Under the pieces are notes generated by a model. It saw nothing but the letters and a program-made list of their open reading frames with translations. It had not been told where the DNA came from and ran no database searches. 64,000 nucleotides of DNA from a virus (taxonomy: Duplodnaviria > Caudoviricetes). A program made the position numbers and the translations under genes. This document shows, piece after piece, positions 1 through 64,000 of this stretch. Where the stretch lies: IMG/VR virus record IMGVR_UViG_2627853856_000004, positions 37,277 through 101,276 of that record, one strand, 5' to 3'. Every line of letters begins with the position of its first letter. Positions within the stretch are counted from its first letter, which is position 1.

Positions 1-4
1 GCGC

Positions 5-469
5 TCAGCCCTGGCCTTGGCTGCTCTTGTCGCGCTTGATCAGCACATAGAACGGAAGGTCGAGCGTCAACCGCTCGATCACCGACATATCACGTTCTAG
101 AATCCTGATACCGCCGAGCGTCGGCAAGAGGCGCTCATCGCCTCGGCCGGCATGGATACCGAGCCCGTCACGGCCCGCATTCCACGCGTCGCGGGCTTGG
201 CCCGATTCCGGCGTCAGGGATATCCAGCGCCGGCCCACGCCGACGACGGGGCGAGGCAGGCGCACGACGCGGGTTCGCATAAACCGCCCCAATGGGGTGT
301 GACCTCGTGGCCTGATCGGGTCGCAGTCGGGATTGTCGGCGCTAGGGGTGCCTTGACCGAGGCAAGGGCAAATGAAAAGCGGAGAGGCGGAGCCGGGAAG
401 AAATAGCGACAGCGCACCCGCCTGGCTGCGATCGTCGGGAAGAACGATCTTGATGCGCGCGCCGGTCAT
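5..469 (-). CDS. L,D-transpeptidase (YkuD/Tlde1)-like protein with catalytic Cys replaced by Gly
   Basis: ATGA overlap with the gemA stop; motifs GHTPLG...GRDGLGIHAG...PTLGGIRI, where the family has HGG...T.GCIR. Confidence 0.5.
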   Translation of the reverse strand: MTGARIKIVLPDDRSQAGALSLFLPGSASPLFICPCLGQGTPSADNPDCDPIRPRGHTPLGRFMRTRVVRLPRPVVGVGRRWISLTPESGQARDAWNAGRDGLGIHAGRGDERLLPTLGGIRILERDMSVIERLTLDLPFYVLIKRDKSSQGQG

Positions 470-1008
470 AGCGCAGCCCTCCGTCGCGCCAGGAGATCGG
501 CAAGCCGATCTTTAAGCAACTCGGTCCGCTCTGCTGCGCTCAGCCCACTAGGAACATCCTGATGCCAGCCATGACGTTCAGCCATAGCCTTCAGTGCCTC
601 GATCAGCCGAAAGCCCTGCGCATGATTGGCCCAGTGCAGCCGATCGACACCGACCTGTCGCTTGCAAAAGGCCTCTAGCGCGCGCTCGGAGGGATCATTG
701 ATAGCGCCGAGCTGATGCAGCGATATCCACATCGCGCGCGCCTTCCGAGCGATAGGATGGCTGGCCGGCCCAGGCCGAGTTGTCGCGCGAACCTGTGATC
801 GAAAACCGAGCCGTTCAAACTCGGCCACTATGGCGACCAGCTGACCAGCATCACACTGACCGGCGCTGCGCTTACCGGTTATCCTCTCCAGTACGGCGCG
901 ATAGTCGTCATCGTCCAGGCCGAGCGCCTTGCTTGCGAGGTGTACCTTGCCCAGAAGTGCGCGACGATCTGGCGCAACACTCGTATTGTGCGACCTGATC
1001 TTAGCCAT
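466..1008 (-). CDS. gemA: Mu GemA/gp16-family regulatory protein (DUF1018)
   Basis: KVHLASKALGLDDDDYRAVLERITGKRSA...KARAMWISLHQLG...LIEALKAM. Confidence 0.85.
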   Translation of the reverse strand: MAKIRSHNTSVAPDRRALLGKVHLASKALGLDDDDYRAVLERITGKRSAGQCDAGQLVAIVAEFERLGFRSQVRATTRPGPASHPIARKARAMWISLHQLGAINDPSERALEAFCKRQVGVDRLHWANHAQGFRLIEALKAMAERHGWHQDVPSGLSAAERTELLKDRLADLLARRRAAL

Positions 1009-1155
1009 TGGACGCCTCCCCGAAAATTTGACGCTGGAGGCCTTTTGGGCCGCTTAGGGGCGTCAGCCCCACAAATGCGGAGCGACCCTCATGGGAAGGC
1101 TTCCCAGCGCCATCGACGATAAGGAAGGCCGCACGCTCTCCAATGTCCTGTGCCA

Positions 1156-2106
1156 TCAGCGGCCTCCCGCACGAAAATTGCGCCGCTTGGCCGCATCGCG
1201 CAGATGCGCGATCGAAATAGGCTGGCCCGCGCCCGAAGCTGTCAGGCTCGCAATCTCCAATATATGGGTCAGTTCACGCAGCGCGCCCGGCAATGCGCCG
1301 ATCTTGCGCAGGAATGTGGCTTGCTCGGCATCGGTGACGCTCCAGGCCGACAGCAGCGCCTCAATATCGCCGGGCAGCGGTTCATATTGAACGTGCCGGT
1401 ATGAGAACCGGCTGCTCACCTGAGCTAGTGCGCTTTTCCGACTGTCGAGCTGGCCGACAACCTTGTCATTGCCAAGCAACGCGACGCCCACCTTCGTGCG
1501 ATCGTGCCAGCCTCGAATTTCGTTGAGCGCCTTGTCGTTGAGCTCTTGGGCTTCGTCGATGATCAGCAGGCCTTTCTTGCCGCTGATGTGCGCTCGAATC
1601 TTTCGCGAGAGCTGTTGCGGGCTGCCGGTGATTTCACCGAGGCCGATTGCCTCGGCGACTTCCGATGCCATAGTCGCAACGCCCGCCGTAGCGGGCGACA
1701 TCGTAGCCAGCCATACGTTCGGATCGGCGTCGGCCAGGCGCTCCGCGACACGGGTTTTGCCGATGCCGGGCGCGGTTACGATCAGCACGATGCGGCCCGT
1801 CTGCGCATATTGAAGCAGGCCAGTAAGTTGCGTCGCCGTCTGCGTCTCATACCAGCTCGGCACCGCAGGCGCTTGAGCGCCGATCTTTGCCTGGACATCA
1901 AGGCGAGCGCGGTAGGCGAGCACTTTGCCCGCGACCTTCTCATTGCTCCCTCGGTAGCTGCCGCTCGCGAAGAGTGAGAGCGTGCTGTCGGCAACGTCGG
2001 TAAGCTTGCCCAAGGCGGGCCAGCTCAGCGTTTCATCTTCCTTGTGCGTGACTAGCCAGGCGCGCGCGCCCTCAATGTCCACGCTGTTGTCGATTACGAT
2101 CTGCAT
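1156..2106 (-). CDS. MuB-like DNA transposition AAA ATPase
   Basis: N-terminal HTH, Walker A APGIGKT, Walker B LLIIDEAQ; lies downstream of the transposase. Confidence 0.88.
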   Translation of the reverse strand: MQIVIDNSVDIEGARAWLVTHKEDETLSWPALGKLTDVADSTLSLFASGSYRGSNEKVAGKVLAYRARLDVQAKIGAQAPAVPSWYETQTATQLTGLLQYAQTGRIVLIVTAPGIGKTRVAERLADADPNVWLATMSPATAGVATMASEVAEAIGLGEITGSPQQLSRKIRAHISGKKGLLIIDEAQELNDKALNEIRGWHDRTKVGVALLGNDKVVGQLDSRKSALAQVSSRFSYRHVQYEPLPGDIEALLSAWSVTDAEQATFLRKIGALPGALRELTHILEIASLTASGAGQPISIAHLRDAAKRRNFRAGGR

Positions 2107-2138
2107 GCTACCTGCTCCTTGCTCCTATGGACGGGAGT

Positions 2139-2174
2139 AAAAGGCCGCGTCGGGGTTGCAGCCCCGGCGCGGCC
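2139..2174 (-). terminator. GC-rich hairpin/putative intrinsic terminator upstream of the MuB-like gene
   Basis: Minus strand GGCCGCGCCGGGG-CTGCAA-CCCCGACGCGGCC followed by TTTT. Confidence 0.45.
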
Positions 2175-2250
2175 GACATCATCGGCGCTATCGCGCGGAT
2201 GAACTGGAAAGCGCCGAACGGCGCGATGTTGAAGAGATCGGCGGGCATGA

Positions 2251-2490
2251 TCAGCCGTCTCTCTTCGAACTGAGCGCGATCGGCGCTCCGTTCGGAACAG
2301 CCTTCAGCAGTTCCGAAACGTCGTCCGGCGAAAGCCCTGCCCGCATTATGTCGGCCGCAATCAAGCGACGATCGGCGAGCAGCTCAGCGGCCAAGTCGCG
2401 GCGATCGTGACGTCGAATCAGCTCCGCGACGGCTTCAAGATAGCCGCTCAACTCCGCGCGCCGTAGAACTTCTGCCATATCGATCAGCAC
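2251..2490 (-). CDS. small hypothetical protein, paralog of its neighbour
   Basis: In operon; shares an AEL.GYL.A motif with 2484-2765; start uncertain. Confidence 0.55.
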   Translation of the reverse strand: MLIDMAEVLRRAELSGYLEAVAELIRRHDRRDLAAELLADRRLIAADIMRAGLSPDDVSELLKAVPNGAPIALSSKRDG

Positions 2491-2765
2491 GGCAGATCTC
2501 CCGCGAGGCGAAGCAGCGCGATATATTTGCCGAGCCGCGCGCGTGCGGCCCACGGCAAGAGGTTCCCGGTCAGATACGATCGCCGCACCATTGCCTCGGG
2601 ATCGACCAGCGATGCCGCCAGGGCGGTCGGGGCTCCACGTCGCAGGAGCGTATCGATCGCGGCGAGGTAGCCCGCCAACTCCGCTGCTTGGGTGCGCGCA
2701 ATATCGCCCGAAAGATCGGCGCTATCGATCAAGATATTATCGTTGGATGTAGTCGGGCCTGCCAT
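2484..2765 (-). CDS. small hypothetical protein
   Basis: ATG 7 nt after the transposase stop; AAELAGYLAAIDTLLRRG. Confidence 0.55.
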   Translation of the reverse strand: MAGPTTSNDNILIDSADLSGDIARTQAAELAGYLAAIDTLLRRGAPTALAASLVDPEAMVRRSYLTGNLLPWAARARLGKYIALLRLAGDLPC

Positions 2766-2772
2766 AAACAGC

Positions 2773-4728
2773 TCAGTCCCCCACCGCGCGCAGCCGAGCG
2801 CCGCGCAGGAGGTTGTCCAGAAATGGCTGTTCAACGCCCGCTTCAACCGGCATTGAAGCGGGCTTCAACGCCGCCGCAGTTTGCCCGCGATGCCGCACAG
2901 GACGAACGACGGATGCGGTCGGCGTGGGAGATGGCTGGCGCGGCTGCGCATATGCCTCTGCGACCTTCTCCGCGACTACGAGATCATGCGCCCGCTCGGC
3001 CTCGCGAAATTTGCGACGCCAATCGGCCTCTTGTTTCGCCCGTCGAGTAGCACCGGCTCGATCGAAGAAACCCGTCGCTTCAATGACGGGCGCTGCACAG
3101 ACATACTCGCCTGTCGTCCGGTAGATGTGGATTTCGCCGTGGAGATTGTCGGGATCGAACCGAACCGTGACCTTCTTGCCGGCGAAATTGTGTAATTCCG
3201 GCGTCCAGTAGCGGTTTCCATCGAGGGTGACGGCTCCATTATGACGGTCGCAACTACGATCCTCGGCGACAAGAAGGGCCAGGCGCATCTGTTCGGCCGT
3301 CGCCTTTCCAATCGGCGCGGTTTCATAGGAAGCCGAGAAAGCTGCATCGAAGCTCGCGCCGTTCGCTGCCTCGCTTCTACGACCGGCGCGCGCGTTCAGT
3401 GCTGCGACGCGACGCCGGACATGCTCGGCAAATTCGTCGAGCGGAATGGCGCGCTCACGGTAATTTTCCGGCTTCGCATCGGGTTTGTTGCCAGTGTAAG
3501 CGCCGGACATCGCGGGATGCTTGGCGATGTCGTCGCACATATCACGCCAGGCGCGCTCAATCGGCTTCGAAGATCCGCGATACGGCAGCGCCCAATGGAT
3601 ACGAATGCCCAACGCGGTCAGCACGCCGGTCGGATCGGTATCCTTGATCTTAAACCTATAGCGGGATTTCGCGCCGCCAGTGATCGCCTTCGATGCGAAG
3701 GCGCGCCCATTGTCGAGCACACATTCGAGGGGAATGCCCCAGTCGTCAAACAAGTCGGCGAAGGCAAGGCGGGTCAACAACGTGTTTTCGGTCTCACCGA
3801 TCCGCCACGCCAGCAGCTTGCGGCTATAGATATCCTGGATGCCGACCATGACCGGCCGACCAACCCGGCCATCGGGCCAGCGAACGAACACATCGAACAT
3901 ATGGCCGTCGATATTGACGGCCTTCATCGCGTGAAGGTCTTTGACGGTCCGCGATTGCGCCGGGACAGAGCGACGTAGTGCCTCCCGTCCATTCCGCTTC
4001 GCGATCTTCAGCGACCGCTCAACCTCTTTCTCTAGCCGGCGCTGGAGGGTGCGCGGGTGCGGCAGCTCCATGCCACGCGGTGCGGCATAGTCCTCCAAAA
4101 GCCTGTAATAGCAGGACGCGAAGGTCGGCTGCTCAGGCCGAAGATAATCGGACTTGAGTATCTGCCACGCGTTGGCGTCGATCTCGACTTCTTTGCCGCC
4201 GCCAACGCGTCGCGGAGCGAGAAAGGGCAGCCGATCACTGAGCGCAACCGATTTGATCTCGGCGAACCAGTTGTGAATCGTGGCGGGCGAACCGCCCCAT
4301 CGAACAATAGCCTCGCGGATCGCAATCGTTTTGGTTGCGCCGCTTTCAACAGCCCGTTCGATGTCGAGAATGATCGCAAGACGGCGCTCGGCCTCTGCCT
4401 TTACGCCTTCCGATTGCCGCGCAAACCAGTCCCATGCCTGCTCGACCTGGGGCGCATCGTTGGCAGCATCGGGCATGGAAGAAAGCGCGAGCTTCGTTTC
4501 CAGCGCTTGGCGCGCTGGTGCCGGCAGAAGATCAATGTGATATTCGAGCCCGCCACCGCGCCCCACGCGCTTCCGCGCGAGCGGAAGCCCGTAATCGCCA
4601 CGGCGGACCGCCCAGCGCTCAACCGCGGCTAGATCAGATACCTGCCGCTTGTTCCGCGGCAAGCCCGGAAGGCTCAGCTCGGCCAGTTCGGCGGCTGAGA
4701 GCCATTCAACGGACGGCGCGGCGCTCAA
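2773..4728 (-). CDS. Mu-like DDE transposase
   Basis: N-terminal Mu DNA-binding domain (WLSAAELA..GLP...GRGGGLEYH), NIDGH, LDNGRAF, KPIERAW, C-terminal VRFDPDNL. Confidence 0.93.
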   Translation of the reverse strand: MSAAPSVEWLSAAELAELSLPGLPRNKRQVSDLAAVERWAVRRGDYGLPLARKRVGRGGGLEYHIDLLPAPARQALETKLALSSMPDAANDAPQVEQAWDWFARQSEGVKAEAERRLAIILDIERAVESGATKTIAIREAIVRWGGSPATIHNWFAEIKSVALSDRLPFLAPRRVGGGKEVEIDANAWQILKSDYLRPEQPTFASCYYRLLEDYAAPRGMELPHPRTLQRRLEKEVERSLKIAKRNGREALRRSVPAQSRTVKDLHAMKAVNIDGHMFDVFVRWPDGRVGRPVMVGIQDIYSRKLLAWRIGETENTLLTRLAFADLFDDWGIPLECVLDNGRAFASKAITGGAKSRYRFKIKDTDPTGVLTALGIRIHWALPYRGSSKPIERAWRDMCDDIAKHPAMSGAYTGNKPDAKPENYRERAIPLDEFAEHVRRRVAALNARAGRRSEAANGASFDAAFSASYETAPIGKATAEQMRLALLVAEDRSCDRHNGAVTLDGNRYWTPELHNFAGKKVTVRFDPDNLHGEIHIYRTTGEYVCAAPVIEATGFFDRAGATRRAKQEADWRRKFREAERAHDLVVAEKVAEAYAQPRQPSPTPTASVVRPVRHRGQTAAALKPASMPVEAGVEQPFLDNLLRGARLRAVGD

Positions 4729-5654
4729 CGCTGCGCCTCCTCGTCGAGCAATCGCCGCAGCTCGGCTTTCATGCCCGGTGTCATGCTCTTGACCAGCTCG
4801 ACGGTCGCCAGTCGCTTGCGCCTGAGATCGAGCCGATCCCAGTTCATGAAGAACCGCTGATAAAAGGCGTTCGCTTCGACGGCTTCCGTTCGCGTGGCCT
4901 TGCTCGTGCTGATGCCGAGCTGCACCATTGCCGCATCCACCGAAGCGAAATCCGGGTCAGCCAGGATGATCTCGATCACCTGGCGTCGGCCATCTTCGCC
5001 GACGATGCTGGCGATCTTCGCCATGTTCGTGAGCTGCTCGCCGAGCCGGTGAGTGTTCAGGGCTTCGGCAAGGTCAAGAAACGGCTCGGCGATCCTACGA
5101 TAAATCACGCGATAATGGCGCAACGACCGCTCGGAAATTCCCGCCCTCTCGGCGGCAATGGCATCCCATTTTGATGCTACGGCAATCGTGGCCGTAGCAT
5201 CGTGAGGGAACGCATCGGCGTTCCAACGGGCTCTGGCACCACGCGTCTGGCGGCTTTCTCCAGCCCGATCGCCGTACTGTTCAGCTTCGGCGATCTTCGC
5301 CAGCTCATTCAAAAAAATTGCGCGCTCAATCGGCCGCAACTCACGGTGATCAATATTCTCCGACAGTTCGAGGCGGCGCAACTCGACAGCGGCAGTGCTG
5401 CTGTCCGCAATTTGGATAGCGTCGATAGCGCTCAAGCCTGCCAATTCGGCACCGCGTAACCGGTGAAGACCAGCAACGAGCGTCCAGGCCAGCGCGGCAC
5501 GATTGCCATTGCGGCGAACGTGAATGGGATCGTGCTGACCCTCGGCGGCCATGCTGGCCCCGAGCCGCGCTGCGTGATCCGCGTGGTAGAATCCTACGCG
5601 CTCACCGACAGCTATGTTGGCAAGCGGCAATCGCAAGATGGCGCGCGCGGTCAT
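4725..5654 (-). CDS. ParB N-terminal domain protein
   Basis: GQHDPIHVR...LVAGLHRL...ELSENIDHRELRPIERA; start inferred from an ATGA overlap at 5651-5654. Confidence 0.8.
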   Translation of the reverse strand: MTARAILRLPLANIAVGERVGFYHADHAARLGASMAAEGQHDPIHVRRNGNRAALAWTLVAGLHRLRGAELAGLSAIDAIQIADSSTAAVELRRLELSENIDHRELRPIERAIFLNELAKIAEAEQYGDRAGESRQTRGARARWNADAFPHDATATIAVASKWDAIAAERAGISERSLRHYRVIYRRIAEPFLDLAEALNTHRLGEQLTNMAKIASIVGEDGRRQVIEIILADPDFASVDAAMVQLGISTSKATRTEAVEANAFYQRFFMNWDRLDLRRKRLATVELVKSMTPGMKAELRRLLDEEAQR

Positions 5655-6157
5655 GGCTGTGCTCGCCAGAACTGATCGAGCGCAATCCAGAACCGATGAA
5701 TCGACGATTTTGGAGGAACACGCCCTGGCCCGAACTGAGCAGCAAGCATTTCCTGAAGGCGACGCACCGGCATCTCGCGGTGCCAGCTGATCAACGCCCG
5801 GCGCACCTCCTGATCCGGCCAGAAATGGGGCTTCTTTACGATGAGATGCCACGCCGCTTCGACAGCCTCGACCCTCCGGCGCGACAGTTGATTAACTGCG
5901 CTGGAATCGAGCGACCGGAGCCCCATCACGATATATGCGATGTCGGCTCCGGTAGTGGCGATTGCGCGGAGATAGTCTGCATCGGGCGAACGTCGCCCGG
6001 CCTCATATGCGAGCTGCGAATTAAGGCTCTGACCGCCCAGCGCGGCTAAAGCGACCGGTGCAAAGCCCAGACGCTCGCGCTCCAGACGCAGCCGATCGCC
6101 TCCCGCCCGTCGGGCCTCAACCATTCTGGCCGCATGGCTCGCCCCCGCGCTCGCCAT
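5651..6157 (-). CDS. XRE HTH regulator with an extra C-terminal domain
   Basis: RLRLERERLG...YEAGRRSPDADYL...GADIAYIVMG. Confidence 0.75.
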   Translation of the reverse strand: MASAGASHAARMVEARRAGGDRLRLERERLGFAPVALAALGGQSLNSQLAYEAGRRSPDADYLRAIATTGADIAYIVMGLRSLDSSAVNQLSRRRVEAVEAAWHLIVKKPHFWPDQEVRRALISWHREMPVRRLQEMLAAQFGPGRVPPKSSIHRFWIALDQFWRAQP

Positions 6158-6402
6158 TAGTTCGCCTTTGCGATCCGCATGGCTTCCGACAACGGCGTGT
6201 TGTCGGCGACAATTATTCCGTCCTTGAGGCCGAGAATGACCGCGACTTTATGCGCATCCCCGCGTGCACCCTTCAGCTTGCCCGAAAGAACGCCACGCAC
6301 GACCGGAACCGGCACGTCGAGCTCTCCGGCTACATCTACGGCAGTCTTTCCAATTCGCGCCAAACGGTCGCGAACCTCTTCCACTTGGAGTAAACTTGCC
6401 AT
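6157..6402 (-). CDS. BcepMu gp16-family (Ner/Cro-like) DNA-binding protein
   Basis: VRGVLSGKLKGARGDAHKVAVILGLK; divergent from the repressor. Confidence 0.8.
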   Translation of the reverse strand: MASLLQVEEVRDRLARIGKTAVDVAGELDVPVPVVRGVLSGKLKGARGDAHKVAVILGLKDGIIVADNTPLSEAMRIAKAN

Positions 6403-6416
6403 AACGTAACTGCTCC

Positions 6417-7145
6417 ATGGTTCGGATATCAGCACTATGGTGGCGAAATCAGAACCATGCAAGCGAAAGTGAGCAAACATTGTCTATTGGGGCGCGTCTG
6501 AAGGCAGAGCGATTGAGGCTTGGGCTCAGCCAGACCTATTTTGCTCAGATAGCCGGTGCATCAAAGAGTGCTCAGATTAGCTGGGAGAAGGATGAATCGT
6601 CGCCTACCGCGAAGGCATTGGTGTCGTTTCGCGAGGTGGGGGCCGACATCCCGTTTATATTATTTGGCGAACGCCGATCGGGGCAATCGGCGGAAGTCGA
6701 TTCGCATTATGCAGCCAAGGTTCACGAACTAAAGGACCAAGTCGTCAATCCTGGCAAATATATGGCCGATGATGCGCTATCGCAGGCCGCCTCTTTCCAC
6801 ATTGTCCAGCGAGCTGCGGACGCCCTGGGACGCATAGCAACTTCGACCGACCCGCTAATCAGCGATCAAACCAAAGCGCTGGCTGACGATATCCTCCGCA
6901 TTCATTGTAATGACGCAGCTGCGGCAGAGCGGCGGTCTGCCCGGTATGCAGCTGTCGTCGCAGATCGTAATCGTGCGGAGCACGATCTCCGGGATGCGCT
7001 AGGAGGCGTTGGGCTGAAAATTGGTCCTGACTTAAATCAAGCCTTACTGACGTTAATCGTGGATTATCGGATTGATGCTCGGGAGATACTTGGCCTTCTT
7101 CAAGCGTTGAAACTAGAATTAAAGGCTAACGCCGATGCTGCCTGA
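6417..7145 (+). CDS. XRE-family repressor of the Mu-like element
   Basis: IGARLKAERLRLGLSQTYFAQIAG...WEKDESSP; start uncertain. Confidence 0.8.
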   Translation: MVRISALWWRNQNHASESEQTLSIGARLKAERLRLGLSQTYFAQIAGASKSAQISWEKDESSPTAKALVSFREVGADIPFILFGERRSGQSAEVDSHYAAKVHELKDQVVNPGKYMADDALSQAASFHIVQRAADALGRIATSTDPLISDQTKALADDILRIHCNDAAAAERRSARYAAVVADRNRAEHDLRDALGGVGLKIGPDLNQALLTLIVDYRIDAREILGLLQALKLELKANADAA

Positions 7146-7512
7146 TGGTGTCACCTTGGCCGACATTGCTGCCGATCTTAGTAAGCCCGAACGGTATGTC
7201 CGGCTTGCCCTCGCGAACATGCTTGCCGCCGAGAAGGAGCATGGCCCGCTTGCTCTCCGCATTGGGAAAATGGGTACGGGGCAAATACCCCACTATCGGC
7301 TCGATACCGTCAGCGAAATCGAATTACTCGATGCGTCGCTCACTCATCATTTCCCGGTGCAATCCTTTAACGGTCGAAACCATTTGGCGTTGGTTACCGA
7401 AGGTGAGGAGTCGGATATCCTCCGCGAAGAGCATTGGAGCCAAGGCAAAATGACCTGCTTAGAGCTTGCTGAATTGCTTGGTCAGATCCGAGCCAAGGGG
7501 AGACGAAGATAG
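7135..7512 (+). CDS. hypothetical accessory protein
   Basis: 125 aa ORF overlapping the repressor stop; lower GC. Confidence 0.6.
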   Translation: MLPDGVTLADIAADLSKPERYVRLALANMLAAEKEHGPLALRIGKMGTGQIPHYRLDTVSEIELLDASLTHHFPVQSFNGRNHLALVTEGEESDILREEHWSQGKMTCLELAELLGQIRAKGRRR

Positions 7513-7630
7513 AAACCGTTGCGATCTGGCGTTCATCCGCTATATTATTTTGGTCATTCGGCAGCTCCGCCGCGTCGATCTAATTTGGCCTGGGATGACA
7601 CGGGCCCGAAGAAAGACGAAATAGGCAAAT

Positions 7631-7660
7631 CAGGCCCCGCTTTGGCGGGGCCTTTTTATT
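7631..7660 (+). terminator. intrinsic terminator
   Basis: AGGCCCCGC-TTTG-GCGGGGCCT followed by TTTTATT. Confidence 0.7.
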
Positions 7661-7738
7661 CGGATATTCTCAATCAACCCGTTAAGCTATCGCGTGCCGG
7701 TCTGACAGCCGCGCGAGACGATTTGAACGAGGTGAGAG

Positions 7739-8041
7739 ATGCGCGAGACAAAAGAACACCGAAGCGATGGCGATCTGCTGAGCGACGCAACGGCTCGCCT
7801 ACATCACGCGACTGGCGGACTCAATTTTCACTTGGAGATGTTTGGTAACGAGTTGGCTAAGCGCGAGGGTTATCGCGAGTACAAGGCCATGGACGCCATT
7901 CATTTTTACCTGATGACCAAGCATGGTTGGCTACCGCGTGATATCCGATCGATGTCATTCGACGATTTGCGCTTCGCCCTAGGCGAGGAAATGGCTGGCT
8001 GGACGCTTCCGCACAACCTGCGCAATAGTTATCCGGGATAA
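7739..8041 (+). CDS. hypothetical accessory protein
   Basis: 100 aa with a GAGGTGA RBS. Confidence 0.65.
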   Translation: MRETKEHRSDGDLLSDATARLHHATGGLNFHLEMFGNELAKREGYREYKAMDAIHFYLMTKHGWLPRDIRSMSFDDLRFALGEEMAGWTLPHNLRNSYPG

Positions 8042-8392
8042 ATCTAAAACAGCGCCAGCGACCGCGAGGCGTTCAGGTCGCTGGCGGACAATCTGCGGCC
8101 GACCGTCTTCGTGGCTTGCCGTTGCCGCTGATTGGCAGAAATTCCCTCCCAGTTTCGCTAATGCCCGACCGTGCTGCATCGTGGCTACGCTCGCGGCAGA
8201 ACGTTTATTACGTTGGGTTTTAAAGATTTCCCGCCGCCCAGCTCACCGCATTTCGGTTCAGCCAAGTTAATTATAGGATTCTGGAGAGCTGGAAGCCAAA
8301 AGCCGGTCGTTGAAAGCCAGTTGAAAGCGCAGTTTTCCGCCATTAAGAGGTCTTTCAAAGGTCGCGGGCGGCAAGCCTCTTAGAACGCGCAA

Positions 8393-8589
8393 ACTCCAGC
8401 TTCTCTTGTCAAAATCGCGCGGATTCTGCCTTTGACTCCAGACACAGCATTTAACGGCAGATTTTGCCGGTAGTGCCGTACAGGATGCCTGATATGCCCG
8501 AATTACGGGGCGATTTTCGCCGACCCAGTTTGACCCCGCATACCCCGGCATGCCCCGGATTAGAGTCTAGATTCTCTTGTCATCTCACA
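8393..8589. repeat. Mu-like end with repeated putative transposase-binding sites
   Basis: TTCTCTTGTCA at 8401-8411 and 8572-8582; terminal CA at 8588-8589. Confidence 0.6.
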
Positions 8590-9326
8590 GCGGACGCCGG
8601 CGTGCCGCCGGCGGCGCCGGTTTGTTTGGCGAGCGCACCGCCTGCGGCGGCCGCCTTCGGCTTGCGCTCGCGCAGGGCTTGGACGAGCGCTGCCGGCGCA
8701 TCGACGGGGTCGATATCATGCTGCCCGCCCCGCCAGCGATAGCGGCCCTCGCTGCCATCCTCGCGATACAGCACGGACGGGGGCGCGACGATGTAGCCGC
8801 CCTTTCCGCGCACATCGACATGCCGCGGCAAATTGCCCCGGTTGATGATCGGGTCGCCTTCGGGCTGCCGATAGATGACATGCACCCCGTCAGACTGGGT
8901 TATTGAGGTGAGCGATACGGGCAGTTCGCAGCCGATCTGCTCTTCGGTCGCCGCCTTCAGGCTGATCAGGTCGAATATCTCGCCGGTCGACTCATCGACG
9001 CGCGGATCGAAGTCGAGCGCGAACCACTTATTGCCGCCCATCGCCAGGCCGATCATCGCCTGCGGATGCTGGCGCCACCAGGCGCGAATGCGCCCCTCAT
9101 CGGTGGTCGCGTCGTTACAGCCTTTCCCGGTATAGGGCGACTTGGCCTTGTACAGCTTCGGCTTCGGCCCATCGGCGGTCTGCACCGTCAGCGTCTCGTC
9201 GCGCTCACGGCATGGGAACACCTTCCATCCCCGCCGCGCATAACGCAGCGCCGCCGTACACATCGGCGACGGCAGCTGCTCCACAACACCCATCGAAAAC
9301 ACCCCGCCCCTTGAGATACGCTGCAA
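8580..9326 (-). pseudogene. bifunctional DNA primase/polymerase, C-terminally truncated by the Mu-like insertion
   Basis: GWKVFPC...DATTD..IRAWW...ALDFD...GVHVIY...VDVRGKGGYIVAPPS; last codons GTG AGA TGA come from the transposon end. Confidence 0.8.
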
Positions 9327-9379
9327 TCAGGCCGTCTTTCCGGCTGTCACGCCCCTGCGCGGGCGTTGGCGGCAATCGG

Positions 9380-9808
9380 CTAGAAGGGCACGTCGTCGTC
9401 ATCGTCACCCGCTAAGGCCGCCGCTGCGGCCCGCTCGGTCCGCGCCAGGCGGTCGCGTTCCCACTCTTCAGCCAGCAGGCGATGTTGATCGGTGGCATGC
9501 GCGGCGAGGTCGTAACCGTCTTCGATCGCCAATCTGAACTGTTCCTGATGTCGATAGATATCGGTGCAGGCCGCGTTGAGCGGCCCTTTGCCGCAGTCCA
9601 TGCCGGCGAGGCGTTCGTCGATCGGGTCACGATATTTCGCCGGCAACGTGCGCACGTCGAGATGGCTGGCCGGATCACTATCTTCCCGGTTGGCGGCGGC
9701 ATCCAGCGCATACCAATAGGTCATCGGGAACGCTTGTTTATAAATATGGTAGATGCGCCGACCGCCGCACATCAGCCAGCCGTCGCGCCCCTTTTTGCTC
9801 TCATTCAT
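9380..9808 (-). CDS. hypothetical protein with an SSB-like acidic tail
   Basis: MNESKKG start with GGAG RBS; ends GDDDDDVPF. Confidence 0.7.
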   Translation of the reverse strand: MNESKKGRDGWLMCGGRRIYHIYKQAFPMTYWYALDAAANREDSDPASHLDVRTLPAKYRDPIDERLAGMDCGKGPLNAACTDIYRHQEQFRLAIEDGYDLAAHATDQHRLLAEEWERDRLARTERAAAAALAGDDDDDVPF

Positions 9809-9834
9809 GCTGGTAGTCTCCGCTCGGCTGTAGC

Positions 9835-10326
9835 TTAGAAGGGAACGTCGTCGTCGAGATCGCCGCCGGCAAAAGGATCGGCCTTGCTGCCACCGCCGGC
9901 ATCGTTGCCCCAGCCGCCGCCTTGCCCCCCGCCGGCCGCGCCGTTGCCGGAATCCGATCGGCCCCCACCCGCCTGAGCGCCATCGAGCATCACCAGCACG
10001 GCGTTGAAGCCCTGCAGGACGATCTCGGTCGAATATTTCTCGACGCCGGCGTTGTCGGTCCATTTGCGGGTCGCGAGCTGGCCTTCGAGATAGACCTTGC
10101 TCCCCTTGCGCAGATAGCGCTCGGCGACGTTCGCCAGCCCCTCGCTGAAGATCGCGACGCGGTGCCATTCGACCTTGTCCCGCCGCTCGCCGCTGCCCTT
10201 GTCCTTCCACTGTTCGGACGTGGCGACGGTCAGGTTGACCACCTTGCCGCCATTCTGAAAGGACCGGCTTTCCGGATCGCGGCCGAGGTTGCCGAGCAAG
10301 ATCACCTTGTTGACGCTGCCGGCCAT
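9835..10326 (-). CDS. ssb: single-stranded DNA-binding protein
   Basis: [19 protein letters not shown]...EWHRV...DLDDDVPF. Confidence 0.95.
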
Positions 10327-10682
10327 TAAGCCGCCCTCGCCGCGACGTGCGGGCAAGCGCCAGAGATGCAGGAGCCGTGCCTGCGCGCGTCCCGAACCAT
10401 TTCTGCATGGCAGGAGCAGCTTGCTACTGCCGCCTTCGCGTGGTCGACCGGAACGAGCTGAAGCATCGGCCCGAGAAAGTCCCAGCCGTGAGCGTAAATT
10501 TCATCGGGCAGGCAATCGATCGCCACGATTAGATCGTGATCGAGTATTTCCCGCGTATCACCCGGCCGCCAATCGTCGAGCAATCGCGCGCTATCGAAAT
10601 GAGATAGCAAGGCATCGACGCGGCGCGTCGGCCCCGGAGCGATGCCGTCTATCGTGGCTTGGCCGTAAAGTATGGTTATCAT
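10326..10682 (-). CDS. hypothetical protein
   Basis: Overlaps both neighbours in the operon. Confidence 0.55.
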
Positions 10683-11389
10683 GACTCACCTCCCATTGCC
10701 GCCAGCAGCGGCGCCTCACCCTTCGCCCCGAACCGAGCGGCATCGCTCGCCCGCGTCAGGCGTTTCTTCGTCCCGGCCGCGATCGGCCGGATTGGCATCG
10801 GATCGGCGCCCTTGCGCCATAGGAAGACGGCATAGGCGGTCGCGGTGCCGCCCTTCGGCTCCCACCGCCCCAGGTGCATCGGCACGCGTTCGATGAACGG
10901 CGCCAACAGTGTCATGGGCTGGGCTCCATAGAGCAGCTCGAAGCGACCCTCCGTTTCGAGGAATTGCAGGCGCAGCAGCATCGCCACGCCCCGCCGCGCG
11001 CGCTGCAGGCCCAGCTCGATGAACTCGGCCGCCGTGGCGAAGGGCGGATTGGTCGCTATCCAGTCGGGCGCGTAACCGGCGAACGGCTCCCTCGTATCGA
11101 GGAAGTCGATCGTCACGCCATGGCCGTGCGGATAAACATCGCTCGCGAACACGTCGGCGAAATAGTCGCGGAACGGCTCGGCCATATGGCCCTGTCCGCA
11201 CGCCGGCTCCCACACGGTCCGCGCCTCGGGATCGAGCAGCAGGATCGCCTCCGCCATCGCCCGCGCAGCCCAGGGCGGCGTCGGCAGGAAGTTGAGCTGG
11301 CGATAGATCGCGGTCTGCGGATCGTCTCCCTCGACCTCGGCGGGGGCATGCGCCGCCATGACGGCGGTGGACATCGCCGGACCGGTCAT
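10679..11389 (-). CDS. DNA amino-methyltransferase
   Basis: PTPPW, WEPACGQGHM and ATNPPF motifs. Confidence 0.85.
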   Translation of the reverse strand: MTGPAMSTAVMAAHAPAEVEGDDPQTAIYRQLNFLPTPPWAARAMAEAILLLDPEARTVWEPACGQGHMAEPFRDYFADVFASDVYPHGHGVTIDFLDTREPFAGYAPDWIATNPPFATAAEFIELGLQRARRGVAMLLRLQFLETEGRFELLYGAQPMTLLAPFIERVPMHLGRWEPKGGTATAYAVFLWRKGADPMPIRPIAAGTKKRLTRASDAARFGAKGEAPLLAAMGGES

Positions 11390-11787
11390 GCCGCAGTCCC
11401 ATTCGCCACGATGCCGATGATATCTGCATGGCAGGGCGCGCAATGGTCGCACTTCTCACGGAAGGGCTTACCGGCGGCATGCTTATCGCACAGCTTGCAC
11501 CAGCAGCCGAGATCACGCCCGCGCAGCGGCTCGAGGAAATCGGGATTCAGCGTAACCAGCGCCATTAGCTGGCCGACGAACATATCCAGGCAACGGTCAA
11601 GACTGGCCGGCGTGCGCAGCCGCACGCACGGCATGGGATAGCCGCGATGGCCGAACGCCTGCATATGCTGGGTAGCGTTGAACATATTGCCATAGGCAGT
11701 CGACCGGTCGACCTTGCGGGCGGTCGGCGGCATACGCCAGCCTTTCGCGCGCGACAGTTGGATGCGGACAGGCTCAACCATGGACAT
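11386..11787 (-). CDS. DUF4326-family protein
   Basis: RIQLSRAKGWRMP...LRGRDLGCWC...CHADI. Confidence 0.75.
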   Translation of the reverse strand: MSMVEPVRIQLSRAKGWRMPPTARKVDRSTAYGNMFNATQHMQAFGHRGYPMPCVRLRTPASLDRCLDMFVGQLMALVTLNPDFLEPLRGRDLGCWCKLCDKHAAGKPFREKCDHCAPCHADIIGIVANGTAA

Positions 11788-12133
11788 GCGCCTCAACCAT
11801 CTGCGCGACATGCGCGGGCACATCGAAGAAGCCGAGCTTGCCGGGGCAGGGGATCAGCTCGATCGGCCGCGCATTGCGCAGCACGAAGCCATATTTCCCA
11901 TGGAACCACCGGCTATCCGATGCCGACACGCAATCGACGATCTCGACCATGCCGACGATGCCGCCCAGCGGCAGCTGATGCTCGCGGATGAACTCGCGGT
12001 CCTCTTCGAGCGACAGGCTCGCGTGGATCAGCACGGCGCCCCGATAGTTCGTGCGCCAGTCGCGGTTTTCCACATCCTTCCCGTCGTGCAGGATGTGGTG
12101 GCACCATGGCTGCCGAATGCTCAGCGCCTTCAT
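11774..12133 (-). CDS. ASCH domain protein
   Basis: MKALSIRQPW...GKDVENRDW.T.YRG.VLIHAS...GKLGFF. Confidence 0.9.
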   Translation of the reverse strand: MKALSIRQPWCHHILHDGKDVENRDWRTNYRGAVLIHASLSLEEDREFIREHQLPLGGIVGMVEIVDCVSASDSRWFHGKYGFVLRNARPIELIPCPGKLGFFDVPAHVAQMVEAHVHG

Positions 12134-13221
12134 GCCGGGAACCCGTTATGCTCGACGCCATCGAGCAGCCGCCCGGTGATCTTCTTCGTTCCCCGGAACA
12201 TTGTGCCGGCCGGCGCGGTCAGCAGGGGCGCGAACACCCCCCATTGCTTGAACAGGAACGGGACCCCGGCTTCCGCGCATAGATCGCGCAGCAGGCGAAC
12301 CCATTCAGGGTCCATCGGTCGTGCCCCGGCGCCGCTCTCGCCGCCGGCGACAACCCAATCGAGCTTCCGCGTCAATTGCCCATCCCCGCCATGGCGGCGG
12401 CAACCGGGATCATAGCCTGCGAAACTATCGCAGGCGCAGTCGCCCCAACATTCGGGGCTAAGCACGTCTTCGCCTTGCACGCCGGTCAGATCGATAAACC
12501 CCAGCAACGGCTCGGCGGAGATCCACCGCAACGCGGCCGGCGTCGCGAGCAAATCCGGGATGCGTTCATCTGCCGTCCGCTGATCCTCGACCGATACGCC
12601 GAGCCATACATTGGGGAGCGGCTGCCGGGGCCAAGCTGGCCGACCGATCAGATTGCCATCCTTTGTCCAGAAGCGGTCTCGATCGAAGAGTTCGCCGGCG
12701 GCGAGGGTGATTTCGTCGATCGCGAGGTTGATTTGATCCCATCGATCGCCCGGCCGGGTCTCGGCGGGGATTTCGATTACATCACTGCCGCCAAGGTCTA
12801 GGCGCCGCGCCGGTGCCGGCTGCCATGTCTCGGCGAAGTACGCCCGCATCCGGTCCGCGCGTTTCGTTAACACCTGAAACTGATGATGCGGGCAGAGCGC
12901 CATGACCGCGAAAACGCGGTCGATCCATTCATCCGGCACCGCCTCATGGAACAGGTCGCCATGGGCTACGACGAAGATACGGCGCGGCCGCGTCCAGCGC
13001 AGCGGCTGCATCAGCCATTCGTCGTTGAAGCGGACCTTGCCGGTCCACACCGGCCCCGCCTTACTATCGACCGTCAGCCCAGCCCGCGACGGGTGATGCC
13101 GCAGCCGCGTGCCCGCCAGCTTCATGGCGTAGCAGTTCGTGCAACCCGCGCTGTGGACCGAGCAGCCAGTGATCGGGTTCCACGTCGCGTCGGTCCATTC
13201 GATTGACGTTCCATCAGCCAT
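12130..13221 (-). CDS. phage Gp37/Gp68 (DUF5131) protein
   Basis: IEWTDATWNPITGC...GCTNCYA...SAEPLLG...WVVAGGESG...FKQWG. Confidence 0.92.
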   Translation of the reverse strand: MADGTSIEWTDATWNPITGCSVHSAGCTNCYAMKLAGTRLRHHPSRAGLTVDSKAGPVWTGKVRFNDEWLMQPLRWTRPRRIFVVAHGDLFHEAVPDEWIDRVFAVMALCPHHQFQVLTKRADRMRAYFAETWQPAPARRLDLGGSDVIEIPAETRPGDRWDQINLAIDEITLAAGELFDRDRFWTKDGNLIGRPAWPRQPLPNVWLGVSVEDQRTADERIPDLLATPAALRWISAEPLLGFIDLTGVQGEDVLSPECWGDCACDSFAGYDPGCRRHGGDGQLTRKLDWVVAGGESGAGARPMDPEWVRLLRDLCAEAGVPFLFKQWGVFAPLLTAPAGTMFRGTKKITGRLLDGVEHNGFPA

Positions 13222-13405
13222 GAGCCGCCTCCAATGCGTCGGGAAGATGCAGGCCGGCTTCGAGCCCGGCCGCGCAGGCGCGCAGACGTTGCGCGGCGAA
13301 GGCCAGCTCGCCGGCCGGCACGTCGAGGCCGGCGCCGCTCTTCACGGCATCGGCTTCGGCAGTCAGCCAGGCGACGGCTGCCGCGATCTCGGGGCTGGGC
13401 TTCAT
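13214..13405 (-). CDS. hypothetical protein
   Basis: Overlapping operon ORF. Confidence 0.55.
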   Translation of the reverse strand: MKPSPEIAAAVAWLTAEADAVKSGAGLDVPAGELAFAAQRLRACAAGLEAGLHLPDALEAAHG

Positions 13406-13653
13406 CGCGCCAGCGCCTTCAGGTCGGCGAGTCGCGCTTCGAGCCGCGCGATCGTCTCGGGCAGCCGCAGCATCCGATGATAGTGCGTGTTGTCGAGGCG
13501 GCGCAGCTCTTCGGCCTGAGCGGGGGTCCGCTCCGCAGCAGGGATCGCGCGCAACGTGTCCATATAAGTGCGCAATTCGGCCATGCTCAAGCCGGTGCGC
13601 TTATTGCCACCCTGTTGCCGGGGCGGGCGCCGATACTTCACCGTCGCCATCAT
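13402..13653 (-). CDS. hypothetical protein
   Basis: ATGA-coupled operon ORF. Confidence 0.55.
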   Translation of the reverse strand: MMATVKYRRPPRQQGGNKRTGLSMAELRTYMDTLRAIPAAERTPAQAEELRRLDNTHYHRMLRLPETIARLEARLADLKALAR

Positions 13654-14249
13654 TGGCCGACCCGCTTGAAAGCGTCCACGACGAATGCCCACAGCTCGCC
13701 CGCGCTCAGCTGGAAGCGGTCGAACGACTGATCGAACTCGTAACCATGCTCGATCAGCGACGCCGCATGAACCGTCCCTTCGGTCAGCTTCGTCATGAGC
13801 GTGATCACCACGCCTTCATTCGGCGTGTCGTGATACTGCAGCATCGGCATGAAGTAGCGCTGGCCTATCTGATGCACTTCCAGCTGCGGGTCATCGACAT
13901 GAACGCGGCCCGCGACATAGGAAAGCCGGCCGCCCTTCTCTGATCGCGGCCCGTCATGGGAGATCAGGTCGTGGCCGCCTCTTGGGTCCTCGATCACCTT
14001 CCAGCGCCGATTGATCTGCGTGCCAGCGATCACTTGGCTCTCGAACGAGAAGCGGTGGTTATGGATCGCCGACTGCGCAAAGCAGCTCCGCCGGGGCAGA
14101 TCAGGATGCCAGACATGCAACCGCTGATGCTCCGGCAGTTTCACCTGTATGAAGCCGAGACCATGCAAGCTGATCTGTTCGGCAACCGCCGCGAAGTCCT
14201 TCCCGTTCACGCCACTTTCCTCTGCTGTGTTTCCCATGCGCGCGCCCAC
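13650..14249 (-). CDS. hypothetical protein, possibly cupin-like
   Basis: HGLGFIQ...RLHVWHP...IHNHRFSFES. Confidence 0.6.
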   Translation of the reverse strand: MGARMGNTAEESGVNGKDFAAVAEQISLHGLGFIQVKLPEHQRLHVWHPDLPRRSCFAQSAIHNHRFSFESQVIAGTQINRRWKVIEDPRGGHDLISHDGPRSEKGGRLSYVAGRVHVDDPQLEVHQIGQRYFMPMLQYHDTPNEGVVITLMTKLTEGTVHAASLIEHGYEFDQSFDRFQLSAGELWAFVVDAFKRVGQ

Positions 14250-14548
14250 AGGCGGGCAATCTCAATCGGCACGCCGACGCTCTCCGCGATCACTGGCAAC
14301 AGGCTGGTGCCGTGATGGTCGAGCCGCGCGTCAAAGGCTTCGCGGCGATCCCCGAAGGGCTCGCCATCCGGGCCGATACAGTCCGGGCAGACGTGGAGCT
14401 TGTCTCGGCCGCTCGGCACCAGCTTCCAGCCGATGGGCAGATCGGCTCGGCTGAGCGCGCCGCTGCGCGCGTTGCGATGCTCGATCGTCTCGCCCTCGGC
14501 ACCGCAGCCGTCGCAACGAGCGATGCAAGGGAAGCCGTGGAAAATCAC
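14207..14548 (-). CDS. Zn-finger hypothetical protein
   Basis: CDGC...CPDC; GTG start overlapping the upstream stop. Confidence 0.5.
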   Translation of the reverse strand: MIFHGFPCIARCDGCGAEGETIEHRNARSGALSRADLPIGWKLVPSGRDKLHVCPDCIGPDGEPFGDRREAFDARLDHHGTSLLPVIAESVGVPIEIARLWARAWETQQRKVA

Positions 14549-15174
14549 CGCTTCACCCCCTCGACCACGCTGGTCGCGTTGCGCGACGACAGGATCGTGA
14601 TGATCCGCCCCGGTGCCCAAGGGCTGATCTCGTTCGAGATGAAGCGGTCGGCGACCAGACACTTGAGCAGATAGCTCGCGCGGTTGCCGTCAGAGAGGCC
14701 GGCCTTGAGCGCCAGTTCCTTGTTCGTCGGGCAGGGCAGCGCCTTCTTCGCGTAAGCCTTCAGCACGGTCAGCAATCGCGCCTGATCGTCGTCGCGCGGC
14801 GGTATCTCGCGCGCGATGCGCATCGGTGCCGGCGGCGGCGTCCAGGGCTTGTCGAGCCGACGGATCACATACTGCACCGGCGACTTCGAGCTATCGTGGA
14901 ACGCGAACACGATCTTGCGATCGTCGAGGTCGCGCACCGCCTCCGGCACCTTCGACCATTTCGGCAGACAACCCTCGGCATAGCCCAGCTCCGCGCCTGC
15001 AGCGGCCGACTTCACCCAGGCGATCACCGCATCGAGCGGCATCGCCGAGCCGGTCGCACCGAAGCGCACTGGCTCCATCGCGCCGACCATGCGGGTCCGC
15101 CCGTCCTGAGCAACGGCTGAACCTGTCGAAGCCGGCGCCGAAGGATCGTTCGCGGGGAGCGCAGCCGCCATCAT
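14545..15174 (-). CDS. winged-HTH protein (paralog of 28059-28676)
   Basis: CPTNKELA..AGL...ASYLL. Confidence 0.6.
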   Translation of the reverse strand: MMAAALPANDPSAPASTGSAVAQDGRTRMVGAMEPVRFGATGSAMPLDAVIAWVKSAAAGAELGYAEGCLPKWSKVPEAVRDLDDRKIVFAFHDSSKSPVQYVIRRLDKPWTPPPAPMRIAREIPPRDDDQARLLTVLKAYAKKALPCPTNKELALKAGLSDGNRASYLLKCLVADRFISNEISPWAPGRIITILSSRNATSVVEGVKR

Positions 15175-15782
15175 CGACGCGGCTCCGGCAGTTCGATGCC
15201 CAGGGCGTTGGCAAGGCAGCTGACGATATCGGCGGCCGAGCCGCGATCGAGCGCGAGCGAGATGCCCTGCCCGGTCAGTATATAGCGATTCTCGCCCTCG
15301 CCACGGATGCAGCGGAACAGCTTGCCGACGTCTCGCGCGCCGAGCGTGCCGTGGATGATCGGCGACGACGGGGCTGGGGAGGCACTCGCGGCCCCGTCGT
15401 CACCTTCCGCTGCCGGGAGAGTCTCCGGGGGAAGCCCGGCGGCAGAATAGCTATTCGTCCAATCGCGCAGCCGGATCAGGCCGCCCGTCAGGTTGTAGAT
15501 CACAAGGCCCTGTTCGGCGTGCAGCTTCGCGGTTCCCGCCAGCACACCGCCCAGGTCGATGCCAGCCGCCTCGATCGCAATGGACAGGTCGGCCGGATCG
15601 CTCATCAACCAATCGGCCAGCTTCACCTGCGCCATCGTCAGCGACATATCGGCGGGCACGCCCCACCGGCTGCGCGCGTGCATGATCAGCTCGAGTCCAG
15701 TTGCTTCGCGCTCGATCAGCGATGCCGGAATGTCGAATCCCGCCGCGCGCGGATGCGCGCTATCACCCCCCACCATGCTCAC
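15171..15782 (-). CDS. hypothetical protein
   Basis: Coupled operon ORF. Confidence 0.5.
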   Translation of the reverse strand: MSMVGGDSAHPRAAGFDIPASLIEREATGLELIMHARSRWGVPADMSLTMAQVKLADWLMSDPADLSIAIEAAGIDLGGVLAGTAKLHAEQGLVIYNLTGGLIRLRDWTNSYSAAGLPPETLPAAEGDDGAASASPAPSSPIIHGTLGARDVGKLFRCIRGEGENRYILTGQGISLALDRGSAADIVSCLANALGIELPEPRR

Positions 15783-16273
15783 CCCTCCGCCTCGATCCGT
15801 TCGAGCAGCGCCCGCACCTCCGCCGCCTTCGACACAAGCTGGTCGGCCTCGGCCACCAGCGCCCCTCGGCGCACGTCCTCGGCGCAGAGTTTCCCATCGG
15901 CCAGCGCCACCGCCATCGCCGTGGACACGTCCGAAAATTCCTTGATCAGCTCGGCTAACCGCAGATGCGCTTCGGTCGATCCGGGCAGCACGACGTTGGC
16001 GACGAACGATCCGCCGTTGCGCGCGCACATTTCGCGCGTGACGTGCGGCCAGCCGGGCAGGCCGACGGTGCGCGCTTCCAGATCGAGAGCAGCGTCAACC
16101 GGGATGAACGTGTCGACGTTGACCAGCGCATAGTCGCTGAAGGACTGCTGCCGCTTTATGCGCCGGCTATATTCGGCCGCGCGCGCCTGTCCGCCGGCCG
16201 CGTCGATCAGCTCGCCGGTGGCGACCTTCAGCGACTGTCGCCGGGAATCATGCTGCACCATACGGTCACGCAT
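15779..16273 (-). CDS. phage regulatory CII-like protein
   Basis: Downstream of Cro; LIDAAGG...FIPVDAALDLE...PHVTR...ALADG. Confidence 0.65.
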   Translation of the reverse strand: MRDRMVQHDSRRQSLKVATGELIDAAGGQARAAEYSRRIKRQQSFSDYALVNVDTFIPVDAALDLEARTVGLPGWPHVTREMCARNGGSFVANVVLPGSTEAHLRLAELIKEFSDVSTAMAVALADGKLCAEDVRRGALVAEADQLVSKAAEVRALLERIEAEG

Positions 16274-16574
16274 CGATCCGCTCCCCGGTAAAACTCAGTG
16301 CATTACCGCTGGTGGCGGCGATCATTTCGGACTCCAAACCACCGTTATGAGCAGGGCTTGGCGACGGACCATCGGAAGCGTGATCGTTGGGGGCGGAGCC
16401 GCCGGCTTGCCGCGTGGCGTCAACGATAACGCCGTCTGCCCAATCGCCGCGAATGTCGAAGAAGCGGCCGATCTCCTCGGCGAGGTAATCCGCGAGAATG
16501 ATGACCAGCCGCCAGCCCAGCCAGCCGAGCGCGACGATCAGGCCTCCGACTGTGAGCCCCCCCGCGTCCATCAT
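16266..16574 (-). CDS. small membrane hypothetical protein
   Basis: N-terminal hydrophobic segment; overlaps neighbours. Confidence 0.4.
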   Translation of the reverse strand: MMDAGGLTVGGLIVALGWLGWRLVIILADYLAEEIGRFFDIRGDWADGVIVDATRQAGGSAPNDHASDGPSPSPAHNGGLESEMIAATSGNALSFTGERIDA

Positions 16575-16846
16575 GGCGCTGTCGCCGGCACGAGCGGCAG
16601 CTGCGGCTCATCAGCTATCGCTTCGAGCGCGCTCGCCAGCTCCTCTGACTTGCCGCGCGCGGCCGCAGCCAGGCACACATGATCGAACCGAGCCTTGGAC
16701 ATGCCGATGCGGCGCCAGCTATCGACGGTCGATGTCGGGGTGAAGGTGAAGCCGGATACGGTGCCGGTGCCGCCGAGGGCATCAAGCACCACGACGGCGC
16801 GCGCGCCGTCGAGGGCAAAGGGTTCGGGGAGGGTTTGTCCGTCCAT
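16571..16846 (-). CDS. Cro-like protein
   Basis: Divergent from CI; LDALGG...TVDSWRRIG. Confidence 0.6.
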   Translation of the reverse strand: MDGQTLPEPFALDGARAVVVLDALGGTGTVSGFTFTPTSTVDSWRRIGMSKARFDHVCLAAAARGKSEELASALEAIADEPQLPLVPATAP

Positions 16847-16852
16847 GGGCTG

Positions 16853-16919
16853 CTACATCCGATAATCGGATGTAGATTACAAGCAGAATTATCCGATTAT
16901 AGGCGTTGCGATAATCGGA
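16853..16919. promoter_or_regulatory. prophage 1 operators between Cro and CI
   Basis: Palindrome CTACATCCGATAATCGGATGTAG plus variants TCCGATTATAGGC and TGCGATAATCGGA. Confidence 0.75.
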
Positions 16920-17527
16920 TGGGTCGCCTTGATGGCGAAATGGAAGAAACGCCGGCACAATGGGTCAAGCGCCGCATGGTCGAAAAGGGCCTGCGTCAGG
17001 TCGACCTCGCCAACGCGATCGGCGCCAACAACCCGAACAAGATCAGCAAGGCGTTCGCGGGCGATCGGCAGTTCAAGGTCCATGAGATGGACATCCTCCG
17101 CGCCCTGCTCGCGGAGGGACCACCCGCGACGCCGGTTGACGGCTCTGCAGTGCGGTACATCCCGTTTGTCGGAAAGGTGCCAGGCGGAAACTGGCGTGAG
17201 GCGGTTCAGCAGGCGCTGGGGACTATCCCCGTCGCGGCGGAAGGAATGCCCGTCAATGCCGTAGCGCTGAAAGTCGTGGGCGACTCAATGAACAGGCTGG
17301 TGGATGACGGGGGCTATATCATCTTTGACCCCGATGACCGCTCGCTTTTCCCCGACAAATTCTATGTCATTCAGAACGCCGAGGGTGAGACCACCTTCAA
17401 GCAATTCAAGTCCGATCCGGCGAGGCTGGTGCCCTGCTCACTCAATCCGGCGTATCAGGACATATTGATCGGCGATCAGCCCTTCTCGATCGTCGGCCGC
17501 GTGATCGCCTTTCACGGCCGGCTATAG
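16919..17527 (+). CDS. CI-like repressor (HTH plus S24 peptidase)
   Basis: HTH; ALKVVGDSM...TTFKQF...IVGRV; start at 16919 or 16940. Confidence 0.9.
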   Translation: MGRLDGEMEETPAQWVKRRMVEKGLRQVDLANAIGANNPNKISKAFAGDRQFKVHEMDILRALLAEGPPATPVDGSAVRYIPFVGKVPGGNWREAVQQALGTIPVAAEGMPVNAVALKVVGDSMNRLVDDGGYIIFDPDDRSLFPDKFYVIQNAEGETTFKQFKSDPARLVPCSLNPAYQDILIGDQPFSIVGRVIAFHGRL

Positions 17528-17534
17528 GCCAGCG

Positions 17535-17729
17535 TCAGGCGGCCTGCTCTTCAATGGAGAAAACTTTCTCCATCCCGCCGGGCACGATGGTGAACCACTG
17601 CCCCCACTCGTCATAGGCGCCCAAGCCCAGCTCGATCGCATCGCGGCGCGCATGTTCCCGATCGTCGCGCCAAGGCGCACTCGGCTTCCCAAAACACGTC
17701 ACCCGATACCATCGAACTGCTGTACGCAT
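17535..17729 (-). CDS. small putative SOS-regulated protein
   Basis: 64 aa with an RBS and an upstream LexA-type box. Confidence 0.6.
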   Translation of the reverse strand: MRTAVRWYRVTCFGKPSAPWRDDREHARRDAIELGLGAYDEWGQWFTIVPGGMEKVFSIEEQAA

Positions 17730-17764
17730 CCTTCACCCCCTCTGAGTCGCGGCGATGAAATGTG

Positions 17765-17779
17765 GAACATTGGCAGAAC
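17765..17779 (-). promoter_or_regulatory. alphaproteobacterial LexA box
   Basis: GAAC-ATTGGCA-GAAC (GTTC-N7-GTTC on minus strand) just after a TTGACG -35. Confidence 0.7.
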
Positions 17780-17805
17780 AAACGTCAATAAGGTCAATCA
17801 CATAA

Positions 17806-17851
17806 TCCGATAGTCGGATTTTCCATTTGCTATTAAGCTCCGATTATCGGA
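17806..17851. promoter_or_regulatory. prophage 1 second operator pair
   Basis: TCCGATAGTCGGA (17806-17818) and TCCGATTATCGGA (17839-17851) match the Cro/CI operator. Confidence 0.75.
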
Positions 17852-17882
17852 TATGCCGACCGTCACAACGACGGAGGCAGCA

Positions 17883-18191
17883 ATGCACAGTTCCCAATTC
17901 GATCCCCTCGGCAGCGTCACCGATTGGCTGAAGGCCCGCACGTACCGCGCCCCGCAGCAGAAGGACTGGACGCCCGAAGATAACCTCTTCGTGGACTATC
18001 ATCGCCACGCCGAGGCCGCCGGTCTCGCGCCCAGCGAGCGGGTCGATCGCGAGACCTTCCGCAACGAACTCCACGCCATGTCCGATCGCGGCCCGGATCA
18101 CCGTCTGGCGAAGGCCGAGGGATCAAGCCTCGAACGCTGGGTCGATTGCTGGCCGCGCACCTTGCGCCACGCCCAAAGGCTGGCCGCATGA
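17883..18191 (+). CDS. stand-alone D5-helicase C-terminal winged-helix-like protein
   Basis: SVTDWLKART...WTP..NLFVDY...FRNEL. Confidence 0.55.
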   Translation: MHSSQFDPLGSVTDWLKARTYRAPQQKDWTPEDNLFVDYHRHAEAAGLAPSERVDRETFRNELHAMSDRGPDHRLAKAEGSSLERWVDCWPRTLRHAQRLAA

Positions 18192-18460
18192 TCATCGTGA
18201 TCCACGGCCCGCCGGCCTGCGGCAAAACCTTCAACCGCGAGCGGCTGCGCGAGCACTTCGGCTGCCGGCGTATCGTCGACAGCTGGGACGCGTATAGCGG
18301 ACAGGGCGACGGCCGCAGTCAGCGCCTGCGCGACGGCGACCTGATCCTGACGTGCGACAGCCCGGAAGCGATCTACGGATCGAAGGCGCTACGCGGGATG
18401 TCCTATGGCGTCCACGCCTTCGAAGCGGCGATCGAAGCCGCCGGCGGGCGGATCAGCTGA
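18188..18460 (+). CDS. small P-loop protein
   Basis: MIIVIHGPPACGKT. Confidence 0.65.
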   Translation: MIIVIHGPPACGKTFNRERLREHFGCRRIVDSWDAYSGQGDGRSQRLRDGDLILTCDSPEAIYGSKALRGMSYGVHAFEAAIEAAGGRIS

Positions 18461-18792
18461 TGCGCTGTTATCGCACCAGCACCGGCCTGTTCGTCGGCAC
18501 TCAGGCGGAGGGCGGCGACGCCTTCTCGCGGATCGTCGTGCCCGACGACAAGCCCGCCCTGCTCAACTTCCTGAACGCCCTCGCGGGCGAGCAGCAACCC
18601 GAGCCAGCCGAGCGCGTCACGCCTTCGGCACCGCCTCCCATCCAGCCTGCACCGTCGCGCCAACCGACCGGGCCGATCACACTAGCCGACGCCGAGACCT
18701 TCATTCAGGAGGCCGACCACCGTCAGCTCGCCAGCCTCGCCGAGAACGTCATCCTGCGCATGCGCGAGTTGGGCAAGGGCGCGGGGCTATGA
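18460..18792 (+). CDS. hypothetical protein
   Basis: TGATG coupling. Confidence 0.55.
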   Translation: MRCYRTSTGLFVGTQAEGGDAFSRIVVPDDKPALLNFLNALAGEQQPEPAERVTPSAPPPIQPAPSRQPTGPITLADAETFIQEADHRQLASLAENVILRMRELGKGAGL

Positions 18793-18992
18793 GGCGACTT
18801 CGCCTGATCGAATGGGGGCCGACGAAAGGGGAACGCGTCGCCAGTGGCGAATGCGCCATCGCCGGCTGTCGCGCACCGACCGATGGAGTCGTTACGCCCT
18901 ATTGCCGCGTTCACAGGACCACCTTTGCCGGTTCGCCGTCGCCCTATCCATTCACGCCAGCCGGCCGCATGACGATCGGAGGGCGGCCATGA
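18789..18992 (+). CDS. small Cys-rich hypothetical protein
   Basis: ATGA coupling; CAIAGC...YCRVH. Confidence 0.45.
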   Translation: MRRLRLIEWGPTKGERVASGECAIAGCRAPTDGVVTPYCRVHRTTFAGSPSPYPFTPAGRMTIGGRP

Positions 18993-19459
18993 CCCCCGCG
19001 CCCGCCATGACGCAAGATGGCTTCCATCCGGCCTTTGCCGAACTGGCCGAGCATATGCTCCGCGAGCGCGAGCGAGCTTGGCCCGATATGGTCAAGGCCG
19101 GCAAGCTGCCTCAGGGCACGGCCAGCCACCGCCTGTTCGTCCTGCGCTCGATCGCCGAAATCTGGCGGTGCGCGGCCGACAATCTCAACCCGAAGCGGCA
19201 CTTCATGGGCGTCACCCGCGCCGAGGCGCTCGAAGAACTCGCGGTCGCGATCGACGCAGCCGAGACCCGCTGCCGCCACAAGCCAGAAGACGCCCAGCGC
19301 CAACTGCAGCGCGATCAGCTGATCGCCATGCGCTGGTGGCACGCCCGCTATCCCGCCGGCCGCACCTCCTACGCCATGAACATGCTTCTAATGGTCAAGC
19401 ACGAGGCCAACCAGCTCGCGCAGGCGGCCGCCACCCCCGAGCAAAGGAACGCCGCATGA
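18989..19459 (+). CDS. hypothetical protein (paralog of 24065-24502)
   Basis: RERAWPDMVKAGK...IAEIW...AMRWW. Confidence 0.65.
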   Translation: MTPAPAMTQDGFHPAFAELAEHMLRERERAWPDMVKAGKLPQGTASHRLFVLRSIAEIWRCAADNLNPKRHFMGVTRAEALEELAVAIDAAETRCRHKPEDAQRQLQRDQLIAMRWWHARYPAGRTSYAMNMLLMVKHEANQLAQAAATPEQRNAA

Positions 19460-19647
19460 GCGAACGTCCGTTCATCGCTTGGTATGGGCAAGGCCCGCTG
19501 CCTGCAACCGGTTCGACCGTGGTGGAGGTCCAGCTGCGAATCGGCACGGTCCACGCCGAGCGGGCTGACTTTATCATGTGGTACTGGTGCCGCCGCTCAA
19601 AGACATCGTTCGATGTCGTCGCTTATCGCTTGCCTGCGGCTGACTAA
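19456..19647 (+). CDS. hypothetical protein
   Basis: ATGA coupling; ends FDVVAYRL. Confidence 0.5.
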   Translation: MSERPFIAWYGQGPLPATGSTVVEVQLRIGTVHAERADFIMWYWCRRSKTSFDVVAYRLPAAD

Positions 19648-19651
19648 GGCC

Positions 19652-20017
19652 GTGGACCATGCCCCCGCTATAAAGCCCGCTGGCGGAAATAGCGCCCCTC
19701 CCAGCCGTAACCGGACCTGTGCGGAGTGCCTCGCGCCCTATGCTAGCCCGCAGCCGGGACAGCTATTCTGCTCCCCGGCGCACCGCTTGGCCTTTCAGGA
19801 TCGCATGCGCATCCGGGGCCGCCAGCTCGTCCCGCTCGAACTCGCGGTGATGGCAACGCGGCAAGGCCGCATCGGCGACAAGGATGCCGGCGTCCGTGCG
19901 GCGCGATCCGCCAACCGCCTCAAGCGCCAGTGGATCGTTGAGGATCGTGACGCCGGCCGGATGCCGATGGATCAATATATCCGCCGGCTGCTCAAGCATC
20001 ACGATCTGCCGATATGA
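19652..20017 (+). CDS. Zn-finger protein (paralog of 23313-23687)
   Basis: CAEC...LFCSPAHR.AFQ.RMRIRGRQL. Confidence 0.65.
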   Translation: MDHAPAIKPAGGNSAPPSRNRTCAECLAPYASPQPGQLFCSPAHRLAFQDRMRIRGRQLVPLELAVMATRQGRIGDKDAGVRAARSANRLKRQWIVEDRDAGRMPMDQYIRRLLKHHDLPI

Positions 20018-20226
20018 ACGCGCAGTCGGCCATGAAGGGCGCTCGCGCCTATCCCGGCAAGGTCGCGATCCGCCACGCGGTCGAGGCCGCGCGCGACCTC
20101 GGCCTTGACGTGGCCGGGATCGAAGTCACCCTAGACGGTACGATTCGCATACTCGAAGCCCGCGCCCAGCCGGCGATGAAATCAGAGTCGCTGTTCGATC
20201 AGCTCGAAGCCGAGGGAAAGATATGA
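20014..20226 (+). CDS. small integrase-associated (excisionase-like) protein
   Basis: IRHAVEAARDLGLDVAGIEV..DGTIRI, upstream of the integrase. Confidence 0.6.
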   Translation: MNAQSAMKGARAYPGKVAIRHAVEAARDLGLDVAGIEVTLDGTIRILEARAQPAMKSESLFDQLEAEGKI

Positions 20227-20414
20227 ACGATCCGGAACGGCAAACGCCCCCGATCGACTGGACCTATAACGCGAACGGCCACACTGGCATGATCCCGCAG
20301 GCGTCTGAAGAAGAGGCGATGGCGCTGATTGATGGCCGGCCAGCTGTGCTGGTCGGCTATTCGTTCGACTTCGACGCCAGGGCCATCAAGTACCGCGCGC
20401 TCTATCTCCCATGA
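20223..20414 (+). CDS. hypothetical protein
   Basis: ATGA overlaps on both sides. Confidence 0.5.
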   Translation: MNDPERQTPPIDWTYNANGHTGMIPQASEEEAMALIDGRPAVLVGYSFDFDARAIKYRALYLP

Positions 20415-21508
20415 TCGAAGGCGTCCACTATGTCCGCAGTGCCAAGCCCGGCAAGCCCGTGCGCTGGTACGTCTATGCGTGGCGCGGCGGCCCCGTCATC
20501 CTGAAGGCTGACGGCCCGACCAAGCCTAAGCTCGGCAGGGCTGAAGTCGCCGCCATCGCGGCAGCGCACGAAGATCAGAAAGCGGTCAAGGCCGACATGC
20601 TCGCCGGCGTCGCCCGCGCATGGCAACGCAGCCCCGAATGGCTGGGCCTTGCCAGTTCGACCCGCACCCTTTGGGGCGGCGAACTGGACCTGATCGAGGC
20701 CAAATGGGGCACGTTACCGATCGGCCTTTGGAACGATTACCGCATGGTCGCCAAGGTGATCGCATGGCGCGACAGCCGCGCCGCCACCCCGCGCGCCGCC
20801 GATCAGGGCGTCAAGGTTCTATCCGAGCTGCTGAAGTTCGCCAAGCTGCGCGCCATGATCAAGATCAACGTCGCCGCCGACGTGCCGGGCATCTATCGCG
20901 CCGCCGATCGCGCGGAGATCATCTGGACGCCTGAAGATCTGGAGAAGGCCGAGGCGGCCGCCATCGCGATCGAGCGGCCGCGCGCGCTGGATATCATCCG
21001 CCTCGCCTGTCTCACCGGTATGCGTCGCGCCGATCTCGCCGCCCTGACATGGGACGAGGTCTCGGATCATGCCATCATCCGCACGGCGCTGAAGCGCAGC
21101 CGGGGCCGCCGGCGGCGCGCAGTCATCCCGATGCACCCCGAACTCGCCAAGCTGCTCGCCGAACTGCGCAAGCTGCCCCGCGCCGAAGGCGTCAATCATG
21201 TGCTGGTCGGCGCGCGCGGACGCCCTTGGAAACCGGAAAGCATCACCGAAGCCGTCATCGCCATCACGAAGGCTGGCGGCATCGCCGAGCCGGCCGTGCC
21301 CGAACTAGACCAGCCGGAACGCCGCAAGCACTTGCACGACTGCCGGGGCACCTTCGTGACGCACCTGTGCCGGGCAGGGCTTACCGACGAAGAGATCGCC
21401 AACATCGCGGCATGGTCGGTCGAAAGCGTCAGCCGAATCCGTCGCACCTATGTTGACGACGCGGCCGTTGTGGTGGCATTGAGCGAACGGATCAGGCGGG
21501 CGTTGTAA
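20411..21508 (+). CDS. int: tyrosine recombinase/integrase
   Basis: TGMRRADL, LHDCRGT and AAWS...RTY catalytic motifs. Confidence 0.92.
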   Translation: MIEGVHYVRSAKPGKPVRWYVYAWRGGPVILKADGPTKPKLGRAEVAAIAAAHEDQKAVKADMLAGVARAWQRSPEWLGLASSTRTLWGGELDLIEAKWGTLPIGLWNDYRMVAKVIAWRDSRAATPRAADQGVKVLSELLKFAKLRAMIKINVAADVPGIYRAADRAEIIWTPEDLEKAEAAAIAIERPRALDIIRLACLTGMRRADLAALTWDEVSDHAIIRTALKRSRGRRRRAVIPMHPELAKLLAELRKLPRAEGVNHVLVGARGRPWKPESITEAVIAITKAGGIAEPAVPELDQPERRKHLHDCRGTFVTHLCRAGLTDEEIANIAAWSVESVSRIRRTYVDDAAVVVALSERIRRAL

Positions 21509-21524
21509 AACGCCCTGTAAAACG
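21504..21524 (+). repeat. putative integrase arm-type direct repeat
   Basis: TGTAAAACG at 21504 and 21516. Confidence 0.5.
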
Positions 21525-21557
21525 AGGTGGCGATATGGCTGCTAAGTGCTTGAATAT

Positions 21558-21631
21558 GCGGGCGTAGCATAGTGGTAATGCTCTAGCCTTCCAAGCTAGC
21601 TAGGAGGGTTCGATTCCCTTCGCCCGCTCCA
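21558..21631 (+). tRNA. tRNA-Gly(TCC)
   Basis: GCGGGCG/CGCCCGC acceptor stem, CTAGC-CTTCCAA-GCTAG anticodon arm, GGTTCGATT T-loop, TCCA end. Confidence 0.96.
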
Positions 21632-23213
21632 GCAATACAGTACCAGTGTCGATGTTGGGGCTTCCCGCAGCCAGGGCGAGGATGTTCGCCAAGCGGCCTG
21701 TGATCTCGATTTCCACGCCGCGCGGCCCCTCGGCTGGCTTCACCGTGATTCGTTCGATAAGGCTGCGCAGGACCGGCGCGGCTTCCTCCCGGTTGTCTGC
21801 ATCGCCGGTCAGGGTGCGGGCGAGGTCGTCCATCTGGCGGCGATAGTCGTCGATGATTGACGGGTGGAGCGCGACGACGTTGTGGGCCTCGATCTCTCGC
21901 ATGTCCTCGGCAAGGCGGTCGCGATCGGCGCGGGCCTTGCCCAGCGCGGCGCGGATTTCGGCGAAGTCGCTGCCGCCTTCGGCAACGGCGGCAACGAGGC
22001 GGTCGACTTTGCGCGATGCCTCGGCGTGGCGGCGCTCGATTTGTGCGCGATCGCGACGGGCGGCGGTCGCCGCCTCGGCGCTCGCCCGGTGGTATTCGGC
22101 GACGTAGATGCTGACCAGTTCGGGATCGAGCATCTGTTCCTGCAATCCGCCGATCACGCGGGCCTCAAGCCGATCGACGGTGATCATCCGGCTATTGGTG
22201 CAGCCGCCGCCGTCACGTTCACGGCTGCAGCCCATCTTGTGCGCGGTCACGACGCTGTAGCCGCCGCCGCAGATGCCGCAGACTACCAGCCCCGAGAGAA
22301 GCCGCTTGGGCCGGCGATGCAGAACGGGTTTCAGGGTGGCGACGCTTTCGAAGCGATGTGCGACGGCCCGCCATAGCGCCTCGTCGACGATGCGAAGGTG
22401 CGGCACCGGCTCGACAAGCCATTCGCTCTGCGGGTTCGCGCGGATCCGCACCTTGCGGCTCATGGGGTCTGTCACCTTGCTGGTGCGATTGTGGACCAGC
22501 TCGCCCCGATAGAGCCGGTTGATCAGCATCCCGTTGTGCCGGGTTCGATCGCCGTGAATGGTCGAGGCGCGCCATGTGCCGCCACTCGGTCCGGCTATGC
22601 CATCGGCGTTGAGGCGGAGCGCGATCGCGCGAGCGTTCGATCCGTCCGCATATTCGGTGAAGATCCGCCGGACGATCACCGCCTGATCGGGATCTATCTC
22701 GCGCAGGCCGCGAATCACCTCGCCGCGCTCGTCGAAGCGGTTGGCGCGGCGGTAGCCAAAGGCGAGGCCGGCGGGCGCGCGTCCCTGCGCGACCACGCCG
22801 CGCTGGGCGCGCTTGATGTTGAACGCCAGATCCTTGCGCTGCTGCGCGTCGAGGAAGCCTTTGACCCAGCCCTTGATGTCGTCGATCTCGCCGTCGGCGA
22901 GCGTGAACAGCCGGACCTTGGCGCAAGTGAGCTGCTCGCGGATCGAATAGGCGTCGCCCTGGTGCCGCGCTATGCGGCTGGTCGACTCGGCCAGAACCTG
23001 ATCGATGCCGCCGGCGGTGGCGCGCGCCAACATGGCGTTGAGGCCGGGCCGTTGGCTGATGCCGGCCGCGCCGCTGATCGCATAGTCCGTATAGACGTCA
23101 ACGATCTCCCAGCCTTCCGCATGCGCGCGCTCACGGCAAATGCGGATCTGGTCCTCAATCGACCGGGCGTTTTGAAGGTCGCTGCTAAAGCGGGCGTAAA
23201 TCAGGGTGCGCAT
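21600..23213 (-). CDS. large serine recombinase (integrase)
   Basis: IYARFSSDLQ...SRIAR; recombinase domain; LLSGLVVCGICG Zn ribbon; coiled coil. Confidence 0.93.
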   Translation of the reverse strand: MRTLIYARFSSDLQNARSIEDQIRICRERAHAEGWEIVDVYTDYAISGAAGISQRPGLNAMLARATAGGIDQVLAESTSRIARHQGDAYSIREQLTCAKVRLFTLADGEIDDIKGWVKGFLDAQQRKDLAFNIKRAQRGVVAQGRAPAGLAFGYRRANRFDERGEVIRGLREIDPDQAVIVRRIFTEYADGSNARAIALRLNADGIAGPSGGTWRASTIHGDRTRHNGMLINRLYRGELVHNRTSKVTDPMSRKVRIRANPQSEWLVEPVPHLRIVDEALWRAVAHRFESVATLKPVLHRRPKRLLSGLVVCGICGGGYSVVTAHKMGCSRERDGGGCTNSRMITVDRLEARVIGGLQEQMLDPELVSIYVAEYHRASAEAATAARRDRAQIERRHAEASRKVDRLVAAVAEGGSDFAEIRAALGKARADRDRLAEDMREIEAHNVVALHPSIIDDYRRQMDDLARTLTGDADNREEAAPVLRSLIERITVKPAEGPRGVEIEITGRLANILALAAGSPNIDTGTVLLERAKGIEPS

Positions 23214-23316
23214 GCGAATCGGCTTTCTCGGTTCGCGCGCGAGCGTCGCGGCGCGCGGCGGCGCGCGCAAGCGCCTTGGCAAGTTCGACCAGAGCGGGAT
23301 CGGGCTTGCGGCTCAT
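23185..23316 (-). CDS. small protein upstream of the recombinase (possible directionality factor)
   Basis: MSRKPDPALVELAKALARAAARRD; ATGA coupling. Confidence 0.45.
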   Translation of the reverse strand: MSRKPDPALVELAKALARAAARRDARARTEKADSHAHPDLRPL

Positions 23317-23687
23317 AGCGGCAGATCGAAATGCTTGGCGTAGCGGGTGACATAGTCGACCATCGACATCCGGCGCGCGGCCTTGTCCTCGGCCGCCCAC
23401 CGGGCGATCAGGCGCTGATAGACCGCGCGCGCCGCCTTGCCCGTCTCGCGGGCGGCGGCGTCGCCGGCAGTGCCGCTGCGGGTCATCCGGTCGGCCATGG
23501 CGTAGGGGAGCAGCTGACGGCCCCGGATCCGCATGCGCTGCTGAAAGGCCCTGCGGTGCGCGGTGGAGCAAAACAGCTTTCCCCGCTGTACGCCGGTCAG
23601 GGGCGCAGGGCATTCGGCGCAGCGGCAAGGATTGCCGACGACGGGCTGTGCGACGCTATGGGGCGTTTCGGGGGAGGCGTGGGCCAC
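23313..23687 (-). CDS. Zn-finger protein
   Basis: CAEC...LFCSTAHRRAFQQRMRIRGRQL. Confidence 0.65.
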   Translation of the reverse strand: MAHASPETPHSVAQPVVGNPCRCAECPAPLTGVQRGKLFCSTAHRRAFQQRMRIRGRQLLPYAMADRMTRSGTAGDAAARETGKAARAVYQRLIARWAAEDKAARRMSMVDYVTRYAKHFDLPL

Positions 23688-23690
23688 GGC

Positions 23691-24068
23691 TCAAGGTTTC
23701 GACTGATCGCCGGTAACATCGGGCTCGTCGAGCGCCATGATCAGGTCGGCAATCTCGCCGGCTTGATAGGCTGGAAGTTTGCCGTGCTCGATCAGGATCT
23801 TGGCGACGTTATCCCGGTTCCGATCTTGGCGTATCATCCATTCGGCCATGTCAGCGTAGTCGGTGTTGTCCCAGACCGCGCCTATTCCGCCGCATTCGCT
23901 ACAGCCACCGCCAAGGACACACCGCAGGACGGCACTGTGCGGATATGAGCCGACGGGATAGCCGTCTTCCGTCTCGTAGCACCCCGAGCATGGACTCCAG
24001 AAGCCATCGCCGTTGATCTCGACCAGCTCGCGCACGTGCTCGCCGATGGTGAGCAACGGGTCGGTCAT
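23691..24068 (-). CDS. Cys-motif hypothetical protein
   Basis: CSGC...CSECGG. Confidence 0.55.
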   Translation of the reverse strand: MTDPLLTIGEHVRELVEINGDGFWSPCSGCYETEDGYPVGSYPHSAVLRCVLGGGCSECGGIGAVWDNTDYADMAEWMIRQDRNRDNVAKILIEHGKLPAYQAGEIADLIMALDEPDVTGDQSKP

Positions 24069-24502
24069 GCTGCCTCCTGACGGCGCGGGGTGCCGCGCAT
24101 CTTGTGGGTGAGTTCGACCATCGTGAGCGGTCCGCGAGGGTGGCGGCGGAGCCACCACATCATCGCGAACAGGCAATCACGCCGATCGGCCAGCATCGGA
24201 TTGAGCGGACTTTTCGCTGCCAGTGCGTGCGCCCCGGCATAAGCCGCCGCGAGCGCGCCGTGCATGTCGACATCGTCGACGGCGATCGGCTGATCGGGCA
24301 AGGTGCAGTCCGCGGCATGACGCCAGAGGCGGGCGATCTCCGACATGATAAGGATCCCGCGATCGGCATCCTCCTGCGTCATCTTGCCCTCGCCGACACG
24401 GGCCGGATAGTTGGAGATGCGCTGGTCGCGCATCCAAGCGGCATAGGCCGCAAGGTCCGGATGGCAGTGAAGCGCGAAGCGGGGCGGCGGCTCACCGATC
24501 AT
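24065..24502 (-). CDS. hypothetical protein
   Basis: YPARVGEGKMTQEDADR; paralog of 18989-19459. Confidence 0.65.
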   Translation of the reverse strand: MIGEPPPRFALHCHPDLAAYAAWMRDQRISNYPARVGEGKMTQEDADRGILIMSEIARLWRHAADCTLPDQPIAVDDVDMHGALAAAYAGAHALAAKSPLNPMLADRRDCLFAMMWWLRRHPRGPLTMVELTHKMRGTPRRQEAA

Positions 24503-24617
24503 AGCAGGCCGCGCATCCAGGCGATCGCGACGCCGAAGCCCATGTAGAGGACGAGCGCGCCCGCCGCCGCGACGGTGATCATCCAGCCTTCGGGCTCGGG
24601 CTGCGGCTCGATGCGCA

Positions 24618-24974
24618 TCAGTTGAAGGCCCCGAGCTGCCGCGCGGGGATCAGGTAGCGCGGCCAGCACATTTCATAGCGTTTGACCGCGCCCACCTGAC
24701 ACAGCAGCTCGCGCGGCTCGCGATCGCATCGCTTGGCAAGATCGGCGCCGAACGCCTGCTCGTCCTGGATCTGGTCGGCGGCGACGCCGGTCAGGCCGCA
24801 GAACTCGCGATAGTCCGAATAAAGGATCGTCAACGGGGTCCAGCCCGTGATCTTCTTCGGCAGTTCGGTGCGCTGCTTGAACCAGCTATCGATGGTGAGA
24901 TTTACGCGCTTATCGATCTTGGCGCGGGTGCGGCGGCGAGCGGGTGTCGCGGCCGGGAGAGATGGGCTGTGCAT
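24618..24974 (-). CDS. stand-alone D5-helicase C-terminal winged-helix-like protein
   Basis: IDSWFKQRT...WTP...LYSDYREFC...AFG.DL. Confidence 0.55.
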   Translation of the reverse strand: MHSPSLPAATPARRRTRAKIDKRVNLTIDSWFKQRTELPKKITGWTPLTILYSDYREFCGLTGVAADQIQDEQAFGADLAKRCDREPRELLCQVGAVKRYEMCWPRYLIPARQLGAFN

Positions 24975-25007
24975 CGGTGCCTCCGTCTGTTGAACGGGGC
25001 ACCATCT

Positions 25008-25043
25008 ACAAATCTTTTGTTATATTGGCAACAAAAGTTTTGT
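25008..25043. promoter_or_regulatory. prophage 2 leftward operators
   Basis: ACAAATCTTTTGT and ACAAAAGTTTTGT. Confidence 0.7.
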
Positions 25044-25045
25044 TA

Positions 25046-25456
25046 TCAGTCGTCGGGGTATGTCTCGTCGGGCCAAAAATCCACGTCCTCTATGGGATCT
25101 GCGGCGACGTCCCGCTCTGGCAGCACAGGTTCCGAGCCGTCGAAAGTCGCGCGAATTATCGCGCCTTGGGGCGCGGCTGATTGGAAGATTGCCAAGACGT
25201 CTAGCCCGGCGCGAATCTTTGACCCGACCAAGGCGCAGCGGTCAGCCGTTAGATAGCCGATTTGTATTCCGCGAGCCGACATCACCATGATGGCGCGGGG
25301 GTCGACAGGGTTGTCGGGTTCAGGCGCTAGAATAACGCGCTCGCCGGGCTTGCAGGTTGCGATCTCGAATCGGCGTGGGATTGCCCCCCGCAGTCGTGGT
25401 TTGCGGTTAGGGTAGTCCGCGCCAACGACGACCAGAGATAGCGTCGTTATAGGCAT
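25046..25456 (-). CDS. HIRAN domain protein
   Basis: VVGADY...LAPEPDNPVDPRAI...QIGYL. Confidence 0.85.
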   Translation of the reverse strand: MPITTLSLVVVGADYPNRKPRLRGAIPRRFEIATCKPGERVILAPEPDNPVDPRAIMVMSARGIQIGYLTADRCALVGSKIRAGLDVLAIFQSAAPQGAIIRATFDGSEPVLPERDVAADPIEDVDFWPDETYPDD

Positions 25457-25462
25457 CTCGGG

Positions 25463-25987
25463 TTAGTTGCCTAACACCACGCGCCGGGTCTGGCCGCCTT
25501 TGACGCTTACTTTCGCCATGAGCGCGCCGCCTTGTGTTTGCGCTACATATCGCCCTGGAACCGTCCAAGTGACTATGGAGATAACGTAGTAGCTGCCGTC
25601 CGGAACGCCATCGAACTGAAAGTATCCTTGGCCATCGCATCGCGTCGTTCGAGTCGAACGTATGTAGCCGACCGGCGGTTCTTCAAGTCGCGGATAAGAG
25701 TGGACGTCACGGTAGCCCTGCTGATCGACGCCGTAGATCCTCGATATCCGTTCGTCCGCATAGGCAGATTGCGGGACGAGCGTGACTTCAAGGGCGGCGC
25801 ATGTGCGCGGCTCTCCTCCGCGGGTACGCAATAGGGCTGTGCCGGTTACGGTGTTCCTGCCGTCAACCGCGGCCCACGCGACGTCGGAGTCCGCCCAGGC
25901 TGGCCAACTTACCGTCGGTTGATCCTGCGCACTCGCTTCTGCCGAATGCAGCAGAAGCGCCGCGGCGGCAGCCCATAGTAATTTCAT
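25463..25987 (-). CDS. exported protein co-transcribed with CI
   Basis: Signal peptide MKLLWAAAAALLLHSAEA; CDGQGYFQFDGVPDGSYYV. Confidence 0.7.
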   Translation of the reverse strand: MKLLWAAAAALLLHSAEASAQDQPTVSWPAWADSDVAWAAVDGRNTVTGTALLRTRGGEPRTCAALEVTLVPQSAYADERISRIYGVDQQGYRDVHSYPRLEEPPVGYIRSTRTTRCDGQGYFQFDGVPDGSYYVISIVTWTVPGRYVAQTQGGALMAKVSVKGGQTRRVVLGN

Positions 25988-25995
25988 ACCCCCTC

Positions 25996-26679
25996 CTAGA
26001 GCCGACGGCCAAGCCAAACGACGCGACCGAGTAGATAGATATCCTCGGCACTCACCTCTTGATTCTCCACGTCTTTGTTATCCGAAATAACCAGGACCTT
26101 GTCAGGCCCGATTGCCCGTAAGCGCTTGATCGCGCCAGCACCGTAGAGGCTGATCGCCCAAATCCGATCCTGCATATTTAATGTGCGCTGCATGGTGTCG
26201 ACGATGACGAGGTCGTTATCGAGCATCGTCGGAAACATGCTGTCGCCCGCGCCGCTCGCGACGAACACTCTGTCGGCGGGCGATCGGGTAATGCGACTGA
26301 GCAGGCTTGCATCAAAATCAAGCGTGCCTTCCTCGACATAGTCGTCGATGTTGGCACCCGGCCCCATCGAATAGCTGAGATCGACTTGGCGGAGTGCGAC
26401 CGAATTCTCCGCTGTTGCTGAGACCGTTAGCTCGCGGGCAGAGGGTTTTGGCGCATCTTGCTCGAAGGCCATCGCCACATAGCGCAACCAATGCGGGATC
26501 CTCTTGGCTCCCGGTTGCTCAAATCCGGATATCAACTGCTGCGACAGTTTGAGGTGGCTCCCGTCAGCTATGGCAAACGCCTTTGCACGCTCAGCCAAAG
26601 TGCCGGTCGACCATCCACGCGCCTCGCGATTAGAGCGGATCCAAGCGCTAGCTTCGCGCGGGTCGGTCGGAACATCCAT
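25996..26679 (-). CDS. CI-like repressor (HTH plus S24 peptidase)
   Basis: SMGPG...GDSMFPT...IKRL...ISDN...LGRVVW. Confidence 0.9.
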   Translation of the reverse strand: MDVPTDPREASAWIRSNREARGWSTGTLAERAKAFAIADGSHLKLSQQLISGFEQPGAKRIPHWLRYVAMAFEQDAPKPSARELTVSATAENSVALRQVDLSYSMGPGANIDDYVEEGTLDFDASLLSRITRSPADRVFVASGAGDSMFPTMLDNDLVIVDTMQRTLNMQDRIWAISLYGAGAIKRLRAIGPDKVLVISDNKDVENQEVSAEDIYLLGRVVWLGRRL

Positions 26680-26690
26680 CCGACAGCGCT

Positions 26691-26752
26691 ACAAAAATAG
26701 TTGTAGATGCGCGCCTACAAAACTTCTGTTGCAATGATGACAAAAGTTTTGT
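26691..26752. promoter_or_regulatory. prophage 2 operators between CI and Cro
   Basis: ACAAAAATAGTTGT, ACAAAACTTCTGT and ACAAAAGTTTTGT (the last identical to 25031-25043). Confidence 0.75.
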
Positions 26753-26764
26753 AGCGGTCGGCGG

Positions 26765-27019
26765 ATGGAACAGGAAAGCCTCGCCAAAGCTCTACGCGAC
26801 GCGGTTGAGCAGGCCGGAAACAACCAGTCAGCCTTCGCCCGAGCGATCGGCATGTCGCAGCAGCGCGTCTCGTACCTTCTCGATAACGGCAAGGCACTGC
26901 CGGCTGAGTTCGTCTTGCGTGCGGAGGATGCCGGGTTCGGCTCGCGGCACCACCTGCGGCCAGATCTGTACGCACGGCCTTGTCCCGTTTGCTCGGGTGG
27001 CGAGGCGGCTGCGACGTGA
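26765..27019 (+). CDS. Cro/YdaS-like regulator
   Basis: NQSAFARAIGMSQQRVSY...RHHLRPDLY. Confidence 0.85.
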   Translation: MEQESLAKALRDAVEQAGNNQSAFARAIGMSQQRVSYLLDNGKALPAEFVLRAEDAGFGSRHHLRPDLYARPCPVCSGGEAAAT

Positions 27020-27193
27020 CGCGCTTGGGGGGATCCGACATCGTCGGCGTTCGCGGCAATCGGGCGGACGGGCGGCGGTGCAGGCAGGATGATGCCTGCG
27101 ATGGTCCAATTCATTCTCATGGCGTGACGACCTCTGCCGAAACGATCGGCGGAACAAGCGGCAGGACGGGCAAATTTGCCGGGGCGGCGCGCC

Positions 27194-27697
27194 ATGACTG
27201 ACGTGCTGCCGCCTGAAAAACAGGAATTGAAGGTCACGTTCCGGGCGCTGGTGCGCGCCGTCGGCGGTCAGGAGGCCTGTCCCGGCGTGGCGCGCTACAG
27301 CCGGCACCAGACCTATTCCGAGTTCGCATCGATCGAGCATGTCGAGAAGTTCGCTCCGATCGACGTCATCGCGGATCTGGAAGCCGTCACGCACGGCCTG
27401 CCCGGTCATCCCCATGTCACGCGCAAGCTGTGCAGGATGGCGGGCGGGGCGTTCGTGAAGCTGCCGCCGGCGGAGATCACCGCCGTCGACTGGCACAAGG
27501 CGCTCGCCGCGCTGATCGAGGAGAGCCGCGACGTCTCAATGCGGCTGCTCGCCGCGCTGGGCGATGCGGCGACGCCGGGCATCGTGACGGCCAGCGAAAT
27601 CGAGGCAAGCAAGATGATCGAGGAGACCGACGCGTTGATCAGCGTCGGCGTGAACCTCCGCGAAATGCTCAAGCGTGTCGTGGCGGGGGATAGCTGA
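27194..27697 (+). CDS. CII-like regulator
   Basis: LVRAVGG...FAPIDVIADLE...PHVTR; paralog of 15779-16273. Confidence 0.65.
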   Translation: MTDVLPPEKQELKVTFRALVRAVGGQEACPGVARYSRHQTYSEFASIEHVEKFAPIDVIADLEAVTHGLPGHPHVTRKLCRMAGGAFVKLPPAEITAVDWHKALAALIEESRDVSMRLLAALGDAATPGIVTASEIEASKMIEETDALISVGVNLREMLKRVVAGDS

Positions 27698-27699
27698 CC

Positions 27700-28062
27700 A
27701 TGTTGGGGGGCAGTCTTCTCCAGCGGCTGGACCGGATTTTCCGTGATCGCATCGCCCATGTGCCGGCTCACGCCACCGCCCCCGTCGGTGGCTCGCTGAC
27801 CGGCGCGGAGGCGGTGCGCCAGGGCGACGGCGCGGCGGGCCTGCTCCCCCACGCCGTGCTGTCGCCCGTTCCAACGATCGCCGGCGTGCCGCTGGGGGAA
27901 GCGCACCGCGGGCCGCTGTGGCGGGCGGTTCGCTGGGGCGGTCAGCAGACGTTGCTGGTCGGCCCCGGCGTCACGCTCACGCTCTGCCCGTCGGGGGTGG
28001 GCGCCATTCAGGCCGCTTTATCGGCCGTCGATCCGAAACGCAGCGAAGGGGGACAGTCATGA
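27700..28062 (+). CDS. hypothetical protein
   Basis: Operon position. Confidence 0.45.
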   Translation: MLGGSLLQRLDRIFRDRIAHVPAHATAPVGGSLTGAEAVRQGDGAAGLLPHAVLSPVPTIAGVPLGEAHRGPLWRAVRWGGQQTLLVGPGVTLTLCPSGVGAIQAALSAVDPKRSEGGQS

Positions 28063-28676
28063 TGGCATTGCAGGTGCATTTCGAAACCTCGGTCGCGGCG
28101 AATGACGATCCGGCGGCGACCGAACTTGGCGAGCTGCTGGGCTTTCATCGGATCGGCGGGGATGCCGCCGTCATGCTGCCCGACGCGGTGACCGCCTGGG
28201 TCCGTGGCGCGGGGAATGGGACGTCGATCGTCTATGCCGTCGGGCATCTGCCGACATGGTCGAAAGGGCCGTCGGCAATGCGCGAGCTGTGCGCGCGCGG
28301 GTTCGTAAACCTGACGTGCAAGCGGGACGTGGCCCCCAAGCAGTATATCGCGCAGCGGACCTCCAAGCCGTGGATCGAGGCGGCGCAGGCTGCGCCCGCC
28401 CGTCGCACGGCGCGCCCGGTCCCCTGCTATGCGGCCCATCTTGCGGAGTTGATGATGCTGATCGCGGAATGGTCGGCGGCGGAAACCCCGATGCCGACCA
28501 ATAGCGAGATTGCGGGGCTCCTCGGCCTCGATCGCGGCGTGCAGGTCGCCTATCTGCTCGGCGTCCTCGACAAGGCTAACCAGATCCGTCGGCGCACGAT
28601 CGACGGCCCGCCGCACCGGATCATCACCGTCGTCAAGACGGGCCTGAGCACCGGCACCTATGGGGGTGTGGCATGA
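28059..28676 (+). CDS. winged-HTH protein
   Basis: MPTNSEIAGLLGL...VAYLL. Confidence 0.6.
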   Translation: MMALQVHFETSVAANDDPAATELGELLGFHRIGGDAAVMLPDAVTAWVRGAGNGTSIVYAVGHLPTWSKGPSAMRELCARGFVNLTCKRDVAPKQYIAQRTSKPWIEAAQAAPARRTARPVPCYAAHLAELMMLIAEWSAAETPMPTNSEIAGLLGLDRGVQVAYLLGVLDKANQIRRRTIDGPPHRIITVVKTGLSTGTYGGVA

Positions 28677-28924
28677 AGGTCGCGGCGATCGACGGGTTTA
28701 CGCGCGTCCTGGGCGCGCCGCGCGGCTGGACCCCGGAAACGAGCGGCGAGTGCGGGGCTCTGCCGATCCGCGACGGCCTTAACGGCGACGTCTACTGCAT
28801 GACTTCGGCCTGGGAGCCGACGCCCGAAGATATCGCGGCGATCGTGGGCGGCGCGAAGATCTATCTGCGCGTGCTGGGCACCGTGCATCCGCCGGTGTCG
28901 GTGTTCGTGGAGGGGCTCGATTGA
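28673..28924 (+). CDS. phage hypothetical protein
   Basis: LGAPRGW...CGALP...SAWEPTPE...HPPV. Confidence 0.7.
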   Translation: MKVAAIDGFTRVLGAPRGWTPETSGECGALPIRDGLNGDVYCMTSAWEPTPEDIAAIVGGAKIYLRVLGTVHPPVSVFVEGLD

Positions 28925-28926
28925 TG

Positions 28927-29106
28927 TCAGCCCGTCGGATCCAGATCCGCCGCAGTGATCGTCAGGCGTCCGCCTTCGGGCACCTGCCCGCGATTGAAGC
29001 GGCGCCGCACGGCGTGCTCGATTGCGTAGCGCGGAGCTTTGCGCGCGTCGGCGGCGACTGTCACGTCAACGTTCACCAGCACCTTGATCGTCGGATCTTT
29101 CGCCAT
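28927..29106 (-). CDS. small counter-oriented hypothetical protein
   Basis: MAKDPTIKVLVNV..., 59 aa, fills the gap between plus-strand genes. Confidence 0.4.
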   Translation of the reverse strand: MAKDPTIKVLVNVDVTVAADARKAPRYAIEHAVRRRFNRGQVPEGGRLTITAADLDPTG

Positions 29107-29153
29107 CGCGCCGATCTGCCGCGCCGGGCGCATGCTTGCAAGGGCTCGCTGGC

Positions 29154-29510
29154 ATGATGCTGCCTCGCGCCTTCCTCTCGACAGCCGTTTTGCTCCGGAT
29201 TCCGAACTACAGCTGCTCGCTGCCGACCGGCACGACACCGGGAAAATATTGGCGGCGCGCTGCGGCTTACCGGTTTCAGGAGCCCAGCGACCAGTGGTTG
29301 ATCGGCCAGTATGGCGAGCCGTTTCCCGAGGGGCATGAACTCCAAGGCCGGTCGCCGATCAGGTGGTGGCAGGTGGTCGTGACGGACGCGCCCCGCTTCT
29401 GGCCGCGCGACGTGGTCGTGGCGCGAGATCAGCGCCCCGAGTGGCGCCGCAATTGGGCAAGTGGCGGGGTTTTGCCGAGCCGCTTCTATATCGTGGGAGA
29501 GCAAGCGTGA
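29154..29510 (+). CDS. hypothetical protein
   Basis: YSCSLPTGTTPGKYWRR; GTGA overlap with dnaN. Confidence 0.55.
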   Translation: MMLPRAFLSTAVLLRIPNYSCSLPTGTTPGKYWRRAAAYRFQEPSDQWLIGQYGEPFPEGHELQGRSPIRWWQVVVTDAPRFWPRDVVVARDQRPEWRRNWASGGVLPSRFYIVGEQA

Positions 29511-30625
29511 AACTGACAATCGAACGCGCCGGGCTGCTGGCGGTGCTGGGGCAGGCCAAGGCGGTGGTGGAGCGGCGGAACACGACGCCGATCCTCGCCA
29601 ACGTGCTGCTCGATGCGGGCAACGGCTTCCTCAGAGTGACAGCAAGTGATCTCGATATCGAGATCGTGCTCGTCGTCGAGGCCGCGGCGATCGATATGCC
29701 GGGGCGGATCACGGCCGATGCGAACATGCTGTTCGATATCGCCCGCAAGCTGCCCGAGGGGTGCCAGATCGCGCTAACTGCGGCCGACGGCAAGCTGGCC
29801 GTCACCGGTGGGCGGGCGCGGTTCAGCCTGCAGACCTTGCCGGCCGAAGATTTCCCGACGCTGATCAGCGGCGACATGCCGACGGTGTTCAGCCTGTCGC
29901 CGGATGTCCTCAAAGGCCTGATCGACAAGACGCGCTTTGCGATTTCGACCGAGGAGACCCGCTATTATCTCAACGGGATCTACTTCCATCTTGGCGATGG
30001 CGGCGCGTTGACCGCCGCCGCGACCGATGGTCACCGGCTGGCGGTGGTCACGCTGCCCGAAGACGCTGATCTCGACGGCGAGGCGATGCCCGACATCATC
30101 ATCCCGCGCAAAGCGGTGGGCACGGTGCGCAAGATGCTCGACGGGCTGGACAAGGAAAGCCTTGTCGAGATCGGCGTGTCGTCGACCAAGATCCGTTTCC
30201 ACCTGGGCGATGCCGTGCTGACCGCCAAGCTGATCGACGGCCAGTTCCCCGATTATACGCGGGTGATCCCGCGCGATAACGAGAAGTTGCTGCGCGTCGA
30301 TCCGGCCGCGCTGGCGCTCGCGGTCGACCGGGTGGCGACGATCGCGACGGAGAAGACCCGGTCGGTGAAGTTCACCGTCTCCAAGGATCTGGTGACGCTG
30401 TCGGTAACGAGCCCCGAATTCGGCGTCGCGGTCGAGGAGGTCGTCGCCGACTATGGCGACGCGGCGATCGAGATGGGGTTCAACGCCCGCTATCTGCTCG
30501 ACGTGCTCGCCCAGGTCGGGGGCGATAGCGCGGAGATGCTGTTGAGCGTGCCCGCGGTAGCGGCGCTGATCCGCCAGCATGAAGGCGCGGCGGCGACCTT
30601 CGTCATCATGCCGATGCGGGTCTGA
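29507..30625 (+). CDS. dnaN: DNA polymerase III beta clamp (phage-borne)
   Basis: VERRNTTPILANV...FAISTEETRYYLNG...ATDGHRL...LIDGQFPDY...VIMPMRV. Confidence 0.95.
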   Translation: MKLTIERAGLLAVLGQAKAVVERRNTTPILANVLLDAGNGFLRVTASDLDIEIVLVVEAAAIDMPGRITADANMLFDIARKLPEGCQIALTAADGKLAVTGGRARFSLQTLPAEDFPTLISGDMPTVFSLSPDVLKGLIDKTRFAISTEETRYYLNGIYFHLGDGGALTAAATDGHRLAVVTLPEDADLDGEAMPDIIIPRKAVGTVRKMLDGLDKESLVEIGVSSTKIRFHLGDAVLTAKLIDGQFPDYTRVIPRDNEKLLRVDPAALALAVDRVATIATEKTRSVKFTVSKDLVTLSVTSPEFGVAVEEVVADYGDAAIEMGFNARYLLDVLAQVGGDSAEMLLSVPAVAALIRQHEGAAATFVIMPMRV

Positions 30626-30627
30626 CC

Positions 30628-31719
30628 ATGGCGGACGGCACCAAAATCGAATGGACCGACGCGACGTGGAATCCAATCACGGGTTGCTCGGTCCACAGCG
30701 CGGGCTGCACCAACTGCTATGCGATGCGGCTGGCGGGCACGCGCCTGCAGCATCACCGGTCGCGCGCCGGGCTGACGATCGACACGAAGGCGGGGCCGGT
30801 CTGGAATGGCGAGGTCCGCTTTAGCGAGCAGTGGCTCGGCGATCCGTTGCGCTGGTCGAAGCCTCGCCGGATCTTCGTCGTCGCGCATGGCGATCTGTTT
30901 CACGAAGCGGTGCCCGACGCTTGGATCGACCGCGTCTTTGCGGTGATGGCGCTCTGTCCGCAGCATCAATTTCAAGTGCTGACGAAGCGCGCCGATCGCA
31001 TGCGTGCGTATTTCGCCGAGCGACAGACGGCACATCATGTCTGGCGCGCGTTGGATGGGCTTCCTCTGAACCTCGGCCAAGCTCTCATCCGCGATAGCTG
31101 GTATGGTGGCCCGGCCGGTAAATGGCCGCTGCCGAACGTGTGGCTTGGCGTATCGGTCGAGGATCAGCGCGCGGCCGATGAACGGATCCCGCACCTTCTC
31201 CAGACGCCCGCAGCGAAGCGTTGGATATCGGCAGAGCCCCTACTTGGGCCGCTGGACCTGAGCCGCATCTGCATTGGCGAGGGTGACAATGATCCAGCTT
31301 TGGCGGCGGAAAACGGCATCAAGCATATCCGCTTCACCATCAACTCCCTTGCGGGCGTCGAGTCCTTCGGATGGCCCGGCGTCGATTGGGTGGTGGCCGG
31401 CGGCGAAAGCGGGAATGGCGCGCGGCCGATGCATCCCGACTGGGTGCGCGGCGTGCGCGATCAGTGCGCGGCGGCCGGAGTGGCGTTCCTGTTCAAGCAA
31501 TGGGGATCATGGCGCGAGGCGCAGCCGGACGACGTGTTCGATACTGCCAAGGGGCGAGCCAACAAGCCGCCGGCATTCATCGTCAAGCCCGATGATGGAA
31601 CCGTTCATTGCTTCCTGCCGGAGGATGCCGATCCGCGTTGTCGGGTAATGCTCGAAGTCGGTAAGGGCAAGGCTGGGCGTCTGCTCGATGGTGTCGAGCA
31701 TAACGGGTTTCCGTCATGA
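30628..31719 (+). CDS. phage Gp37/Gp68 (DUF5131) protein
   Basis: Same motifs as 12130-13221. Confidence 0.92.
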   Translation: MADGTKIEWTDATWNPITGCSVHSAGCTNCYAMRLAGTRLQHHRSRAGLTIDTKAGPVWNGEVRFSEQWLGDPLRWSKPRRIFVVAHGDLFHEAVPDAWIDRVFAVMALCPQHQFQVLTKRADRMRAYFAERQTAHHVWRALDGLPLNLGQALIRDSWYGGPAGKWPLPNVWLGVSVEDQRAADERIPHLLQTPAAKRWISAEPLLGPLDLSRICIGEGDNDPALAAENGIKHIRFTINSLAGVESFGWPGVDWVVAGGESGNGARPMHPDWVRGVRDQCAAAGVAFLFKQWGSWREAQPDDVFDTAKGRANKPPAFIVKPDDGTVHCFLPEDADPRCRVMLEVGKGKAGRLLDGVEHNGFPS

Positions 31720-32438
31720 CGGACCACGGCATCATCTTCTCGGCGCCAATGATCCGAGCGAAGCGCGCGGGGCGCAAGACGCAGACGCGGCGACTTGCCA
31801 GTTTGCCGCTGGGGCGCGTCGCGGTCGGCGATCGCCTGTGGGTTCGCGAGGCGTGGCGGGTGGCCGCTTGGCGCGACCGTGGGCAGCAAGGTACCGCACA
31901 CGGCAGGATCGCCGCCGATTATCTGGCGACGCCGGAGATCAACCGCACACCCTGGGCGGTGCCCGGCCCCGAGATTTTCGACCGGTTGCGCCGCCAGTCG
32001 ATCGAGGATGCCGAAAAGGCGATCGCTGCCGGGCGAGGCTCGGCGAGGCGCGACGGCGATCAGTTCGCCTGGAATCGCGGCGACAGCCCGTGCCGTGGCC
32101 GTCCGTCCATCCATATGCCGCGTTGCGTGTCGCGCCTGACGCTGATCGTCGAGGAGGTGCGGCATCAGCAGCTCCACGACATCGACGAGGCCGACGGCTG
32201 GGCGGAGGGCGTTTGTCATGCGATCGAAGATGGTCGGCCCGGCCTCGACATGGGCGATGTCGACGAGTCGATGCGGCGTGCGATCGTCACGGGCTATATC
32301 GGCGGCGGGCGGCGAGCCTTTCATTGGCTTTGGGATCAACTCCACGACAAGCCGGGCGAGCGCTGGGACGACAATCCAGCGATCGTCGCGCTGACGTTTC
32401 GCGTTATCGAGCAGAATATCGACGAGGTCGCGCGATGA
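31716..32438 (+). CDS. ASCH/PUA-like phage protein
   Basis: FSAPMIRA...GRKTQTRR...GDRLWVRE...PSIHMPR..SRLTL. Confidence 0.8.
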   Translation: MTDHGIIFSAPMIRAKRAGRKTQTRRLASLPLGRVAVGDRLWVREAWRVAAWRDRGQQGTAHGRIAADYLATPEINRTPWAVPGPEIFDRLRRQSIEDAEKAIAAGRGSARRDGDQFAWNRGDSPCRGRPSIHMPRCVSRLTLIVEEVRHQQLHDIDEADGWAEGVCHAIEDGRPGLDMGDVDESMRRAIVTGYIGGGRRAFHWLWDQLHDKPGERWDDNPAIVALTFRVIEQNIDEVAR

Positions 32439-33025
32439 CGTGGCCGTTCGGCGCCCTTCTGCCCCTGTCCTATGACGTGATCCTCGCGGATCCGGCGACG
32501 CGGTTCGAGACCTTCTCCACGAAGGGCGAGGGCAAGAGCCCGCAGGCGCAATATCCGACGATGTCCTGGGAGGAACTCGCGGCGTTGTCCGTCGGCGAGT
32601 TGGGGCGCGGTGACTGTCTGCTGATGATGTGGGCGTGCTGGCCGACCCTGCGCGAGTCGCTCGCCCTTATGGATGCGTGGGGGTTCCGCTATGTCACCGG
32701 CGGCGCGTGGCATAAGCGGACGCGGCACGGCAAGACGGCGTTCGGCACCGGCTATGTGCTGCGCAGCGCCTGCGAACCCTATCTGATCGGCACGCTCGGT
32801 AGCCCCGCCACCGCGAACAATGTACGCAACATCATCGAAACCGAGGCGCTGTCTGTCCTCGATGCCGAACGGCGCGAGCATAGCCGCAAGCCCGACGAGC
32901 AATATGGCTATTGCGAGCGCCTGGCGCCGCGCGCGCTCCGCTTCGTCGAGCTGTTCGCCCGCCAGCGCCATCCCGGCTGGGATTGCTGGGGCAATGAGGC
33001 CGACAAGTTCGAGGTGGCAGCATGA
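32435..33025 (+). CDS. MT-A70 family methyltransferase
   Basis: ADPATRF (variant of DPPW), AWGFRY, GTGYVLRS..E, REHSRKP, ELFAR...WGNE. Confidence 0.88.
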   Translation: MTWPFGALLPLSYDVILADPATRFETFSTKGEGKSPQAQYPTMSWEELAALSVGELGRGDCLLMMWACWPTLRESLALMDAWGFRYVTGGAWHKRTRHGKTAFGTGYVLRSACEPYLIGTLGSPATANNVRNIIETEALSVLDAERREHSRKPDEQYGYCERLAPRALRFVELFARQRHPGWDCWGNEADKFEVAA

Positions 33026-33888
33026 ACGCGCCTGCAGCCTTCCCGCCGGCCGTGACGCGTCCGCCGTTGCGGTGGCTCGGCGGCAAGTTCCGCGATGCGC
33101 CGAAGATCATCGAGCAGTTCCCGCCGCATGATCAGTATGTCGAGCCCTATGGCGGCGGCGGGAGCGTGCTGCTGCGCAAATCTCGGGTGGATAACGAGAC
33201 CTATAATGATCTCGATGGCGAACTGGTGAACCTGTTCCAGGTGCTGAGATCGTCTTCGGCCGACCAGCTGCTCCGCGCGATCGAACTGACACCCTATGCA
33301 CGACTCGAATATGAGGCGGCTTTCGAACCGATCGAGGATCCGGTCGAGCGCGCACGGCGGGCGCTTGTCCGGTCGCACATGGCGCACGGCACTGGCGGCG
33401 CGCGCATGGATCGACCGACCGGGTTTCGCACTGACGGGACCAGCGGCACGACCAACGTCGCGGGCGAATGGGCAAGCTTCCCGATCGCGCTCGCCGCCGT
33501 CCGTGAGCGCATGCGTGGGGTGACGATCGAAAGCCGTCCGGCAATCGAACTGATCCGCCGGTTCGACGATCCTAAGGTCATGATCTACCTCGATCCGCCC
33601 TACCCGCCAGAGACTCGCAGCACGAAGTCGCGCAAGCCCGGCGAACGCTATCATACCTATGTCTATGAGATGACGGTCGACGATCATGTCGAGCTGCTGG
33701 ACCTGATCCGCACGTCCCGCGCGATGATCGCGCTCAGCAGCTATCCGAACGCGCTTTACGACGAGCAGCTCTCCGGGTGGCAGCGTCTCGAGTGGGGCGC
33801 TCGTGCGCACCGCAATTCACCGCGCACGGAAGTGCTGCACCTCAATCCTGTCGCGGTCGAGCGGCTCGGGCTGGGGCGTTTGCTATGA
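33022..33888 (+). CDS. Dam/D12-class DNA adenine methyltransferase
   Basis: WLGGK, YVEPYGGGGSV, YNDLD, YLDPPY. Confidence 0.92.
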   Translation: MNAPAAFPPAVTRPPLRWLGGKFRDAPKIIEQFPPHDQYVEPYGGGGSVLLRKSRVDNETYNDLDGELVNLFQVLRSSSADQLLRAIELTPYARLEYEAAFEPIEDPVERARRALVRSHMAHGTGGARMDRPTGFRTDGTSGTTNVAGEWASFPIALAAVRERMRGVTIESRPAIELIRRFDDPKVMIYLDPPYPPETRSTKSRKPGERYHTYVYEMTVDDHVELLDLIRTSRAMIALSSYPNALYDEQLSGWQRLEWGARAHRNSPRTEVLHLNPVAVERLGLGRLL

Positions 33889-34307
33889 CGCTGATCCGCG
33901 AGATCCTCGACTATTGCGAGCGCACAGGCGCGAGCGAGACGCGGTTCGGGCGGATCGCGGTGAACGACCCGCATCTCGTCCGCGATCTGCGCAAGGGTCG
34001 ATCGTGCGGGCCTGCGCGCGAGGCGACGGTGCGACGCGTCATGGCGGCGCATCCGCATGGCCTGCCCGGTGCGAGACCTCGCCCCGAGCGCGCGGGTGCG
34101 TTCGGACGACCCGACGCCGACGACCCCGGCATCGTCGACACGAGGCGCAGCGTCGAGGCTATGGCGGCGCGGACGGGAAGTCATGCGCTGCTGGCCGCGC
34201 TGTGCCGCCTCGGCTTGCGGATGGGCGGCTTGCCCGGCCTCGACGAGGCGACGTTCCGGGCGCGCTGCATCGAGGTCGGGCTGCTCAATCCACGGAGGCG
34301 CGCATGA
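33885..34307 (+). CDS. HTH-like protein
   Basis: TRFGRIAVNDPHLVRDLRKGRS. Confidence 0.65.
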   Translation: MTLIREILDYCERTGASETRFGRIAVNDPHLVRDLRKGRSCGPAREATVRRVMAAHPHGLPGARPRPERAGAFGRPDADDPGIVDTRRSVEAMAARTGSHALLAALCRLGLRMGGLPGLDEATFRARCIEVGLLNPRRRA

Positions 34308-34498
34308 GCATTATCCCTGATCGTTGCCGCTGCGGGCGCATGCCGTCGGTGCGGGCGCTGCGCGTCGCCGAGGATGCCGTCGAGACGCGGGTGCAGTGTC
34401 CCGGTTGCGGCGCGGTCGGCGAGGAGGTGGAGGACGCCTATCGCGACGATGCGACGGCGATCGACCTGTGGAACATTCATGGAGGGCGGAAGCTATGA
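34304..34498 (+). CDS. Lar-like Zn-ribbon protein
   Basis: CRCG...VQCPGCG...AIDLWN. Confidence 0.55.
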   Translation: MSIIPDRCRCGRMPSVRALRVAEDAVETRVQCPGCGAVGEEVEDAYRDDATAIDLWNIHGGRKL

Positions 34499-34965
34499 GC
34501 GCGTTGCGGAATCATGTGCGGCTGTGCGGGTCTCTCGGCCAGGATGCGGTGAAGCGCGACTTTGCCGCCGGCGGATCGGTCGTCAATCTGCGGGTCGCAA
34601 CGACCGAGCGGTGGACCGATCGCGCGACCGGCGAGGCCAAGGAGTCGACCGACTGGCATAATGTGGCGGTGTTCACCGACCGCGACGTCGAGCGGGCACG
34701 CGACCTGCGCAAGGGCGACTGGATCGAGGTCGACGGCAAGCTGCAGAGCCGGAAATATCAGAAATCGGGCGTCGATCATTGGGTGACCGAGGTGGTCGTG
34801 CGCGGCCCCGATCACCGTTTGCTGGTGCTGCCGAAGCGCCAGCCCGGTCGGCATGACGCGCCGCCGGCGGAGACGCCGGCCGCGCCGGCAACCTCCGAGG
34901 GCTCCGGTCAGGAAGGCACGGCGGCGCAGCCGCCTGGGGCTGTCGACGATTACGTGCCCTTCTAG
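34495..34965 (+). CDS. ssb: single-stranded DNA-binding protein
   Basis: NHVRLCGSLGQD...DWHNV...DDYVPF. Confidence 0.88.
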   Translation: MSALRNHVRLCGSLGQDAVKRDFAAGGSVVNLRVATTERWTDRATGEAKESTDWHNVAVFTDRDVERARDLRKGDWIEVDGKLQSRKYQKSGVDHWVTEVVVRGPDHRLLVLPKRQPGRHDAPPAETPAAPATSEGSGQEGTAAQPPGAVDDYVPF

Positions 34966-35008
34966 GGGCGGTGGTCGGGATTCGCGGTTCGGTTTTCGGG
35001 GGTAGCAG

Positions 35009-36235
35009 GTGACACAGGAGCATGATGACGCATTCCGCGACCGCATCGAGCGGCTTCGCGATCGCGTCGACATTGCCGGCGTCATCAGCAAGGTGGTGAC
35101 CCTCGGCCGGGGCGAGAAGCCGCGCGGGAAATGCCCGTTCCACGGCTCCAAGTCGGACAGCTTCGCGGTCGACAAGAAGAAGGGCCGGGCGATCTGCTGG
35201 GGCTGCAACTGGACCGGCGATGCCATCAAGTTCGTTATGGATTATTACGGCCGGGCCTTCATGGACGCGGTCGAGCTGCTCGAAAGCGATCACGGACTGG
35301 ACGGGCAGACCGCTGCACCCGTCCATCGGGAAAAGCAGGCGGCCCCGCGGCGCGAGCGCGAAGCGGTCGACTCGCTGACAATGGGCCGCTGGATCTGGAA
35401 GCATGTGGCGATCGTCGATCCGGCCAAGGTGCGGATCTATTTCATCGGGCGCGGGGTGCCGGCCGAGCTGCTGAGCGACGACCGGCTTGCCAATATCCGT
35501 TTCGCGAAGGCCGCGCCGATCGTGGCGTGGGAGGAGGGCCGCAGCCCCCGCAAGGTGCCGCAGGCCCCGGCGATCGTCGCCCTGGTGCGCCGCCCGCCCG
35601 ACTGGACGCCGTGCGGGGTGCATGTGACCTATCTCGAAGCGTCGCTCGCGGCGAAGATGGACCGGGCGCGGCAGGACGGCTCGAAATATCCGGCGCGCAA
35701 GATGCTGGGGCCGGTGGGTGGTGGGGCGGTGCTGTATCCCGGCGCCGGATCCTCGGCCGACGCGATCGCCTTCGACGCGCCGCTGTTCGTCGGCGAAGGC
35801 AATGAGACAGTGCTGTCGGGCATGGCGATCGCCGGCGCCGACGCCACGGCATGCGGCGTCGCGACGTTGAGCCTCGACAATCTGCAGGGCCGTCCGTTGA
35901 TGAGGCGTCAGGCGTTGCCGCTCTACGATCCGCAGCCGGATCCCGACGGACGGCCGCTGGCGTTCCGGCATGGCGGGGCGGTGGTCGGGCTGATCGATGC
36001 GGACATGAAGCCGCTGCGTGGTCCGCTGGATCCGCTGAGCGGCTTTCACCGCGGTATGCCGGTGATCGAGCGCAAGGGTGGGCCGGTGGTGCATCGCACG
36101 ATCAGTTCGGCGGAGCGGACGGCGGTCTGTGGCGCGCTGTTCACGCAAGCATGGCGCGCGGCCGGAAGCCGGGCGCGGTCGGTGCGGCCCCGCATGGGGC
36201 AGGATTTCAACGATGCTGTGAGGGGTAGGACATGA
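35009..36235 (+). CDS. CHC2 zinc-finger/Toprim primase-like protein
   Basis: CPFH...CWGC..TGDAI; VGEGNET; GQDFND. Confidence 0.82.
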   Translation: MTQEHDDAFRDRIERLRDRVDIAGVISKVVTLGRGEKPRGKCPFHGSKSDSFAVDKKKGRAICWGCNWTGDAIKFVMDYYGRAFMDAVELLESDHGLDGQTAAPVHREKQAAPRREREAVDSLTMGRWIWKHVAIVDPAKVRIYFIGRGVPAELLSDDRLANIRFAKAAPIVAWEEGRSPRKVPQAPAIVALVRRPPDWTPCGVHVTYLEASLAAKMDRARQDGSKYPARKMLGPVGGGAVLYPGAGSSADAIAFDAPLFVGEGNETVLSGMAIAGADATACGVATLSLDNLQGRPLMRRQALPLYDPQPDPDGRPLAFRHGGAVVGLIDADMKPLRGPLDPLSGFHRGMPVIERKGGPVVHRTISSAERTAVCGALFTQAWRAAGSRARSVRPRMGQDFNDAVRGRT

Positions 36236-36377
36236 GCGATCTCTTGTTGCTAGGCGGCGGCTTCTATTGTGGCGTGGGGACCGCTGTTGCCTTTATTGTC
36301 GAAGGCGGGGCGTTCAATCGCGTCGTCTCGGCGATCTTGTGGCCGACATTCCCGCTTTGGCCGTGGTGGAGGCACTG

Positions 36378-36653
36378 ATGCCAAGACTCACAGCTTGGCG
36401 GTGGTGGGCGGGGAACGCCAACAGCGTCGACGAAGACGGCGTCTTCGATCTTGCCCAGGAAGGGACGCGCGAGGCGGTGATCCGGTCTGCGGCGCTGTCG
36501 CTGCGCGTGGGCGAGGTGTTCTACATCATCGAGGCGCGCCATTGGGAGCGCGCGCGCGAACCGGTGGACGGCGTCGATCGCTTTGCGCGTTTCAAGAACA
36601 GGGAGCGGCTTGTCATGGGCGATGCTGCCTGCGTCGCGGCGGGTGCGCGATGA
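36378..36653 (+). CDS. hypothetical protein
   Basis: GGAGG RBS; FYIIEAR. Confidence 0.5.
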   Translation: MPRLTAWRWWAGNANSVDEDGVFDLAQEGTREAVIRSAALSLRVGEVFYIIEARHWERAREPVDGVDRFARFKNRERLVMGDAACVAAGAR

Positions 36654-36764
36654 TCAGCGCCGACCACAGCGTGCGGGAGCGCGAGCGACTCCACTTCAAA
36701 CGTCAGATCGCCACGGCATGCGAAAAGCTGCGTGCGGCCGGTCGCCAGCCATGGGAGTTCGGCC

Positions 36765-37172
36765 TTGAGTGACGATCCGAAGCTCGCCGCCGAACGGCTG
36801 CGCGCGTTCATCGACAGCATCCGCGCGAATCGCGCCGATATCCGCCAGATCGGCGCGGAAAATCGCGAGCTGTTCAAGGAAGCCGAGAAATCGGGCTTCT
36901 CGCCGAAGGCGATGCGCGAGGTGATTGCGCGCATGGAGCTGTCGCCCGAAGTGGTGATGGCGAACGATGCCCTGATCGAGAATTACGAGGCGCTGCTTGG
37001 TACCGGCGCCGGGGCGGTCGGCCAGCTCAAGATGGAGCGGGACGCCGCCGGCGTGTTCGTCGCCGCGATGGTGCAGGACGACCCGCCCGAGGTGAAACCC
37101 AACAAGACGGTGCTGGCGCGGCGGAGCAGCGTCGCCCTGGCCGAAGCCGCGCGCCGCGCACGGGAGCAATGA
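36765..37172 (+). CDS. GapR/DUF2312-like protein
   Basis: AAERLRAFID...ELFKEA...GFSPKAMREVI...YEALLG. Confidence 0.7.
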   Translation: MSDDPKLAAERLRAFIDSIRANRADIRQIGAENRELFKEAEKSGFSPKAMREVIARMELSPEVVMANDALIENYEALLGTGAGAVGQLKMERDAAGVFVAAMVQDDPPEVKPNKTVLARRSSVALAEAARRAREQ

Positions 37173-37206
37173 GGATGAAACGCAACCTCAAACATGAGGC
37201 GCTGGG

Positions 37207-38832
37207 ATGAACCAGATGATTCCGATCCCGACCGACGACCCGTTGCAGATGGCGTGGTTCGATCGCAACGACCTCGGCAATGCCGAGCGGCTCGTGCGGA
37301 TCGCCGGCCGGCGTCTGTTGTGGGTCGAGGGCATTGGCTGGGTCGCCTATGACGGCAAGCGCTGGTCGGCGCGCGAGGGCGATCGGCGCGCCCGCCAATT
37401 CGCTCATGACGTCGCGCGCCATGTCGATCAGGAGGCGGTGGCGCTCGACAAGATCGCGAACAATGCCTCCGCGCTCAAGGATGCCTTCCCGTGGTTCGCC
37501 GGGATCGACGACGACGAGCTCAAGGCGCTGGTGCAGGAGCGGGTGATATCGCTGCGCAAGCATGCGGTGCAGAGCGGCAACGCCTCGGCCACCAACGCCA
37601 TGCTGTCGCAGGCCAAGACGCTGATCAACGCCGATCGCGAGGAGTTCGACCGCGACGCGCTGGCCTATAACGTCCAGAACGGGACGCTGCGTTTCCTGCT
37701 GTTCGGCGACAAGTGGATCGCTCGTCTCGACGATCATGATCCCGAAGACCGGCTGATGCAGATGGCGAACGTCCGCTACGAGCCCGGGGCGGTCAGCAAG
37801 GAATGGATCGAGCGCATGAAGCTCGTCCAGCCATCGGAGGATCAGCGCGAGCTGCTGCAGCAGGCCTATGGCTATAGTCTGACCGGGCTCACGTCCGAAC
37901 AGAAGTGGTTTCTGTTTCAGGGCAAGGGCGGCGACGGCAAGTCGGCGACCGACGACATTATCTTCGACATTCACGGCGACTATGCGCGCCACGCCGAGAT
38001 CACGACGTTCCTCGCCGGCGCGCAAAAGAGCGGATCGGATCATAGCAGCGACATGGCGCGGCTCGCGGGCGATATCCGCTTCGTGCTGTGCGAGGAGCCG
38101 CCCGAAAATTGCACGTGGAACGGACAGCGGCTCAAGCAGGTGACCGGCAGCATGGTGACGGCCCGGCCGATGCGCGAGGCGGAAATCGAGTTCCGGCCGC
38201 GCTGGAAGCTGTTCGTGGAGGTCAACCCGCTGCCGGCGGTGCCGAACGACGATGACGGCTTCTGGCGACGCGTGGTGCTCATCCCCTGGTCCTTCCAGTT
38301 CGACAAGAAGGGCTCGGTTGCGTCCGAGCCGATGGAGCTGCTCAAGGCGCGGCTGCTCAAAAATGCCAGCGGGATCTTCAATTGGATGGTCGAGGGCACG
38401 CTCAAATGGCTTGAGACGCGCCGCCTGCCGATATCGGCCGCGGCGACCGAGGCGGTCGAGAATTACCGCAGCACGGCCAGCCCGTTCGGCGAATGGCTGA
38501 CCGATCGGTGCGACACGAGCGATCGCGACGCCATGACGCCGTCGGGTGCGCTGTACGAGGATTTCAAAGCGTGGTGCGAGGCATCGAGCATCGAGCCGAT
38601 CAAGCAGGCCAATTTCGGCCGGAAGCTGCGCAACCGCCAGCATCTGGAAAAGAAGGACGGCAAGGGCAAGCGGTTCCGCCGCGGCATACGGCTGCTGGCC
38701 GACGGCGTTGGGGGTGCCCTGGGCGCTGCCGCCGCCACCGCCGGGCCTGCTGCCCCCCAGCCTGTAGAGCATCCTGGGGCGGGTGGTCGGGCGTCGGGCG
38801 GCACGCCCGAAGGCGATTACGACCCCTTCTGA
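37207..38832 (+). CDS. P4/D5-family primase-helicase
   Basis: DLGNAERL, GKGGDGKS, LKQVTG, DDGFWRR, C-terminal winged helix. Confidence 0.92.
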   Translation: MNQMIPIPTDDPLQMAWFDRNDLGNAERLVRIAGRRLLWVEGIGWVAYDGKRWSAREGDRRARQFAHDVARHVDQEAVALDKIANNASALKDAFPWFAGIDDDELKALVQERVISLRKHAVQSGNASATNAMLSQAKTLINADREEFDRDALAYNVQNGTLRFLLFGDKWIARLDDHDPEDRLMQMANVRYEPGAVSKEWIERMKLVQPSEDQRELLQQAYGYSLTGLTSEQKWFLFQGKGGDGKSATDDIIFDIHGDYARHAEITTFLAGAQKSGSDHSSDMARLAGDIRFVLCEEPPENCTWNGQRLKQVTGSMVTARPMREAEIEFRPRWKLFVEVNPLPAVPNDDDGFWRRVVLIPWSFQFDKKGSVASEPMELLKARLLKNASGIFNWMVEGTLKWLETRRLPISAAATEAVENYRSTASPFGEWLTDRCDTSDRDAMTPSGALYEDFKAWCEASSIEPIKQANFGRKLRNRQHLEKKDGKGKRFRRGIRLLADGVGGALGAAAATAGPAAPQPVEHPGAGGRASGGTPEGDYDPF

Positions 38833-39088
38833 TACGGCGGGTTACGGCGGGTTTGGGCCGATATTGGCCCGGTGAAAGGGCGCGGCGGCGCAGGTGAGCG
38901 CGGGTGGTACGGCGGATTTGATGGCGGGTTACGGCGGGTTGATTTGGCAAAGCCGCCGTTAGCTAAGCCGCTGAAATGTAAGGCGATACGGCGGGTTACG
39001 GCGGGTACGGCGGGTTTTCGGCAAGTTGGCGGGTTCAGGCGGGTGCCTGCCTGCATGTGCGCGAGGTCATGGGGTGTAACCCGCCGTA
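38833..39088. repeat. iteron-like repeats, putative replication origin
   Basis: TACGGCGGG at 38833, 38843, 38930, 38987, 38997 and 39006; inverted copy at 39080. Confidence 0.7.
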
Positions 39089-39113
39089 CTCGCCGTTCTT
39101 ATGGGTAAGGTGG

Positions 39114-39611
39114 ATGATGATTGAAAATCAAATAGAAGATGGGTTCATGACCTTTACTGTTGTGGAGGAGCGCTTGGTCGCGGCCATGGCCGTGCTGTGG
39201 CGGTCCGGCGACCGCGAGCGGGCATGGCTGCGCGGCTCGACCCTACCGATCTGGCGCGAGGTGGTGGCGGAGCATAAGGACGCATCGCCCGACGACGCGG
39301 CGATCGTCACCTGCGCGCTGACGCGGGTCGAGGTGATGGACGCCGACGAGGCGATGGGCTGGGTCGCCGCCTGGGTGCCCTCAGGCCCGACCCGGCGGGT
39401 CGTGGGCGTGGTGCTGTCCTATCTCGCATCGGGCAACCCGCGCGCGGACTGGCCGACCATATGGGCGCGCATGGGCGGCAAGGCGGGTGGGTGGACGACC
39501 GAGGGTTTGCGCAAGCGCTATGGCCGGTCGATCACCATCATCTGCGAGAAGCTGAACGCCAAGCGTTCCGGGGGGTTAAGTGTGTCAACGTGCAAAATCG
39601 ACAGGCCATGA
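39114..39611 (+). CDS. putative late-gene regulator
   Basis: VEERLVAAM...EAMGW...LRKRY; lies before the packaging module. Confidence 0.55.
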   Translation: MMIENQIEDGFMTFTVVEERLVAAMAVLWRSGDRERAWLRGSTLPIWREVVAEHKDASPDDAAIVTCALTRVEVMDADEAMGWVAAWVPSGPTRRVVGVVLSYLASGNPRADWPTIWARMGGKAGGWTTEGLRKRYGRSITIICEKLNAKRSGGLSVSTCKIDRP

Positions 39612-39758
39612 AATTTTGCATGTCCGTCTCAAGGGGTAAATGAGCATATATATCGAGATGTTCGGGGAACCCCCATGGCGGCGCTTCGAACATCCTCTCT
39701 GAACCTTCACCGCGCCCGCCTCGTATCCCTGCGAGGCGGGCGCGGTGCGTTGTGGGCC

Positions 39759-40151
39759 ATGATCGTGAGCAAGCTGGCGCGTCTCCCTTCGAGGCTTGCC
39801 TCCCTGCCGTACCGACTGGCTGCGATGCCGGACGATCGGAAGGAGCGGCAACGGTTTCGAGATGCCCAGCATTGGCGGGCATGGTATAAGACGAAGCGGT
39901 GGCAGGATCTGCGATGGGCGACGTTGCTCCGCGATCTGTTCACCTGTCAGCGATGCAAGCGGGTCGAGGCCGACACGTCGCAGCTCGTCGCGGATCACCG
40001 CAAGGCGCATCGCGGCGACGAGACCCTGTTCTGGGATCCGGGCAACCTGTGGACGCTGTGCAAGCGGTGCCACGACAGCTGGAAGCAGAGGCAGGAGCGG
40101 TCGGGGAAGGCCGACGGGAACGACGGGCCGATCGGTCACGACGGGGGCTGA
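39759..40151 (+). CDS. HNH endonuclease (packaging-associated)
   Basis: RDLFTCQRC...ADH...NLWTLCKRCH. Confidence 0.9.
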   Translation: MIVSKLARLPSRLASLPYRLAAMPDDRKERQRFRDAQHWRAWYKTKRWQDLRWATLLRDLFTCQRCKRVEADTSQLVADHRKAHRGDETLFWDPGNLWTLCKRCHDSWKQRQERSGKADGNDGPIGHDGG

Positions 40152-40202
40152 CCCTCGGGGGTGATCGATCGGCCCGACCCTCGGCGCGCAACATTGTTGC
40201 GC

Positions 40203-40277
40203 AAGGGGGGGGTGGTCGAAAGTCCGGAAGGCCCCATGCCGCTAGACCGCAACGGGTCTCATTTGGAGATTTTTTTC
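40203..40277. other. putative cos region
   Basis: G-run/AAAGT and T-run between HNH and terS, the usual position in HNH-cos phages. Confidence 0.4.
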
Positions 40278-40748
40278 GTGGGCGCTGAGTTTTTCGACCT
40301 GCTCGGGGATCCGATCCCGCCGGAGCACGTGGGAAGGGGTCGACCGCCGCACGTCGTCACCGACGAAAAACGCTTTAAAGTCATGTTGTTACTGGCGCTC
40401 GAAAAAACAGAGGCCGAGGTGGCGGCGGCGATCGGCATCTCGGACAAGACGCTGCGGAAACATTATTCCCGTCAGCTCAAGGTTCGGGATGACGCGCGGC
40501 TCCGGCTCGAAGGTGAGATCTGGAAGACGGTCGCGATGAAGGCCGCGACAGGTGACACCGGCGCGATCAGGGAGCTTAACCGGATGCTCGACAAGCATGA
40601 TCAGGTCCGGCTGTCGAAGTCGATCGCCCAGCGCCCGCCGTCCGAGGAGAAGGCTTCGCCGCTGGGCAAGAAGGAAAAGGCGCGGCAGGCTGCGCATGAG
40701 GTCGATGGCATGTACGCTCCGCCTGCGGCCCCGAACCAGATCAACTAA
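40278..40748 (+). CDS. terminase small subunit
   Basis: GRPPH...[12 protein letters not shown]...LGKKE; precedes terL. Confidence 0.75.
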
Positions 40749-42508
40749 TGAAGCCGCCCGTCTGGTCGACTGCCTGCGTCGATTGGCGCGAGCGGATTAT
40801 CGACCGTAGATCCCTGGTGCCGTTCGCGCCGTTGTTTCCGGACGAGGCGGAGGCATCACTCGCCGTCTTCAAGTCGCTGCGCATTATCGATCTGCCGGGC
40901 CATCCGACGTTCGGGGAGGTGTCCGAGCCGTTCGTGTTCGACTTCGTCGCCGCGATCTTCGGGGCCTATGATGCGTCGACCGGGCGGCGGCTAATTCGCG
41001 AATTCATGCTGCTGATCAGCAAGAAGAATTCGAAGTCGACCATTGCCGCCGGGATCATGATCACGGCTCTGATCCGGAACTGGCGTTACGCGGCTGAGTT
41101 GCTGGTGCTAGCGCCGACGAAGGAGGTCGCGAACAACGTATTCACCCCGGCCGTCGGGATGGTGCATCTCGATCCGAAGCTGAGCAATCTGCTCCACGTC
41201 GTCGAGAATCAGCGGACGATCAAGCATAGGGTCACCAAGGCCGAGATGAAGGTCGTCGCCGCCGATAGCGATATCGTGTCGGGCAAAAAGGCCGCTTTCG
41301 TTTTAGTCGAGGAGTTGTGGCTGTTCGGGAAGAAGCCCAACGCCAAGAACATGCTGATGGAGGCGACCGGCGGTCTGGTCTCCCGGCCCGAGGGGTTCGT
41401 CGTCTATTTGTCGACGCACAGCGACGAGACGCCGGCGGGGGTATTCAAGGAGAAGCTGGGCAAGTTCCGCGCGATCCGCGACGGGTTGATCGTCGATCGA
41501 CGCAAGCTCGGGATGCTCTACGAATGGCCGGAGGACATGCTCGAATCCGAGGCATATCTCGATCCGAAGAACTTCTACGTCACCAACCCCAACATCGGCC
41601 GATCTGTCGATGAAGAATGGCTGGAGGAAAATCTAGCCGAGGCGGTCAGGGATGAGGGCGAGGGCCTGCAGGTCTTTCTCGCCAAGCACCTGAACGTCGA
41701 GATCGGGCTCCGGCTGAGCGGTACGCGGTGGCGCGGCGCCGATCATTGGGAAAAGGCCCGCTCCACGTCGCTGACCGGGCTCGACGAGCTGCTGAACCGC
41801 GCGGAGGTCGTGACGATCGGCATCGACGGCGGCGGCCTTGATGACATGTTCGGCCTGGTCGTCATGGGCCGTTGCGCGACGACCAAGCGGTGGATGATCT
41901 GGGCGAAGGCCTGGATTTTCCCGTCGGTTCTCAAACTGCGCAAGGAAATCGCCGACCGGCTGCAGGATTTCATCGCCGACGGCGATCTGGTGCTGTGCGA
42001 GGAGGGAGGGCGCGTCGACAGCCAAGAAGACGGCGACGACGACCTTGATGTCGACGACGAGCCTAATCAGGACATCAGGGAGGTCGCCGACATCATCGAG
42101 ATGATCGAGGGGCGGGGCCTCCTACCGAAAGAATATGCAGTCGGCGTCGATCCGGCCGGCATCACGGATCTGATCGACGAGGTCATGGGCCGCGAAGCCT
42201 TCAAGGATCGCGAACGACTGATGGTGCCGATTAGCCAGGGCTGGCGGCTCAACCCGGATATCAAAGGCTCCGAGCGGAAGCTGAAACACGGGAAGATAAT
42301 CCATTGCGGACAGCCGTTGATGGGCTGGTGCGTCAGTAACGCGAAGGCAGAGCAGCGCGGCAACGCCGTGTCTATCACGAAAGAAAAGGCGGGGACGGCC
42401 AAGATCGACCCGGTCATTGCGATGTTCAACGCGCATCATCTGATGGCGCGGAATCCGATGGCCGAAGGGCCTTCCGTTTACGCAGGTCGCGGCCTGCTCG
42501 TCATGTGA
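40748..42508 (+). CDS. terL: terminase large subunit
   Basis: [30 protein letters not shown]. Confidence 0.93.
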
Positions 42509-42514
42509 GGTTGT

Positions 42515-43822
42515 ATGGGTTTGCTCGATATTTTTCGCCGCAGCCCGGACGCCGGCGCTCGCTCGCCCGCGGCATGGCCTGTTGCGGCGACTGGTATGTC
42601 GATCGCCACCACGCCCGAGCAGCTCGAACAGTTTCTTCGCGAGGGCGGCGGGGCGGAGACCATGAGCGGCGAATATGTCACGCCGCGCACCGCGATGGGC
42701 ATTGCGGCGGTGTATCGTTGCGTTACCCTTATCAGCGGTGCCGTGGCGACGATGCCGCTGCACCTTAAGCGCCGGGTCGATGAGCGGACGCGCCAAGATG
42801 CCTCCGACCATCCGCTGTGGGAGGTGCTGCGTCGTCGGCCGAACAGATGGCAGACGCCGTCACAGTTCCGCCGGCAGATACAGTCACAGGCGCTGTTCCG
42901 CGGCATGGGCTATGCGATGAAGGTCCGGAGCGGAAAGTCGGTCGTCGCGCTGATCCCGCTTCACCCTGATCGGGTGCGAACCGAGCAAATCGCCGATTAT
43001 TCGTTAGAGCATGTCTATACCCGCACTGACGGGAGCCAGATCACGATCCCCCAACGGGATATGTTCAATCTGGTCGGCATGTCGCTTGACGGCGTCCGCG
43101 GCCTATCTGTGCTGACATGTGCGCGCGAGACTATCGGCGCAGCGATCGCGATGCGGTCGCACGGTGCGACTCTGTTCCGGAACGGCACCAGCCTGGGCGG
43201 CGTCTTGAAGCATCCGGGCAAGCTCGGCACCGATGGGCAGGAAACGCTGCGGGCCAGCCTCGAAGCGTATCGAGGCACGGAAAACGCCGGCAAGAACCTG
43301 ATCCTTGAAGAGGGGATGGCGTACGAGCGGCTCGGTATGAGCAACGCCGACGCGGAGTTCATCGCCTCGCGTGCCTTCGAAGACAAGCATATCTACATGT
43401 TCTTCGGGGTGCCGCCGCACATGGCGGGCGACACGACCGGCAGCACGAGTTGGGGCTCCGGTATCGAAATGCAGACCTTGGGGTTTCAGGCTTATACTCT
43501 CGAAGACTGGCTCACGACCTGGGAAGAAACGATCACGCGCGACTGTCTCGACGGCGAAGATCCGAAGCTATTTCCCTGGTTCAACCGCGCCGCTGCGGTG
43601 AAAAATGACATCAAGACGCGAACGGCCTCCTACAGCGCGGGTCGCGCCGGCGGGTGGCTGTCGAAGAACGACATTCGCGGTTTCGAAAACATGAACCCGA
43701 TCGAAGGTGGGGACGACTATGACGCGCCGCTCAATTCCAACGTCAAGCCCGATGCTGCCGGTGACGAAGACGCCGCCAATGGCTCCGGTGGGAAAGATCC
43801 CGATGTCCCGCCCAAGCGATAG
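42515..43822 (+). CDS. HK97-family portal protein
   Basis: AVYRCVTLIS...HPL...RPNRWQT...ILEEGM...FGVPPH. Confidence 0.95.
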   Translation: MGLLDIFRRSPDAGARSPAAWPVAATGMSIATTPEQLEQFLREGGGAETMSGEYVTPRTAMGIAAVYRCVTLISGAVATMPLHLKRRVDERTRQDASDHPLWEVLRRRPNRWQTPSQFRRQIQSQALFRGMGYAMKVRSGKSVVALIPLHPDRVRTEQIADYSLEHVYTRTDGSQITIPQRDMFNLVGMSLDGVRGLSVLTCARETIGAAIAMRSHGATLFRNGTSLGGVLKHPGKLGTDGQETLRASLEAYRGTENAGKNLILEEGMAYERLGMSNADAEFIASRAFEDKHIYMFFGVPPHMAGDTTGSTSWGSGIEMQTLGFQAYTLEDWLTTWEETITRDCLDGEDPKLFPWFNRAAAVKNDIKTRTASYSAGRAGGWLSKNDIRGFENMNPIEGGDDYDAPLNSNVKPDAAGDEDAANGSGGKDPDVPPKR

Positions 43823-44687
43823 GCGCGTTTTCGCGCGCGAGCGGCCCGGCGCCATTCAGGTGCCGGGCGATCGCAAGGTGTCGGCCTTCACGCCTGCCAG
43901 CGTGATAGATCGCTGGAACGCTGATGCGGCAGGCGTCCGGGCGGTCGCCGCGGGGGACCATGTCATCACAATGTTCGACGTGATCGGCGAAGATTGGTGG
44001 ACCGGTGGCGGGGTCACCGCGAAGAAGGTCACATCGCAGCTTCGCGCCATCGGCGAGCGGCCGGTCGAGGTCCAGATCAATTCACTTGGCGGCGACATGT
44101 TCGAAGGGCTGGCGATTTATAACGTCCTGCGCGAGCATCCGCAGCCAATCACGGTGAAGATCATGGGCATGGCGGCGTCCGCTGCCTCAATCATCGCGAT
44201 GGCCGGCGACACGGTCCAGATCGGCGCGGCGTCCTTCCTGATGATCCATAATTGCTGGGTAGTGGCCGCTGGAAACCGTCACGAATTCCGTGAGGTCGCC
44301 GATTGGATGGAGCCGTTCGACCGCGCTATGTCGGACGTCTACGCCGCGCGGAGTGGTCAGAAGCAGACCGATATCGCGGCGTGGATGGATGCCGAATCCT
44401 ATATGTCGGGGAGCCTCGCGATCGAGCGGGGCTTCGCCGACGAGTTACTCCCGGCCGATCAGATCACCGCCGACGATAACGCTCAGGCGGATGATCGCCG
44501 GGTGAACGATCTTCGCGCCATGGAGCTGATGCTCGTTTCCGGCGGGATGACGCGCAGCGATGCGCGCGCCCGCATATCCAAGATCAAGGGCACGCCGGGC
44601 GCTGCCCCTGAAAACGCCACGCCGGGCGCTGGCGATACCGAATGGCTCGGCGCTGCCGCCGCGCTCCTCAAGACACTACGCTCCTAG
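43803..44687 (+). CDS. ClpP-like head maturation protease
   Basis: INSLGGDMFEG...AASAAS...LMIHN...GFAD. Confidence 0.93.
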   Translation: MSRPSDRRVFARERPGAIQVPGDRKVSAFTPASVIDRWNADAAGVRAVAAGDHVITMFDVIGEDWWTGGGVTAKKVTSQLRAIGERPVEVQINSLGGDMFEGLAIYNVLREHPQPITVKIMGMAASAASIIAMAGDTVQIGAASFLMIHNCWVVAAGNRHEFREVADWMEPFDRAMSDVYAARSGQKQTDIAAWMDAESYMSGSLAIERGFADELLPADQITADDNAQADDRRVNDLRAMELMLVSGGMTRSDARARISKIKGTPGAAPENATPGAGDTEWLGAAAALLKTLRS

Positions 44688-44699
44688 AAAGGAAGCAGC

Positions 44700-45974
44700 A
44701 TGAAGACCGCAAATATCCTCGCTCTCGCGGGGGCGACGGCGCTCGCCTCCGCTCCACGTGCCGTGATGGCTCGACCCCGCGCCGAAGTGCCGACCGACCC
44801 CAAGGCCCTTTTCGAGCAGCTCAACACGGCTGTTACCGCCATGCGTGAGAAGGTCGACGCCACGGGGCAGAAGGTCGATGCTCTCGATGTCGAGGCTCTC
44901 AACAAGATCAACGCAACCGTCGGCGAGCTGCAGAAGGCGCTCAACGACTCGAACGAACAGATCGCCGCGTTGAAGCTCGGCGGACCCGGCGACGGCAAGA
45001 TGTCCGCCAAAGACAAGGAGCATGTCGCCGCGTTCAACGACTTCACCCGGTCGGGCAAGATCGAGGCTCGGGGCGCAACCTTTTCCGATCCTGATGGCGG
45101 CTTCCTCACGCCGAAGCAGGTCGACACGTCGATCTCGCGCATCCTGGGCAAGACGGTGGCTATGCGCCGCATGTCGACCGTGATGTCGATCTCCGGCGAC
45201 ACCTATGTCAAGCACAAGGGTCTCGGCGGTGCTTCCTCGGGCTGGGTCGGTGAGGGCGACGCGCGCGGCGAGACGAACACGCCGCAGCTCGCCCGCCTCG
45301 AATTCGCAACCGGCGAACTGTATGCGGAGCCTGCGGCAACGCAGAAGTTCCTCGACGACTCGGTCGCGGATGTCGAATCCTGGTATGCCGAAGAAGTCGG
45401 CATTGAGTTTGCCGAGAAGGAAGGCGCTGCGTTCGTGAGCGGCGACGGCATCAAGAAGCCGCGCGGCTTCCTGAGCTATGCACCAATCGCCAACGCCAAC
45501 TATGCCTGGGGAAAGGTCGGTTTCGTCAAGAGCGGCCACGCTACGGCTTTTCCGGCCGCCGGTGCGGGCGTGAACCCGGCCGATTGCTTCATCGATCTGG
45601 TGCATGCGCTCAAGGCGGGATACCGACAGGAGGCGTCGTTCCTGATGAACGATCTCACCCTCGCCGAGGTGCGCAAGCTCAAGGACTCGGAAGGTCGCTG
45701 GATCTGGCAGCCGTCGTTGCAGGTCGACAAGCCTGAACTGCTCCTCGGCAAGGCGGTCGACACCGACGACAATATGCCCGACCTCGGCGCCGGGGCGTTC
45801 CCCGTTGCCTTCGCCGACTTCAAGCGCGCTTATCTTATTGTCGAGCGGCTCGGCCTCCGCGTTCTCCGCAACCCTTATAAGACCAACGGCGTCGTGTTCT
45901 TCTACACGACCAAGCGGGTCGGCGGCGGAATTCAGAACTTCGAGGCGATGAAGCTTCTGAAAATCTCGGCGTAA
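44700..45974 (+). CDS. HK97-fold major capsid protein
   Basis: DGGFLTP...LDDS...FVSGDG..KPRG...KRVGG. Confidence 0.95.
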   Translation: MKTANILALAGATALASAPRAVMARPRAEVPTDPKALFEQLNTAVTAMREKVDATGQKVDALDVEALNKINATVGELQKALNDSNEQIAALKLGGPGDGKMSAKDKEHVAAFNDFTRSGKIEARGATFSDPDGGFLTPKQVDTSISRILGKTVAMRRMSTVMSISGDTYVKHKGLGGASSGWVGEGDARGETNTPQLARLEFATGELYAEPAATQKFLDDSVADVESWYAEEVGIEFAEKEGAAFVSGDGIKKPRGFLSYAPIANANYAWGKVGFVKSGHATAFPAAGAGVNPADCFIDLVHALKAGYRQEASFLMNDLTLAEVRKLKDSEGRWIWQPSLQVDKPELLLGKAVDTDDNMPDLGAGAFPVAFADFKRAYLIVERLGLRVLRNPYKTNGVVFFYTTKRVGGGIQNFEAMKLLKISA

Positions 45975-46077
45975 GCGCTTTGGAGCGGGCCTTCGGGTCC
46001 GCTCCATCCACATTCGGCGATCCGTCCGAATGCCCAGGGATCGGCCGCAGTGCCGGATCCGATATCACAGGTGACAC

Positions 46078-46488
46078 ATGAAAGACCTTTACAGCCGTAT
46101 CTCGGCGGATCGCGCGGTGTCGCCGGTCTCCGATGGCGACAATACCGCGCTCGTTTCGCAGATCATCGATCTGCAGGGCTATCATAGCCTTGTCTTCATC
46201 ATCGCAGCGGGTTCGCTTGCCGATGCCGATGCCACGTTCGCCGTGCTCGTCGAGGATGGCGAAACGAACAATCTTGCCGATGCAGCCGCCGTTGCTGACG
46301 GCTTCCTGCGCGGGACCGAGGCCGACGCCTCGTACACCTTCGCCGACGATAATGTCGTCAAGAAGATCGGCTATGTCGGCAACAAGCGTTACGTGCGCCT
46401 GACGATCACGCCGGCCAACAACGCCTCTGCGGCGCTGTTCAGCGCCGTCGCGATCAAGGGTGACGCCGAGCTGCAGCCGGCTGCGTAA
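46078..46488 (+). CDS. putative capsid decoration protein
   Basis: Follows the capsid gene; IDLQGY...KIGYVGNKRYVR. Confidence 0.6.
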   Translation: MKDLYSRISADRAVSPVSDGDNTALVSQIIDLQGYHSLVFIIAAGSLADADATFAVLVEDGETNNLADAAAVADGFLRGTEADASYTFADDNVVKKIGYVGNKRYVRLTITPANNASAALFSAVAIKGDAELQPAA

Positions 46489-46491
46489 TCA

Positions 46492-46521
46492 GGGCCGGGC
46501 TTCGGCCCGGCCTTTCTTCTT
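46492..46521 (+). terminator. intrinsic terminator
   Basis: GGCCGGGC-TTCG-GCCCGGCC followed by TTTCTTCTT. Confidence 0.7.
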
Positions 46522-46534
46522 TCCGGAGACGACG

Positions 46535-47083
46535 ATGCTGATCACGCTCGATGAAGCTCGGCAGCAGCTCGGCTTTGAGGATGGCGAGAATGAGGACGAC
46601 GATTTCGTCGGGGCGCTCATTGAGGCCGTCGCGCAGCATTTCGAAGGGTTTTACGGCATCGTCGCCGACCGGCGCGCGCGCGAGTTCGGGTTCGACCAGT
46701 TCGCCCGGCTGATGGTGATACCGTCGACGCCCGTCGACAGGGAGACCGTCGCAATAACCTATCTGGACGGCGCCGGCGCGGAGCAGGCGTTTGCCGATTT
46801 CCGCACCGCGCCGTTCGGCCGCTATCATGTCCGCTTGCTTCCCGCGATCGGCAAGGCTTGGCCGACGCCCGGTTGTGGTGATGGGGTGATCACGGTGGCG
46901 GCCACGGTGGGCTGGGCGACCGACGAGGATAGCAGCGAGGGCGTTCCCGCCGATCTCAAGGTCGCGGCGCGGATGATGCTCGCGCACTGGTACAATAACC
47001 GCGAGGCTTTCGGTGCTTCGCTGCAGGAAACGCCGGCAGGCGTCGACGCGCTGCTCGCGCCCTACAAGTTGGCGCGGGTCTGA
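46535..47083 (+). CDS. head-tail connector (gp6-like)
   Basis: ITLDEAR...VPADLK.A...AHWYNNRE. Confidence 0.85.
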   Translation: MLITLDEARQQLGFEDGENEDDDFVGALIEAVAQHFEGFYGIVADRRAREFGFDQFARLMVIPSTPVDRETVAITYLDGAGAEQAFADFRTAPFGRYHVRLLPAIGKAWPTPGCGDGVITVAATVGWATDEDSSEGVPADLKVAARMMLAHWYNNREAFGASLQETPAGVDALLAPYKLARV

Positions 47084-47403
47084 TGCAGGCCGGGAAGTAT
47101 AATCGCCGGATCGCGATATATCGGCCGGTCCCGGTTTCCGACGGCGTCGGCGGGCAGACAGAGGATTGGCGGCTTATCGGCCATCGGCGGGTGCGCGGCC
47201 GGCCGGTGGGCGGTTCGCAGAGCGATGTATCGGGGATGCTCGCCGATCAGCAAAGCTGGCGGATCGAGATGCGCAAAATGGATATCCGCACGGGATATCG
47301 CGTCGTCCTCGATGGCGCGCGTTACCGGGTGCGGTCGGCGGTGGATCCTGACGGTGGTCGTCGCGATCTGGTCGTGCTGATCGATATGGAGTTGCCGGAA
47401 TGA
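47083..47403 (+). CDS. head-tail adaptor/closure protein
   Basis: AGKYNRRI...DGVGG...W. Confidence 0.8.
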   Translation: MQAGKYNRRIAIYRPVPVSDGVGGQTEDWRLIGHRRVRGRPVGGSQSDVSGMLADQQSWRIEMRKMDIRTGYRVVLDGARYRVRSAVDPDGGRRDLVVLIDMELPE

Positions 47404-47879
47404 TCGGGGGAAAGTGGCTGGGCGTTCGCTCCACGCGACGCTTCCTCGCCAATATCGAGCCCGAGGCGCGGCGCGAGCTGAACGACGAGTTTCAGGCGAT
47501 CGGCGATCGGCTGTTGGGCAATGCCCTGGCCGAGACGCCACGTCGCTATGGCGGCCTCGTGTCGGCGATCCAGAAGCGCGTGACGATCGGCGCCAGCCTG
47601 ATCCTTCGTCTCGGTCTGCTGACCCGTCGGGCAAAGTCGGAATTCTTCTACGGCTATATTCTCGACCAGGGCCGACGCGCGGGCCGAGCGAACGCCGCGC
47701 GCGTGCGGAAAGACGGCACGGTCGAGCGCTATCTCGTCAATGTCGGGGCGATCGGCCGCAGCAAATATAATTTCGTGTTCGGCCGGCGCGCCGACTTCGA
47801 TGCAAATGAGTTGCCGCGTCTGCGTTCGATCTTCGACCGGATCCTGCGACGCGCTTCGGCGGGAGTGGGCAATGACTGA
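47400..47879 (+). CDS. HK97 gp10-like tail completion protein
   Basis: Gene order; P..YGGL...FYGYILDQG. Confidence 0.65.
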   Translation: MIGGKWLGVRSTRRFLANIEPEARRELNDEFQAIGDRLLGNALAETPRRYGGLVSAIQKRVTIGASLILRLGLLTRRAKSEFFYGYILDQGRRAGRANAARVRKDGTVERYLVNVGAIGRSKYNFVFGRRADFDANELPRLRSIFDRILRRASAGVGND

Positions 47880-48285
47880 TCCTGCGTCGATCGACTATGC
47901 GACGGCCTTGCAAAAGGCGACCTATGACCGGCTTTGTGCGCTGATCCCCGGCGGCAAGCGAACAGTATTCCAGCATGTGCCGGAGAAGACGCCACCGCCG
48001 GTCGTCATCATCGGCGACCTGCAGAGTGAGGCGCGCGGGGGAAAGGGCGACGTAGCCGACCGCTGGACGATGGTCGTGTTCGCGGTGACGATGGGGACGT
48101 CGCGGGCCGATAACTTTGCCTTGCAGACCAAGGTTCGTGCGGCGCTGGGCAACTGGAAGCCGGATGCAACCGACGATGTCTTCTTCGGGCGGTTCGACTG
48201 GCCGGCGACGGATACGAACCCGGTCCTGAAAGACAACATCTATTACGGCACGATCACGCTGAGCTCCACGACCGAGCCGGCCTGA
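47872..48285 (+). CDS. tail terminator (DUF3168-like)
   Basis: ALQKATYDRL...VFQHVP...PVVIIG. Confidence 0.7.
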   Translation: MTDPASIDYATALQKATYDRLCALIPGGKRTVFQHVPEKTPPPVVIIGDLQSEARGGKGDVADRWTMVVFAVTMGTSRADNFALQTKVRAALGNWKPDATDDVFFGRFDWPATDTNPVLKDNIYYGTITLSSTTEPA

Positions 48286-48343
48286 CCGCATCTGAAATTC
48301 GATGGAATGACGCCCGCGACGGTCGCGGGTGATGGAGGTGACT

Positions 48344-48775
48344 ATGCCTTATTTGGACGCAGACGAATACCGCCTGTGGGTCGGCAACGGGGCCGGCCCC
48401 GAGGTCTTCTATGAGGTGCAGGGCCAGAAGGGCCTGCGCTATCGCAAGTCGCGCGGGAAGGTGGACCAGACGGTCAAGAGTGATGATTATGAGGCGGCGC
48501 GACCCGGTCTGGGCTCCCTGGCGCTGTCGGTCGACCTGTCGCCGAAGCTGCCCGACGCGAACGGGTACAGCCGGCTTGAGACCGCCCATGGCGCCAAGAC
48601 GTTGCTGAATCTGCAGATCCGCAAGGGCGGCGACACCGGGACGGCCGACGATGCGGTCTTCGCGGTCGCCGCCTATGTGCAGGAGATCGGCCCGAACCTC
48701 GATCCGAAGACGGATGCGTCGGACAGCATCGTGTTCATGCCGAGCGGCGCGCCGACGATCGACGAGCTGGCGTGA
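48344..48775 (+). CDS. tail tube protein
   Basis: Gene order and size; ends SGAPT. Confidence 0.7.
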   Translation: MPYLDADEYRLWVGNGAGPEVFYEVQGQKGLRYRKSRGKVDQTVKSDDYEAARPGLGSLALSVDLSPKLPDANGYSRLETAHGAKTLLNLQIRKGGDTGTADDAVFAVAAYVQEIGPNLDPKTDASDSIVFMPSGAPTIDELA

Positions 48776-49200
48776 TGAGCGCGAACGAGATCCGGGGCGA
48801 GCAGGCAATCCTGCTCGATGGAATCACCCATGTGATGCGGCCGAGCTGGGCGGCGTTGCAGGCGATCGAGGACGCGACAGGGATGTCGATCGTCGAACTC
48901 GGCGCTCGCGCCGAGATGGGGCGGCTGCGCGGCCTGCAGATTGCGGTGGTCGTCACCGAATGCATCAAGGCGGATCTGCGTCATCACGGCAAAAGCCGCG
49001 AGGCCGACGCCTGGGATGTCAACGTAGTGGCTGCCAAGCTGATGGAGGCGGACGGCGGTCTCGTCGCCGCGATCAAGCAGCTACCGCCATTCCTGCGCGA
49101 TGCGGTGACCGGTAGGTATACCGCCAAGGGGGAAGCCAAGGCGGCGGTCGGGGATCCGGCGGGCGAAAGCCCGACGACCGGCACCCCCGCCGCCGCCTGA
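48772..49200 (+). CDS. tail assembly chaperone (GTA-gp10-like)
   Basis: ANEIRGE...MRPSWAALQAIEDATG. Confidence 0.75.
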   Translation: MMSANEIRGEQAILLDGITHVMRPSWAALQAIEDATGMSIVELGARAEMGRLRGLQIAVVVTECIKADLRHHGKSREADAWDVNVVAAKLMEADGGLVAAIKQLPPFLRDAVTGRYTAKGEAKAAVGDPAGESPTTGTPAAA

Positions 49201-49325
49201 TGGGCATCGCGATCCTCGACCTGCACTGGTCGGCGGATCAGTTCTGGAACAGCACACCGCACGAGTTTTTCAGCGCCGTGGAAATCGGCGAGGATCGCGC
49301 GGCGCAGCGTGGGAACGAAGACTGA
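49200..49325 (+). CDS. second tail chaperone/frameshift extension
   Basis: MGIAILDLHWSADQFWNSTPHEF; -1 frame is open from GGGGGAA at 49128. Confidence 0.7.
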   Translation: MGIAILDLHWSADQFWNSTPHEFFSAVEIGEDRAAQRGNED

Positions 49326-51028
49326 TGGCCGAGATCGACAAGGGGCTGGTCCTCCGTCTCGAAGCGACGACGCTGCTGCTTACGAAGCAGTTGCGTGAGG
49401 CGTCGACCGAGGTCGAGGGGTTCGCCAACCGGTCGAACCGCGCGATCACGACGTCGTCGGCGCAACAGCAAAATGCGGTCAAGAATCTTGGCTTCCAGTT
49501 CAACGATTTCCTCGTGCAGGTGCAGGGCGGCACGCCGATCCTGCGGGCCTTTTCGCAGCAGAGCGGGCAGGCCGCGGGCGCCTTGGCCGACATGGGAGGC
49601 AAAGCCGGCGCCACCGGGCGGTTCTTCTCGGGTATCCTCGGCGGCGGTATCCTCACCGTCACGACGCTGCTAGCCTCCTACCTGCTGTCGATGGGCGAGG
49701 CCAACGAAGCCCTCGACCTCGCCAAGGTCGGATCGACCGGGCTTGCCGATGCGCAATCCGCGCTCGGCGACATGTTCGACCTGACGTCCGGCAAGCTCAA
49801 GACGCAGAACGAGCTGCTCCGCGCCAACGCTCAGCTGACCTCCCTCAATCTGCGATCAGAGGCCGGCGCGGCGAAGGCGTCGTCGGGGAAGGCGTTCGGC
49901 AATGCGGGCGAGATCTCGGCATTGCCCTTTTTCTACAAGCCCGGCTCCAATGCCGATCAGTTCGCAGTGGTCGACGCTTTCCAGAAGGGCCGGATGTCCG
50001 CGCGCGATGCGCTCAAGCAGCTGGGCTCGCTCGGCGACAACGGCTTGAAGGTCAGCAACCGTGAGTTGCAGCAGGCCATCATCGACAGTCTGGCCGCGTC
50101 TGAAAAAGAGAAAATCGCCGATCTTATCGACCAGTCGCTCGATAGCGGGACATTGGCGGGGGGGGTTCGGCGGCCGGATTCCAAGAGGGGTAGAAAGGGC
50201 CGCACGTTCAGCGAGGATGATCGCTTTTATCAGTCGCTCGGGTTCAAGGATGCTGCCGATTTCAATGCTTCTGTCGCAAAATCGGCGAAGAGCATGGAGG
50301 AGACGCTCGCGAATACGATGCAGACCCTCGATCCGTTTCCTGCGGTAAGTGGCGGCTCGGACGCTTTCGAAAAGAGCATCGGCAAATCGATCGCAGGCGT
50401 CACCCAAGAGGTGCTGTCACTGAACGTCGCGCTCCAAGATGTCAGCACGCCGATGATGGACTTGCTCCAACAAATTCAGCGGGAAGGCGAGAACGCTGAG
50501 ATGGTGTTGAACGGGATCGCAGCGGACGCGCTTGAGGGGCTGGGCGATGGCATCGCAGACGCGATCACCGATGCGAAATCGCTCGGCGAAGCATTCAGTA
50601 ACGTAGCTGATCAGATCATCGCCGACCTGATCCGGATAGCGGTCCGTCAGGCGATCGTCGCCCCGTTGGCCGGGCTGCTCGGCTTGGGTGGTGGTGGCGG
50701 TGGCGTGCTGGCGGGGTTGCTTGGCTTCGCGGACGGCGGCGATCCCCCTGTGGGGACGCCGTTTATTGTCGGCGAGCGTGGCCCGGAAATCATGATGACC
50801 AAGTCGCCTACGACGGTAATCCCGAACCATCAGATCGGCGGCTTTGGTCGCGGCGGAACGACCATCTCGGTCGCGGTCGACGCTCGCGGTGCGACCGATC
50901 CGGCGATGGTGAAGGACGCGGCGGAGCGCGCCGTTCTTTCGGCCGCCCCTGCGTTGATTGCCGCCGCGCAGGGAAAGACCATGGCGGGGCTGCATCGGCG
51001 ATCGCTTCCGTCGGGAGCAGGCGGATGA
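49325..51028 (+). CDS. tail tape measure protein
   Basis: NLGFQFNDFLVQVQGG...QQ.GQ; FADGG...VGERGPE. Confidence 0.9.
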   Translation: MAEIDKGLVLRLEATTLLLTKQLREASTEVEGFANRSNRAITTSSAQQQNAVKNLGFQFNDFLVQVQGGTPILRAFSQQSGQAAGALADMGGKAGATGRFFSGILGGGILTVTTLLASYLLSMGEANEALDLAKVGSTGLADAQSALGDMFDLTSGKLKTQNELLRANAQLTSLNLRSEAGAAKASSGKAFGNAGEISALPFFYKPGSNADQFAVVDAFQKGRMSARDALKQLGSLGDNGLKVSNRELQQAIIDSLAASEKEKIADLIDQSLDSGTLAGGVRRPDSKRGRKGRTFSEDDRFYQSLGFKDAADFNASVAKSAKSMEETLANTMQTLDPFPAVSGGSDAFEKSIGKSIAGVTQEVLSLNVALQDVSTPMMDLLQQIQREGENAEMVLNGIAADALEGLGDGIADAITDAKSLGEAFSNVADQIIADLIRIAVRQAIVAPLAGLLGLGGGGGGVLAGLLGFADGGDPPVGTPFIVGERGPEIMMTKSPTTVIPNHQIGGFGRGGTTISVAVDARGATDPAMVKDAAERAVLSAAPALIAAAQGKTMAGLHRRSLPSGAGG

Positions 51029-51621
51029 CGACGATCAGCTTTCCAACCCAGCCCGGCATCGCCGAGATCCGCTGGACGCCGCCTGCCAAGACACAGGTCA
51101 ACATGTCCGAGTGGAGCGACCGTCGGCGGATCACGAAATTCACCCATGCGCGGTGGAAAGCATCGATCGCCTTGCCGTCCATCGTCGGCGAGGCCGACTT
51201 CCTGGAATGGCGCGCCTTCCTGCTCGCCTGCGAGGGCCGCGCGAATAGTTTCCGAATCGTTGCCGTCGAGAATTCCCAGAATGCCCAGGCTGCGGTGCGG
51301 GTCAACGGCGGCGGGCAGACGGGGCTTGCCCTGGTCACCGATGGCTGGGCCGGCGCAGGCGCCGCTTTGAAGAAGGGACAGCTCATCACCGTGAACGACC
51401 AGTTGATCGGGATCTCCGCCGACGTGGCGATCGGCGGGGGCGGCAGCGCGACGCTGCCGCTGAGTCGCCGCCTGCGCATCAGCCCCGCCGATAACACGCT
51501 GGTCGAGGTGCGCCTGCCGACGGCGCTGATGGCGATGGACGACGACGATCTGCCTTATGCCGTCTCGCCGGCGCAGCTCTACGGCGTTTCCTTCGCGTGT
51601 TCCGAGGTGTTCGACGGATGA
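51025..51621 (+). CDS. distal tail protein
   Basis: Follows the tape measure gene; GRANSF. Confidence 0.65.
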   Translation: MTTISFPTQPGIAEIRWTPPAKTQVNMSEWSDRRRITKFTHARWKASIALPSIVGEADFLEWRAFLLACEGRANSFRIVAVENSQNAQAAVRVNGGGQTGLALVTDGWAGAGAALKKGQLITVNDQLIGISADVAIGGGGSATLPLSRRLRISPADNTLVEVRLPTALMAMDDDDLPYAVSPAQLYGVSFACSEVFDG

Positions 51622-52277
51622 GCACCCGCCCCGACGCTACCGCCCAGGCGGAACTGAACCAGTCGGTGAACGAGCCGGGCTATTGCGCTTTCCTCGATCT
51701 CGATGGCGATCCGCTGCGCGTCACGACGGCGCCCTATAGCATGACGTTCGCCGGGACCGGCGATACGCAGCTCGATGGGCACACGTTCGATGCGCAGGAC
51801 GGCCTGCTAATGCGGGTTGCGCCAGTCGAGATGAAGGAGGGCGGTGGGTCCACCGTCACGGTCACCATGTCGGGGCTGATGGGGATCGACAGCGATACGC
51901 TCAACATCATCGGCGATAAATCGAAATGGCAGGGCCGCGAAGTCGTGCTGTGGGCGATGATGCTCGATCCCTACGGCGACCGCATCGGCAACATCTGGTC
52001 CTATTATCGCGGCTATATGACGGTCCCAAGGATCGTCGGCGATCGCAGCGAACAGACGATCGTGATGACGATCGAAAGCTGGCTCAATTTCATGTCGCAG
52101 CCCAGCGGCCGGACATGGCTCGCGCAGAAGCGTTACGATGCAGGCGACATGAGCGCCGAGGCTTCCATCGCGATCGCGAATGGAACGAAGGGCAACGCGC
52201 TCGGTCCTTCGGCACCCTATCTCGACTGGTCAAAGGGGTTCGCCGGCGCGCTGGATTATGCACGGGCGATCACATGA
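51618..52277 (+). CDS. tail hub/minor tail protein
   Basis: Gene order. Confidence 0.6.
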   Translation: MSTRPDATAQAELNQSVNEPGYCAFLDLDGDPLRVTTAPYSMTFAGTGDTQLDGHTFDAQDGLLMRVAPVEMKEGGGSTVTVTMSGLMGIDSDTLNIIGDKSKWQGREVVLWAMMLDPYGDRIGNIWSYYRGYMTVPRIVGDRSEQTIVMTIESWLNFMSQPSGRTWLAQKRYDAGDMSAEASIAIANGTKGNALGPSAPYLDWSKGFAGALDYARAIT

Positions 52278-52696
52278 CGCGGCATCATGACTGGGAAACG
52301 CGCCTCGGAGCCTATCTCCGGGAGTGCCGGGACGTGCCGTTCGCCTGGGGCAAGCATGACTGCTGCACCTTTGTCGGCGGCGCGGTGCTGGCGATGACCG
52401 GGGTCGATCATATCGCAGCTTTCCGCGGCCATTATCGCACGGCGCGTGGCGCGGCGCGTGCGCTGCGACGGTTCGGCCGAGGAACGCTGGTGAAAACCGT
52501 CACGTCCAAGGCGAAGCCGATCAAGGTGGCGCTCGCGCAGCGCGGTGATGTGGTGCTGGTCGACGACGGCCAGGGCGGCGAAGCCGTCGCGATCGTGCTC
52601 GGTGCTTTCGCTGTCGGTGTAGGCGCACATGGCGATCAGGAGGGGCTTATCAAGATCGAGCGCGCGGCGTGGCGCCGTGCCTGGCGGGTGAACTGA
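52274..52696 (+). CDS. NlpC/P60-like tail protein
   Basis: PFAWGKHDCC.F...AMTG.D...AQRGDVV. Confidence 0.75.
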   Translation: MTRHHDWETRLGAYLRECRDVPFAWGKHDCCTFVGGAVLAMTGVDHIAAFRGHYRTARGAARALRRFGRGTLVKTVTSKAKPIKVALAQRGDVVLVDDGQGGEAVAIVLGAFAVGVGAHGDQEGLIKIERAAWRRAWRVN

Positions 52697-55179
52697 TGTC
52701 GAAGGTTCTGAAACCCCTTCTGATCGTCGCGGCAGTTGCCGTGGCCTTCATCCCGGGCGTGGGCACGGCGCTCAGTGTTGCCTTATGGACGAGCACCAGC
52801 CTTGGGCTCGCTGCTGCTGCGGCAATACCCGGCCTGATCATTGCCGCAGGAGCAGCTGCGGGCCTGTCGATCGCCAGCAACGCGCTCCTTAAGGTGCCAC
52901 GATCGCCGCTGGGTCAGCTCGACCGATTGAACGCGTCGGTAATACCCGGTGCATATCGTCCGGCGGTGTTCGGCACGACGGCGCTCGCTACCGATATCCG
53001 GTATACCGAGCCATGGGGCGCCGAGCAGGAGTACGTCGATTATATCATCGGCTGCGCGGCGCATAAGGTCACATCGATCGACGAGATCTGGATCGAGGAC
53101 CGCAAGGCATGGTCGGCGACAGGCGGTGTGATTGGCGATTTCGTCGGCTACCTGACCGCGGAGACGCGCCTCGAAGGGACCGCCGCCAACACGATCGCGA
53201 TCAATGGCGGCGGCAAATGGGGTGCGACGCGTCGGCTGACCGGCTGCGCCTATATCCATCTCCGCGTGAAGCGCACGGGTAATACCAAAAAGGCCGAAAG
53301 CCCCTTCGCGGGAGGGCTCGCGTCGCGTCTTACGATCCGCGGCAAAGGCATGGCGCTTTACGATCCGCGGCGCGACAGCACCGCGGGCGGTAGTGGATCC
53401 ATGCGGGCGAATGATCAGTCGACGTGGAGCTTTGCGCCATCGGGAAGCGAGATCGGCAACAATACTGCGTTGCAGATCCTTACTTATTATCTGGGCTGGC
53501 GGATCAACGGCCTGATCTCGGTCGGGTGCGGAATCCCGCCGTCTAAACTAGACATGGCGTCGTTCATCACTGCAGCGAACCTATGCGACGAACTCGTTGC
53601 AAAATCGGCCGGCGGCACGGAGCCGCGCTACCGTTCGGCGGCGGTCGTTACCGAGGGCGACGACCCTTCGGCGGCGATGTCGGCGCTGCTATCGGCCTGC
53701 AATGGGCGCCTCCGCGACAATGACGGCAGGATTACACTGACGATCATGCATAATGATCTGGCGGCGACCGCACTCGACGACGGGCTCGACGACGACGATG
53801 TGCTCGGCCCTTTCCAGTGGGATCCCGACCCCGCGCTCAACGATCAATATAATATAGCGCGGGGCAGGTATATCGATGCATCCGACGCATCGCTCTATCA
53901 GCCGGTCGACTATCCCGAGGTCAGCCTCGCGTCTATCGACGGTTTTGACCGCGTACTGTCGCTGGATCTGCTGACCGTAGAAAGTCCGAGCCAAGTCCAG
54001 CGCATCGCCAAGCAAGTGCTGCAGCGCAAGCAATATGACCGGCGCTTTACGGCGACATTCAGCAACCGGGCTTGGAAATATCAGGTCGGCGATCCCCTGC
54101 CCTTTACGTTCAGCGCCCTGGGGTTCGACCGGGCTCTATTCCGGGTCGAAGCCAAAACGATGAATTACGACGGCACCTGCCCGATGGTGCTGACCTTCGA
54201 GCATGAAGACATCTACGCCTGGGACGCGAGCGACGCGGCCCCGGTCGTCGCGGCGGATCCGACGCTCTACGATCCGCTCAACGATCCCTATATCCTCGGG
54301 ATCGGCGAAGCGCTGGCTGCCGCCATTCAGGCGATCGCCGACGCCGCCAACGCCCAGGACACCGCCGACGGCAAGATCGACACCTATTATCAGACGGCGG
54401 CGCCGACAGGCGCGAGCGAGGGCGATCTCTGGTTCGACACAGACGACACGAACAAGCTCTATGTCCGGCGAAGCGGGGCCTGGGTATTGGCGGCCGATAC
54501 GCGGGTCGCGCTGGCGATCACAAACGCGGCCGGCGCGCAGGCGACCGCAGATGGCAAGGTCACTACCTTCTACACGACGGCGACGCCGACGGCGACCGCG
54601 CTCGGGGACCTTTGGTATAGCAGTTCCACGAACCGGTTGCGGCGCTGGAACGGTTCGACATGGGTCGACGTCGCGACGGTAGGCGCGAACTGGTCCACCA
54701 ATCTTACGAACATCCCGACCGCTATCAGCGATGGACGGGTCGATGCCGGGCTTAATTCGGACGGCACGATCAAAACCGATCGCGTGACGACGCTGTCGGT
54801 GGACGTTGGGGCGCTCGTCGTGCGCGCCGCTGCGCAGCCGGCGGGATCGACGGCCGGCACCGGCGCCAACATCAACGTCTGCACGATAAACGTCTATGTG
54901 CCGATCGACGCGTCGGTCCTGATCACCGCGACCGGGGCACAGAACTACGTTGGAGGCACTCCCGACCACGAACTGGACGTCACGGTCAACGGCGTAGTGC
55001 AGGGCTGGGGCAGCTCGGGCGGAGCGGGCGACTATCAGGCGGTCTGTGCGGCGGGCGCTCTGGTCACTTTGGCCGGCGGCGCGACGCATACGATCCGGGC
55101 GCGATGGCGCGGCGGAGCGGCCCAAATCATTCTCACCGACCTTCTCCTGGCGGTGGACGCAGCAATGAGGAATGGCTGA
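52696..55179 (+). CDS. tail tip/central fibre protein
   Basis: YDPRRDS, FITAANLCDE, DGKIDTYYQ...GDLW repeats. Confidence 0.85.
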   Translation: MSKVLKPLLIVAAVAVAFIPGVGTALSVALWTSTSLGLAAAAAIPGLIIAAGAAAGLSIASNALLKVPRSPLGQLDRLNASVIPGAYRPAVFGTTALATDIRYTEPWGAEQEYVDYIIGCAAHKVTSIDEIWIEDRKAWSATGGVIGDFVGYLTAETRLEGTAANTIAINGGGKWGATRRLTGCAYIHLRVKRTGNTKKAESPFAGGLASRLTIRGKGMALYDPRRDSTAGGSGSMRANDQSTWSFAPSGSEIGNNTALQILTYYLGWRINGLISVGCGIPPSKLDMASFITAANLCDELVAKSAGGTEPRYRSAAVVTEGDDPSAAMSALLSACNGRLRDNDGRITLTIMHNDLAATALDDGLDDDDVLGPFQWDPDPALNDQYNIARGRYIDASDASLYQPVDYPEVSLASIDGFDRVLSLDLLTVESPSQVQRIAKQVLQRKQYDRRFTATFSNRAWKYQVGDPLPFTFSALGFDRALFRVEAKTMNYDGTCPMVLTFEHEDIYAWDASDAAPVVAADPTLYDPLNDPYILGIGEALAAAIQAIADAANAQDTADGKIDTYYQTAAPTGASEGDLWFDTDDTNKLYVRRSGAWVLAADTRVALAITNAAGAQATADGKVTTFYTTATPTATALGDLWYSSSTNRLRRWNGSTWVDVATVGANWSTNLTNIPTAISDGRVDAGLNSDGTIKTDRVTTLSVDVGALVVRAAAQPAGSTAGTGANINVCTINVYVPIDASVLITATGAQNYVGGTPDHELDVTVNGVVQGWGSSGGAGDYQAVCAAGALVTLAGGATHTIRARWRGGAAQIILTDLLLAVDAAMRNG

Positions 55180-55697
55180 TGGACGATTATCTGATCTATG
55201 ATCCCGATGCGAACGAGGTCCATCTTCGATCGATGCGGCCGGAGCAATTGCCCTTCAATACCGAGGGCGGGACATGGCCTGCGGTCAAGCTTGACGGAAA
55301 GTATCGCACGATCAGCTTCGTCGATGGCGTGCCGGTCGAGACATTCGATCTGGACGCCGTGCGTAACCCGGTCCTGCGTCTAGTCGAAGCGCGGGCCGAT
55401 GCGCTCATCGCGCCGCTGCTCGCGACGGGCGTCCGAGCGGCCGTCTATGATGCGAAGGTCACGGAAGCCGGCAATCTGGACGCGCCCACCCCGCTGCTCG
55501 ACGCAGAAGCCCAAGCGATGGGCGTCACCACGCCTGAACTCGCGGAGCAGGTGCTTGCGAACGTTGCTGAAAGCTTCACGGACCGCGAGGCGATCGGCGC
55601 GATCGAGGCGGAACGGCGAACCGCTAAGGCCAGCATCATCGTCGCCGCGGGGTTGCCCGAGATCATGCTGGCCGCGCGCGCGGCCGGTGTCGCCTGA
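55179..55697 (+). CDS. tail-associated hypothetical protein
   Basis: TGATG coupling; PLLDAEA. Confidence 0.6.
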   Translation: MDDYLIYDPDANEVHLRSMRPEQLPFNTEGGTWPAVKLDGKYRTISFVDGVPVETFDLDAVRNPVLRLVEARADALIAPLLATGVRAAVYDAKVTEAGNLDAPTPLLDAEAQAMGVTTPELAEQVLANVAESFTDREAIGAIEAERRTAKASIIVAAGLPEIMLAARAAGVA

Positions 55698-55717
55698 TCT
55701 ACTGCCCGGAGACCGTC

Positions 55718-56455
55718 ATGACCTCGATCGCCCCTCACTTCAATTATGCGGGCGACGCCGCCGTGTTCGCGGGGGAGCCGCTCGTCGTCGTGCTCACGCT
55801 ACTGTCTGAGGAAGGCGGCGCGCCGATCGAACTGACCGGCCGCACCTTCGTCATGGCGGCTTTTCGGGGCAAGACGCTGGACGTGCTGGCAAGCGTCAAG
55901 GGCGAGGGTGACGGCGATGTGGCGCAGCTCGCGTTCACGGGCGCGCAGACGCTGTCTATGTACGCCGCCGGCCGGGCGACCAGCCTGCGGTTGCAGATCT
56001 TCGAAGCGCTCGCGGTCGATAACGACGGTGAAGTGTTGAGCCGCAGCATGTTGAGCAGCGGGGCATTGACCGTGTTGGCGTCGCCGGCGCTGGCGGCCGA
56101 CGCTACGCTGGACGTGCAGACCAATGCGCAGCCCTATGTCGCCGTCACGATCATCCAGGCGGCGAACGAGGTGCAGTTCGTCGAACGTGGCGCGCCGGCC
56201 GACCTGTCGGCCTTCGGCTTCCCGGTCGGCGCGGTGCCCGCCTATGCGGTGCTGATCGCACTCGCCGACGCGGAAAAGTTGCAGGACATCCGCGACAATA
56301 TCCCGGCCGACATCAACGATGAGGTGGCGATCCGCTGGAACGCCGGCGCGCCCATCAAACCCGGCGATGCGATGGCCGAATTCATTCAGGACACGCTCGC
56401 CTATTCCGACGGTCAAATGACCGCGCTGTTCACGGCGGCTGTCGCCTCCGTTTAA
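55718..56455 (+). CDS. tail-associated hypothetical protein
   Basis: GGAG RBS, 245 aa. Confidence 0.6.
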
Positions 56456-56471
56456 GTCGAAGGACCATAAT

Positions 56472-59400
56472 ATGCGAAAGATCTTCGCGGCGATCCTTGC
56501 CGCCACGGTGTCGGTTGCGCTGCTCGCGCAGACCGCCCAGGTCGTGCCCCAGCTCGGCATCGACAAGTCGGGCACCTGCCGCCGCCTGACTGTGTATGAT
56601 TCGACCAAGGCCGGCGCCGACAAGATGGTCGAGGTCGGATGCCTCGACGGATCGAACGCCTGGACGCCGGCGCGGATCAAGACGGTCAACGGCAACGTCA
56701 TCACCGGCTCGGGCGATGTAGGGGTCGGCACGGTCACCAGCGTCGCCGCGCCAACGATCGGCACAAGCGGCACCGACATCGCCGCATCCATCGCCACAGC
56801 GACAACGACGCCGGCGATCACGCTCAACATCCCCACGGCCTCCGCCACAAATCGGGGGGCGGTGTCGGCAACCGACTGGTCGACGTTCAACGCCAAGCAG
56901 GCGGCGCTCGTCTCAGGCACCAATATTCGGACCGTCAACGGTTCCTCACTGCTGGGCTCGGGCAATGTCGGGGTGGGCACCGTCACCAGCGTCGCCGCGC
57001 CGACGATCGGCACCAGCGGCACCGATATAACCGCGTCGATCGCCAACGGCACCACCGCGCCCGCGATCACGCTCAATATCCCTACGGCGTCAGCCAGCAA
57101 TCGCGGCGCATTGTCCGCGGCCGACTTCTCGACATTCGCGGCGAAGCAGGCCGCTCTCGTCTCGGGCACGAATATCAAGACGGTCGGCGGTGTCTCGCTG
57201 CTCGGATCCGGGGACGCCGGCACGATCGGCGTTGCTTATGGCGGTACCGGCGTCACCTCGTCGACGGGGTCAGGGAGCAACGTCCTCTCGATCAGCCCCG
57301 CGCTGGTAACGCCTGCGCTCGGTACGCCCTCCGCCGCGGTGTTGACCAACGCTATCGGACTGCCGCTGTCGACCGGCGTGACCGGCACGCTGCCAGTCGC
57401 AAACGGCGGCACCGGCGTCACCGGCTCGACCGGCACGGGATCGGTGGTGCTGTCGAACAGCCCGACGCTGGTGACTCCGGCGCTCGGCACGCCGGCATCG
57501 GGCGTGGCGACCAATCTCACCGGCACCGCCAGCGGCCTTACCGCCGGCACCGTGACGACCAATGCTAACCTCACCGGCGTGATCACCTCGGTCGGCAATG
57601 CGACCTCGATCGCGTCGCAGACCGGCACGGGTAGCAAGTTCGTCGTCGATACCAGCCCGACGCTGGTCACGCCGAACATCGGCACGCCCTCGGCCGGCGT
57701 GCTGACCAACGCTACCGGGCTTCCGCTGACGACCGGCGTGACTGGCACATTGCCCGTCGCGAACGGCGGCACGGGTGTCACCGGCTCGACCGGCACCGGA
57801 TCCGTGGTGCTGTCGAACAGCCCCACGCTCGTGACGCCGGCGCTCGGCACGCCGGCATCGGGCGTGGCGACCAATCTCACCGGCACCGCCAGCGGCCTTA
57901 CCGCCGGCACCGTGACGACCAATGCTAACCTCACCGGCGTGATCACCTCGGTCGGCAATGCGACCTCGATCGCGTCGCAGACCGGCACGGGTAGCAAGTT
58001 CGTCGTCGATACCAGCCCGACGCTGGTCACGCCGAACATCGGCACGCCCTCGGCCGGCGTGCTGACCAACACCACGGGCCTGCCGCTCACGACCGGGGTG
58101 ACCGGTACCTTGCCTGTGGCAAACGGCGGGACGGGCGTGACCAGCTCCACCGGGTCCGGCTCAAATGTTCTTAGCACCTCTCCGACGCTGGTTACGCCGG
58201 CGCTGGGCACACCCTCGGCCGCGGTGCTGACCAACGCGACCGGCCTGCCGCTCACGACCGGGGTGACCGGAACCTTGCCTGTCGCGAACGGCGGTACCGG
58301 GGTCGGCTCCTATACTGCCGGCCGGATCCTGTACTCCTCGAGCACCACCGCGCTCAGCGGCTCCACCGCCTTCGTCCATGACGGCACGACCCTCGCCCTC
58401 GGCATATCGGCTTCTTCGGATTACCTGTTCCGGTTCGCGGGATCGATAACCGGCGGAACCAGCGCGCTTGGTATCTACATGGCGCCGACGATCCAGTCCG
58501 GGGTCACGGCATCGGCCGGCCTGTTCCGCTCGAACGCAACAGTCGCTGCCGCGTCCTTCACCATGACCCATCTGTCCCATTTCTGGGCCGAACAGGGCGC
58601 GATCGGAGCGGGCGCAACCGTTACCAACCAATATGGCTTTCGCGTCGGCGACAGCCTGACGGGCGCGACCAACAATTACGGCTTCTATGGCGATATTCCC
58701 GCCACGTCCGGCCGTTATAATCTGTACATGAGCGGTACTGCCGCCAATTATCTCGCCGGCCCTCTCGGTATCGGGACGACCGGCCTGACCGCATATCGTG
58801 TGCGCGTAGCCGGCAACGCGACCGGCGCGTCCAACGCCTTCGGAATTAGCGCGGAGCCGACCGTCCAGTCCGGCGTCACGACATCGTTCAACAACTTTTA
58901 TTCCAGTCCCTCGACCCAGGCGGCGAGCTTCACTGTTGGTAATTTTCGCCATTTCTACGTCGAACCCGGGGTGATCGGGTCCGGATCCGCACTCAGCAAT
59001 CAATATGGCTTTGCAGTAGCGTCATCGATGACGAACGGCGTCAGCAATTATGCCTTCCGCGTCGAGAATATCGGCGGCGCCAGCGCCACGACCGGCAAGA
59101 CCATGTACGCATTCTCATCCGCGGTGGATGTGGCAACCGGCGGCGGCGCGGCCTTCAATATCTACGCACCCGGCACTGCGCCGAACTATTTTGCCGGAGA
59201 CATGCGCTTCGACAAGACCATCACGGCGGCCGCGACGACCGGCGCGCAGACGATCAACAAGAACGCCGGTTCGGTGAACTTCGCCGCAGCTGCGACTTCG
59301 CTGGTCGTCACGAACGACCGGGTGACGGTCAACAGCATCCTGCAATGCACGGTCGCCGCCAACGACAACACGATGAAATCGGTTGCCTGTGTCGCCGGCG

Positions 59401-59474
59401 CCGGCAGTTTCACCATGTACGCCAACGCCGCCGCGAACGCCGAAACGCGGGTTAACTTCCTCGTCATCAACTAA
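56472..59474 (+). CDS. Thr/Gly-rich repeat tail-fibre-like protein with a signal-peptide-like N-terminus
   Basis: [12 protein letters not shown] repeats; 80- and 120-aa tandem units. Confidence 0.75.
57477..58070 (+). repeat. identical 234-bp direct repeat with a 360-bp period
   Basis: 57477-57710 is identical to 57837-58070. Confidence 0.85.
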
Positions 59475-59485
59475 GGAATTGGATC

Positions 59486-59833
59486 ATGCCGATCACCTAC
59501 GACTGGAGCCTGCAGGGCCCCGGCTCACTTGAATGCGTGCCCGAGCTCAACGGGCAGGAAAATGTCGTCAGGACCGTCCACTGGCGCCTGACCGGCAGCG
59601 ACGGGACGTTTAGCGGTGTGACCGTTGGCTCCCAGAAGCTGGACAACCCGGAAGGCGATTTCACGCCCTATGCTGAGCTGACGCTCGATCAGGTGATCGG
59701 ATGGGCCAAGGATGCGATGGGCGCGCCGCTCGTCGCGCTGAAGGAGAGCGCCGTCGCCGATCAGATCGCGGTGCAGGCGAACCGCCCGATGATCGCACCT
59801 CCGCTGCCATGGGAACAGCCGCCAGAGGCCTGA
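59486..59833 (+). CDS. fibre-associated hypothetical protein
   Basis: NVVRTVHW...FTPYAELT..QVIGW...PLPW. Confidence 0.7.
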   Translation: MPITYDWSLQGPGSLECVPELNGQENVVRTVHWRLTGSDGTFSGVTVGSQKLDNPEGDFTPYAELTLDQVIGWAKDAMGAPLVALKESAVADQIAVQANRPMIAPPLPWEQPPEA

Positions 59834-59894
59834 CGACTAGCACTGCCAATCCACGACCCGCCACATGCGGGTTGTTAAATGCCGGGGGGTTAAC

Positions 59895-60242
59895 ATGGGG
59901 GCTCGGGATATCGCCTGGCTGTGGGTGCTTGCCTATGGAGCGGCGCTAACGGCGTTCGCGGCGCGGATCGCCTTTTTATTGTTCGGCATCGCCGGCGATC
60001 CGCCGGACGATCCGGCGCTCTACCAGCGCTGGTCGCGCAAGCGACGATGGTTGATCATCAGCGAGTTCGCTGCCCTCCCCATGTTCGCCACGCTCGCGGT
60101 TCTCGGCGCAGCCAAGGGCTGGGTCGATCCGGTGACGGCGGTGATCGCCGCGCTTATATCGGGGGCGCTGGGCTTCGCTTTCTTCCTGCACGCCGTGGAG
60201 GCGATCGTTCGCCGTCGGCTTTCGATCGAGGAGCGCGGATAA
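59895..60242 (+). CDS. holin-like membrane protein
   Basis: About 3 hydrophobic helices at the start of the lysis cassette. Confidence 0.55.
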   Translation: MGARDIAWLWVLAYGAALTAFAARIAFLLFGIAGDPPDDPALYQRWSRKRRWLIISEFAALPMFATLAVLGAAKGWVDPVTAVIAALISGALGFAFFLHAVEAIVRRRLSIEERG

Positions 60243-60448
60243 TGAGCGGGATCGAGTTCGCCGCCGCAGCGGTAGTTTTTCTCTCGGGCGGCTCGTCCTT
60301 CGCCGCCGCCGTCAAGGCGTACCGCCCGCAGAGGGCAACGGCCGACGATATCGAGCGGATGAGCGGCGCACTGCAGGCGGCGCAACCGGATCCCGAAACC
60401 GAGCCGTTGCCCGATGACTTCGCGGCGCTGCTGGCAAGGCTGGAATGA
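60242..60448 (+). CDS. small membrane protein with a NepR-like C-terminus
   Basis: TAATG coupling; EPLPDDFAALLARLE. Confidence 0.5.
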   Translation: MSGIEFAAAAVVFLSGGSSFAAAVKAYRPQRATADDIERMSGALQAAQPDPETEPLPDDFAALLARLE

Positions 60449-60602
60449 CACGAGGCCCGCCGGCGAAGAACGCCGACGGGCCTCTGTCGTCGAGCGGGGT
60501 CGCCTGGGGGGACGGGCGGCGCGGCTCAAACGGTCAACTGCCTGCGGCATGAGAAGTTCCGCCGGGCGAAATAATTTTTCGACATTAATAACAGGGGTGA
60601 CC

Positions 60603-60980
60603 ATGTGGACTTGGGATCAGTCCGCCGGCGAGCTGCGCCGCGCGGGGAAAGTCGTCTCGCGCGGCTATTCGGGCAATGGCCGGGGTAAGAACAATCCGTC
60701 CATGCAGGCGGCCAGAGGGGTAGGCCCAATCCCGCGCGGGCGCTGGAAGGTCGGGAAACCCTATGCCAGCGGCAACACCGGCCCGTTCACGATGCCGCTC
60801 TATGCGGATGACGGGAAGCTGGACGACGTTCATCAGCCGACCGGCCGATCGGCGTTCCGGATCCACGGCGACAGCATCGCCAATCCCGGCACCGCGAGTC
60901 ATGGCTGCATCATCCTGCCGCGGGCGATCCGCGACCTGATCTGGTCGAGCGGTGACCGCGATCTCGAAGTGGTCGAATAG
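60603..60980 (+). CDS. Tlde1/DUF2778 L,D-transpeptidase-fold protein, putative endolysin
   Basis: GYSG...GPIPRG.W...RSAFRIHGD...ASHGCII. Confidence 0.85.
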   Translation: MWTWDQSAGELRRAGKVVSRGYSGNGRGKNNPSMQAARGVGPIPRGRWKVGKPYASGNTGPFTMPLYADDGKLDDVHQPTGRSAFRIHGDSIANPGTASHGCIILPRAIRDLIWSSGDRDLEVVE

Positions 60981-61066
60981 ACCAAGCAATTCCCGACCTT
61001 TCCACGAACCTCCCAGCCCGGCGCCGACGGTCGGCGGCGCGGGCCTATGACGCACGGAGTTTGACC

Positions 61067-61450
61067 ATGGATGCAATCCTGAAACTGTTCCCGCCGAAGA
61101 TCATCGCGGCGCAGATCGCGGCGATCCTGTTCGCGATCGCCACCTGGGCGCACGTGACTTTGCCTACCGGTTTCACCCCCGACACGGTCGCCGGGTTCGG
61201 TCTGCTCGTTTTCACGCTGGTTACCGCCGTCCTTCGCTTCGGCCATGGCAATGTTCTGGCTGATGCCAAGGCATGGTGGCTGTCGAAAACGATCTGGATG
61301 CAGATCATCGGTGTGATCGTCGCCGGTCTGGTGCTGTTCGGTATCACGCCCAAGGGCATCAATCCCGCGCAGCTTGCCGAAGTCGCCGCCGTGCTGATCG
61401 GTCTGGTGACGACCGCGCTGCACGTCACCCCGTCGAAGCCGATCGGCTGA
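61067..61450 (+). CDS. holin-like membrane protein
   Basis: About 4 TM segments; KAWWLSKTIW. Confidence 0.65.
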   Translation: MDAILKLFPPKIIAAQIAAILFAIATWAHVTLPTGFTPDTVAGFGLLVFTLVTAVLRFGHGNVLADAKAWWLSKTIWMQIIGVIVAGLVLFGITPKGINPAQLAEVAAVLIGLVTTALHVTPSKPIG

Positions 61451-61935
61451 TGTCGGTCGCGATGAGATGGCTAGGCCCGTACCTGTTCAAGGCGGGCCTT
61501 GTCGTCGCTCTCCTGGTCGGCGCATGGATCTATGTCCAGCGCGTCGACCAGACCGCACGGAGCGAGCAAAAGGCGGCCGACGTCGCCGAGGTGAAGCTCG
61601 CCCGCGAACAGGCGCGCGCCGAGGATCTGGCGCATGCGCGCCGGACTGAGAAGGCGCAGGCCCGAAATACGAAGGACGCCAATGATGCGCTCGTTACCCA
61701 ATTGGCGGACGCTCGCGCTCGCCTCGCTGCTTATCTCCGCCGGGTGCGTCCACAAGCCGATCAAGGTAGCGCCCGAGCGGCGGCTTTGCCCGGCCTTGCC
61801 GACGCCGCCGACTTCGATGACGTCACCTATCAGGGTGCCGTCGTTTCTGTCACCGACCTAGACATCTGCACCGAGAATACCGTGAGGCTGCAGAATGTGC
61901 AGGCATGGGGCGCGAAGTTCGGCGCCGATCAATGA
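61450..61935 (+). CDS. i-spanin (Rz-like)
   Basis: N-terminal TM, coiled coil, C-terminal Cys...LQ..QAW. Confidence 0.7.
   Translation: MSVAMRWLGPYLFKAGLVVALLVGAWIYVQRVDQTARSEQKAADVAEVKLAREQARAEDLAHARRTEKAQARNTKDANDALVTQLADARARLAAYLRRVRPQADQGSARAAALPGLADAADFDDVTYQGAVVSVTDLDICTENTVRLQNVQAWGAKFGADQ
61682..61861 (+). CDS. embedded o-spanin (Rz1-like lipoprotein)
   Basis: +1 frame within the i-spanin; LLISAGC lipobox; Pro-rich. Confidence 0.65.
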   Translation: MMRSLPNWRTLALASLLISAGCVHKPIKVAPERRLCPALPTPPTSMTSPIRVPSFLSPT

Positions 61936-62321
61936 CGGCCCTGGATCTCATTGCGAGCGGCTTCCGCAAGGAAGGCGCTGCGGGTGAGGTTCCGTGCGCT
62001 CGCGGCGGCATCGATCGCCGCGAGTGTTCCCCGGTCGAGTGAAAGATTGACGCGGGTCGCTTTCCCGCTGACCGTCATACGAGGGACAGCGATCAGGAAA
62101 GCACCCGCCGCCAGATCGGCCGATGTCGCTTCCCGAATCGCGCCTACGCCGCTGGCCTCCGGCTCCGCCTGATCCTCAAGCCAAAGCTCCATTGCCTCGA
62201 TTGCGTTCGGCAAGACATCTTCAAGTTCATCCGCTGCCGAGAAACATCCGGGCAGATCGGGAAAGCTGACGCCATAGGCGCTGTCGTCATCCTTATGCAC
62301 GACGGCGTAAAAATACTTCAT
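61929..62321 (-). CDS. hicB: HicB antitoxin
   Basis: YGVSFPDLPGCFSAAD...RVNLSL...TRSAFL. Confidence 0.93.
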   Translation of the reverse strand: MKYFYAVVHKDDDSAYGVSFPDLPGCFSAADELEDVLPNAIEAMELWLEDQAEPEASGVGAIREATSADLAAGAFLIAVPRMTVSGKATRVNLSLDRGTLAAIDAAASARNLTRSAFLAEAARNEIQGRH

Positions 62322-62343
62322 GTCGATCCTCCGAGGGGATGGC

Positions 62344-62526
62344 CTAGAGCCATCCCACTGTCTTTGCGATGCTGCGGGCCGTGCCGATCGGCAAGTCCCG
62401 CTTGGGGTGGGGGACGATCACCGTGACGCTACCCTTGCGGAGCTTGTGGTGCGATCCTTTGACCGACACCAGTTCGAAGCCCTCGTCGGCGAGGCGCTTG
62501 ATGATCTTTTTGCTGTCCCGTTCCAT
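62344..62526 (-). CDS. hicA: HicA toxin
   Basis: KGSHHKL...VPHPKRDLPIGTARSI. Confidence 0.93.
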   Translation of the reverse strand: MERDSKKIIKRLADEGFELVSVKGSHHKLRKGSVTVIVPHPKRDLPIGTARSIAKTVGWL

Positions 62527-62580
62527 GCGCAAATATCTACACATCATCGGGCAAGGTGTCAACTATCGATGCGCAAATAA

Positions 62581-62958
62581 TTACACATTTCGACGCGCCT
62601 TTATCAGCTTCTCACGGTCGCTGTCGGCCGCGAGCGCCCATGCGACAGGGTTTATCCCGAAGGGCGCTAAACATGCCGCGGGGGCGACTACGTTGCTGCC
62701 CAAGGTAGCACCGCCGCCGGTTCCGGGCTCGATCCATTGCGGGCGTTCGGGCCGGGACAGACAGATTGCGCAGTAGAAATGCTGGGGGAGATCGCGCCAA
62801 CGGTCGCTCCACCGCCTCTTTTTCCAGTGATCGCGGATCTCGCGGACATCGAACGTGCGCGCCCGCCCACAATTTCGGTTCGAGCAACGGACCAGCATCC
62901 GCCCGCCGCCGTATAGTTCGCACAGATCATGCAGGGTGGATGGCGGACGTTTTGACAC
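62581..62958 (-). CDS. Zn-ribbon hypothetical protein
   Basis: GTG start with GGGAG RBS; CSNRNC...CAIC. Confidence 0.6.
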   Translation of the reverse strand: MSKRPPSTLHDLCELYGGGRMLVRCSNRNCGRARTFDVREIRDHWKKRRWSDRWRDLPQHFYCAICLSRPERPQWIEPGTGGGATLGSNVVAPAACLAPFGINPVAWALAADSDREKLIKARRNV

Positions 62959-63084
62959 AAGAAACTCCCACGCCGCCGAGGCGGGGGCCGGGGCGCGCCA
63001 ACGCCCCTCAGCCGGTGGAAAAGACCCACCATGTTCCCCAGGCGGCCGCCCAGGTCGCATCCCGCCATCCGGCACCGGATAGCG

Positions 63085-63099
63085 GAACGAATATGGAAC
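63085..63099. promoter_or_regulatory. alphaproteobacterial LexA box
   Basis: GAAC-GAATATG-GAAC. Confidence 0.65.
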
Positions 63100-63106
63100 A
63101 TCCGTT

Positions 63107-64000
63107 ATGGAGTCGAGTCCGCTTTTTGATCTTCCCGAGGTGTGTCGCCCGCGTTTGCAACCGCACGCAAAGCAGGGGCTTGCATGGCCGCGCCTTGCCT
63201 CAATGACGCCGATCGGCGGTGCGGCCGGCGAGGCGGCGGGGTATCTGTTCGATCCTACGCCCGACCTCCTCGGCAATCGCGTCCTGCTGGGTTTCGGCGA
63301 TCAGGAGATGGCCGTCGCGCTGCTCGACCGGCAGATCGCCAACGGGATCATCATCGCCAAGCACTACAGCCATCGCGTCTATTCCGCCTCGACCGAGCAT
63401 TTCGGCGTGTGGATCGACCGTGAGCTCGTCGGCGTGATGCAATATGGTTTTGCGATGAACCCGGCTTCGGCCGACAGCGTCGTCGCCGGCACGCTGATGC
63501 AACAATATCGCGAGCTCAATCGAATGTGGCTGGACGATCGCGCGCCGCGCAACAGTGAGAGCAAGGCTTTGGCCTATTCGATCAGGCTGCTTCGCCGCCT
63601 CGCGCCGCCCGTCAAATGGATCCAGTCATTTGCCGACGAGCGGTGCGGCCTGTTCGGCACCGTCTATCAAGCCGCCGGCTTTACCTTCCACGGCGAACAT
63701 CTGGGCACGTTCTGGGAACTGGACGGCGAGTTCTATCACGACTCGCTGATGACGAACGGCCGGACGGCGAGCGCGCCGCGCGCCGCCTATCTCCGCGCCA
63801 ACGCCAAGCGGGCGATCAAGCACCGCCTCCGCCAGTTTCGCTATCTGCGCTTCCTTCAACAGCGATTTGCCAAGGCGTGCCGCTATCCGGTGCAGCCCTT
63901 TCCAAAACCAGCTTATGCGGCCCGTCTAGACGACGAGCACCCGCCCAGGGTGTGTGAGGACGGTGGGAATCCGTCGGGCCGCTCCACTCCCATGGAGTAA
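63107..64000 (+). CDS. mom: Mom-family adenine DNA hypermodification enzyme
   Basis: KHYS...GVMQYG.AMNP...ELNRMWLDD..PRNSE...WIQSFADERCG..G.VYQA...ELDGE.YH...VQPFPK, collinear with Mu Mom as recalled; start uncertain. Confidence 0.9.
   Translation: MESSPLFDLPEVCRPRLQPHAKQGLAWPRLASMTPIGGAAGEAAGYLFDPTPDLLGNRVLLGFGDQEMAVALLDRQIANGIIIAKHYSHRVYSASTEHFGVWIDRELVGVMQYGFAMNPASADSVVAGTLMQQYRELNRMWLDDRAPRNSESKALAYSIRLLRRLAPPVKWIQSFADERCGLFGTVYQAAGFTFHGEHLGTFWELDGEFYHDSLMTNGRTASAPRAAYLRANAKRAIKHRLRQFRYLRFLQQRFAKACRYPVQPFPKPAYAARLDDEHPPRVCEDGGNPSGRSTPME
63917..63986 (+). ncRNA. non-canonical tRNA-Gly(CCC)-like element
   Basis: 7-bp acceptor stem plus TCCA; 5-bp T-stem with 7-nt loop; 5-bp anticodon stem with 7-nt loop containing CCC; reduced D-arm. 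Confidence 0.7.

What the first reader, a model, noticed from the sequence alone, without database searches (positions are those of the whole stretch)
63107..64000. Mom DNA-hypermodification gene carrying its own non-canonical tRNA-Gly-like RNA: a candidate dedicated glycyl-donor system
Seen in sequence: 63917-63986 folds as a 70-nt cloverleaf. The acceptor stem GCGGCCC/GGGCCGC is 7/7 paired and is followed by T and an encoded CCA. The T-stem GACGG/CCGTC is 5/5 with loop TGGGAAT. The anticodon stem GCACC/GGTGT has loop CG-CCC-AG, the variable region is 5 nt, and the D region is only 13 nt with no GG. The element starts about 10 nt after the codons for VQPFPK, where Mu Mom ends (VQPYPK, from memory), so the ORF's last ~30 aa look like read-through. 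Established knowledge: G1-C72, C2-G71, G3-C70, U73 and C35/C36 are bacterial GlyRS identity elements, and all are present. Features needed for translation (T-psi-C, D-loop GG, U33) are lost, resembling staphylococcal non-proteinogenic tRNA-Gly. Mom has, to my recollection, been reported to use Gly-tRNAGly as donor for adenine modification; this needs verifying. Inference: the phage co-expresses a private, chargeable but non-translating tRNA mimic that supplies Mom, and standard tRNA finders would probably miss it.
Basis: partly seen in the sequence, partly recalled or inferred. Interest (0 to 1): 0.93.

Follow-up and report, generated by a model that had tools for sequence, protein, structure and literature searches.

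The report
Glycine-tRNA look-alike fused to mom
The last 70 bases before the stop of this prophage's mom gene spell a conserved, deformed glycine-tRNA look-alike that travels with mom genes in many related phages and is most likely the DNA-disguising enzyme's own glycine carrier, though nobody has tested this at the bench.

Summary
Window 63917-63986 (+) is a 70-nt cloverleaf with a 7-bp acceptor stem, U73, encoded CCA, a 5-bp T stem, a CCC loop and a stunted D arm. It starts 10 nt after the last Mom-domain codon. ARAGORN and Rfam do not call it.

It is not chance. Relatives lie 8-975 nt from the 3' end of mom in 23 of 27 genome loci and 26 of 80 viral loci. In 151 family genomes the model hits only the three that carry mom. 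13 of 22 pairs show compensatory changes. G1-C72, C2-G71, purine4-pyrimidine69, U73 and the loop CC persist, while position 34 takes all four bases.

The prophage is not Mu-like. It is a 43-kb phage with a serine integrase, inserted in host tRNA-Gly(UCC), and the element lies inside it. Transposon-end and att readings therefore fail.

Best reading (about 0.6): a chargeable, non-decoding glycyl carrier for Mom, which in Mu uses Gly-tRNAGly (PMC13219725). Expression and charging are untested.

Earlier notes of this scan report the same pairing on other DNA. A tRNA-Gly-like locus inside a mom homologue was printed in 2011 (PMC3146451) without a function.

The parts
63107..64000 (+). mom ORF. It is 297 aa from the first ATG; the database protein P0001 starts at M33 (265 aa). 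The Mom GNAT domain spans residues 68-267. The last 30 codons read through the RNA element, and the stop is at 63998-64000.
   Evidence: Pfam PF25680, E 1.4e-63, covering profile positions 2-202 of 202. Match to 8bv8 Mu Mom, E 8.6e-62. 2656 homologues.
63917..63986 (+). 70-nt tRNA-Gly-like element. Acceptor 63917-63923 pairs with 63976-63982. Short D-like hairpin 63924-63934. Anticodon-like arm 63937-63953, with CCC at 63944-63946. Variable region 63954-63958. T arm 63959-63975. U73 at 63983. CCA at 63984-63986.
   Evidence: Sequence, fold, covariance model R1 at 87.5 bits, covariation, whole-genome descriptor scan.
63908..63916 (+). The three codons (P-A-Y) between the end of the Mom domain (PFPK) and G1 of the element. 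This 'fused' arrangement leaves no room for a separate promoter.
   Evidence: The distance is 10 nt here and in 9 other loci. The divergent viral loci are fused as well (coordinates).
21558..21631 (+). Host tRNA-Gly(UCC), the attL of the 43-kb prophage that carries mom. The 14-nt repeat CTTCGCCCGCTCCA at 21618-21631 recurs about 770 nt beyond the window end (L001 3154-3167), which is attR.
   Evidence: ARAGORN, shared 14-mer, empty site with tRNA-Gly(UCC) next to the flanking host gene in 4 genus relatives.
21600..23282 (-). Large serine recombinase (integrase) of the prophage. As listed, the ORF overlaps the tRNA gene by 32 nt at its 3' end.
   Evidence: Pfam Resolvase, Recombinase and Zn_ribbon_recom; PHROG 95 integrase.

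Best explanation
The element is a gene for a reduced, non-decoding tRNA-Gly. It is co-transcribed with mom here, because only 9 nt separate it from the last Mom-domain codon. It would then be cut out like a tRNA, charged with glycine by the host alpha2beta2 GlyRS, and used by Mom as a private glycyl donor for N6-adenine modification of phage DNA.

Shown:
- The cloverleaf is conserved, with compensatory changes.
- It travels with mom.
- It keeps the printed GlyRS determinants and an encoded CCA.
- It has lost or relaxed the features a ribosome needs: the D arm, T54-Psi55-C56, U33, and a fixed position 34. A 32-38 pair often turns the loop into a pentaloop.

Inferred:
- It is transcribed and processed.
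- GlyRS charges it.
- Mom prefers it.
- EF-Tu and the ribosome ignore it.
For: 1. Linkage when loci are found through mom. The element is present in 23 of 27 genome-contig loci, in both other family genomes that have mom (L004, L005), and in 26 of 80 viral mom loci.

2. Linkage when loci are found through the element. All 15 full viral copies lie beside mom or a mom remnant. Of 24 evaluable full metagenome copies, 22 do.

3. Genome distribution. Model R1 hits 3 of 151 family genomes. They are the same three that hold mom among 301.

4. Structure. In A3, 97.2% of cells are paired, against 36.6-50.4% when the partners are slid. 13 of 22 pairs change on both sides, and 0 of 500 shuffles reach the observed score. 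A2 gives 98.4% paired and 0 of 500.

5. Identity set. G1-C72 is invariant and C2-G71 holds in 25 of 26 rows. Position 4-69 is always purine-pyrimidine (GC 24, AU 2). All 56 distinct rows have CC in the loop, and 55 of 56 end in TCCA. These are the determinants named for alpha2beta2 GlyRS in PMC10464925 (passages read). The host encodes glyQ and glyS.

6. Position 34 is U, C, G or A, and position 33 is U, G, C or A. This suggests the CC is selected and decoding is not.

7. Mu Mom uses Gly-tRNAGly and rejects Gly-tRNAAla (PMC13219725, section 10 read), so the tRNA body matters to Mom.

8. The tail is not selected as protein. In homologues the ORF stops before, inside or after the element. Three loci carry the element on the opposite strand.
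Against: - There are no expression, processing or charging data. No RNA run was listed.
- Mu Mom works with all three host tRNA-Gly isoacceptors (PMC13219725), so a private donor is not required. Mu, JD024 and PAN70 lack the element. So does a Mom clade of 50 rows (49 scored 'no', 1 with too little flank). The host has a full tRNA-Gly set.
- PMC10464925 (passages) states that its GlyRS needs the arms and the whole L shape. A 3-4-bp D hairpin may not give that shape.
- The loop is often a pentaloop closed by a Watson-Crick pair, so C35 and C36 may be presented differently.
- In fused loci such as this one, cutting at G1 would remove the stop codon of mom.
- Two full copies have no mom within 1.1 and 9.8 kb (L092, L059). 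Eleven loci hold only 3' pieces.
- G.U exceeds A.C by 60 to 6, but only by 12 to 6 once one conserved pair is left out. Strand evidence from wobble pairs is therefore thin.
Confidence: 0.6

Rival explanations
1. The RNA is a regulator or decoy. It mimics tRNA-Gly, binds Mom (or GlyRS) uncharged, and restrains a toxic enzyme until late in infection, much like an RNA antitoxin.
For: Mom recognises the tRNA-Gly body (PMC13219725, section 10). The conserved acceptor end could serve binding to Mom as well as charging. The linkage with mom fits this reading equally well.
Against: A Mom-only ligand does not explain why the loop CC and the purine4-pyrimidine69 pair, which are GlyRS determinants far from the 3' end, are kept (PMC10464925). 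The Silva authors speculate that Mom reads mainly the 3' acceptor end. An encoded CCA in 55 of 56 copies suggests a chargeable end.
Confidence: 0.13
2. It is a cis-acting processing or stability element of the mom transcript. The tRNA shape recruits RNase P or 3' trimming to define the mRNA end (tRNA punctuation), and the RNA has no role as a carrier.
For: The element sits fused to mom or just after it on the same strand in nearly all loci. Unfused copies have a conserved hairpin ending 2-7 nt before G1, which would become a protective 3' end of the mom mRNA after a cut at G1.
Against: It does not explain conservation of U73, the CCA, the loop CC or the acceptor identity pairs. Three loci have the element on the opposite strand (L015, L017, L073). 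In fused loci the cut would remove the stop codon.
Confidence: 0.1
3. It is a working phage tRNA-Gly for translation, or a stand-in for host tRNA-Gly attacked by a defence nuclease.
For: Phages often carry tRNAs. The distant members keep a canonical T loop (TTCAATC or TTCAACC) and a U-UCC-A loop.
Against: Neither ARAGORN nor Rfam at E <= 10 accepts any copy. There is no normal D arm. Position 33 is not fixed, position 34 takes all four bases, and the loops are 4-6 nt beyond the closing pair. This reading also gives no reason for linkage to mom.
Confidence: 0.06
4. It is a DNA-level site: a transposon end, an att core or another recombination site. The inverted repeats would co-vary because one protein binds both arms.
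For: Similarity between loci stops exactly at ...TCCA. Partial 3' copies with varied 5' break points exist in 11 loci, two of them in tandem in L089.
Against: This prophage has no transposase. It has a serine integrase and its own att repeats in tRNA-Gly(UCC), about 770 nt beyond the element, with orf217 in between. There is no second copy or inverted copy in the window or genome. Other carriers share only mom with this phage and have different neighbours. The cloverleaf has four helices and a conserved G.U pair.
Confidence: 0.04

Closest known systems
Phage Mu Mom with host Gly-tRNAGly (Silva et al., Nat Commun 2026, PMC13219725; structure 8bv8)
   Same: Same enzyme family: PF25680, 48.8% identity to Mu Mom by tblastn. 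In Mu the co-substrate is glycine carried on tRNA-Gly.
   Different: Mu relies on host tRNA-Gly and has no such element downstream of mom. Here mom carries its own tRNA-Gly-like gene. A 'find' for 'tRNA-like' in that paper gave 0 hits. Its supplements were not seen.
Non-proteogenic tRNA-Gly isoacceptors of Staphylococcus aureus used by FmhB, FemA and FemB (Rietmeyer et al., PMC7826273; abstract read)
   Same: A tRNA-Gly set aside for a transferase outside translation, with altered D and T arms and poor use by EF-Tu and the ribosome. This is the same logic proposed here.
   Different: Those are full-size cellular tRNAs of a staphylococcal lineage, and their acceptor is peptidoglycan. Here the RNA is 68-71 nt with a stunted D arm, is phage-borne, and the presumed acceptor is DNA adenine. 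EF-Tu behaviour was not tested here.
76-bp tRNA-Gly-like 'pseudo-tRNA' inside the mom homologue of Dehalococcoides ssrA genomic islands (McMurdie et al. 2011, PMC3146451; passages read)
   Same: A conserved tRNA-Gly-like locus embedded in a mom gene on a mobile element that has a serine recombinase.
   Different: That one lies within the first 150 bp of the gene and is 76 bp long. This one is 70 nt at the 3' end. No function was proposed there. Whether the two RNAs are homologous was not tested here, and its Figure S1 is a supplement I could not see.
Ordinary phage-encoded tRNAs
   Same: A tRNA-shaped gene on a phage with an encoded CCA.
   Different: Standard finders do not detect it, it is not built for decoding, and it is tied to one enzyme gene.

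Membership tests
Canonical bacterial elongator tRNA-Gly | Recognised by tRNA gene finders or the Rfam tRNA model | tested here: not met
   ARAGORN calls no copy: window, 25 loci, 60 loci including 9 with the element. Rfam gives no tRNA match at E <= 10.
Canonical bacterial elongator tRNA-Gly | D arm with a 3-4-bp stem, a 7-11-nt loop and G18 G19 (recalled definition) | tested here: not met
   The 13-nt D region here has no GG. Relatives have an 11-nt hairpin, GTCC-NNN-GGAC.
Canonical bacterial elongator tRNA-Gly | T loop T54-Psi55-C56 and A58 (recalled definition) | tested here: not met
   The window copy has TGGGAAT, and most copies have TGCGACC or CGCGACC. Only 4 of 56 distinct rows have TTCAATC or TTCAACC. 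A58 is kept in all.
Canonical bacterial elongator tRNA-Gly | 7-nt anticodon loop with U33 and anticodon NCC | tested here: inconclusive
   NCC is kept. Position 33 is G in the window copy and varies in the family. Positions 32 and 38 usually pair: the col 26-33 pair is a standard pair in 23 of 26 rows.
Substrate of bacterial alpha2beta2 GlyRS (determinants as in PMC10464925) | G1-C72, C2-G71 and U73 | tested here: met
   G1-C72 in 26 of 26 rows and C2-G71 in 25 of 26. T at position 73 in 56 of 56 rows. All present in the window copy.
Substrate of bacterial alpha2beta2 GlyRS (determinants as in PMC10464925) | C35 and C36 | tested here: met
   CC is in the loop of all 56 distinct rows, shifted by one base in one row. 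The window copy has CCC at 63944-63946.
Substrate of bacterial alpha2beta2 GlyRS (determinants as in PMC10464925) | Purine at position 4 with pyrimidine at position 69 | tested here: met
   GC in 24 rows and AU in 2 of 26.
Substrate of bacterial alpha2beta2 GlyRS (determinants as in PMC10464925) | Overall L shape, and actual glycylation | not testable with these tools
   No RNA 3D or biochemical tool was available. The host does encode glyQ and glyS.
Mom family (PF25680) | Full-length match to the Mom profile above the curated cut-off | tested here: met
   214.7 bits against a cut-off of 27.1, covering profile positions 2-202 of 202. 8bv8 match at E 8.6e-62.
Staphylococcal non-proteogenic tRNA-Gly | Member of the staphylococcal NP lineage; poor EF-Tu binding; used by Fem transferases | not tested
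   Only the abstract of PMC7826273 was read. It says the lineage is present only in staphylococci, so membership is not claimed, only likeness of role.
Mu-type transposable-phage end or att core | Lies at the prophage boundary, with an inverted or direct copy at the other end | tested here: not met
   The boundary repeats are the 14-mer of tRNA-Gly(UCC), about 770 nt further on. The window and genome hold no other copy. There is no transposase; a serine integrase is present.

The most novel reading that the evidence does not exclude
The element is a dedicated, GlyRS-charged, ribosome-excluded glycyl carrier that has co-evolved with one branch of Mom enzymes.

In fused genes like this one, each mom transcript would then face a choice. 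It can be translated through the tRNA shape, or the carrier can be cut out. Cutting leaves a mom message without a stop codon, which would be tagged and destroyed.

Enzyme and donor would therefore be made from one transcript in a self-limiting ratio. That would amount to a built-in brake on a toxic DNA modifier.
Probability: 0.15. Interest if true: 0.9.

Novelty: new variant of a known kind. Interest (0 to 1): 0.8.

Why it matters
Mom was shown only in 2026 to take glycine from charged tRNA and put it on DNA. If one branch of Mom enzymes carries its own stripped-down tRNA-Gly, three things follow.

- **A second case of a reserved tRNA.** It would join the staphylococcal cell-wall tRNAs as a tRNA set aside for a non-ribosomal transferase. 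It would also be the first such tRNA that is phage-borne and aimed at DNA.
- **A natural minimal substrate.** The element offers a defined 70-nt RNA for asking what GlyRS and Mom each need. It keeps the acceptor, U73, the CC and the T arm, and has almost no D arm.
- **A gap in annotation.** Standard tRNA finders miss the element, and gene callers annotate it as a protein tail.

The claim can be tested directly with an induction Northern blot, an in vitro charging assay and LC-MS of modified adenine.

Tried and rejected
**Transposon right end (…CA).** I suspected this because similarity between loci stops at TCCA and the ORF tails diverge after GRS. I rejected it for these reasons:
- No inverted copy with up to 3 mismatches in 20 nt and none by local alignment.
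- The 10-nt match at 55114 lies inside a tail gene.
- The phage has a serine integrase, a CI-like repressor, a primase and a terminase, and no transposase among the 19 distinct ORFs scanned.

**att site.** Rejected. The real att repeats are the last 14 nt of tRNA-Gly(UCC), and relatives show the empty site.

**Repeat element of the host.** Rejected. There is one copy in the genome.

**Protein-coding tail.** Rejected as the reason for conservation.

**Second-clade pattern.** I guessed a pattern from homologue protein tails. It found nothing in viral contigs. One member of that clade (L113) came in later through the mom search.

**Neighbours of the partial 3' copies.** Pfam showed nothing consistent: Crp-like, Rha, a D12 methylase, PAP2, and one tyrosine integrase 3.3 kb away. 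Their origin is unresolved.

**Promoter and terminator scan.** Around the element it gave no site upstream of it. There is one weak promoter-like site just after it at L001 2398-2426, and no terminator after the CCA. How the RNA 3' end forms is open.

**RNA evidence.** No RNA holder was listed for L001:1501-3100.

**Tree.** Only the quick tree finished, not the careful search.

**Not tried.** Structure prediction, fold search, complex prediction, the protein atlas and the search of protein representatives were not used. None of them bears on an RNA. Homology with the Dehalococcoides pseudo-tRNA was not tested. Supplements of the cited papers were closed and not seen; they may hold tRNA sequences or homologue lists that bear on prior art.
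Full report
**What is there.** The ORF at 63107-64000 (+) is a Mom-family GNAT. It matches Pfam PF25680 at E 1.4e-63, with residues 68-267 covering the whole profile. It matches the Mu Mom chain 8bv8 at E 8.6e-62, and that chain ends ...VQPYPK opposite ...VQPFPK at residue 267 here.

Nine bases later, at 63917, a 70-nt stretch begins that folds as a cloverleaf. Its parts are:
- acceptor stem GCGGCCC/GGGCCGC
- an 11-nt hairpin plus GA in place of the D arm
- stem GCACC/GGTGT with loop CGCCCAG
- variable region GTGAG
- T arm GACGG-TGGGAAT-CCGTC
- discriminator T, then CCA

The fold energy alone is unremarkable (z = -2.25; 6 of 200 shuffles fold as well). ARAGORN finds only the genuine tRNA-Gly(UCC) at 21558-21631. 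Rfam finds no tRNA here at E <= 10.

I wrote a descriptor of the tRNA-Gly features this element keeps and ran it over the whole 4.63-Mb genome on both strands. It returns six places. Four end in CCA: the three real tRNA-Gly genes and this element.

**First lead, from proteins.** Among the 120 best Mom homologues, a subset has a tail of the type PDYAARPVDE....CEDG..PSGRS. Others stop after PDYG, and eleven stop about 15 residues into the tail. AAR goes with SGRS, and AAG goes with CGRS. At the DNA level that is a C-G to G-C swap at the seventh acceptor pair. This suggested that nucleotides rather than amino acids are under selection.

**Conservation next to mom.**
- A mom-based scan of one genome per species gave 27 loci. 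The element is in 23 of them (L020 was found by the model). The four without it are distant homologues at 27-49% identity, and one of them has under 100 nt of flank.
- The two other family genomes with mom both have it.
- A mom-based scan of viral contigs kept 80 loci. Covariance model R1 hits 26 of them. My independent descriptor recovers exactly those 26 and nothing else in the set.
- Among the 20 loci with at least 57% identity, 17 have the element. The other three have 3-313 nt of flank.
- Among the 60 more distant loci, 9 have it.
- Mu, JD024 and PAN70 have none.

**Searching by the element instead.** A 28-nt pattern with 21 fixed bases found 16 viral and 38 metagenome stretches.
- All 15 full viral copies lie beside mom or a mom remnant.
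- Of the 26 full metagenome copies, 22 do. Two have too little upstream sequence. Two (L059, L092) have no mom within 9.8 and 1.1 kb.
- The element lies 8-975 nt after the end of the Mom domain, on the same strand except in L015, L017 and L073.

In 151 genomes of the host's family, the model hits only G000, G020 and G089. These are the three genomes that have mom among 301.

**Structure.** In the 42 distinct copies of A2, 98.4% of cells pair and 8 pairs change on both sides. That set was partly ascertained by a pattern that fixed the T stem and the 3' acceptor strand.

The set A3 was found through mom and detected by the model (26 distinct rows). There, 97.2% of cells pair, against 36.6-50.4% when partners are slid by 1-3 columns. 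13 of 22 pairs change on both sides. The covariation score is 0.431 against 0.112 for shuffles, and 0 of 500 shuffles reach it. A3 is fitted to the model, which favours the structure, but the rows differ in length by at most 3 nt.

Distant members swap whole stems. The acceptor can be GCGACCA/TGGTCGC, GCGGCCG/CGGCCGC or GCGGCCT/AGGCCGC. The T stem can be CAGGG/CCCTG, CGAGG/CCTCG or GAAGG/CCTTC.

**What stays fixed.**
- G1-C72 (26 of 26) and C2-G71 (25 of 26).
- Position 4-69 is always purine-pyrimidine (GC 24, AU 2).
- G53-C61, and A58 in the T loop.
- T73 in 56 of 56 rows and CCA in 55 of 56.
- CC in the loop in 56 of 56 rows, shifted by one base in one row.

**What varies.**
- Position 34 takes U, C, G or A.
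- Position 33 takes U, G, C or A.
- Positions 32 and 38 usually pair.
- The T loop is canonical (TTCAATC or TTCAACC) only in 4 distant rows.

Passages of PMC10464925 name G1-C72, C2-G71, C35, C36 and U73 as determinants for bacterial alpha2beta2 GlyRS, plus a purine at 4 with a pyrimidine at 69. The host has glyQ and glyS. It also has three ordinary tRNA-Gly genes with acceptor GCGGG(C/T)G, U73 and an encoded CCA.

**Context.** The carrier is not Mu-like. It runs from a large serine recombinase (21600-23282, minus strand) through a CI/S24 repressor, a beta clamp, primases, a D12-type methylase, the large terminase, tail and lysis genes and HicAB to mom.

The last 14 nt of tRNA-Gly(UCC), at 21618-21631, recur at L001 3154-3167, which is 767-780 nt past the element's CCA. 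In four genus relatives the tRNA lies next to the host gene that here follows the repeat. The prophage is therefore about 43 kb. The element sits inside it and is followed by a 217-aa ORF with no Pfam match.

Other carriers share only mom with this phage and have different neighbours. Mom plus the element therefore moves as a module.

On a quick Mom tree, the element fills one clade of 45 rows (42 with it, 3 with too little flank; support 99). It also fills a clade of 6 and four single branches. A clade of 50 rows lacks it. The tree needs 6 changes, against 37 for shuffled labels. The careful tree search did not finish.

**Mechanism.** Silva et al. (PMC13219725) show that Mu Mom transfers glycine from Gly-tRNAGly to N6 of adenine in dsDNA, that all three E. 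coli isoacceptors work, and that Gly-tRNAAla does not. I read the abstract, section 10 and passages.

The simplest account of the conservation pattern is a carrier that GlyRS can charge and Mom can use, and that no longer has to fit the ribosome. The staphylococcal non-proteogenic tRNA-Gly species are the known parallel (PMC7826273, abstract read).

Transcription, processing, charging and use are all inferred. In this window the element can only be made from the mom transcript or from a promoter inside mom. A cut at G1 would leave mom without its stop codon.

Unfused copies carry a conserved hairpin (AGCAGTTGC ... GCAGCTGCT, with differing but still pairing versions in L011 and L025). It ends 2-7 nt before G1. 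After a cut it would cap the mom message. I did not test this further.

**Against the reading.**
- The element is dispensable for Mom in general.
- The L shape is doubtful with so small a D arm.
- Two orphan copies and eleven loci with 3' fragments exist.
- No RNA data could be obtained.

**Prior knowledge.** The scan's earlier notes report the same pairing on other DNA: 80 notes in at least 61 genomes.

In print, McMurdie et al. 2011 (PMC3146451, passages read) describe a 76-bp tRNA-Gly-like locus within the first 150 bp of a mom homologue in Dehalococcoides islands, without a role.

Four searches found no paper that links such an RNA to glycine donation: 'Mom + bacteriophage Mu + carbamoylmethyl + tRNA', 'Mom + glycyl-tRNA + adenine + phage', 'tRNA-like + phage + glycyl + DNA modification + Mom' and 'mom + pseudo-tRNA'. 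Subscription journals and supplements were not covered.

Noticed in passing
window 21558-23282 and L001 3154-3167: The 43-kb prophage sits in the 3' end of the host's only tRNA-Gly(UCC) gene, with a 14-nt direct repeat. As listed, the serine-integrase ORF overlaps the tRNA gene by 32 nt. A phage whose Mom needs Gly-tRNA thus integrates in a tRNA-Gly gene, which may be coincidence.
   Followed up: partly
window 20411-21508: A tyrosine-integrase gene (Pfam Phage_integrase) ends 50 nt upstream of the 5' end of the same tRNA-Gly. It lies outside the repeats of the mom prophage. The minus-strand genes at about 8.5-20 kb may belong to a second island.
   Followed up: no
L062, L063, L072, L077, L079, L082, L083, L084, L089, L093 and L056: These loci hold 3' fragments of the element: the T arm, the 3' acceptor strand and the CCA, sometimes with part of the anticodon-like arm. 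The 5' break points differ and no mom is nearby. L089 has two fragments 1.5 kb apart. They look like recombination scars or att-like duplications at a tRNA-shaped gene. Their neighbours gave no consistent picture.
   Followed up: partly
L059 3176-3245 (-), L092 177-247 (-), L043, L091: Intact elements occur without mom (L059, L092), or beside only the last 45-66 codons of mom (L043, L091).
   Followed up: no
75 nt upstream of unfused elements, e.g. L007, L008, L013, L023, L060, L070: A conserved hairpin-forming motif (AGCAGTTGCAG ... GCAGCAGCTGCT) ends 2-7 nt before G1. L011 and L025 have different sequences that still pair. TTGCAG lies about 29-31 nt before G1.
   Followed up: partly
L015 6725-6794, L017 6724-6793, L073 2508-2577: The element and its upstream hairpin lie on the strand opposite to mom, with the CCA end 25-26 nt from the end of the Mom domain. 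In these loci it must have its own promoter.
   Followed up: partly
window 61929-62562 (-): A HicB-like (130 aa) and HicA-like (72 aa) pair lies just upstream of mom. I named it by eye from the translation. L059 also has a HicB-like gene near its orphan element.
   Followed up: no
L001 2438-3091 (beyond the window end): A 217-aa ORF with a hydrophobic N-terminus lies between the element and attR. It has no Pfam match and was not found in genus relatives.
   Followed up: partly
L113 2927-2997: One copy ends in TCCT instead of TCCA. It belongs to the G7-C66 clade.
   Followed up: no
G000 genome: ARAGORN lists one 'tRNA-Stop' among the genome's 45 tRNAs. I did not look at it.
   Followed up: no
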